A DNA stretch of 49,302 bases from Chiloscyllium plagiosum (lineage: Eukaryota), in NCBI RefSeq assembly GCF_004010195.1, contig NC_057719.1, positions 7,426,254-7,475,555 of the forward strand, given 5' to 3'. The notes beneath the pieces are model-generated. The model had not been told where the DNA came from, searched no databases, and saw only the letters and a list, made by a program, of their open reading frames with translations. Below, one piece after another: positions 1-49,302 of this stretch; the first letter of the stretch is position 1, and each line of letters starts with the position of its first letter. The position numbers and the translations under genes are program-made.

Positions 1-185
1 GATTCATTTAAGAAGGAGTTGGATAGAGCTCTCAAAGATAGTGGAATCAAGGGTTATGGAGATAAGGCAGGAACAGGATACTGATTAGGAATGATCAGCC
101 ATGATTATATTGAATGGCGGTGCAGGCTCGAAGGGCTGAATGGCCTACTCCTGCACCTATTGTCTATTGTCTATTGTCTATTGTC
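1..185 (+). mobile_element. CR1 (HER1-like) LINE 3' end with (CTATTGT)n tail
   Basis: Typical CR1 3' UTR (gatcagccatgat...ggctcgaagggctgaatggcctactcctg) followed by a ctattgt microsatellite; same subfamily as 39938-40349 on the - strand. Confidence 0.9.
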
Positions 186-579
186 AATCTTCCACCCACA
201 GACTCCATTTACACTGCCCACTGCTGTAGAAAGGCTGTCAACATCATCAAATGTCCATCACATCCCAGCAATGTTCCCCTACAACCTCTTCCGTCAGGCA
301 GAAAATATAGAAGCTTGAACACACACACCAGCAGGTTCAAGGACAGCTTCTTCCCTGCTGTTATTAGACTGATGAATGTACTCTCTAACTTCAAATATGC
401 TGATCTTGCTAATGTTGATCTTGCCTAAAACACGCCCTGTAACTTGTATGCCTCTGTCTCGTCTTTTTTTTTCCCACATATGACCTGTATATCCTTGCTT
501 ACTATGAACTGCTCAGAAACAAAGCTTTCCACTGTACTTAGGTAAACATGACACTAAATCAATCAAATCAAATCAAATA
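186..579 (+). mobile_element. Rex1/Babar LINE 3' fragment
   Basis: Translates to LPSGRKYRSLNTHTSRFKDSFFPAVIRLMN, the Rex1/Babar C-terminal motif; ends in an (AATCA)n tail. Confidence 0.85.
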
Positions 580-1526
580 TGATCACCAAACCTTCCTTCT
601 CTATCTGGTATTTATGCTCTGCATGAGCTAAAGTCCTGGGTGCATACACTATTAGGTGTTCCTTTCCATTGGGCCACCTATGAGCTAATACTACCCCGAT
701 GCCATATGGGGAGGCATCACATGTTAATACCTGATCTCACTTGGGATCATAATGTGCCAACACCTTACAGGATAACTTTTTTTACTTCCCTGAAACATAT
801 GACTCAGCCACTCAACCATTTCCAAGGCTGACTGCTTTTTAGGAGTTGATGCAAAGGTGTGAGGATGGAAGCCAGGTATGTCTGAACTTTCCTGAGTAAT
901 TCAGTAGCCCAAGGAAAGATCTAAGCTCCAGTACAGATGTGGGAGCCAGGGCACTTTTGATCACCCTCACTTTATCTTCCAACGTGGGTAACCTGTTTTT
1001 GTTGATTCTGTAACCCTGTATGTCACTTTGAGTGACTGGAGCACACATGTTTCCCTTCTAAGGCATATGTCTGCCTGGGAAAAATGTATAAGGACTATGT
1101 TCAAGTTCTCTAAGTGCTCCTTATTGGTCTTCCCTATTATTAGCATATCATCAAGATAATTAGTGACCTGGGGTAGACCTTGTAAAATGTTCTCCATCAT
1201 CTGCTGGAAAATTGCACAGCCTGACAATACCCCAAATGGCAGTCTAATACGTAGGTACGAACCCTTACGGGTATTAATTGTAACATTCTCCTGGGAATCC
1301 TCATGCAATTGCAAGTACACATGATTCATGTCCAATTTTGTGAATGACACCATCCTGCAATCTTTGTGTCTAAATTCTGTATGCAAGGGACTGGGTATTT
1401 ATCCAGCTGCAGAAAGCACTCTACTGTTTGTCTAAAATCCCCACAAAGGTAAACCAATCTGTCAGGCTTCATAACCAGTACGATTAAAGCTGCCCATTCA
1501 GCAAACTGGGCTGATTTGATGATTCC

Positions 1527-2477
1527 AGCGTGTGGTGTTGGAAAAGCACAACAGGTCAGGCAGCATCTGTGGAGTAGTAGAATTGACATAGAACATAGAA
1601 CGTTACAGTGCAGTACAGGCCTTTTGGCCCTCGATGTTGCGCCTACCTGTGAAAATAATCTAACCTACACCGTTCCATTATTATCCATGCGTATGTCCAA
1701 TGTCCATTTAAATGCCCTTAACATCAGTGAGTCTACTACTGTTGCAGGCAGGCCGTTCCACGCCCCTATTACTCTCTGAGTGAAAAGACTATCCCTAATA
1801 CCTGTCATAAATCTATCACCCTGCAATGTAAAGTTATGTCCCCTTGTGTTAACCTTCACCATTCAAGGAAAAAGGCTCTCACTGACCACCCTATCTAACC
1901 CTTTGATTATCTTGCACATCTCGATAAAGTCACCTGTCAACCTTCTTCTCTCCAACGAAAACAGTCTCGGCTCCTTCAGCCCTTCCTTGCAAGATCTCCC
2001 ATCCATACCAGTAAATCTCCTCTGAACCCTTTCCAAACCTTTCACATCCTTCCTATAATACAGTGACCAGAACTGCACGCAATACTCCAGGTGCGACCTT
2101 ACCAGTGTCTTGTACAGCTGAAGCATGACCTCGTAGCTCCGAAACTCAATCTCCCTACCAATAAATGCCAACACACCATATGCCTTCTTGACAACCCTAT
2201 CAACCTGGCTGGTTACTTTCAGGGATTTATGCACCTGGACACAAGATCTCTCTGTTCATCTACACTACCAAGAATTTTACCATTAGCCCAGTACTTGGCA
2301 TTCCTGTTCGTTCTTCCAAAATGAACTTCTTCACACTTTTCCGCATTAAACTCCTTCATCAGCATTCTTGCCCGAAATGTCGATTCTCCTGCTCTTCGGA
2401 TGCTGCCTGACCTCCTGTGCTTTTCTAGCACCACACTCTCTACTCTGCTCTCCAGCATTTGCAGTTCTCACTTTCTC
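1527..2477. mobile_element. Penelope-derived fold-back insertion split by a nested CR1
   Basis: Arms 1527-1587 and 2354-2477 are partly inverted copies of the PLE terminus; 16-bp TSD ctg(a/g)tttgatgattcc at 1511-1526 and 2478-2493. Confidence 0.8.
1588..2352 (-). mobile_element. CR1 LINE, 5'-truncated
   Basis: LYKTLVRSHLEYCVQFWS...LERVQRRFT...LFSLERRRL; catagaa tail. Confidence 0.92.
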
Positions 2478-2874
2478 CTGGTTTGATGATTCCTTTGCTT
2501 TCAAGCCTTCTGATTTATACCTCTACTTTTTTCCCTTATGCAAATGTAACTGGATGAACCTTCCAGAATCGTGGAGTTGCTTCCTGGTCAATATACAAGG
2601 TAGCCTTGATTCCTTTGCTAGTCCCTAGACCTTCCTAAAAATACTCGAAGATACTTAATTAGGACTTAACTCAGGCAGCCATTTTCTAATAAAAAAATGT
2701 CAAGCCAGTCAAGGTGAATCTTTCTCAACCAATTTTGCCCTGTCAAACTTGGGCCTGAACCTTTGACTACAGACAATGCTAGCTGAACCAGCTGCTTCTC
2801 ATAAGAGATCAGAACCAAAATTGCACTCTTAATCTTAATTTCTCTCTCTCTCTCTCTCTTTCTCTCTGTATGTC

Positions 2875-3025
2875 TCAGGAAGGAATTAGAGATGGTTCTT
2901 AGAACTACATGTCTCAAAGGGTATAGGGAAAATGTGGGAACAGGGTACTGAATTGGATGATCAGCCACAATAACACTGAATAGCAGAACAAGAACAGCCT
3001 ATCCTTCCTATTTTATATGTTTCCA
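2875..3025 (+). mobile_element. CR1 3' UTR fragment
   Basis: aagggtatagggaaaatgtgggaacagggtactgaattggatgatcagcca resembles the CR1 tail. Confidence 0.7.
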
Positions 3026-4243
3026 TCACAGTAATACTCTTGGAGACATTCAAACCTCAGTGAAGAGCTACCCCTTTCTCGAAGCTAAAGCTTCTTGCAC
3101 ATTTGGCACAGATATTATCATTTTCCTTTTGGCAAATTGCCACACATTTAGTGCATGTCTTCAGTTAATGACCTTTTTCAAGCAAACTGTTAACTCCCTT
3201 CATAATTGTTTAATGTAGTTGCCTAAACTCATGTCTCTAGCAGCCTTGTGGGTTATCTTCTTTTCTGACCACTACCATCAACTCCCAATAACCCCTCTGC
3301 TTCTGGAGCTTTCTTCTTGCTGACTTTGGAGCACATCTGGACTTCTCACCAGTACTGAATACTTGGAAATGAGTAATAACATTAGCTTTACTGGAATAGG
3401 CCCCCTTTCTACCCCTTTGTACGTAAACCTGTTTTTGGCTTCTGGTTTCTCTATCTGTTTGTCTTTGTCTCTTGCAAAACTCAAGGAGCAAACAACTTCG
3501 TAATTATCTCCCCAGGTAATTTACTGATCATTTATGTGAAATCATATTACTTCATGTAAATGCTATGTTCAAACTTAATTTCTGAACTTAAATACGAGTC
3601 AAATCTTCACAGAGCTGGAAAGCTAAATTCCACTTGTTCTTCTCTTTAGAATCCTAGTTCTCAAATAATAATACATTATGAATTTCTTTAACAGAAGAAA
3701 CACTGCTTTCCTTACCTGGGCCGAATGTATTGTATATGTGACTAGACACCCAATGTGGTTGAATGCTGAATGAGCAATAAATGCTGCCTTGACAGTGACA
3801 CCCACGTCCACTAAATTAATTTTAAAAGTAAAACCCAGGTCAAAGGTGTAACAGGTGGTGACAAAAATGCAAATTCTTTTAAAAAGATGGATAAACTCTT
3901 CTTCACCTCTCAAATAATTTCAAATAACTTTATCATTCAGAGTTACCCATATATACTTGTGTAAAAGTCAAAATTTTCAGACTGTTTTTAAGGTTAAACA
4001 CAGGGGTGGACTAATACATGGATTCTACTTTTGAGGGGCTGAAATTCATGCTGCAGTCCAAGATACCGTATCATAAGCAAAAACCCAATTGATTTCTAAA
4101 TGAAAAAAAATAAAAACACAACAAATTACGGTAATTACTGGATAAAGACACTAAAGACAAAAATGAATTGGTAAGCTTTTATTTATACATACCAAAAGTG
4201 AAATAGAAATATATGGCTTTAAATCGCAATTACATGATAAATC

Positions 4244-4292
4244 GCGTGGCGGCACGGTGGCACAGTGGTTAGCACTGCTGCCTCACAGCACC
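4244..4292 (+). mobile_element. HE1-type SINE 5' head only (tRNA A-box part)
   Basis: ggcggcacggtggcacagtggttagcactgctgcctcacagcacc matches the 5' end of the V-SINE copies at 37167-37506 and 47976-48310. Confidence 0.85.
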
Positions 4293-4993
4293 ATGAATTG
4301 GTAAGCTTTTATTTATACATACCAAAAGTGAAATAGAAATATATGGCTTTAAATCGCAATTACATGATAAATCTTAAATTAAACATGTCAAATACAAAAG
4401 TTCATTGAAATCCTGCAAAATCACACTGTTCAACAACTTGAGTGCTGAATAAAACTTCATAATCAGAATGAATGATATCATTGTATGGAATCTTTTCATC
4501 TTCACTGTCCGTAGTTAGAGGTAGCACATCATCCACTTCTTCTTCTTCTATGCCATCCCATAGATAATTGTCCTCTGTACCGTTCAATGCACTGGAAATT
4601 CCACATTTCTTGAATGATTTGGATTTACTGTCAGCTTTTATTTCCTTCCATGAATCAACGGGCCATTCACACATTAGTGGCAGTGATGGAGTCCACATAC
4701 TGCCTCCTCTTGTGTATGTTTTTTCTCCATCATGCATTCAGTTATTCCACTTCATTCTCAATATGCCCTTAAATGGCTTATTGATACCATCATCTATTGG
4801 TTGAAAAACACTCGTAAGTCTTCTGGGAATTGTGTGTTTATTTGTTCGATGTTATCAACAATACCTTCGCTAGATGTGATCTAAATTGGTCCTGGATGAG
4901 CAAGCTGTTTTCCTTGCATAGCTCACCAGGTTGTAAATTTCAAACTTCCTTTATCCATTTTCTACATCCACCTTCATCCATCCAGCCTTATTT

Positions 4994-6012
4994 GTGCCTC
5001 AGGGATTGGTGTTGGGACTGCAATTATTCACAATTCATATCGATGATTTAGAGTTGGGGATCACGTGTTGTGTGTCAAAGTTTGCAGATGACACTAAGAT
5101 GAGGAGTGGCAGAGCAAACCGTGCAGAGGACTGTGAAACTTTGCGGAGGAACGTAGATATTTTGACTGAGTGGGCAAAGGTCTGGCAGATGGAATGCAAT
5201 GTTCATTAATGTGAAGTCATTCATTTTGGTAGGAGTAACAGTAAAAAGGGTTTTTACTTGAATGGTAAAATGTTACAGCATGCTGCTATGCAGAGGGACC
5301 AGGGTGTCCTTTTGCATGAATCAGAGGGTTAGTCTGCAGGTACAACAAGTAATTAGAAAGGCAAGTGCAATTTTGTCCTTCATTGCTTAAGGGATTGAGT
5401 TTAAAAGCAACGAGGTTATGTTGCAGCTGTGCAGGGTGCTGGTGAGGCCACACCTGGAGTACTATGTGCAGGTTTGCTCTCCTTACTTGAAAAAGGATGT
5501 ACTGGCACTGGAGGGTGTTCAGAGAGGTTCACTAGGTTGTTTCTGGAGTTGAGAGAGTTGGCCTATGAGGAGAGACTGAGTAGACTGTGATTATATTCAT
5601 TGGAATTCAGAAGAATGAGGGAGTATCTTATAGAAACATATAACATTTATGAAAGGAAGAGATAAGATAGAAGTAGAGAGGACGTTTCCACTGGCAGGTG
5701 AAACTCTGACAAGAGGGCATAGCGTCAAGATTACGGGGAGCAGGTTTAGGACTGAATGGAGAACAACCCTCTTTACCCAGAGGGTTCTTAATCTATGGAA
5801 TTCCTTGCTCAGTGAAGTAGTTTACGCTACTTCAGTAAACGGTTTTTAAAGCTCAGATTTTTTTTGAACAATAAAGGAATTAAGGGATACAATGGGAGGG
5901 TGAGTAAGTGGAGCTAAATCCATGAAAAGATCAGCAATGATCTTATTGAATGGTGGAGCAGGCTCAAAGGGCCAGATGGCCTACTCCTTCTCCTAGTTCT
6001 TATATTCTAATG
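4994..6012 (+). mobile_element. CR1 LINE 3' part inserted in the transposase gene
   Basis: PQGLVLG...[18 protein letters not shown]1 3' UTR. Confidence 0.92.
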
Positions 6013-6861
6013 TATATGTATGCATAAGGATGACAATTCCTTTCAGAAATTTCTCCTTTGGCAAAATGTTTCTCTTAAAAACAGCCATTGGTTTAACTTA
6101 GTGCCAACAACCAAAGAAGAAAGAACTGAAGTAAACCTACTTTTCTCATGGCCAGTGGTTTTCACCAATACAGTTTTTTCTTCTTTTTGGTTCACAGTTC
6201 GATTCACTGGCATGTCAAAAGTAATAGACGTTTCACCCATGTTTCCACTGTGTGATACTTTGTAGCCTTCCTTCTGCTGATCTCTGATTACAAACTGGTG
6301 AAACTGTAGTATCTTCTAGTTCAGCTGGCAGCTTTTGTGCAATCTTAGTTCTCTGCCAAAGTACTAAGTCATGCTTTCTCAAGAAGCTCATGCACCATCC
6401 GGCACTTGCCTGAAAATCTAAAATTCCATTCTTCATGGATTTGTTTCGTGCATGGATTTGGATGACTTCACAACTAACACATTTTCTATTTTGACTATTT
6501 TCAAGTACTCACTCAGTAATTTTTTTTCTCCAATCGTGGCCAATTGCCAGGTTGACCTCTGTTGGCACACTTTTGTTTTAGCATTGTTTGAAGTTGGTTC
6601 TATAACTTTCCCCAGTCTCTCACAAGTTTCTCAGAAATTCAAAAATCTCTTGCTTCTCTGCGACTTAAATAACTTTCAGTTTGAACGATGCTGTTTATTG
6701 ATTTTTCTGCAGGGCATTTTGCACAAAATGATGAAGAAATTTCAAAGCCTTAACTAGGTATATGACTGTATTCCACGAGGTTGGTTGTTACCTGATTCTG
6801 ATCTGATGTGTCTTAAACTTCCGTGCCAAATTGGTGTGAATTGTACATCAAATCACATAAT

Positions 6862-8195
6862 AACAAAGAACAAAGAAAATTTACAGCCCAGGAACAGGCC
6901 CTTCTGCCCTCCAAGCCTGAGCTGATCCAAATGTACTGTCTAAACCTGTCGGTCAATTCCTAAGCATTTGCATCCCTCTGCTCCCCACCTACTCATGCAT
7001 CTGTCCAGACGCATCTTAAATGAATCTACCGTGCTTGCCTCTACCACCTCTGCTGGTAACACGTTCCAAATGCCCACCACCCTCTGTGTGAAGTACTTGC
7101 CGCATGTATCCCCCTTAAACTTTCCACCTCTCACCTTGAAAGCATGACCTCACATTATTGAATCCTTCACCCTGGGAAAAAGCTTGTCTCTGTCCACCCT
7201 GTCTATACCCTTCATAATTTTACAAACTTCAATCAGGTCCCCCTCAATCTCCTTTTTTCTAATGAAAATAAACCTAACCTACTCAACCTCTCTCTTCATA
7301 GCTAGCACCTTCCATACCAGGCAACATCCTCGTAAACCTTCTCTGCATCCTCTCCAAAGCGTCCACATCCTTTTGGTAATGTGGCGCCCAGAACTGTACA
7401 CAGTATTCTAAATGTGGCCGAACCAATGTCTTGTACAATTTTAACATGACTTGCCAGCTCTTATACTCAATACCCCGTCCAATGAAGGCAAGAATACTAT
7501 ATGCCTTCTTGACCACTCTATCCACCTGTGCAGCAACCTTCAGGGTACAATGGACCTGCACTTCCAAATCTTTCTGCCCATCAACCTTTCCCAAGGTTCT
7601 TCCATTCATTGTATAATTCGCTCTAGAATTAGACTTGCCGAAATGCATCACCTATCATTTGTCTGGATTGAAAGCATCTGCCACTTTTCCGCCCAACTCT
7701 TCAGTCTATGTATATCCTCCTGTATTCTCTGACAGTCCCTTATGCTTTCTGCTACTCCACCAATCTTTATGTCATCTGCAAACTTGCCGGTCATACCAAC
7801 AGTGCCCTCTTCTAGATCATTTATGTATATTACAAACAACAGTGGCCCCAATACTGACCCCTGTGGAACACCACTGGTCACCTTTCTCCACTTTGAGAAA
7901 CTCCCTTCAACTACTACTCTCTGTCTCCTGTTGCTCAACCAGTTCTTTATCCACCTAGCGAGAACACCCTGCACACCATGTGACTTCACTTTCTCCATTA
8001 GTCTACAATGGGGAATCTTATCAAACGTCTTACTCAAGTCCATGTATATGACATCAACAGCCCTTCCTTCATCTAACAACTTGGTCACTTCCTTGAAGAA
8101 CTCTGTCACGTTGGTAAGGCACGATCTCCCCCGCACAAAACCATGTTGCCCATCACTGATAAGCTCATTCCTTTCCAAATATAAATAGATCCTAT
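6862..8195 (-). mobile_element. CR1 LINE RT and 3' end
   Basis: QHGFVRGRSCLTN...[21 protein letters not shown]...KFADD; (aacaaag)n tail. Confidence 0.95.
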
Positions 8196-9149
8196 TTAAC
8201 TCAAAAAATTCATTTCCGCATTGTAACATTTATGTACAGAATAATACCTTGATTCACAAATATTGATCTGTTATCTGTCAAGAATTAGGGTCTTTTACAT
8301 GAAATGTATGGAAACCTTTTTGGTCAAAAATAGGGGGTCAACTTTTATATGAGATCGACTATTACTTGTGTATACGGTAATTGTGCTACTTTGGGGATAG
8401 GTATCGTGAATATTTAGACATATCATGTATTCGTTCTGATAACAATCTTGCCTTTTTAAAATTCCTTAAATCTTATACAGTCACTTATGCATATTGCACC
8501 TAAAACACTGCATTAGCTGTAGTTGCAGAGTATATTTAAAATTGCTGGTTCGTCAAGCATTGTTAAAACCTGTGAGCCATTTTCACAAATACCCAAGCAC
8601 TTAAAATAAGTTATATTTAGGTGAGAACATTATTTGTATGATGACTTCAAAAATTGCTATTGATGATTATTTAAGATGGAGGTGAAATTTTGTTTTATTT
8701 CAGAGGGTCATAAGTCTTTGAAACTCCCTTCCTCCTTGGAACTGGGTCATTGAATAGTTTTAAAGCCGAGGATGATTAACTTCCTTGTTAATCATGAATC
8801 TAAAGGTTATTAGGGTAAATGATAATGTGGAGTTGAAGTCATAATTAGATCATCGGCGATTTTATTGTATTTTCTAAGTAGATTGAGGGGTCAATAGCTT
8901 GTTCTTACTCCTGAAGTCTAATCCAGTATACTATTTACTTTGCTCACTTAGAAAACTCGCCCAGTCTAAACAAATTACTCCATGATTAGTTTTCAGGAAC
9001 TATATCTCTCATGCTTTTTAAAAATAAATCATGGTTTCAGAATGCCTTACAATCATTTCATAGAAACAGACCAAAGTTCACTTGCTAAAAGTTCAAAATA
9101 TATTAGAGTATTAAAATATATATAAATCACACACCTTACATCAGAGATG

Positions 9150-9880
9150 ACAGAAATATTGTTATGACCATGAAAAAATCAGTTATAAAGAACAGCAGAA
9201 AATGACCAAAAGGTTAATCAGAAGGAAGAAATTAGGATATGAAAGGAAGCTAGTATGAAAGGAATGTAAAAATGGATAGCAAGAGTTTCTACAAGTATTT
9301 AAAAAGATTGAAATTACAGTGTGTATTGGTGCTCTAGAAGGTGAGAACAGGGAGTTATTAGCAGGTAATAAGGCTGACAGCTGTGTTCACTATAGGGGGG
9401 ATAAGAAAAAACAATTCCAGCAATGGCTGTAGATTAGGGAGTGGGAGGGAGAGAGAATCTGGTGAAATTATAATCATGAGGGAAATGGCACGATGCAAAC
9501 TGTTGGAACTGCAGGTTGACAAATCCCTGGGTATTGATAGATTTCACCCATGGATCTGGACCCATTTTTCTAATCAACCGGTTCAGAGATGTTATTACAC
9601 ACCTCTGGAGCAGGTGGAATTTGAACCTGGACTCCCTGGTCCAGGGCAGGGACACCACCACTGTACAACCCTCTCTCAAATCTTGAAAGTGATTACTAAT
9701 GAGGTAGTAGATGCACTGATTATTAACATTTTTAAATTCCCGAGATTCAGTCAAGGTAATATTGGAATGGAAAGCAGAAAATATAGCTCCTGTTTTCAAG
9801 AAGGGAGGGAGGCAGAAATTGGAAACTGTAGACCAGTTAATCTGTTATCAGTTTTAGGAAGGTGTTCGAATCAATCATGA
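9150..9880 (+). mobile_element. Decayed CR1 ORF2 internal fragment
   Basis: LLELQVDKSLGIDRFHPWI...GNCRPVNLLSVLG resembles the start of a CR1 RT. Confidence 0.7.
9557..9672 (-). mobile_element. tRNA-derived SINE fragment
   Basis: Minus strand ggttgtacagtggtggtg (A-box-like) and ggttcaaattcc (B box). Confidence 0.65.
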
Positions 9881-9884
9881 AAGA

Positions 9885-10240
9885 GGAGGAGGTAATGGCC
9901 TGGTGTTATTATCACTGGACTATTACTTTAGAGACTCCGGTAATATTCTGGGGACTCAGGTTTGAATTCTGCCATGGCAGATGGTGGAATTTGAATTCAA
10001 TGAAAAATAAATCCGGCATTAGAAATCTAACGATGAATCCATTGTCGATTGTTGGAAAAAAAAACCATCTGGTTCACCAATATTGTTTCGGGAAAGAAAC
10101 TGCCACCCTTACCTGGTCTGGGCTTCATGTGACTCCAGACCCACTGCAATGTGGGTGACTCTTAAACTGCCCTGTGGGTAATTAGGCATGAGCAATAAAT
10201 GCTGGCCTAGCCAGCAATGCCTTCATTCTCATGAATAGAT
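9885..10240 (+). mobile_element. tRNA-headed SINE sharing head/body with 22786-23210 and tail with the second CR1-group LINE
   Basis: ggaggtaatggcctggtg...gggtttgaattctgcc (B-box-like); tail gcaataaatgctggcctagccagcaatgcc. Confidence 0.75.
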
Positions 10241-10420
10241 TTTAAAAAAACTATATACATGCATTTAGAAAAACTTCAGAGGACTGACAGAACTATACGA
10301 ACTCTTCTGTTCCTGCTTTGTGTGTTCACATGACCTGGTAGCACATCAATTAGCAAGTGAATTCTTCCAGTACTTTGTACTGTTCTCCATTGGAACAATG
10401 TGAAGATCCAAAAAGAAATA

Positions 10421-10784
10421 CAGTAGCGCCTCGACTTACGAACTTAATCCGTCCCGGGACCCTGTTCACGAACAGAAAAGTTCGCGAACTGAATCAATTT
10501 TTCCCATTGTTCGAATAGCGTAAGAATGCTTGGACGGCTGTTCACAGCACACGCGCCAAAGACGAACTGAATAAGATCATGCGGGGCCCGAGAGCTTTTG
10601 CATTCTACAAGCGCGTAGCAAAGCAGAACAATGAAACTACGTGGTCGCACACGGGCTTTTTGCGTTCGTACCTTTGTTCGTACCTTGAATTTCGTACGTA
10701 CGTTGAAGCAAAATTTTACGTACAAACCTGTTTGTAAACCGATTTGTTCGTGAATGGGGTCGTTCGTATGTCGAGGCACTACTG
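10421..10784. mobile_element. Tigger/pogo-type MITE (364 bp)
   Basis: TA TSD; 23-bp TIR cagtagcgcctcgacttacgaac / gttcgtatgtcgaggcactactg; non-coding interior. Confidence 0.9.
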
Positions 10785-10840
10785 TACTTGAAATAGATAT
10801 ACATTCAGTTTGGGGGATTTGTACTGGTACTTTTCTATAT

Positions 10841-10958
10841 AGGGCTTATGCCTGAAACGTCGATTCTCCTGTTCCTTGGATGCTGCCTGACCTGCTGCGC
10901 TTTTCCAGCAAAACATTTTCAGCTCTGATCTCCAACATCTGCAGCCCTCACTTTCTCC
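10841..10958 (+). mobile_element. Penelope terminal fragment
   Basis: agggcttatgcctgaaacgtcga...gatgctgcctgacctgctgcg; 12-bp TSD actt(t/c)tctatat. Confidence 0.8.
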
Positions 10959-11686
10959 ACTTCTCTATATTATCCTATCATATATCATAGTGCCAGAATA
11001 TCTTTTGAATATAAGATACTTGGACCAGACCCTAATCTTGTGAAGCATCGGTGATGCTAAGTTTTAGGTTTAGACCTTTTCGGTTTAAGAACCCTTTTAT
11101 AGTAAAATTTCAGCAACTCAATATTACTTGTAAACCTTTGCCTGAGGTACAAGCTATTTTTTTTAAACAAAAGGTTGCATTTTTATTATGCTTCTCACGA
11201 TCACTGGATAACATAATGTGTTTTATGACCAGTTAAGTACAGTACTTTTCGAGTTTAGTAATTGTTTATAATATATAAATATGGAATTAAAATGTGTGCA
11301 TTTGAAACCTGCGGTATTGGATATTTATTTTTAAAAATTATTCCATAGCTGCAGTTTTAACCTACTGAAAACTGACTGTGAAAATAGTGTGAAAATTAAC
11401 AAGGAAAAGAACCATCTGAAAGTTTACTCGATTTAGTAAATTTCTGCTTAAGTGCTGATCTAATGCCAATAGCAGGAGACCATTGAACAGCTTGTGTTTG
11501 GTGATGACAAAGAAGATATTCTTTATTATAAGGCAATCCCAGAACATATTTGACTTTGTTTTAGCTTGAATATATTTGACGTGTAAATCCCAAAAATGTA
11601 CAGTTAAATTTCAATGAAAATTGCATTAATTTAATTGAAGAGTGTAGTTTTTAACCCGAGGAAGTCACATGTTTCCTGACCGGTAT

Positions 11687-12235
11687 GTCATAGGGTCATA
11701 GAGATGTACAGCATGGAAATAGACCCTTCGGTCCAACCTGTCCATGCCGACCAGATATAACAACCCAATCTAGTCCCACCTGCCAGCACCCGGCCCATAT
11801 CCCTCCAAACCCTTCCTATTCATATACCCACCCATCTAGTTCTGGACTCCCCAACTCCAGGGAAAAGACTTTGCCTATTTATCCTATCCATGCCCCTCAT
11901 AATTTTGTAAACCTCTATAAGGTCACCCCTCAACCTCCGACGCTCCAAGGAAAATAGCCCAAGCCTGTTCAGCCTCTCCCTATAGCTCAGATCCTGGCAA
12001 CATCNNNNNTTAAACTCCATCTGTCACTTCTCAGGCCATTGGCCCATCTGGTCCAGATCCTGTTGTAATCTGAGGTAACCCTCTTCGCTGTCCACTACAC
12101 CTCCAATTTTGGTGTCATCTGCAAACTTACTAACTGTACCTCTTATGCTCGCATCCAAATCATTTATGTAAATGACAAAAAGTAGAGGGCCCAGCACCGA
12201 TCCTTGTGGCACTCCACTGGTCACAGGTCTCCAGA
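11687..12235 (-). mobile_element. CR1 fragments joined across a 5-N gap
   Basis: [14 protein letters not shown]...KFADDTK; LSYRERLNRLGLFSLERRRL; tcatagag tail. Confidence 0.9.
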
Positions 12236-13330
12236 TCTTAAAAATTTGTTTGAAATTTTGTCAGTGAGTGTGAAAATGCAATTGTATGGAACAAATCTAC
12301 ATGGAAATGATGCTGGTATTGTGGAGCTGTCACTTCTAAGAACATCATAATTTGGATTAAGGTACCCAGTGTCTGATAAGCCAAAGCGATATGTTAAACA
12401 TGTGAACTATTCAAGCAAAATGAAGTTGTATGAAGGATGTTGAGTGAAAACGGGTTTTGATATGTCTGTTAAGTAGAATAGTCAATATTTTGTATTCAAA
12501 CAGATGAGTGGATGGAGTACTTCTCATAATTTACTCCCTCAGTCTTTATAAAACAGTTTTATGAACATAGGCAAAAAAAAAGAAAGGAAAAACAGAACAA
12601 AATATTTTTAGTTTTATATTTTTGTACTATATAGACAAAGTGCAATATGATTTTTTAATTATGACTCTATAATAGCAATTTGCGATATACAAAACGCAGA
12701 ACCTTTTCAAACAATGTATGTAAAAATACATGTTTATTTTACTGCTACAGCATTTATTTTAACATTGGACTGTGCCAGCAGAATATTGGTTATACTAAAG
12801 CAACAGTCTTAGAAATGTTCCAGAAGGTGCCAGAACTTTGAAGATGGAGACAGGAAATTTCAGAAACAATTGAACAGTTGACATTAAGATAGTAATTGCA
12901 TTCTGATTGAATAAATAATTTCATTATTATTCATATTCTCCTGGTCTATAATTATGTATGTGTCACCTTGCTTCCCGTATGCATTACCTGCTTTTATGTA
13001 AGAATTGGAGATGCAAAATTGAAATTCCCATTAGAAACATTAAGATAGCGACATCAGGCATTTCAATACTAGCTCTCATAAAGAAAACAGAATTCCCAGT
13101 TGCCAACATTCTAAAGCCTACATCTCTGACTACTACATCTCTATTTAATTAACATCAACACACTCATGTTTTTTGACAATGACTACATTATATACTTGTG
13201 AACCAATGATTATTCATGCTTAAGAATTTCATGACTCAGCAGAGTTAAGTCAAATGAAAAATACATTGTTTGCCTGTCTTCAAGTGAACAGCGTGAAGAA
13301 ACTGTCAGCAATCCTTACCTTATGACTCTT

Positions 13331-14200
13331 AACAAGAAAGAACAAAGAAAATTTACAGCCCAGGAACAGGTCCTACGGCCCTCCAAGCCTGAGCTGGTCC
13401 AAATCCATTGTCTAAACTTATCGCCCAATTCCTAAGGATCTGTATCCCTCTGCTCCCCACCTACTCTGCATCTGTCCAGATACACCTTAAATGAATCTAC
13501 CGTGCCTGTCTCTACTACCTCGGCTGGCAACGTGTTCCAGGCACCTACCACCTGCTGTGTAAAGTACTTTCCACGTGTATCCCCCTTAAACTTTTCACCC
13601 CTCACCTTGAACACATAACCTCTCGTTACTGAATCCCTCACCCTGGGAAAAAGCTTATCTATCCTATCTATACCCTTCATATTTTGTAGACATGAATCAG
13701 GTCCCCCCTCAATCTCCTTTTTTCTAATGAAAACAATCTTAACCTACTCAACCTCTCTCTTCATAGCTAGCACCTTCCATACCAGGCAACATCCTCATAA
13801 ACCTTCTCAGCACCCTCTCCAAAGCGTCCACATCCTTTTGGTAATGTTGCGACTAGAACGCTGCCTCGCAGCGCCAGAGACCCGGGTTCAATTCCCGCCT
13901 CAGGCGACTGACTGTGTGGAGTTTGCACGTTCTCCCCGTGTCTGCGTGGGTTTCCTCCGGGTGCTCCGGTTTCCTCCCACAGTCCAAAGATGTGCAGGTC
14001 AGGTGAATTGGCCATGCTAAATTGCCCGTAGTGTTAGGTAAGGGGTAAATGTAGGGGTATGGGTGGGTTACGCTTCGGCGGGTCGGTGTGGACTTGTTGG
14101 GCCGAAGGGCCTGTTTCCACACTGTAAGTAATCTAATCTAATCTAAAACTGTAGACAGTATTCTAAATGCTGCAGAGCCAAAGTCTTGTACAGTTTTAAC
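13331..14200 (-). mobile_element. CR1 3' part interrupted by an HE1 SINE
   Basis: Same subfamily as 6862-8195 (aacaaag tail, GYVFKVRGEKFKGD). Confidence 0.9.
13860..14146 (+). mobile_element. HE1-type V-SINE, young
   Basis: B box ggttcaattcc; V-domain gtgtggagtttgcacgttctccccgtgtctgcgtgggtttcctccgg; (taatc)n tail; CpGs retained. Confidence 0.92.
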
Positions 14201-14996
14201 AATCACGTTATTTTTGAAGCCTTTTGAGAATGCCCATGTAGACTTGAATGGAGGTGATAGATATGTTCAGACAACCGACCTAAAGCTTCGCTACTTATTA
14301 ATTGAATTTACCATAATTGCATAGCTGACATTCTTTTAGAGACTGCATGTTCACTGCATCCCTGGAGAACAATGAGGCCACATTGCTGGGGGTTAGAAGG
14401 TAACACACAAAGCAACCTTTAAGCTGGTTTCTTGCAGTAGGAAGGTGACAATCATGCTTTGAGGAACTAGTATCTCTCCCTCTATTAGTTTTCCAGAATG
14501 CAGTAGTGGGCTGCAGGTTCCAACAGTATCAATACAATGAAACTTTCAGAAGATTTTGTCCTAGCATGCTTGGTCTGTTTGTCAGATTTCCATTTGAAAT
14601 TGTAACCGTCACAATTCAAATGTATTTTAAGAGAAAAACAGTGGAGAAGCTGTTAAAAGGCTATAAAATGCCATTTACAGAACATTTAATTCTTTTTGGG
14701 CTCAACACTAAGAGAAGGAGTCATTCCAATCGGGGCTAGCTGCCCTTTCTAAATGGTTGAAGCATTTTAACCCATTTTCAATGTTGAGTGGGGTATCATG
14801 GATGTAATCTGTTATTGAATCCTAGGGATGAAGTCACAGTGGTAGCAGTGTGTACCATCTGCAAGAAAACTTGTCAAAACTCACCGAAACTCTATAGATA
14901 GTACCTTCTAGGCCTGCAATCTCTACTACTTAGAAGGACAAAGTTAGTAGATGCATTGGTACACTGCTGCCTGCAAGTTTCCCCTCCAATCTAATG

Positions 14997-16580
14997 CAGG
15001 ATTTGTGTGCATGGCTGAGGATTCCATCTGGGCCAGTTGCTTTCTATGGGTTCACTCTCAAAAAGGCTGATCTGACATCTGCAGCGGTGACTGAAGGAAC
15101 AAGTACATCCAAGGCTGTCAGGGCAAGTGACATTGTTTCACTGACCTTCTGTTTGAAATGAGCAGAAAATGCATTGAACACATCAGGGAGGATGTGTTAT
15201 TGTCTGCTATTCTGTTCTGTTTTGCTTTGTAGTCTGTTATGTCATGTGGCCTTGCCATAAACGATGGATGTCCGTGTAGTTAGTTTGGATTTTTAGCTTA
15301 GTCTGGTATTGTCTCTTGGCATCTGAAATTGCCTTACAGAGGTCATATCTGGATTTTGGTTAAGGTTAGGCTCGACTGACCTGAATGCCACACATCTGGA
15401 CTTCAGTAGGCAATGGATCTCCCTGTTTATCTGTGGATTTCAGTTGGAGAATATTTGAATTGACTTCTTAGGCATGCAGTCTTCCACATAATTGCTAATG
15501 AAGTCTGTAATGGTCGTGGCATAGTCTTCTACGTTGGCCTCTGAGTTCCTGAATATGGACCAGTTAATCAATTCTAAGCAGTCCCATTGCTTAGAAGCTT
15601 TTCTATTGCCTCAGACCTCCACGACAATTCTTAACACCGGCATACTGCGAGGCTGTGTACTCAGCCCCTTACTATACTCCCTGTTCACCCATAACTGTGT
15701 GGTCAAATTTCATCCTAACTCCATCTATAGGTTCATTGATGACACTTTCGTTGTAGGCCAGATCTCAAACAATGACAAGACAAAATACAGGAAAAAGATT
15801 GAGTGTTTGGTGGCATGATGTAAAGATAGCAATCTCTTCCTCAACATCAGCAAAATAAAAGGTCTGGTCATTGACCAGGAAGTAAGGTAGAGGGCACGCC
15901 ACATCTACATTAATGGAGCTGAGGTGGAGATGGTCGAAAGCATCAAGTTCCTAGGAATTATGATCATCAGCAATCTGCCCTTGTCCTCCCATGTTAATAC
16001 GATGGTTGAGAAAGCACAACAATGACTCTATTTCCACAGGAAGCTGAAGACATTTGGTATAGACCCTTACCAATTTTTATAGATGCATCAAAGAAAATAT
16101 TCTATCCGAATGCATTACAACTTGGTATGGCAACTGGTCTGCCCAGGACCATAAGAAACTACAGCGTTGTGAACAAAGCCAAGTCTAGCCTGCAGGCCAA
16201 CCTTCCATCCATTGACTCCATCTATAGTTCTCGCTGCCTCAGAAAGGCAGACAACGTAATCAAAGACCCCTCCCATTTTGGTTATAATCTCTTCTGATCT
16301 CTTCCATCAGGACAGAGATACACAAGTTTAAACACATACCAACAGATTCAAAAACACCTTCTTCCTGCTCTTATTAGACTTCTGAATGGATCTCTCAAAT
16401 TTAATATTGACCTTGCTCTTTGTGCACCTTTTGTGCAGCCATAACATTGTATTCCTCACTGTTCTATTCTCCTTATGCACTTTGTGTGTTATGATATGCC
16501 CGTACTGCACGCAAAACAAAATTTTTCACTGTATCTAGGTACATGTGACAATAATAAATCAAATCAAAGCAAAATCAAAA
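14997..16580 (+). mobile_element. Rex1/Babar LINE with inverted 5' segment
   Basis: 14997-15605 on - strand: DCLELINWSIF...VEDCMPKK...VRSAFLRVNP*KATGPDG; 15612-16580 on + strand: GCVLSPLLYSLFT...RFIDDT...; (aatca) tail. Confidence 0.85.
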
Positions 16581-16710
16581 TTATTGTGGACTTATGTTCC
16601 ACTGTAGAAGTTTGGGTTTGACATTTGGAAGTGAATGCCAATTGAGAATGTTCTGTACTGTATTCTGCCTAATATGAACAATTTGACTGAGTGTTTCATC
16701 AAGAAGAAAA

Positions 16711-17532
16711 TTTGCTAATGCTCTTCGGGGGAGTGGGGGGTTTAAACTAATGCAGGCCTAGAAACGGCAAATGTAGTTTAATGTGGAAAAGTGTGAGGTA
16801 GTTAACTTCGGAAGAAGTAACAGGAATGCAGAATACTGGGCTAATGGTAAAATTCTTGGCAGTTTAGATGAACACAGAGTTCTCAGTGTCCAGGTGCATA
16901 TTCCATGAAAGTTACCACCCAGGTTGATAGGGTTGTCAAGAAGGCATATGGTGTGTTGCCGTTTATTGGTAGGGGGATTGAGTTTTGGAGCCACAAGGTC
17001 ATGCTTCAGCTGTACAAGAAACTGGTAAGGCCGCACCTGGAGTATTGTGTACAGTTCTGATCACTGCATTATAGGAAGGATGTGGAAGGTTTGGAAAGGG
17101 TTCAGAGGAGACTTACTAGGGTGTTACTAGGAAGGTCTTACGAGGAAAGGCTGAGGGAACCAAGGCTGTTTTCATTGGAGAGAAGAAGGTTGAGAGATGA
17201 CTTAATCGAGACGTATAAAATAATCAGAGGGTATTCCCCTGGGTGGACAGTGAGAGCCTTTTTCCTCGGATGGTGAAGGCTAACATGAGGGGGCAAAGCT
17301 TTAAATTGAGGGGTGATAGATATAGGACGGATATCAGAGAGTAATAGGGGCGTGGAACAGCCTGCCTGCAACAGTAGTAGACTCGCTGACGTTAAGGGCA
17401 TTTAAATGGGCATTGGACATATGTATGGATAATAATGGAATGTTGTGGATTAAATGGGCATCAGATTAATTTCACAACATTGAGGGCTGAAGGGCCTTTA
17501 CTGCACTGTAACGTTCTATATTCTATGTTCTA
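16711..17532 (+). mobile_element. CR1 3' part
   Basis: LERVQRRLTR...LFSLERRRLR; ttctatg tail. Confidence 0.9.
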
Positions 17533-17574
17533 AGAAGCCTAAACTCGCAAGAATCAAGAAGATTCAGGGGAACT

Positions 17575-19355
17575 CTCCACTGGTTAGAGTCATGCCTGCC
17601 TCATAGAAAGATGATTACAGTTTTGGAAGTCATGCATCTCAGCTCCTAGGCATCTCTGTAGGAGATCTTCAGCTACTGTCCTGGACCCAACCATCCTCAG
17701 CTGCTTTTATTAATGACCTTCCCTTCTTTATAAGGTCAGAAGTGGAGATGTTTACTGGTGATTGCACAATGGTCAGGACCACTTGCAACTCCTTGGATAC
17801 TGAAGCAGTTTCTGTTCAAACACAACAAGACCTGGACAATATCCAAGCTTGGGCTGACAAGTGGCAAGGAACATTTGTGACACACAACTGCCAGGCAATG
17901 ACTATCTCCAATGAAAGTTAATTTAATCACATTCCTCGACAGTCAATGTCATTACCATCGCTGAATTCCCTACTATCAATATCCCAGGTGTTACCATTAA
18001 CCGGAAACTGATTTGGACTCGCCACATAAATACAGTGGCTACAAGAGCAGTTCAGAGGCTAGGAAGACTTCAGCAAGCAGTTTGTCTTCTGATTCCCAAA
18101 GCATGTCCACCATCTACAAGACAAAAGTCAGGAAAGGCAATCGTGAGACTGCACCTGGAATATTGCTTACAGTTTTGGTTCCCTTACTTGAGGAGCAATG
18201 TATTTGCATTAGAGACAGTTCAGAGGAAGTCCACTAGGTTGAATCTGGAGGTGATGGGTTTGTCTTATGAGTAGAGATTGAGCAGTTTAAGCATCCAGTG
18301 TCTGGTGTTAAGGTAAACGAGAAAAGATCTAATTGAGGTATATAAGATGCTAAAGAGATTGACAGCATAGATATACAAAAGATATTCCCTCAAGTGGGGC
18401 AATCTAGAATGAGTGGTCATAGTTTTAGGATAGGAGCAGCAAAATTAAAACAGAATAGGAGAAATTATTTCTCTTAAAGGCTGTGAATTCACTGCCTCAG
18501 AGTGCAGTAAATGCAGGATATTGTCTATCATCTTTTAAAATTTACAAAGATTTTAATTAATAATGTGCTGAAGGGTTAAGAAGAGTGGGTAGGGAAATAG
18601 TCAAGGCTGAGATGAAATCAGCCAAATGGCAGAGCAGGTTTGAGGGGCTGAACTGCCTACTCCTGCTCCTATTCTTATGTTCTTATGTGTAATGGAATAC
18701 TCCTCACATGCCTGGATGAGTCCACCTCCAACAACACTTGAAGCTTGACACCATGCAGGACAAAGCACAATGTCCACAAGCATCTCTCCACCATCGGTAC
18801 TCAGTAGTAGCAGGGTGTACATCCACAAGATGCACTGCAGAAATTCTCCAAAGATCTTTAGATAGCACCTTCCAAACATACGACCATTTCCATCAGAAAG
18901 GACATGGGAATCAGATGCATGGGAGCAACACCACCTGCAAGCTGCTCGCCCCTGACTTGGAAATATATCTCCATTTCTTCACTGTTGCTGGGTCAGAATC
19001 CTGGAATTCCCTCCTAAAGGCATTGTGGGTCTACTACAGCACTTGGACTGCAATAGTTGAAGAAGGTAGTTTACCTTCTTGAGGGTAAGTAGGGATGGGC
19101 AATAAATCCTCGCCAGCTAGTAATGACCCTCATCCTGCAAGTAAATTAAACAAAAATTACACCATCCTGACTTGGAATTACACCACTATTCCTTCACTGT
19201 GGGTGGGTCAAAATCCTGGAACTGCCTCCTTAATAATACTGGGTGTATCTACACACATGGACTGCACTCGGTTCAGAAGGCATCTCACCATTATCTTCTT
19301 GAGGGCAATTAGAATGGACAATAAATACTGGCCTAGCCAGTAATACCCACATTCT
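17575..19355 (+). mobile_element. Second-lineage CR1-group LINE 3' half with nested CR1 (about 18135-18690) and a second tail copy (about 19160-19355)
   Basis: VLDPTILSCFINDLP, QQDLDNIQAWADKWQ, STIYKTKVR; tail gggcaataaat...gccag. Confidence 0.75.
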
Positions 19356-19805
19356 GAAACTATTGTGGGAATTACATCTAATAATAGAAGTTTGGTTTTG
19401 ACATCTGGCACCTGCTGGTTGAGTATGATCTATATTGCCAAGTATGAACAACCAAAGGCACACTCAGCTTGATTTAATCAATAAATTTCAAGGACATATG
19501 AGCTATGTACCTTTTAATTCTATTCTCATAATAACATGGAACTGCATTTTGATTCTATACAACAGACTGGTTTCTTGAGACACTAAAGTAAAATGTTAAA
19601 GACACATTTGTAGGTCCTGAGGACTTTGTTCATTTTGTTGCAGTGAATACTTCTGATTTCAAGAGAGATGATGTTTACTTATTAGAAAGCAAGTAAAGAG
19701 CGAGGTGAATATGTGAAATAGAGGAAGATAAAATAGTGAATTTTCAAATAATCTGGTACAGTGTGACACAGCCTCTTGTTTGATTTCCAGAACCATTATT
19801 CTTTT

Positions 19806-20458
19806 TCATTGAGTCATGGAGTCAGAGACATGTACAGCATGGAAACAGACCCTTTGGTCCAATTTATCCATGCTGACCAGACATCCTAAATTAATCTTGG
19901 CCCATTTGCCATCATTTGGCCCATATCCCTCCAAACCCTTCATATTCAAATACCCATGCAGATGCCTTTTTAAAAAAAAGAGTCTGTTTCCGTGCTGTGC
20001 ATGTCTATGACTAAATATTGTAATTGTACCAGCCTCGCACCACTTCCTCTGGCAGTTCATTCTATTCTTGCACCACCATTTGCATGATAACGTTGCCCCT
20101 TAGGTCCCTTTTAAATCTTTCCCCTCTCACCTTAAACCCATGCTCTCTAGTTTTGGACTCCCCTACCCTCGGGAAAAGACATTGGCTATTCTCCCTATCT
20201 ATGCTTCTCATGATTTTATAAACTTCTATAAGGTCACCATTCAGCATCTAACACTTCAGGGAAAATAACCTCAGCCTATCCCTATAGATCAAATTCTCCA
20301 ACCCTGGCAAACGCTTGTAAATCTTTTCTGAACCCTTTCAAGTTTCACAGCATCTTTCCTACAGCAAGAAGACCAGAACTGAACACAGTGGTCCAAAAGT
20401 GGCTTCACCAATGTCCTCTGCAGCCACAACATGACATTCCAATTCCTCACTCAGTACA
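19806..20458 (-). mobile_element. CR1 3' part
   Basis: GDLIEVYKIMR...FKVRGERFKRDLRG; gagtcat tail. Confidence 0.9.
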
Positions 20459-21099
20459 CTCTTTTTAAACTTTTTTTTTCAGATATGTTGCAAATTTTCC
20501 TGACTCTTCTTCAAAATGAGTTAGCGTTTTGAAATATATGATTTCACTGACATTGCTTTCATGATAATAAATGACTAGTTGAAAGGTATCATGTGTCAGT
20601 GTAGATGGGAGACTTTGTTTATGGAGAAGTGGTGTGGGCATTGCAGGAAACCAAACCTAAGCTCACTCTGCAAGCAAAAGATGTGCCCAATTGGGTGTGT
20701 AGTAATGAATAATCACCAGGAATTATTATCCTTGCTAATCTTTCTCTCCCTATATTCAATCATTGATTGCTGAGGTCCAATTTTAAGATTAGCTAACCAG
20801 AGACCAACCTTCCTCCTGTACATTAACTACGCAACATAAATTTGTTGATTCATTTGTGGGAGACCCTCCCCTAATCCAAATTAATTTTCATCTCCAAGTA
20901 ATGTTAAAACCATGCTGGTGAAACAGACCAGGCTGCATCTTGGTGGTATCTCAGTTGTGGAAAATTGTCTTCTTATTATGCAGCTCAGTAAATGGAAAGC
21001 ATTATTACAGTTTTATAGTTGGGATTGTGAATTTTGTGAATTGGATGACTCCTCTTTCCTTTAACTTATATAAACTAGGGTGACAAGGAGAGAAACTAG

Positions 21100-22780
21100 A
21101 GCAGGAGACGAATAAGGGAAAAGATAGAAAAGTAGAATACAAAAGTGGACGACTAGTAGCAAATAGAGCTGGAGCATAAAAACAGTAAAAATATTGAAAA
21201 GACAAGGCTACAGGTAGTATAAATGAATTCATGGAGCATTTGCAATAAGGTAATCAAACTAATAGTGCAGGTATTTGTAAACTGGCATGATATGATTGTA
21301 ATTAAGGAGATATAGCTATGGGCAGACCAAGGCTGGTTCCTGAACAGCTAAAGGTATTCAATTTTTAGGAAGGATGAGCAAATGGAGGTGGGGGTGCATT
21401 ATAAATGACACAAGAAATTTGTGGAATAGTGAGAGAGGATATTGGCACAGGAATATATCAAAGGTACTTGGAGGTTCTTGTGCATTGATCTTTAAAATGT
21501 CATAAATAGGTGAAGAAAAGAATCAAGAAAGCTAATGAAATGCTGGCATTTAATTCTAGAGGACAGAAGTTATACAGAACCCTGGTTAGATCTCACTTGG
21601 AGTATTTTAAGCAGGTCTGGACACTATGCCTAAAGAAGGCTTACATCTGAAACGTTGACTTCTCCACCTCCTGATGCTGCTTGGCTTGCTGTGTCCTTCC
21701 AGCCTCCTGTCTGTCTACCACACCTTAGGAAACATATATTAGAGGGAGTATAACATGGATTTACAAGAATGATTAAACGGTTAAGTTGTGAGGAGAGATT
21801 ACACAAATTAGGCCTGGTTTCTCCAGAATTTAAAAGGCTAAGAGATGATCAAAATCTTCAAGATATTAACAGGAAAAGACAATGTAGATAAAAATAAACT
21901 GTTTATGCTGGTTGAGGATTCTTGAACTAGGGGATACAGTCTGAGAATTGGAGTTAGACTGTTCAGGAGAGATGTTAGGAAGCATTTCTACAAACAAAGG
22001 GTGCTCAATATTTGGAACTCTCTTCCACAAATTGCAGTGGATGTTAGATCAATTGTTAATTTAATATGTGAAATTTTTGGTAAGGAAAAGTATTAAGGCA
22101 AAAAGGGCAAAGACAGGTAATGGAGTTAGGCCAGAGATCAGCCATGATCTCACTGAATGATGGAACAGACTCAAGAGGTGAATGGCCAATTCTATTCCAC
22201 TCGTCTGAGTGGAGCTAAGAAGCAACAAGGGGCAAAAAACATGAGTGGGAATTATCTGTGTGCTCCCAAATATTAGTGGTGACGAAGGTATGGCATTAAG
22301 CAGGAAATTAGAAATAAATGCCACAAAGGTGCTACTATAATCATTGGTGATTTTACACTACATTGTAGACTGGGAAAACCACATTCATATTGATATTGTG
22401 GCAGATTAATTCCTGGATACAATGGATTTTTAGACCACAATATTGAGGAACTAACTTGAGATTTGATTTTGTGCAATGAGAAAGAGTTGATTAATAATCT
22501 TGTTGTGAAAGGTCCTTTAGGGAAATCATGACCAAAGCAGGATAATCTGGTGGAATAAGTTTATTTGAACAATGCTGGGACCAGTCTCTGGTGAACCAAT
22601 AATTCAAAATATAAAAAGGAAGAGAGAGGCAAAAGTTAACATGGGCCCTTGGAGAACGAGGCTAGGAATTAATAATGGGGAGGTGAATAAACACTTTACA
22701 TCAGTTGTCACAGTAGAACAGCATTCTGAAATTACCAAATAATCAAGGGGCAAAAAGATGAGAAGAAATAAATACTATCA
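21100..22780 (+). mobile_element. Old CR1 fragments with a small PLE insert (about 21633-21718)
   Basis: Decayed EN-like and 3' CR1 motifs (ctggttagatctcacttggagtat; gatcagccatgatctcactgaatga). Confidence 0.65.
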
Positions 22781-22885
22781 CTGGAGAGGAGGTGATGGCC
22801 TAATGGTATCATCACTAGTCCACTAATCCAGAAACTCAACTAATGTGATGGGTTCAAATCCCACTAAGGCTGATAGTGGAATTTG

Positions 22886-22993
22886 GAGAAAGTGAGGACT
22901 GCAGATGCTGATGAAGGGCTTATGCCCGAAACATAACGCTCCTGCTCCTCGGATGCTGCCTGACCAGTTGTGCTTTTCCAGCAACACAGTCTT
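22886..22993 (+). mobile_element. Penelope mini-insertion
   Basis: 15-bp TSD tgatagtggaatttg (22871-22885, 22994-23008); contains ctgatga-agggc-ttat-gccc-gaaac. Confidence 0.85.
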
Positions 22994-23861
22994 TGATAGT
23001 GGAATTTGATTTTTTTAAAAAATTAAGTAGTTAAGAATTAAGAAACTACTGAAGTCCATGAAACCATTGCCGATTGTCAGTAAAACCCAACTGGGACACT
23101 AACATTCTCCAGGGAATGAAATCTGCCATCCTCACCTGGTTTGGTATACATGTGACACCAGACACACATAAATAAATATAGGTGACTTTCAACTTTCCTC
23201 TGAATGGCCTAGCATGCTAATTGTATCAATTGCTATGAAGTCTCAAACTGGACCACCTGGCATCGATTTAGCCACTGGAAAAGACAATAGCAGAAGCAGC
23301 CTTGTGGACCCTGCAAAATCCTCCTTACTATCATCTGCAGCTAGTGCCAAACTTGAGAAAGCTGTCTCACAGATGAGTCAAGCACCAGCCTGACATAGTC
23401 ATGTTCACAGAATCATACTGTATAGACAATTTCCTAGACACTACTGTCCCTGGATATGTTCTGTCCCAGCAGAAAGATAATCCAACAGAGATGGCAGTGC
23501 AGTGGTGTATAGTTGAGAGGAATTTAGCCTGGGAGTCTTCAACATTGACTCCAGACCCCATGATGTCTCTTAGATTCAGATTAAACATGGCCAAAGAAAC
23601 CTCCTACTGATTACCACATACTGCCCTCACTCTTCTATGTTGAACAATACTTGGAGGAAGAACTGAAGGTGGAAAAGGTGCAAAATGTACTCTGGGAGGG
23701 GAATTCCAATGTCCACCATCAAGAATAGCTTGGTAGCAGCATTACCGATCAGGCTGGTTGGACTCTAAAGACATAGCTGCTAGACTGGGCCTCATCCTTG
23801 CCAATTTGCTAGTTGCAGATGCATTCATCCACAACAGTAATGGGAAGAGTGACCACAGTAC

Positions 23862-24950
23862 AGTCATAGAGTCATAGAGAAGTACAGCATGGAAACAGAC
23901 TCTTCGGTCCAACTCGTCCATGCTGACCAGATATCTTAACCTAATCTAGTCCCATTTGCCAGCACTTGGCCCATATCCCTCCAAACCCTTCCTATTCATA
24001 AACCCATCCAATAATAGTTTTGAAGACTTGTGCTCCAGAATGTGAACATGACTATGTCTTTTAAATATTGTAATTGTACCAACCTCCAACACTTCCTCTG
24101 GCAGCTCATTCCATACATGCACTACCTTCTGCATGAAAAAGATGCCCCTTAGATCCCTTTTAAATTTTTCTCATCTCACCTTGAACCTATGCCCTCTAGG
24201 CTGCCTTGCTGATCTTTGAGGGGCCCAAAAGGATTCCGTGAACCCTATTTTCCAAACCTATTTAATGTCCCCTTTTTGCCCTCCTGATTTCCCTTTTAAG
24301 TATATGCTACTGCCTTTATACTCTTTTTTAGGATTCAGTTGATCTATCCTGTCTATACCTGACATATGCTTCCTTCTTTTTCTTAACCAAAACCTCAATT
24401 TCTCTAGTCATCCAGTATTCCCTACACCGACCAGCTTGCCTTTCACCATAACAGGAATATATTTTCTCTGGACTCTCGTTATCTCATTTCTGAAGGCTTC
24501 ACATTTTCCAGCCATCCCTTTACCTGCGAACATCTGCCCCCAATCAACTTTTGAAAGTTCATGCGTACTACCGTTAAAATTGGCCTTCCTCCAATTTAGA
24601 ACTTCAACTTTTGGATTTAGTCTATTCTTTTACATTACTATTTTAAAACTAATAGAATTATGGTCTCTGTCCCCAAAGTGCTCCCCCACTGACACCTCAG
24701 GCACCTGTCCTGCCTTATGTCTCAAACGTAGGTCAATGTTTGCACCTTCGTCAGTAAGTACATCCACATACTGAATCAGAAAATTTTCTTGTACACAGTT
24801 AACAAATTCCTGTCCATCTTAACTCTTAACACTGTGGTAGTCCCAGTCTATGTTTGGAAAATTAAAAATCCCCTACCACCCTTTTATTCTTACAAATAAC
24901 TGATATTTCCTTACAAATTTGTTTCTCAATTTCCCTCTAACTGTTGGGGT
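23862..24950 (-). mobile_element. CR1 fragments (3' tail plus EN/linker region)
   Basis: gtcatagagtcataga tail; rc of 24660-24700 reads as the EN motif GEHFGDRDHNSISF. Confidence 0.8.
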
Positions 24951-25425
24951 TGATGTAAATAAGAAATTTATTTGGGTGGAATAAATGCCACCCAATTCCA
25001 CGTGGTATAAAAACAGTTGGAGGCACTAGATACTGCAAAGACTATGTGCCTTGATAACATTCCAGTAATAGTTTTGAAGACTTGTGCTCCAGAATGTGCC
25101 ACTTCCCTAGCCAAGGTCTTCCAGTACAGTTACAACACTGGCATCTACCCAACAATGTGGAAAATTGCCCAGGCATGTCCTGTACATAATAAGCAGCTCA
25201 AATCCAACCTGGCCAATTACTGCCCCATCAGTCAACTGTCAATTATCAGTAAAGTGATGGATTGTGTCATAAATAATAACAAGCAGCACTTGCTCAGCGA
25301 TAATCTGCTTTCTGATACCCAGTTTGGGTTCTGCCAGGACCAGTCAGCTCCTGACCTCATTACAGCTTTGGTTCAAACATGGACAAGAGAGCAGAATTCC
25401 AGACATGAGGTGAGAGTGACAGTCC

Positions 25426-27025
25426 TTGAGAGGCATAGATAAAGTGAATAGCAAAGATCTTTTTCCTAAGGTAGGGGAGTCCAAAACTAGAGGGCATGAG
25501 TTTAAGGTGAGTGGGGAAAGATTTAAAAGGATTTGAAAATATCATTTTTTTCACAGAAGTGGTGCTGTATGGAATAAACTGCCAGAGAAAGTGGTAGACG
25601 CAGGTACAGTTACAACATTACATATTTGGAAGAAAATGCGCTTATCAATGATAGGCAGCATGGTTTCATGCAGGGAAGGTTATGTCTTATAAACCTAATA
25701 GAATTCTTTGAAGAGGTGACAAAGTTGATTGACGAGGGAAGGGATGTAGAAGGCATTTGATAAGGTTCCCCATGGTAGGCTGATGAAGAAGGTGAAGTGG
25801 CATAGGGTCCAGGGTGTTCTAGCTCGATGGACAGAGAACTGGCTGGGCAACAGGATATAGAGTGGTAGTGGAAGGAAGCTTCTCAAAATGGAGATATATG
25901 ACCAGTGGTGTTCCACAGGGATCCATGCTGGGACCACTGTTGTTTGTGATAGACATAAATGATTTGGAGGAAAGTATAGGTGGTCTGATTAGCAAGTTTG
26001 CAGATGACACTAAGATTGGTGGAGTAGCAGATAGTGAAGGGGACAGTCAGGGAATACAGCAGAATATAGATATGCCACAAATGCCAGATGGAATTCAATC
26101 CAGACAAATGCGAGGTGATGAATTTTGGAAGATCCAATTCAAGAGCGAACTATACAGTAAATGGAAAATTCCTGGGGAAAATTGATGTACAGAGAGATCT
26201 GGGTGTTCGGGTCCATTGTTCCCTAAAGGTGGCAACACGGGTCAATGGAGTAGTCAAGAAAGCATACGGCATGCTTTCCTTCATTGGATGAGGTATTGAG
26301 TACAAGAATTGGCAGGTCATCTTACAGTTGTATAAGACTTTGGTTCAGCCACATTTGGAATCCTGCTTACAGTTCTGGTCTCCACATTACCAGATGTGGA
26401 TGCTTTGGGGAGGGTGCAGAGGAGGTTCACCAGGATGTTGCCTGGTATGGAAAGTGCTATGAGGAGAGGTTGAGTAGATTAGGATTATTTTCATTGGAAA
26501 GAAGGAGGTTGAGGGCGAACCTGACTGAGGCCTAAAAAATCTTGAGAGGTGTAGACAGGGTGGATAGCAAGAAACTTTTTCCCCCGAGTGGAGGACTCAA
26601 TTACTAGGGGTCATGAGTTCAAAGTGAGAGGGGAACGTTTAGGGGAGATATGAGTGAAACGTTCTTCACGCAGAGGGTGTTGGGTGCCTGGAAAGTGTTG
26701 CCAGTGGAGGTGGTAGGGGCGAGAATGATAGCATCCTTTAAGATGAAACATGAATGGGTAGGGAGCAGAGGGATGCAGATCCTTGGAAAATAGGTGGCAG
26801 GTTTAGATAGAGTAAATGGATCAGCGCAGGTTTGAAGGGCCAAAGGGCCTGTTCCTGTGCTGTAATGTTCTTTGTTCTATTTAAAAGACATTTGGATAGG
26901 GGAAGAATAGAAAAGGTTTAGAGGGACATGGGCCAAATGCTGGCAATGGGACTAGTTAAGTTTGAGAAATCTGGTCGGTATGGACAAGTTAGGCTGAAGG
27001 GTCTGTTTCAGTGCTGTATGACTCT
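25426..27025 (+). mobile_element. CR1 tail with a younger CR1 (about 25622-26878) nested inside
   Basis: SGVPQGSMLGPLLF...KFADDTK in the inner copy; the outer tail resumes at taaaagacatttggatag. Confidence 0.88.
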
Positions 27026-27204
27026 GTCACTGGTAGTAACCTTCTAGAAATCCTTAGATTCTGGAAACGTCCCAGAGAATTAGAAAATTGCAGATGTAAC
27101 AACTTTAATTAAAAAGCAAAGAGACAAAATCAGGTAAACTTATATTTTCCCAGATTATTTTCCAGTAAAAATATTTAGTCCTTACAATATTGTATTGCTT
27201 TTAG

Positions 27205-27354
27205 GTTCAAGAGTGCTTCCTATTTCAGAAGTCAGCTGGACAACCCATTCTGAAGAACTCGATAATCTGAGTTTGGCTTTGTCTAACACAGATTTGCATT
27301 CTACTGATACGGACAATCTGCACAGTAGCAGAATTTCCAGACCTGAGACTCCAG
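27205..27354 (+). CDS. Internal coding exon of an unidentified host gene (phase 1-1): (G)SRVLPISEVSWTTHSEELDNLSLALSNTDLHSTDTDNLHSSRISRPETP(G)
   Basis: Acceptor ttgtattgcttttag|, consensus donor CAG|gtaagt, 150 bp open frame, not recognisably TE-derived, Ser/Thr/Asp-rich. Confidence 0.75.
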
Positions 27355-27620
27355 GTAAGTGCAAATTAATCTGGATTTTTAAGAGACCATTTTTTATTAT
27401 ATCTGCTATACTCCACTGTGTACACCACTAAAATGCCATATGCAATTATGGAGGTTCACTTTTTTTTAAGAAATAAATACGTATGCTTTTCTCATGCATA
27501 TTGAACTTGACCAAAGAAGGGTAGATTTTTGTCTGGACGTAAAGGTACAAATATAATTTATGAAAGGAATAAATCATAAAATATGGCCGCAGTCAGAAAA
27601 TTCATTTAGTAATCCTGAGA

Positions 27621-27826
27621 CAAACACAAGAATGTGCAGAAATTCATAACTCTGGCAGTATCTATGGAGAGAGAGAAACAGAGTTGACATTAACAGAATT
27701 GAGTTCTGTTAACATTAACTCTGTTTTCTCTCCAAAGATGCTGCAAGATCTGCTGAGTTTTTCCAGCATTCCCTTTGTTTGTGTCAGATTTCCTGCATCT
27801 GCAGTATTTTGTTTTTATTAGAGTGT
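27621..27826. mobile_element. Older palindromic PLE-terminus-like element
   Basis: Inverted arms (ggagagagagaaacagagttgac / ttaactctgttttctctcc); 11-bp direct repeat taatcctgaga at both flanks. Confidence 0.65.
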
Positions 27827-29429
27827 TAATCCTGAGAGTTGGCTTGCACTTTGAAAGCAATTAAAAGGCAGGTGATTACAACCAACATTGATGTACATCC
27901 AGTCTGCAGTAGTAATTTTAAGCAACTTTAAAACAGCTGCATAAAGTAATTGGAAACATGAATATCTTTGCTACAACCAGAATAGGCATAATAAATTAAT
28001 TATTCACAGAAAAATGATTAGAGTACATTAACAGATGTGCTATGGTTCAGATACCACAAGACTGATATCATATTTGTGAAGGATATCCAGATTATAACAA
28101 TAGTTTTTTGCACCTCTGAATATGCTTTCTTTTATTATTTTTAAAACTTTTATAAGTACATTTCTGTCAGTAAGTTCTTATTGGTATAGGAATGATTGTT
28201 TTCTTGTCAATGTTACGTGTTCAGCTTGGCTATGCTGTTCTCCATAACAGGCAAAACTGGATTTACAGAATGATGATAGTAGATTGGGCAATGTTTGCTG
28301 GATGCGTGCTTTTTTTTTAAACTGGATTTGATTTTTTTTTCTTTCAAGATGTAGGAGAAGTAATATTGCCATTTAAAATTTGGAAATTATGACGTGCATG
28401 ATTTTACTTTTTAATTTAGCTATATTTCTTTCATCAGAACCAGAAATGTTAATTCTTTATTTACGTGGATCCATAGATTCCCAGCAGTTTCTGGATTTAG
28501 CATTTTCAGCATATGCTGTATTTTGCTCATTTGCATTAAAGCTGTTAACTAGTAGCTTTTGTCCAATGATTCTCTGTCATTTGATAGTTTGCGAAATGAA
28601 AAGCATAGATATATTTAATTTTGAAGCTTTAATGCTGTAGCATCTTTATGGAGGAAAGTACACTTCTGTTCAAATAAATTGAAGAACAAGATGGCGTGAA
28701 CTTAAGATCAGTACATTTGTTTTATCCTTTATTGTGAGCTGAGATCATAGATTTCTCTTGTTTATTCTTTTTTGGGTGTGGGTGTTGCTGGCTAGGCTAG
28801 CACTTATTGTCCGTCCTTAATTGCCTTCAGAATGTGATTGTGAGTTGCCTTCTACAACTACTACAGTCCATGCATTCCATTTATAAAGTATGAGCTTTGC
28901 TGTTTGAGCTACAGCAACTCAAATTATTAAAGTAGTTTAGTTATTCTTAAATCTTCAATAAATATATTCATCTCACATTTTCTTAAAAGAACATGAGGTT
29001 AGTTACATTTTTTTAAAAATGGTAGCAGAATTTTCAAATGCTTCATCTCAAAATGTGGAAATAATATATGCTTAATCATTAGGTTCAAAATTAGAGGGTA
29101 TTCAGCAGTCTTGTTTGATAGTAATCTTCATAGTGTTAAGAAGCAATAAACCACTTTTTCAAGCAATCATCTTCAGTGCAGTTGTTATGACCAGCCTGTA
29201 AAACACCTGGAAGTAACGAGACCAGTTATTTGGAATACATTAATTTTTCAGCTCAACTGAGTGATGTCTATTCAAATGTGATATGTATTCAAATCAAGGG
29301 TTACTGCACCCAAAATGTTAACTCTAATTTCTCTTCACAGATGCTGCCACACCTGCTGAGCTATTCTGGCAAATTTTGTTTTTGTTTCTAATTTCCAGTT
29401 TCTGCAGTTCTTTCGGTTTTTTGTTACAT

Positions 29430-29721
29430 GAAATGTTAAGACAGATGACCAAATACCTGGTCAAAATGGTAAGTTTTAAGGAATATCTTATGCAGCAGAC
29501 AAAAGTAGTGGGAACTTAGACAGCTAAAAGCACAGTTGTCAACTGTAATTATTTTAGGGGTATACAATGGGTGTTGGTTATCTCAGTTGGCTGCAAGCTG
29601 GTTTGTAATGCAGAATGACAGTAACAGTGAAAATTCAATTCCCGTTCCTGCTGTGGTTACAATGAAGGTCCCTCCTCCTTAATCTCTCCCTTTGCCGAAG
29701 GCAAGGTTAAGCCACCATCAG

Positions 29722-29770
<49 letters not shown>

Positions 29771-30162
29771 ATGAAAGAGCAGCTCTAAGGGATATTTTTT
29801 AACTTACTTTTTACTATACAAGAGGATTTTATGGTTGGAAAAGGCTGGAGATTGGGATAGGTCAGGTCATAGAACAATTGGAAAATAGGGATAAGAACAT
29901 TAGATTCAGATGTTGACAGACCACTAGCCAGTGTTGGGTTAATGAGATTATGGGACTTGATGTGAGTTCAGATGTGGGCAGCAGAGTTATGGATAAGCTT
30001 TCTTTAGGTTGTAAGATGGAAAGCTAATCAGAAAAGCGTTGGACTAATTGAGTGCAGAGGTAAGGAAGGGTCTGAGTAGCAAGTGAGATGGGATAGACGT
30101 GATGTTACGGAAATGGTAGTAGACAATCTTGGTAATGGTACAGATATGTGCATGAAAGCTTA
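29430..30162 (-). mobile_element. L2 LINE 3' fragment with nested tRNA-SINE (about 29570-29790)
   Basis: LSFHAHICTITKIVYYHFRNI resembles the L2 motif FHLRNIAR. Confidence 0.65.
29725..29769 (+). repeat. (TC)n microsatellite
   Basis: Uninterrupted TC run. Confidence 0.97.
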
Positions 30163-30715
30163 AGATCATAAGAAACAAAAACAGGAGTAGGGCATTTAGC
30201 CCACCGAGCCTGCTAGGCCATTCAATAGAATCACAGTTAATCTGACATTCCTCATATCCATTTGCCTGCATTTCCCCATAACCACAGTTACCCTTACTGA
30301 TCAAGAATCTGTCTTTCTCATCCTTAAAATATACACAAGAACTCTGCCCCCACAGCTATCGGGGGCAAGGAGTTCCAAAGACACTCAACCATCTGAGAAG
30401 AAATGCCCCCTCGTCTTATTCTTAAATTGACACCACCTTATTCTGAGAATATGCTTTCCGGTTCTAAATTCTCCCATAACTCTTCTCAGCATTTACCATG
30501 CCAAGCCCCTTAAGAATCCTATATGTTTCAATGAGATCACCTTTTATTCTTCTAAACTGCAGTGAGTAGAGATCTAATTTATTTATCCTTTGCTCAAAGA
30601 CAATCCCTCCATACCAGAGATCATCTTAGTGAAATCTTGTCTGAACTACTTCCAGTGAAATAATATCTTTGCTTAAATAAGGGGACCAAAACTGCTCATG
30701 GTATTCCAGATTGGC
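30163..30715 (-). mobile_element. CR1 3' part
   Basis: taagatcataagaa tail; rc ctggaataccatgagcagttttggtccccttat. Confidence 0.85.
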
Positions 30716-31646
30716 AGTTTTCCAGTTATCTCATACTTCTCCAGACTTCAAGGATTTTTAGACCAATGCATCTACTATCTCTGTAGCTACCATGTTTAGG
30801 ATCCCAGGTGGCAAGCATAACAGCTGGGGACTTATTTGTCTTTAGCCCCATTAGTTTGTTGAATACTAATTCTCTACTGATAGTGATGGTACTTAATTAT
30901 TTATTCTTTAGTATTGATGGGAGATTGTAATATGTGTCTCAGCTGCCTTCAGTCATACCTCAAGCAGACGCTGCTGCTCTCCCTTCTGTTGTTTCTGGTT
31001 GGCAGAGTATGAAATAATTATGCCTCTAGCATAGGCCTTAGGGGTCTCCCAAAGAATGGATGGATTATTAGCTGTACTTGAGTTGGTGGCCAAAAAAGCT
31101 TCTAATTCCCTAGAGAAGTATTCTACAAACTTGCTGTCCTTGAGGATGAAGGGATCTGTTTGCCAGTACTGAGAGTCCATTGCATCACCCTTAATCTTAA
31201 CTATTAAATACACCACTGCATGATCAGAGATGGCAATATTCCCAATCGAACAGGATACCACCAAATCTAAAAAAGCCGTGGGAGGTAAGAAATAATTAAT
31301 CCTTGTGTGGCGTTTATGAGGATTGGAAAAGAACATAAAATCTCTGCTAGTAGGGTGTAAACGTCTCCAAACTTCTACCAACCCTAATTCCACACATAAA
31401 TCAACTAAATGCTTAGCTTATGAAGAAAGCTTTAGGGGGTCTTTGAGCATTCATCCAGCACAGGATCCACCAGGCAATTAAAGCCCCCCCCTCCATAATA
31501 ATATGCCGCGACGCCAAGGCCATCTGCTTAGATAGTGCATCAGTCATAAATTTAAGAGGGTGAGCTGGAAGACAAAAGACATTCAAAATACCATATTCCT
31601 TGCCATGTATAAGGGCCTTTAGAGTAACAAACATACTCATCTTTAA

Positions 31647-31693
31647 AGAGAAAATGCTGCCTGACCTGCTGCGCTTCTCCAGCAACATATTTC
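31647..31693 (+). mobile_element. 47-bp Penelope micro-insertion
   Basis: Perfect 15-bp TSD catactcatctttaa (31632-31646, 31694-31708). Confidence 0.85.
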
Positions 31694-32250
31694 CATACTC
31701 ATCTTTAACACAATCTATTCTGGACGGGTATTGCCAATCCCCTGTTCCTAGTACTAAAAGACAAGAAAAATACCCAATCAAACCCCAACCTGCTGCAACT
31801 TCAAGTGTTCCTTGTCATTAAGATGAGCCTCCTGCAACACAGCAACATCCGCCCTCTCCTTTCCAAGGCTCGATAATACCTTTTTTCTTTTAACTGATGA
31901 ATAAATCCCTCTGACATTCCAGGTGTACCATTTAAGAATGCTACTAACCATGATCCTTCACAATCACTTTTTGACCTGCTGAGAGCAAACATTTGTCTTG
32001 CGACATGCTGAGCATATTCAGAAGGAGACTCATAGAGTATATTTACAAAAAAACCCAAAAAAATAAACTAACTACAAAACACAAAAGGCACTTAATGGGG
32101 GGCTGTACCTCCTGCCCATAGAGGGCGCTTACATTTCCCACACAAACCTCCATCCCCCCTTCCAGCTTGAGCCTCACCCCAAACCCAAGCAATGGAAGAA
32201 ACCAAACAAAGGACACTGAAGGCACAAAGGAATAACAAAAACAGTGAGCA

Positions 32251-32407
32251 ATGTGGTGCTGGAAAAGCACAGCAGGTCAGGCAGCATCTGAGGAGTAGGA
32301 AAATCAACGGATGAAACCCTGATGAAGGGCTTTTGCCTGAAACATCGATTTTCCAGCCCCACACTCTTGATTCTTATCTCCAGCATCTGCAATACTCACT
32401 TTCACCT
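32251..32407. mobile_element. Penelope fold-back mini-insertion
   Basis: Perfect 14-bp TSD aaaaacagtgagca; degenerate HHR core ctgatgaagggcttttgcctgaaac. Confidence 0.85.
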
Positions 32408-32454
32408 AAAAACAGTGAGCACTCTGCCCACCCCCACAATATATCAATACCACT

Positions 32455-32731
32455 GTTGTTGTGGTTCTGTTCGCCGAGCTGGAAATTTTTGTTGCAAACG
32501 TTTCGTCCCCTGTCTAGGTGACATCCTCAGTGCTTGGGAGCCTCCTGTGAAGCGCTTCTGTGGTGTTTCCTCCGGCATTTATAGTGGCCTGTCCCTGCCG
32601 CTTCCGGTTGTCAGTTTCAACTGTCCGCTGTAGTGGCCGGTATATTGGGTCCAGGTCGATGTGTTTGTTGATGGAGTTTGTGGATGAGTGCCATGCTTCT
32701 AGGAATTCCCTGGCTGTTCTGTGTTTGGCTT
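32455..32731 (-). mobile_element. Penelope-like element 3' end (GIY-YIG C-terminus), runs into the gap
   Basis: AKHRTAREFLEAWHSSTNSINKHIDLDPIY followed by an HHR motif. Confidence 0.85.
32494..32533 (-). ncRNA. Minimal hammerhead ribozyme motif
   Basis: GCA-CTGAGGA-TGTCACCTAGACAGGGGAC-GAA-ACGT-T-TGC: stem I GCA/TGC, CUGANGA and GAAA cores, palindromic ACGU stem III. Confidence 0.7.
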
Positions 32732-33231
32732 NNNNNNNNNNNNNNNNNNNNNNNNNNNNNNNNNNNNNNNNNNNNNNNNNNNNNNNNNNNNNNNNNNNNN
32801 NNNNNNNNNNNNNNNNNNNNNNNNNNNNNNNNNNNNNNNNNNNNNNNNNNNNNNNNNNNNNNNNNNNNNNNNNNNNNNNNNNNNNNNNNNNNNNNNNNNN
32901 NNNNNNNNNNNNNNNNNNNNNNNNNNNNNNNNNNNNNNNNNNNNNNNNNNNNNNNNNNNNNNNNNNNNNNNNNNNNNNNNNNNNNNNNNNNNNNNNNNNN
33001 NNNNNNNNNNNNNNNNNNNNNNNNNNNNNNNNNNNNNNNNNNNNNNNNNNNNNNNNNNNNNNNNNNNNNNNNNNNNNNNNNNNNNNNNNNNNNNNNNNNN
33101 NNNNNNNNNNNNNNNNNNNNNNNNNNNNNNNNNNNNNNNNNNNNNNNNNNNNNNNNNNNNNNNNNNNNNNNNNNNNNNNNNNNNNNNNNNNNNNNNNNNN
33201 NNNNNNNNNNNNNNNNNNNNNNNNNNNNNNN
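32732..33231. other. Assembly gap (500 N)
   Basis: Run of N. Confidence 1.
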
Positions 33232-33745
33232 GATATTTGCCAGTGCTTGTACAATGTTTGCAACCATTCTCAACACCTCAAATAGTGAAGCAGTTCATGT
33301 TCAAATACAACAAAATCAGGGCAATATCCAGGCTTGAGCTGGCAAGTAGCGAGTAAAATGCCCTCCATCATAGATGCTCAGTAGCAGCAGTGTGTACTAT
33401 CTACAAGATGCACTGCAGAAATTTACTGAAGATCCTTAGGCAACACCTTCCAAACCTATAATCACTTCCATCTAGAAGGACAAGGACAGAAGATACATGG
33501 GAACACCACCACTTGCAAATTCCCCTCTAAGTCACTTCACCATCCTGACTTGGAAATATATTGGTGCTCCTTCACTGTCACTGGATCAGAATTCTGGAAT
33601 TCCCTCTCTAAGGGCTTTGTGCATCTACCTAGATGGACTACAGTGGTTCAATAAAGCTGCTCACCACCATCTTTTTAAGGGCAACTAGGGACGGGCAATA
33701 AATGTTGGCCAGACCATGACAGCACCATCCCACAAGTGAAATAAA
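33232..33745 (+). mobile_element. Second-lineage CR1-group LINE 3' fragment
   Basis: gcagtgtgtactatctacaagatgcactgcag...gggcaataaatgttggccag. Confidence 0.8.
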
Positions 33746-34264
33746 TACTTTGTACATGATAAAGAACAAAAGAGATTAATCCAAGCAGTATCCTCCTCTT
33801 GTAGATTGCTTTGCTTTGAATGGAAGCCTATTTGCATGCAATTTTTGCTCCTTGTCCAATCATATGTATATGACAGTATATACAATTTAATTATATCCGG
33901 TGTACCAAACACTGTGACAGTTATAAGTAGTGGGGTTTAATGGGCGCAGCAAGAATGAGACCGGTAAGTGGGACTTGCTTAGATTCTAGACAACAGATTT
34001 TTGCAAAAATTAAAACACAAAATGTTGGAAATACTAGATGGCTCCTGTGGCGAGAAACAGGCAGTGTTTATTGTTTTGCAAAGGCTAGGAGTAGAATGTG
34101 TTTTCAGTACTTTCACTGTGCTTCAGAATTCAGCATTCTGGCTAGGAAAGATACTATTGGATATTCTTCAATCCTTCTGTGCCAACTCTTCTTCCACCCA
34201 TCCCGTTCTGTGTCTCTGTCCATGAAATGCCTTGTTTATCCCTCACTTCTTGATTGGATATTGT

Positions 34265-35110
34265 GATGAGGGCCATAAGGAATCTGCTATGGTATATGAA
34301 TAGTTGATTGAGTAGGAAATTTCTGGTCAGATGGAGTTTAATATTGGAAAATGTGATCATGCACTTGGTAGGAAGAATCAAAAAGCAGACAATTAATTTA
34401 AATTGAGTGAGACCCTTTAAAAAGGTGCAGCGCAGAGAGATCTGGATATTTATGAGCTTGAATAAAGTTAGCATGCAGGTGCAGCAAGTAATTATGACGG
34501 CATGTGGCATTTTGGCCTTTATTGCCGGGAGTTGGAGTTTAAAAATAGAGAACTCCTCCTACAACTATATGATTGTACTGTTGGTGAAGTCATATCTTGG
34601 TCCCTGTATTTAAAATAGGGCATACTGATTTTGGAGACTGTTCAAAAGAAGATTCACTAGACTGATCCCTTGAATGAAGAGATTAACTTATCAAGAAAGG
34701 CTAAATAGGTTAGGTCTTTGATTGTTAGAACTTAGAGAAATGAAGAATGATCTTATTGAAATATATAAGATTCTTAGGGAGCTTGATGAGGTAGATGTTG
34801 AGATGTTTTCTTTAGTAAGGGCATCTTGGAGTGATAAGGGATCACTCATATAAAACTGATGCAAATAAATTTCTTCTCCCTGAGGGAGTGAATGTCTGGA
34901 ATTCTCTACACCTGTGTGTTGTGGAGGCTATATCAATGAAAGTATTTAAACAGGAGGAAGATGGATTTGAAAAATCAGAGTTGAGATCTATGAGGAGCTG
35001 GCATGAAAGAGGAATTGAGGCCTGGGGCAGATCGGCCTTGATCTTGTACAGTGGTGGGACAGGCTTGAAAAGCAAATAGTCTACTCATGTTCCTGTTTCT
35101 TCGGTACTTA
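34265..35110 (+). mobile_element. Old CR1 3' part
   Basis: tggcagatggagtttaat-like RT end and CR1 3' UTR. Confidence 0.8.
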
Positions 35111-35688
35111 TGTAAATTTTATTAATGAGGTTAATGGGTTGGGGAAAACTTGCTGAATTGCATGTTTTGTTGCTTTACTTGTAAAGTTGAAAGTTACTGC
35201 AGCATCAATTTATTTTCCTAACTACTGCCTCAACCTACTTCTCTACTTTTTAGTTCAAAATATTTGTTCATTTGAACCTGTGCATGTTTAAGGTTGCTGA
35301 CGCATGATTAAAACAATCATTGTATTTTCATTTCATGTGCAGACTCGTTATCCTTGTAGAGGTATGTTATTACTTATCTGAAAGTTTGCACCTGGCAAAT
35401 GCAAGGAGTACTGGGATATGTACTTGTGGTTGCAACCTTCCACCACTTGGATTACATCCCTTAAAACTATCCATGCGGGCTTTGAGTGTTAATTCATGGC
35501 ACTGAATTATCTGAGTCTGCAGTTAATAAGTTATCTGTATTGTTGCAAATCTTTTACCATCTGCCTTTTATGAGGTTGAAGCTGAGTGCACTTTCAAGGA
35601 AATATTATGTTAGTATTACTAACCTTACTTTATCACTGCATATGTCTTTAATAAAGTCCATGCACCACTCAGCTGCTTTTACACCTAG

Positions 35689-36369
35689 GTGAAAGTAAGG
35701 ACTGCAGATGCTGGAGATCAGAGTCGAGAATAGAGTGGTGCTGGAAAAGCACAGCAGGTCAGGCAGCATCCGAGGAGCAGGAAAATCGATGTTTTGGGCA
35801 GGAGCCCTTCATCAGGAATGAGGCTGGGAGTCTCCGGGGTGGAGAGATAAATGGGAGGGGGGGTGGGGCTGGGGAGAAGGTAGCTAAGAGTGGAAATGGA
35901 GGAGGCCTGTGCCGAAGACATGTAGGTCCTGGGCCTCCTCCATCGCCACTCCCTCAACACCTGACTCCTGGAGGAAGAACGCCTCATCTTCCGCCTCGGA
36001 GCACTACAACCCCAGGGCATCAATGTGGACTTCATCAGTTTCCTCATTTCCCCTCTCCCCACCTTATCCCAGTTCCAACCTGTGAGCTCAGCACCATCCT
36101 CATGACCTGTCCTACCTGCCAATCTTCTTTCCCACCTATCCACTCCACCCTCCTCTCCGATCTATCACCTTTATCCCCACCTCCATCCAGCTATTGTACT
36201 CTTAGCTACCTTCTCCCCAGCCCCACTTCCCCCCTCCTATTTATTTCTCCACCCCAGAGGCTCCCAGCCTCATTCCTGATGAAGGGCTCCTGCCCGAAAT
36301 GTCGATTTTCCTGCTCCTCGGATGCTCTCTGACCTGCTGTGCTGTTCCAGCACCACTCTAATCTTGACT
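35689..36369 (+). mobile_element. Penelope element, 5'-truncated with inverted pLTR
   Basis: GIY-YIG C-terminus LEEERLIFRLGALQPQGINVDF; ~170-bp inverted arms; 16-bp TSD ctgcttttacacctag; HHR core at 36276-36305. Confidence 0.9.
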
Positions 36370-36457
36370 CTGCTTTTACACCTAGTTGGTGACAAAGTCT
36401 GAATAAGCATCCTGTGCTCCATTTATATTCAAGGAAAAAACTTTCTTTATATTATAA

Positions 36458-37160
36458 AGTCATAGAATTGTAGAGTTTTTCAGCATAGAAGTAGACAGTT
36501 TGGTCCAACTCATCCATGATGACCAGATATCCTAAATTAATCTAGTCCCATGTGTCAGCATTTGGCATATCCCTCTAAATATTTCCTATTCATGTACCTA
36601 TCCAGATGGCTTTTAAATGTTGTAATTGTACCACCTTCCACCACTTCCTCTGGCAGTTCATTCCATACATGCACCACCCTGCCCGTGAAAAAAATTGCAC
36701 CTTAGGTCCCTTTTCAACCTTCCCCCTCTCATCTTAAATCTATGCCCTCAAGTTTTGGACTCTGCTACCCTGTGAAAAAGACCTTGGCTGTTCTCCTTAT
36801 CCATGTACTGCATGATTTTATAAAACTCAATAAGGTCACTCCCGTCAGCCTCCGACACTCTAGGGAAAATAGCCCCAGCCCTATTCAGCCTTTCCCTATA
36901 ACTCAAACCTTCCAACATCCTTGCAATTTGTTTCTGAATCCTTTCAAGTTTCACAACATCCTTCTTATAGCAGGGAAACCAGAATTGAATGCAGTATTCC
37001 AAAAGTGTCCTAACCAATGTCCTGTGCAGCCGCAACATGACCTCCCATTTGTCATACTCAATGCACTGACTAATAAAGGCAAGCATATCAAACACCTCCT
37101 TCACTACCCTGTCTACCTATAACTCCACTTGCAAAGAAATATGAATCTACACTCCAAGGT
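36458..37160 (-). mobile_element. CR1 3' part
   Basis: LVRTLLEYCIQFWFPCYKKDVVKLERIQ. Confidence 0.9.
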
Positions 37161-37166
37161 AACTTG

Positions 37167-37506
37167 TAGAATCATAGAATCCCTACAGTATAGAAACAGA
37201 CTATTTGGCCCAAGTCCACACTGACCCTCCGAAGAGTAAATGACCCAGATCCATTCCCCTATATTTACCCCTGACGAGTGCACCTAACTTACACATCCCT
37301 GAACACAATGGGCAATTTAGCATGGCCAATTCACCTAACCTGCATATCTTTGGACTGTGTGAAGAAACCAGAGCGCCCGGAGGAAACCCACATAGATATG
37401 GGGAGAATGTGCAAACTCCACACAGATACTCGCCTGAGAATGGAATCAAACCGGGTCCCTGGCGCTGTGAGGCAGCAGTGCTAACTACGAGCCACTGTGC
37501 CATCCC
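37167..37506 (-). mobile_element. HE1-type V-SINE
   Basis: rc tggcacagtggctcgtagttagcactgctgcctcacagcgcc...V-domain. Confidence 0.9.
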
Positions 37507-37544
37507 TTATTCAGACAGGCCTCATTAGATTGATATCCTACATA

Positions 37545-37905
37545 CTAGCAGCAGTGTGTCCCATCTACATGATGCACTGCATCAACGTGGCAAGCTTCCC
37601 TTGAGAGCACCTTCAAATCTACAACCTCTAAAGCTAGAAGGACAAGGGTATCAGATGCACAGGACAGTACCATCTGAAAAATCCCCTTCCAAGCCATGCA
37701 GTCAACTGACTTGGGACTAGATTGCCCTTTGTTTAATCTCATTGGTACAAAAACCTGGAACTCTGTTTTTAACAGTGCTGTGAGTGCACCTGCACCACAT
37801 TAACTGCAGCAATTCACGAAGACAGCTCACCACCTTCTCAGGAATAACTAGAAATAGGCAATGAATCCTGGCCTCACTAGTGGTACTTTCATCCCAAGAC
37901 TGGAT
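37545..37905 (+). mobile_element. Second-lineage CR1-group LINE tail
   Basis: Homologous to 33380-33745. Confidence 0.7.
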
Positions 37906-38385
37906 AAAATTAAAAACTGGTTTCACAGGATTTAGACCAACAGAATCAGATATAAAATTTTCTTCCTGTGCAAAAGTGCTGGCAATAATGTCATATTTGA
38001 TCTAAAGTTTCGTTTCATCTCCTTGCAGCTAAGGTGAGAAATTAACTTATAGGGGTGATGTAATGGAGATGCAAATATCATAATCCGTTTCGGTCAAATC
38101 ACCTCTAATACAGAAGCCACCAAGCAGAAACTTGGTTATTCCATTACTTGCTAATAAATTGGCTAAATTGGCTAAAATAAAGTAAGAAAGAAATTACTCC
38201 TCAATTCTTCAGGAGTAATATTTTGCTGCTAATTAGCTTGAATGCTTTTTGAAGCTTTGCAAAAGCATTATTATTGTTGCGATTCTATTCCTACACTTCC
38301 TTTATCCAGACCCTTTAAACCAATTATGTATAATTTTCAACTTCTGAGACTTGTGCCTTTTCTGTAATTTATTTCATAGAAACGT

Positions 38386-38600
38386 AAAATCAAAATTCAG
38401 GCTCCTGGAGTCAAAGTGCTGTAGAAACCCAGTACATCTGGCAGCATCTGTGGACAGAAAGAAGCAGATTTAACATTTCGAGTCCAGTTGACACCTTCAG
38501 AATGATATTTCTGTCTCCACAGATGTTGCCAGACTTGCTGATATTATCTAGTAATTTCTGTTTGTATTTCATATTTCCATCATCCACTGTATTTTGCTTT
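38386..38600. mobile_element. Older palindromic PLE-terminus-like element
   Basis: tctggcagcatctgtggacag / ctgtctccacagatgttgccaga inverted arms. Confidence 0.6.
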
Positions 38601-39937
38601 TAATAATGTTCCGAGAGCTCTTGCTAAGAAATCACATTGTTCATTGATATTATTAAATGTCTTGGATTTCAATCGCTATTTTTGCCCATGTTTGACCTAA
38701 AAAAAGTTCTAGTTACTGGTTTCACAATTAATCAAGTGCAAGGAGTTGAAAGATTGATATGTTTCTATTATGGAAGTAATTTCACAGTTTTAAAATGTTA
38801 AACAGGTGAGTGTTATTTGAGAGTTAATTTTCCTGCTTGAGATGAGTAGCCCAATCATGCACGCACTTACTCACAGCACAGGCCAGTAACTATTTGTACT
38901 ATCATATAAGAATTTATAGGTGATATAGGATAATCATTTTGTGGGTAAAAGTCACAATTTTCCTGCAATCTACTACTTCTAATGAATCAATTTGATGGTT
39001 TCACATTATTTATATCATGTGCTTTCATGAATTAGAATACCAATAAAGGAAACATTTGAGGCTTGCAAAAAATGCCTTTATTGTCAGCATGCATTACATA
39101 AAATCTATCAGAGAATTCCATGTACTATTGAAGATCCAAAGGAACTGTCAGTTTGCTTTTGAACAGAACTATTGAAGTTGTTAATCTCCTGATCAAAGAC
39201 AGCTCCTAACAACCCTCTCATCTTGTATGTCCTCCTGCTTTAAAGTTAAAAGAAAGCCGTATCTAGTTAGATCTAGCCTGATCCACTCTGGATGAATATG
39301 ATATTTTTACACATTTTAATTCTTTAAATTTTCTCTTTTTGTAAGAGAACACTTTCTCTGTCATGGCTTCACAGTGAAAACTGTTGCTGAGGAGTGGTCA
39401 ACAGATGTGAAACATATCTTTTACTAACTCTATGTCAAATAGTGAATGTTTCAAGTTGAGCATGACATATGCAATACCCAGTTTTCCTTTTGGGTGTATC
39501 TACTATCTCTTTCTTTGTGCTTCTAATGTAAATGAAAACTTATTCAAGTGTAACATTTTCAAAGCATGGAAACTAGGGTAGGACTAAAATCTGAATGATT
39601 GTTTATTGCAGGTGTTATGACTGTGACAGGAGAAATGTGCTGAAAATCAAACCCCATCACTCCACTCATCATACCGTTAGTATAACTATATTGATACATT
39701 AACCAAAATTACCTCTGCTTCTCTTTTATACAGCAATCCAGAATAAAAGAAACATTTACCAGCTTCTTTCATAAGCTCAAATATTCCCTGTTTATTATAA
39801 ACAAAATTTATTCTTAATGCACGCAACAAAGGTGGACCAATATCTAGCTTCGATCTGAAATTAAGATTAATCCCAGGAACAGAAACATACTCTCAATAAG
39901 TTTTTGTAGGGATGATTTTTCTTAAATAGAAAGCAGA

Positions 39938-40349
39938 ATAGACAATAGACAATAGGTGCAGGAGTAGGCCATTCTGACCTTCGAGCCTGCACCACCATCC
40001 AATATGATCATGGCTGATCATGCTTAATCAGTATCCTGTTCCTGCCTTATCTCCATAACCCTTGATTCCACTATCCTTGAGAGCTCTATCCAATTCTTTC
40101 TTAAATGAATCCAGAGACTGGGCCTCCACTGCCTTCTGGGGCAGAGCAGTCCACACAGCCACCACTCTCTGGGTGAAAAAGTTTCTCCTCATCTCTGTCC
40201 TAAATGGTCTACCCTGTATTTTTAAGCTGTGTCCTCTGGTTCGGCACTCGCCCATCAGCAGAAACATGTTCCCTGCCTCCAGAGTGTCCGATCCTTTAAT
40301 AATCTTATATGTCTCAATCAGATCCCCTCTCAGTCTTCTAAACTCAAGG
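39938..40349 (-). mobile_element. CR1 3' end, same subfamily as 1-185
   Basis: atagacaatagacaatag tail; RTRGHSLKIQGRPFRTEMRRNFFTQRVV. Confidence 0.92.
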
Positions 40350-40644
40350 GTATTTTCACAGAAGTGAAAAAACAGTCCCTATTGGCCAAGGAAACAAAGT
40401 TTAGAAGGTGAACTCTTTTTTCATGTCTAATGTACTTCTGGTTGACTAATTTGGACCAATTGATTGAAGTATGTTTTCTTTTGATGAAATTGAATTGTGG
40501 ACAACTATAGACCAATTAGTAGAAATTCATTCTGGTTGGAATTAACTTGGATTGCAGTCTTTGGGAATTGATCTCAGCCCCCCTCTGCAGATTTTCAAAG
40601 GTAGTGAGAAATAATGGTATTTGTAATATTTTTTAGTTTCCTGG

Positions 40645-40930
40645 GAGCTTTTGGGGGCTAAAGGGATCAAAGGGTATGGAGAGAAATCAGAAACAGGGTA
40701 TTGAGTTGGATGATCAGCCACGATCATATTGAATGATGCAATGGGCTCAAAAGGCCATGATTTGGAGATGCTGGTGTTGGACTGGGGTGTACAAAGTTAA
40801 AAATCACACAACTCCAGGTTATCAGGTTATAATCCAACAGGTTTAATTGGAAGCACTAGCTTTCGGAGCACCGCTCCTTCATCAGGCTCCTTCAAAGGCC
40901 AAGTGGCCTACTCCTGTTCCTGTTTCTTAT
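40645..40930 (+). mobile_element. CR1 tail interrupted by a third-family PLE fragment (40758-40893)
   Basis: Direct repeat aaaggcca flanks the insert, which carries an HHR on the - strand. Confidence 0.75.
40856..40886 (-). ncRNA. Minimal hammerhead ribozyme motif
   Basis: C-CTGATGA-A-GGAGC-GGT-GCTCC-GAA-AGCT-A-G; palindromic AGCU stem III. Confidence 0.65.
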
Positions 40931-41210
40931 ATTGCTACTTGAGGATAGGATTTCAAGAGAGAGATGTGAAGCTTCACAGATACTGTCTTTGCTGACTCCC
41001 TTGAACTGTAACACAGACCCTTAAGTCCAGAAAGGGTTGTGAGGCAACCATATGCAGAGAGGCCCTTCACTTAGGTTTTTCAATAATTTAGTACATCTCT
41101 TAGCTTCTTGAAAGCTTTGGCTGTTCACTCCAAGTGCCTTGATGTTTTCTGTAAATATCAGGTGCTTTACACCACACATTAAACTATGGACTGAACGCCA
41201 AAAAAAAAGA

Positions 41211-41725
41211 AACATAGAAATAGAAGCCGGAGTAGGCCATTTAGCCCTTAGAGCCTAGGACTGTCCTGCCATTCCAAGTATAAGCCCAGTAAAACATTCC
41301 TACTGCTGAGCTCAAATTGTCTTGCAATGAAGACCAATACATCATTTGCCTTCCTAATTGTTAGATGCACCTGCTCATTTAATTTCATCAACTGGTGTAC
41401 AAGGACACCCAGATCCCTTTGGACAATGACACTTACCAGTGTCTGACTATTTAAATAATGCTCTTCCTTTCTATTTATCTCATGAAAGTGTATAACTGCA
41501 CACTTAGCTATGTTGTACTTCATTTTCCACATGTTTCCCAAATCACTAACCTTGTCCAAATCACCTTGAAGCCTCCCTGCATACTCCTCACAATTAAATC
41601 TCACCATGTTAGCTATTGTCAGCAAGCTTGGAACTGTTTCACTTGGTTCTCTCATTTATACATATCATGAATAGCTGGGCCAAATGCTGATCCTTGCAAT
41701 ACCCCATTGGTCACTGCCTGCCACT
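41211..41725 (-). mobile_element. CR1 fragment
   Basis: LQGDLDKVSDLGNMWKMKYNIAKCAVIHF...QRDLGVLVH. Confidence 0.85.
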
Positions 41726-42628
41726 TGTGATAATGCTGTGGTTGTAAGAGGTTATTTGGTCTTTTTTTGTTTGAGGAGAGGTTGTAAGGCAGCAGCGTTG
41801 AGCAGTCTGGGATAAGGTAAACAACTTGGGAGGCCTCTGTTTTTTTTAATAGCCTGAATGGGTGTGATCAGCTCTCACAGATGAGGAATCTGGGTTTTAG
41901 TTTTTCAGTAGTATCAAAAGCTGCTGGGTTCTCAACTGATTTGGAGGCTTCAGTGAAAGTCCCCTAGCTGCTTGTCTTTCTGAATTTTCTCTTGATGGTT
42001 TTACCTCCTGGATTGGAGAACTGCATGTGAGAACCTGACTCTGAATTTGCCTTTTTTGCCAAGGGGTGTGTTTATGGGATTGTTACTGTATTGTAATAGC
42101 GAAAACAAAAGACACTAACACCCACCACTCACCACTTTTGAGTCCAATAATCCTAAACCCCAACTGGAATCAAAGATTAGTAATTTTACTGGATCTATTA
42201 TTCAGTTAAATTTTCCAATAGAGTTAAGCTATTCTAAATTCCTCTTTCTTTTGTTTGTACTTTAACTATAGTACTTAAATAAATTGTTTTTGCTTAATGT
42301 CGAGTAGGTTGACCAGTCGCATTGCATCTGGAACATGGCACTTCACATTTGCCTTTAAAATAAGAAAAAGTTAGGGTCTGGGCTACCTCCTTAAAATATT
42401 TTGAGGGGGATCTGGTCTGGTCATAATTGGGGGATCTTTTTGGGATCAAAATCTTTGATTCCAGTTGGGGTTTAGGATTATTGGACTCAAAAGTGGTGAG
42501 TGGTGGGTGTTAGTGTCTTTTGTTTTCGCTATTGAATTCAGTTGGTTTAAATAGAAACTCTTTCAGTCACTAAGAGTTTCCTGGGGTAAAAGAAGTCACT
42601 GCAGGAGGTTTACAGAAAGTAGGCAAGG

Positions 42629-42820
42629 AGAAAGTGAGACTGCAGATGCTGAAGATCAGAGCTGAAAATGTGTTGCTGGAAAAGCGCAGCAGGTCAGGCA
42701 GCATCAAAGGAGCAGGAGAATCGACGTTTCGGGCATGAGCCCTTCTTCAGGCCCGAAACGTCGATTCTCCTGCTCCTTGGATGCTGCCTGACCTGCTGCG
42801 CTTTTCCAGCAACACATTTT
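42629..42820. mobile_element. Young Penelope fold-back insertion
   Basis: 16-bp TSD cagaaagtaggcaagg; 73-bp arms with 1 mismatch; intact - strand HHR ctgaaga-agggc-tcat-gccc-gaaacgtcga at 42721-42751. Confidence 0.9.
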
Positions 42821-43165
42821 CAGAAAGTAGGCAAGGCAAAGCTGTTGAAATTTGCAACCGGCTGCAGTTGGAATTGCCTTTGCCTCTGCGAAAAGGGGAG
42901 GTAATGGCAGCAGTAGTTCGATGTTTATGATTGCCGGAAATGCCATCAGAATCTTTAGAAATGGCTAAAATTCAATTGCAAATGAAGCTGCTTGAACATG
43001 AAAAGGTAATGAAACAGTTTGAATTATGGTTAAAAGCAGAGGCAAAGAATAGCCCCAGCATAGGAAAAAGAAAAGGAGAGGAAGGCCCCAGCAGAAGAAA
43101 AACAGGAAGAGATAGAAAAGTAGAAAGAGAGTTTGATTTTCAGAAATTGGCAATTACAGAGGAAA

Positions 43166-43323
43166 AAACAATGACTGCAGATGCTGGAAACCAGATTCTG
43201 GATCAGTGGTGCTGGAAGAGCACAGCAATTCAGCCTGATGAAGGGCTTTTGCCCGAAACGTCGATTTTGCTGCTCGTCGGATGCTGCCTGAATTGCTGTG
43301 CTCTTCCAGCACCACTGATCCAG
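43166..43323. mobile_element. Penelope fold-back insertion with HHR core (43234-43264, +)
   Basis: TSD aatta(c/g)agaggaaa; ctgatga-agggc-tttt-gccc-gaaacgtcga. Confidence 0.85.
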
Positions 43324-44795
43324 AATTAGAGAGGAAAGTCAACTTAAAAGGGTGGAGGTGAAGGTAGAGGTAGACTTAGAGAGAAGGATAGTGAAGACAA
43401 GCAAACCCATCGAAGTCAAAGGCCTGGGGGGAGCTGTTTAAATAGGTCCAAGCATTGTCTAAATTTGAAGAGAAGAATGTAGAAGCCTTTTTTTCATTTT
43501 GTGTGAGAAAGTGACCAAACAAATGAAATGGCAGGGACCATGTGGATATTGTTGATCCAAACAAAATTGGTCGGTAGAGATAGTGAGGTATTTGCATCAC
43601 TATCAGAGGAGGTATGTGGGAAGTATGAGGTGAAAAACACCATCTTAAGTGCCTACATACAAGGTTTCAGGAATGTAAGGAGGGACCCTCGTCAAAATAT
43701 ATTGAGTTTGAAAGGATCAAACAAAGTGATTTTGATAGGTGGATAAGGCATTGAAAATGATCAAACATGATGTTCTTAGAGAGACAGTTACTTTGGAGGA
43801 GTTCAAAACTTCACTTCCTGAAGTAGTGAGAACTCATGTGGAAGAGCAAAGAGATTAAACTGCAAGATTAGCAGTGGAAATGGCTGATGACTATGAATTG
43901 GTTCATAAATCAATATTTGGCTTCCAACATCAATTTCAATCTGTGAGGGAAAAGAGAGGTCCTCAGGTGGTAAGGAAAAGGACATCTCATTGAAGATAGT
44001 AAAGATAGTTTACCACAGGGTAAACAGGAAACCCATGAGGGGGAAAGAGAAATAAAAAATCTCAGGTGTTATCACTGCAATAAACTTGGCCACATGTAGT
44101 TGCAGTATTGGCAGTTTAGAATAAGCACTGGGAAGACTGATGTGGTAAAACAAAATAAATCAATGAGTTTTGTTGAAGCACAGTAGAAGCTAAAAAGCTG
44201 CACCAGAATGTACAATCTGGTCAGGGATTGGTTGCGAAGAAAGTGTCATATTTCCTCAAACCATTCACTTGTAAGGATAGGTTTACTTGCATATGCCAGT
44301 AAGAGCGGATAAAGAAATTACAATTTTAACAGCTATGTAAGCACATCAATCTTCGATGGTGAGAGGTGAGGAGATATGTAATTCAGAAGGAGTATTGCCA
44401 GAAAAAGTGATATTATGTGGAATTCACAGTGAGACGAGGAGTGCTCCATTATATACAGTGAAGTTGAAGAGTCCGGTGAAAAGTGGGGAAGTGGTGGTAG
44501 GAATATTGTAGAAACTCTCAGCTCCAGGAATACAATTTGTCTTTGGTAATGATATGGCTGGATGACACATAGGAGTGAAGCCTACTGTGGTTGAAAAGCC
44601 AGTGGAAATCAAGCAACTGAGGTATAACAGGAAGTATATCCTGGGATTTTTCCTGACTGTGTGATAACAAGATCACAAGGCCACCGATTGAAGCAAGAGG
44701 AGAAACCAAGAATAGAGATAAGGAAGTTAAGTTCAATTTATCAGAAATTTTGTTTGATCAAATGGTTGAGAAAAAAACAAGAACAGGTGGAGGAC

Positions 44796-45820
44796 TGATC
44801 ATGTTCTATCCCACTTTCCTGTCATTTTCCCCATAATCCTTCATTCCCTTACTGGGGGAATATCTATCTCGGCCTTGAATATTCTTAATGTACCAACCTC
44901 AACAGAGGAAATTCCTCCTCATCTTGTCTTAAATGTGCTGTATATATCTCTTCTAAGAACCTTGTATGTTTCAGTGAGGTCAACTCTCGTTCTTCCATAT
45001 TCCATATTCCAATAAGTTTAGGCTTAACATACTCAACTTGTCCTCATAAGATAGTCCCTCCATACCTGATATCAACCTGGTGAACCTTCTCTGGACTGCT
45101 CCAATGCCAATATATCTTTCCTTAAAAATGGGCCCTAAACGGTTTATAGTACTCCAGCTATGTTCTAACGATTGCCTCATACAATTTTAGCAAAGCCTCC
45201 CTTTTATATTCAATTCCTTTTGAAATTAAGGCCAGCCAGCAACACCCACATCCCACAATGAATATTAGAAAAATTCCATTTGCCTTTCCTATTACCCACT
45301 GAATTTGATACTAGCTTTTTGTGATTCATGGACAAGGATTCCCAAATCCCTCTGTTCTGCAACATTTTGCAATCTTTCTCCATATAAATAATATTCAACT
45401 CCTCTCTTCTTCCTGCCATAAGTACACAATTCCCCACATTATATTCCACTGCCCTGGAAGTCTTCAACATTGACTCTAAACCCTATGAAGTCTCATGGCT
45501 TCAGTTAAACATGAGCAAGGAAACCTCCTGCTAATAACCACATACCATCCCCCCTAGATAAGAATATAAGAACTAGGAGCAGGAATAGGCCCTTTGAGCC
45601 TGCTCCCCCATTCAATAAGATCAAGGCTGATCATTTTGTGGCCTCAGCTCCACTTACCCACCCTCTCACCATAACCCTTAATTTCTTTACTGTTCAAAAA
45701 AATACATCTTAGCTTTAAAAGCATTTACTGAGGAAGCCTCAACTACTTCACTGGGCAGGGAATTCCATAGATTCACAATCCTCTGTGTGAAGAAGTTCCT
45801 TCTCAATTCGGTCCTAAATA
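44796..45820 (-). mobile_element. Cluster of CR1 fragments (plus a short + strand EN fragment at about 45450-45555)
   Basis: AVQRRFTRLISGMEGLSYEDKL; taagaatataagaa tail at 45558. Confidence 0.8.
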
Positions 45821-47975
45821 GTTATGTTGCACAACCAATGTTTTGCAGTCTGGAAAGATTCACCCTAGTTGTCAAGGTTGCACTCACCTTTCAAATTTCC
45901 AGTTTGCGAGGTTGTAGAAGCTGCTCACACCTGGATCTCATTTAGCACTCAGGATGGCTAGGCTCTGTACCTTCAAAGTTGTAGTTGCTACTAAAAAGAT
46001 GTTAGCGCATACAGCCAATAATAAAAAGTGAATGTATGTGTACAAATATGAGAACATATTCATTATTAAGTGTCACCAAAGCCATGCCAATATGCCTCTG
46101 AGGGTCTTCCTTGCCTCCCACTATGTCAGCCATGATTGAATGGCAGAGCAGACCCGAAGTGCTGAAAGGCCTAATTCTGCTCCTGTATCTTGTAGCCTTA
46201 TATTTAGGTGCAACCCTGAGCTCCGCAGCTGGGGTGGAGGGGGTGCTGTCCTTAATGTGGAGCTTTTAGCCTTGGAACTTTTGTCGGGTGTCTCTGAGGG
46301 CATTTGTGCTGGTGGGCCAGACATGCTGAGTGTATCCTGCCCTGAGGCAGGGGCACCAGCCTTAGATTGAGCTCCAACAAAGCTAAAGGTGGACAGCAGT
46401 GATGTAAGGCCCTGTCACCTCTGGAGCGTTCAGAGAGGACATCTCTGAAGGACATATATGTGGTTCCTCCTTGTCACTGCCCTATGTTCTTTAGAGGAAG
46501 CAACACCTGAAGTGAGGTCAAAGTCACTTGTCCTCCAGTTGCTTTGCCATTGGTGCTGAACACCAATGGCTAGAGAAATGGAGTGCATATCTGTGCATAT
46601 ATCCAGCATACACTGAGTGTCCTGGACCTGACACACCAGGGCAGTCACCAAACTGTCCATGAAAGCAACCAGACACTCATGTCAGAGAGCGTATGGTGTA
46701 AACACTGTTGATACAGTCTTGAACCAGTTTGGCTACTGCCTGTGACAAGTCTTCTTGCTGCTCATTTGTGTACTTGTGCATTTGAATAAAGTTGTTAACT
46801 GTTAACATCTTGGGATCCTCTCCTACTTGGGGCTGATCAAGTGTCTGAATTCTAGTAGTCCTCTAATTACCAATAACCAGGGGCTATTCTTCATTGAGTT
46901 GTGGAAATGATGTGCTCACGAACATGTGATCCTGACTCTAATCTAGTAAAAATACTCACCAAGATGTCAGTAACTAAGATGCTGAAGGATGCAAGAGGCA
47001 GCCTTGTCAGTGCACCCGCTGAGGATCTATGGCTTCTTCCTCAGAGGTGGAGGTTTGTAGTTTTGTGAATTGCTATATCCTTGTCAGCCATACTCTGTCC
47101 TCATTAGAGAATGAAGTGTTGTAACTTATGAAAAAGATTTCCCAGAGTATCCCACCTTCTGCTTTGCCCTGAGATCCCACTTTTCTATTTTGAATTGCCC
47201 CCTTTCACTGTAATAATTCCCTCAGTAACCAAGCCCAATAAACACTATCCCAAACTTGAGCCACCAAGGACTCCATGGACTGCGCCCTGATCATCAATGT
47301 CCAACCCACCTCCGCACTCAACTGATGTCCCCATAGATCTCTGACTGACAAGCCTATAATCCCTTCACTGGTCGCAGCACCTGCAGAATTGATTGTGGTC
47401 CAATCCTTAGACTGCAAAGATATGAATCCTCAAACTCTGGGAGGACCAAATGTCTGATTATGGACAACCATTTGGACTGGAACTGGACAAGCTCCTTGAC
47501 TGAATGATGGTACCCCATTGACACCACTAAGAACTGGTCCCCTTTGACTTTCAGATGTGGACATTTGGTTGAACAACATGCAATGTGTTTGCCATAACAG
47601 CTGGCACATTCTGTAAGTGTGAAATTGATTCACAATGCTATGCAGCAAAACGATCATCTCTTGACTTTTCAGTGCTCTGAACTGTGACAGGCTGCTTGTC
47701 TTTCCCTCCGTGTTACAAAACAATGCAAACCACTGATGCTGACATCTTGTAATTTAACACTGACGAGGCTGTATGCCAATAGACAATATAAGCCACAGAG
47801 GCTGACAGCCTCCAAGTAAGTGCAAAGTGTTTGAGTTGTAAGAAATGTAGCCATAAGGTGCCTCCTGTGTAGATACACATGTTGCACAAAGCAACCTGAC
47901 AGAAGCATGGAACTTGTAAGTGTCCCAGATCTCGAAATTGAACTGGTGAAGTGTGAGTTGGTCTGAAAGTATACA

Positions 47976-48310
47976 TTAGATGAGATTTAGATTCCCTACA
48001 GTATGGAAACAAGTCCTTCGGCCAAACAAGACCACACCGACTCTCCGAAGAGTAACCCACCCAGACCCATTCCCCTACCCTATATTTATTCCTGACTAAT
48101 GCACCTGACACTATGGGCAATTTAGCATGGCCAATTCACCTGATCTGCACATCTTTGGATTGTGGGAGGAAACTGGAGCACCCGGAGGAAACCCACGCAG
48201 ACATGGAGAATTGTCAAACTCCACACAGACAGTCGCCCTAGGCGGGAATCGAACCTGGGGCCTTGGCGCTATGAGGCAGCAATGCTAACTGCTGAGTCAC
48301 TGTGCCGCCC
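47976..48310 (-). mobile_element. HE1-type V-SINE, full length
   Basis: rc gggcggcacagtgactcagcagttagcattgctgcctc...ggttcgattccc; V-domain. Confidence 0.9.
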
Positions 48311-48566
48311 CACTGCATGGTGTTGTGGCTGGTCGTTTGTCGATGCCCACGTGTATGAATGGAGGAAGAGGAGGATGGGTATACATAGAGCATGCAAGGA
48401 TATGGTGGTGAAGCCAGAGTTGGATGAATACCTAGTTGGATGAAAACTGCTGCCTCCAGGCAACCGCTCTGACTTTCATATCAGGAATAGGTATCATTTA
48501 GTTTCTTGGAGAAGGAGAAGAGTATTGGAATTGTATAGAAAGTTGGGCAAATAATGAGATCTTCTA

Positions 48567-49302
48567 GAAGAAAGTGAGGACTGCAGATGCTGGAGATCAG
48601 AGAGACACATTTCCAGCAACACATTTTCACCTATGCTGCCTGACCTGCTGCACTTTTCCAGCAACACATTTTCACCTATGCTGCCTGACCTGCTGCGATT
48701 TTCCAGCAACACATTTTCAGCGGCTGCCTGACCTGCTGCGATTTTCCAGCAATACATTTTCAGCTTGCTGTCTGACCTGCTCCGCTGTTCCAGCAATACA
48801 TTTTCAGCTATGCTGCCTGACCTGTTGCGCTTTTCCAGCAACACATTTTCACCTGTGCTGCCTGACCTGCTGCGCTTTTCCAGCAACACATTTTCACCTG
48901 TGCTGCCTGACCTGTTGCGCTTTTCCAGCAACACATTTTCACCTGTGCTGCCTGACCTGCTGTGCTTTTCCAGCAATACATTTTCAGCTATGCTGCCTGA
49001 CCTGCTGGGCTATTCCACCAACACATTTTCAGCTCCTTGGATGCTGCCTGACCTGCTGCGCTTTTCCAGCAATACATTTTCAGCTATGCTGCCTGACCTG
49101 CTGCGCTTTTCCAGCAATACATTTTCAACTTGCTGCCTGACCTGTTGCGCTTTTCCAGCAATACATTTTCAGCTATGCTGCCTGACCTGCTGCGCTTTTC
49201 CAGCAACACATTTTCAGCTCCTTGGATGCTGCCTGACCTGCTGTGCTTTTCCAGCAATACATTTTCAGCTATGCTGCCTGACCTGCTGCGCTTTTCCAGC
49301 AA
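48567..49302 (+). repeat. Penelope-terminus-derived minisatellite (~45-bp unit, about 15 copies, runs off the window)
   Basis: Unit ctatgctgcctgacctgctgcgcttttccagcaacacattttcag, preceded by the inverted PLE end agaaagtgaggactgcagatgctggagatcagag. Confidence 0.92.

Follow-up and report, generated by a model that had tools for sequence, protein, structure and literature searches.

The right-hand end of the 49,302-nt stretch of Chiloscyllium plagiosum DNA that we analysed (the window) carries an array of short repeats at 48610-49302, built of 14 complete head-to-tail units (48630-49267, + strand) and two partial ones. The first unit (48610-48629, +), recognised by TRF and by BLAST-level sequence comparison, is 5'-truncated to 20 nt of arm end, and the last (49268-49302, +), delimited by sequence comparison, ends with the window, so that the length of the array is a lower bound. 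TRF gave a period of 45, 15.2 copies and 88% matches over 48610-49302, with a second period of 185, in agreement with the original prediction of about 15 head-to-tail copies of the end of a Penelope arm. Self-identity, taken as the best 90-nt value at periods of 43-51, was 0.98 in the array, as against 0.51 elsewhere in the window and no more than 0.51 in any of 20 shuffles. The complete units measure 45 bp (nine of 14), 51 bp (two), 44 bp (two) and 43 bp (one); 45 bp had thus been rightly named as a main length, whereas 51 bp, named alongside it, belongs to a minority. All 14 differ from one another, and the common 3' end foreseen for them is present at 15 of 15 unit ends, which read CATTTTCA followed by GCT, CCT, ACT or GC.

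On its left, the locus starts with a 34-nt Penelope tail (48569-48602, -), inverted relative to the array and matched by BLAST at seven other places in the window. The predicted start was right in its sequence and in its likeness to the fold-back insertions of the window, and wrong in its position, 48567, since the sequence quoted for it begins at 48569. No left arm follows the tail: a 2-nt spacer with a 9-nt arm-end stub (48603-48613, +), read from the sequence and covered from 48606 onwards by a contig of run X15, and the truncated first unit adjoin it directly, the 11-nt stub and the 20-nt unit overlapping by 4 nt. The stub fits a 15-nt period on a TTTTC microhomology, one T short. Before the tail lies the flank expected to hold the left TSD copy (48549-48568), given TSDs of 14-16 bp at five closed fold-backs, with a boundary uncertain by a few nucleotides. 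The right end of the array and the expected right TSD partner lie beyond the window, and the best match to the left-flank copy inside the array was 10 of 16. A pattern scan of both strands of the array found no hammerhead core, and the five weak microRNA-family matches returned by Rfam for the window all score below the gathering score, with none in the array. Open reading frames across the array were set aside as genes, being translations of the repeat. In our reading, the array is a minisatellite that is non-coding and shows no sign of a function. CTAG precedes the tail both here (48564-48568) and at fold-back E (35685-35688), and in the three contig runs TAGG closes the loose-end consensus before 48569; these letters may reflect target preference or template-end extension.

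The five closed fold-backs in the window (C, D, E, F and G) carry TSDs that are exact in C, E and F and allow one mismatch in D and G. They have a tail on one side only, and, like the array units, the right arms of all five reach the tail boundary or end just short of it. The same 34-nt tail opens the array locus and the fold-backs alike, which upholds the predicted Penelope origin of the array. The reference fold-back of the same subfamily (42629-42820; tail, left arm and right arm, with a 16-bp TSD) has a right arm that ends at the same point as the array units; the majority unit core shows 0 of 40 differences from this arm, and the units diverge from it by 3.75% on average. Fold-back E (35689-36369), a longer member of a sister subfamily, has a hammerhead core, a decayed ORF end and a 16-bp TSD. 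The pattern CTGATGA-stem-GAAA occurs at 22908, 32319, 36276 and 43235, upstream of the unit sequence; Rfam found no hammerhead in the window, and these four cores are predicted by a regular expression. Minimal hammerhead motifs are known in the terminal repeats of Penelope-like elements (PLEs) (PMC4209133). The complete units, each corresponding to the terminal 43-51 nt of the sense arm, lie downstream of the motif and are without it. The family shows the traits of EN+ PLEs, namely a tail of 30-40 bp at one end only (34 nt at 48569-48602), inverted or partial-tandem terminal repeats (fold-backs C-G) and, by pattern in four copies, a minimal hammerhead core in the parent terminal repeat. In EN+ PLEs the tail is the stretch between two start sites of the reverse transcriptase (RT) (PMC11167929), and by analogy the end of the array unit would correspond to the inner one.

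Fold-back E retains a decayed ORF fragment of 72 aa, for which we obtained no Pfam match, no protein-atlas match and no named family. A phmmer search with the fragment gave 20 matches; among the ten scanned, none carried an RT or GIY-YIG family and two were Ig-repeat proteins. Among the phmmer matches listed, four share a motif with the fragment, one of them also with an RT-like stretch, and we take this to be a PLE motif. A template-boundary structure in the parent RNA is unsupported, since folding gave z scores of 0.61, 0.57 and -1.86 against shuffles in three copies and was no better than shuffles in two of them. At the unit start, GATGCTG is complementary to a stretch of the tail (42698-42705 with 42645-42651), with which it can pair. 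This 7-nt pairing is present in two of three parent folds and would enclose the unit and the inner start site; its arm side is invariant in four aligned copies and its tail side varies in two, and the case for it can be argued either way.

The array reaches the end of a window that holds N gaps, and its last 172 nt resemble an earlier block, as might be expected of an assembly artefact at a sequence end. We consider such an artefact very unlikely: none of the 14 units repeats another, exact internal matches extend to 62 nt at most, the repeated 172-nt block carries six differences, and a run from another study recovers the flank, the tail and the first junction. Reads and contigs of 4 of 24 runs were compared over 48320-48720, an interval that takes in the array no further than unit 2. 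Run X15, which bears the same organism label, yielded a flank-to-tail contig over 48320-48583 with 0 differences, and a contig over 48606-48660 that crosses the first junction with one difference at a depth of 26.8, as compared with 16.4 in the flank. Flank-to-tail contigs were found in three organisms (A, B and C), those of B and C extending into the tail by 19 and 11 nt. The insertion point is common to the three organisms, the contigs of B and C covering the flank and the start of the tail rather than the array. Since the flank contigs of the organisms differ by 8-12 substitutions and 8-12 gap letters in ~260 nt, there has been time for the array to grow. Around 48536-48537, organisms B and C have eight bases that the window lacks, probably owing to a small deletion in the lineage of the window.

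The relationships among the units separate two origins named in the original prediction, which were telomerase-like template jumping by the Penelope RT for the whole array and the later expansion of a minisatellite from a retroelement end. The 20 non-CpG substitutions in the units collapse to 11 distinct variants, with nine excess sharings among units as compared with 1.5-2.5 expected for independent copies (P<=3e-5, in a test that left out CpG transitions, the AACAC/AATAC site and the ambiguous junction of unit 3); with the AACAC/AATAC site included and the core only, the test gave P<=1.6e-4. Variants are also linked across junctions: AATAC accompanies short G-type junctions in 7/7 cases and AACAC other junction types in 8/8 (15 junctions; Fisher P=1.6e-4, with junction classes picked after inspection of the data). 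An A>G change is confined to the G>C class, at three adjacent junctions, and a one-base deletion to the AATAC class, while the 51-bp junction is parent-like on both sides, as seen by sequence comparison in unit 10 (49032-49082, +). Near the junctions, five characters form nested sets, none of their 10 pairs being incompatible (permutation P=0.0035); nesting of this kind had been named beforehand as evidence against RT reiteration. Neighbouring units share variants more than they do in shuffled orders (P=0.046 and 0.022), and the other 51-bp unit, unit 14 (49217-49267, +), which belongs to the repeated 172-nt block, lies 185 bp from unit 10, in keeping with the higher-order period of the array.

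The units are copies of copies and do not form a star phylogeny. Their tree is not clean, as characters conflict in 11 of 28 pairs in the ordinary unit phase and in 8 of 28 in the junction-centred phase with distal markers included, and conversion or recurrent mutation, which are usual in minisatellites (PMC3389668), must therefore be invoked. The mean distance between units is flat with separation (3.1 at lag 1 and 3.0-4.0 at other lags). Of 25,875 family reads, 3,691 (14%) carry AATAC, and a second template could supply this variant. The array has both head-to-tail units of 10-100 bp that match part of a transposable element and variants shared between units, two traits of TE-derived minisatellites, the second of which points to duplication or conversion after insertion.

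PLE RTs are the nearest relatives of telomerase RT (PMC8557442), and in a telomerase-like origin the RT would have made all or most units in one event on a template window of 45-51 nt. Such reiteration would account for the ending of every unit at the presumed inner start site and for the several junction types at one locus. It runs counter, however, to the shared derived variants and to their linkage across junctions: with each side of a junction supplied by a different RT pass, no linkage would be expected, whereas the linkage found implies that junctions were copied as DNA blocks. Moreover, the + strand of the array is hammerhead-sense, which at a right-hand end would be opposite to terminal addition from a sense template, an argument that assumes such a template when an antisense one has been raised (PMC3846280). 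The locus also starts with an inverted tail, like internal insertions and against terminal addition, there are no tandem telomere repeats in the window, and the portions of PMC11167929 on which we draw report no reiterative products. We therefore abandon telomerase-like template jumping for the whole array as extremely unlikely and retain the other predicted option, later expansion from a retroelement end, with which the shared and nested variants agree. Telomerase repeat addition yields repeats with a fixed template end. The array likewise consists of repeats with a fixed template end that derive from an element with a related RT (for the relationship, PMC8557442), but its units are copies of copies, its orientation is opposite to that of terminal addition and an inverted tail comes first.

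Another way for an RT to produce tandem units is the rolling-circle reverse transcription of a small circular RNA, as proposed for non-LTR retrozymes. Tandem PLE-derived retrozymes with monomers from 51 bp have been described in vertebrates, including one chondrichthyan (10.64898/2026.07.22.740005), and our array resembles them as a vertebrate tandem repeat made of PLE terminal sequence. Retrozymes have a type I hammerhead in every unit, however, whereas the array shows neither a hammerhead core nor an Rfam match on either strand. A circle yields one fixed junction, whereas the array has several, and the array was seen at a single locus. We regard this origin as extremely unlikely.

The TE-derived minisatellite at this locus has grown from the end of a Penelope-like insertion, and the sharing pattern among its units makes it very probable that growth took place after insertion. 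How the first repeat arose can be approached from the junctions. The 51-bp junction coincides, as predicted, with GCTC, a 4-nt microhomology that the parent has at period 51, but this is one of several microhomologies of 4-6 nt near the arm end (periods 13, 14, 15, 27, 38, 48 and 51). In an origin at the DNA level only, a fold-back would have slipped between two GCTC words to give a 51-bp duplication, a 6-bp deletion would have produced the 45-bp unit, and the array would have expanded and lost its palindromic centre later, the RT having made no tandem. A GCTC junction that is parent-like on both sides can indeed root the nested haplotypes, the microhomology and the incomplete terminal unit of the array fit the two published models of initiation, which invoke short flanking repeats and incomplete end units (PMC3389668, PMC6947457), and microhomology deletions are common in PLE copies (PMC3846280). 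Yet this sequence of events requires an extra deletion with its left end exactly at the tail boundary and its right end inside a unit, the published flanking repeats are of 5-10 bp as compared with 4 here (PMC3389668), and a solo TSD-flanked unit with the same 5' end is left unexplained. Given later expansion, we put a DNA-level seed at somewhat below even odds, and an origin at the DNA level throughout, though possible, lower still.

The solo unit is a 47-nt insertion (31647-31693, +) made of a 7-nt tail-like stub and one 40-nt arm end, flanked by a perfect 15-bp TSD (31632-31646 and 31694-31708). Its arm end starts at the same ATGCTG point as the 45-bp array unit. It is one of 14 arm copies outside the array in the window, and its upstream sequence matches the reference at 1 of 14 nt, as compared with 5-14 of 14 nt for the other 13. 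The insertion is independent of the array, and the support that it lends comes from a single case. It sits in what looks to us like a decayed LINE ORF region.

The left end of the array carries further information on the seed. Had slippage taken place in an ordinary arm, the first unit would be preceded by upstream arm sequence; the array locus keeps none of the arm sequence upstream of the start of the 51-bp unit, which favours a seed made by the RT. In the leftmost pieces of the array, arm ends truncated on the 5' side abut the tail exactly at its boundary. PLEs regularly form partial tandems that are led by a 5'-truncated copy (PMC8557442), and, judged by sequence, the leftmost pieces have this layout in miniature. 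The ending of the pieces at the presumed inner start site, the leftmost stub and the solo unit together favour one or two re-starts of the RT. Given later expansion, we therefore think that the seed was probably made by the RT, and a seed of one or two re-starts that formed a micro partial tandem and was expanded later has a slightly better than even chance.

We thus favour, with a probability of roughly 0.55, a two-step account in which a seed laid down at insertion was followed by ordinary repeat expansion to give a TE-derived minisatellite. In the first step, a Penelope-like element of the Poseidon type would nick both strands, and synthesis from the outer RT start site would give one of them nothing but the 34-nt tail. 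On the second strand, the RT would begin at the inner start site, copy ~45-51 nt, and re-start at this site once or twice, stopping after ~20 nt. The product would be a miniature partial tandem of <100 bp in the pLTR layout, with a truncated copy before a longer one. In the second step, this short direct repeat would misalign in replication, unequal exchange or gene conversion, and the array would reach at least 15 units while mutations accumulate and are copied along.

A more general proposal is that re-initiation at the inner start site is routine for the Penelope RT during a single insertion event, that the enzyme stops preferentially near ATGCTG, and that the resulting micro-tandems of 15-51 nt seed many independent minisatellites in the genomes of this lineage. 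We hold this to be doubtful, although it is hinted at by the stub-plus-unit anatomy, the solo insertion (31647-31693) and contigs in three organisms that imply junction periods of 37, 39 and 46 nt (from coordinates only, with an alignment to the array locus that selects for junctions in its register). Contigs in all three organisms place a tail and an arm end of ~20 nt at other sites, again by coordinates only, and strand-switch joints in reads lead from 48602 to unit ends. A 102-nt X15 contig aligned to 48578-48629, in which the end of the tail is joined to a short arm end, has a depth of 428.6 as compared with 16.4 in the unique flank and suggests a multi-copy mini-form of tail and stub.

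In run X19 the tail reached a depth of ~60,700 reads, as compared with 0-3 in unique flank bins, and by a rough estimate the genome holds ~10^5 copies of the element end. Junction-spanning reads in this run numbered at most ~295 among the matches listed, an upper bound of <0.5% of the tail depth. We therefore rejected a high-copy or major satellite, as the tandem junction is not amplified far above the dispersed copies. A few hundred junctions in the whole genome, whether at other loci or in an array longer than the part in the window, would still be compatible with the bound of ~295 reads. Pattern scans for the tandem junction in metagenome contigs, and for the unit core in metagenome, viral and prokaryote contigs, gave no match, a result without weight because DNA of this animal should be absent from such collections.

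The closest known parallels are the TE-derived minisatellites of Alu, B1 and MaLR origin, in which the unit is likewise a piece of a retroelement (PMC3389668, PMC6947457). There too, a single initiation, which the authors suggest may occur during retrotransposition, is followed by local duplication (PMC3389668), and an incomplete terminal unit and a short microhomology at one junction are found. Our case differs in its Penelope-like parent and in a unit that ends at a presumed RT start site instead of an internal hotspot. With EN+ PLE insertions (PMC11167929, PMC8557442, PMC3846280) the locus shares the inverted 34-nt tail, arms that end at the tail boundary, a truncated copy before a longer one and TSDs at the sister insertions, whereas its units are only 43-51 bp long, number at least 15 and are for the most part post-insertion copies. 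A literature search, mostly of titles and the beginnings of abstracts, found no description of a minisatellite that derives from the end of a PLE arm. PMC9977147 reports de novo PLE insertions of very short length and, in the portion on which we rely, makes no mention of tandem arrays from them, and non-autonomous Chlamys elements form multicopy head-to-tail insertions (PMC8557442).

As it stands, the array adds a further case to the transposon-derived minisatellites, its parent class being one in which our literature search found none described. A seed made by the RT would bear on two questions: the origin of TE-derived tandem repeats, most of which are unexplained (6% are explained; PMC3389668), and the formation of partial tandems by PLEs, which is described as undefined (PMC8557442). 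With ~10^5 copies of the element end, as roughly estimated, this genome would make both testable by junction counting. If the Penelope RT does re-initiate routinely, its micro-tandems would preserve in the genome the footprint of one or two rounds of repeat addition by the closest relative of telomerase, and would define a retrotransposition route to the birth of minisatellites.

Other parts of the window hold further traces of repeats. A second decayed ORF end at 32514-32731 (-), with a different hammerhead-like core at 32530 and no Pfam match, adjoins a gap of 500 N; from its motif, we presume that it probably belongs to another Penelope family. A hammerhead-core pattern with a different stem II at 40885 (-) suggests a further Penelope family. 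A hairpin-like insertion of an older related family lies at 27620-27781, with weak Rfam microRNA matches below their gathering scores. Finally, 42095-42178 and 42450-42533 form a perfect 84-nt inverted repeat with 271 nt between its arms.
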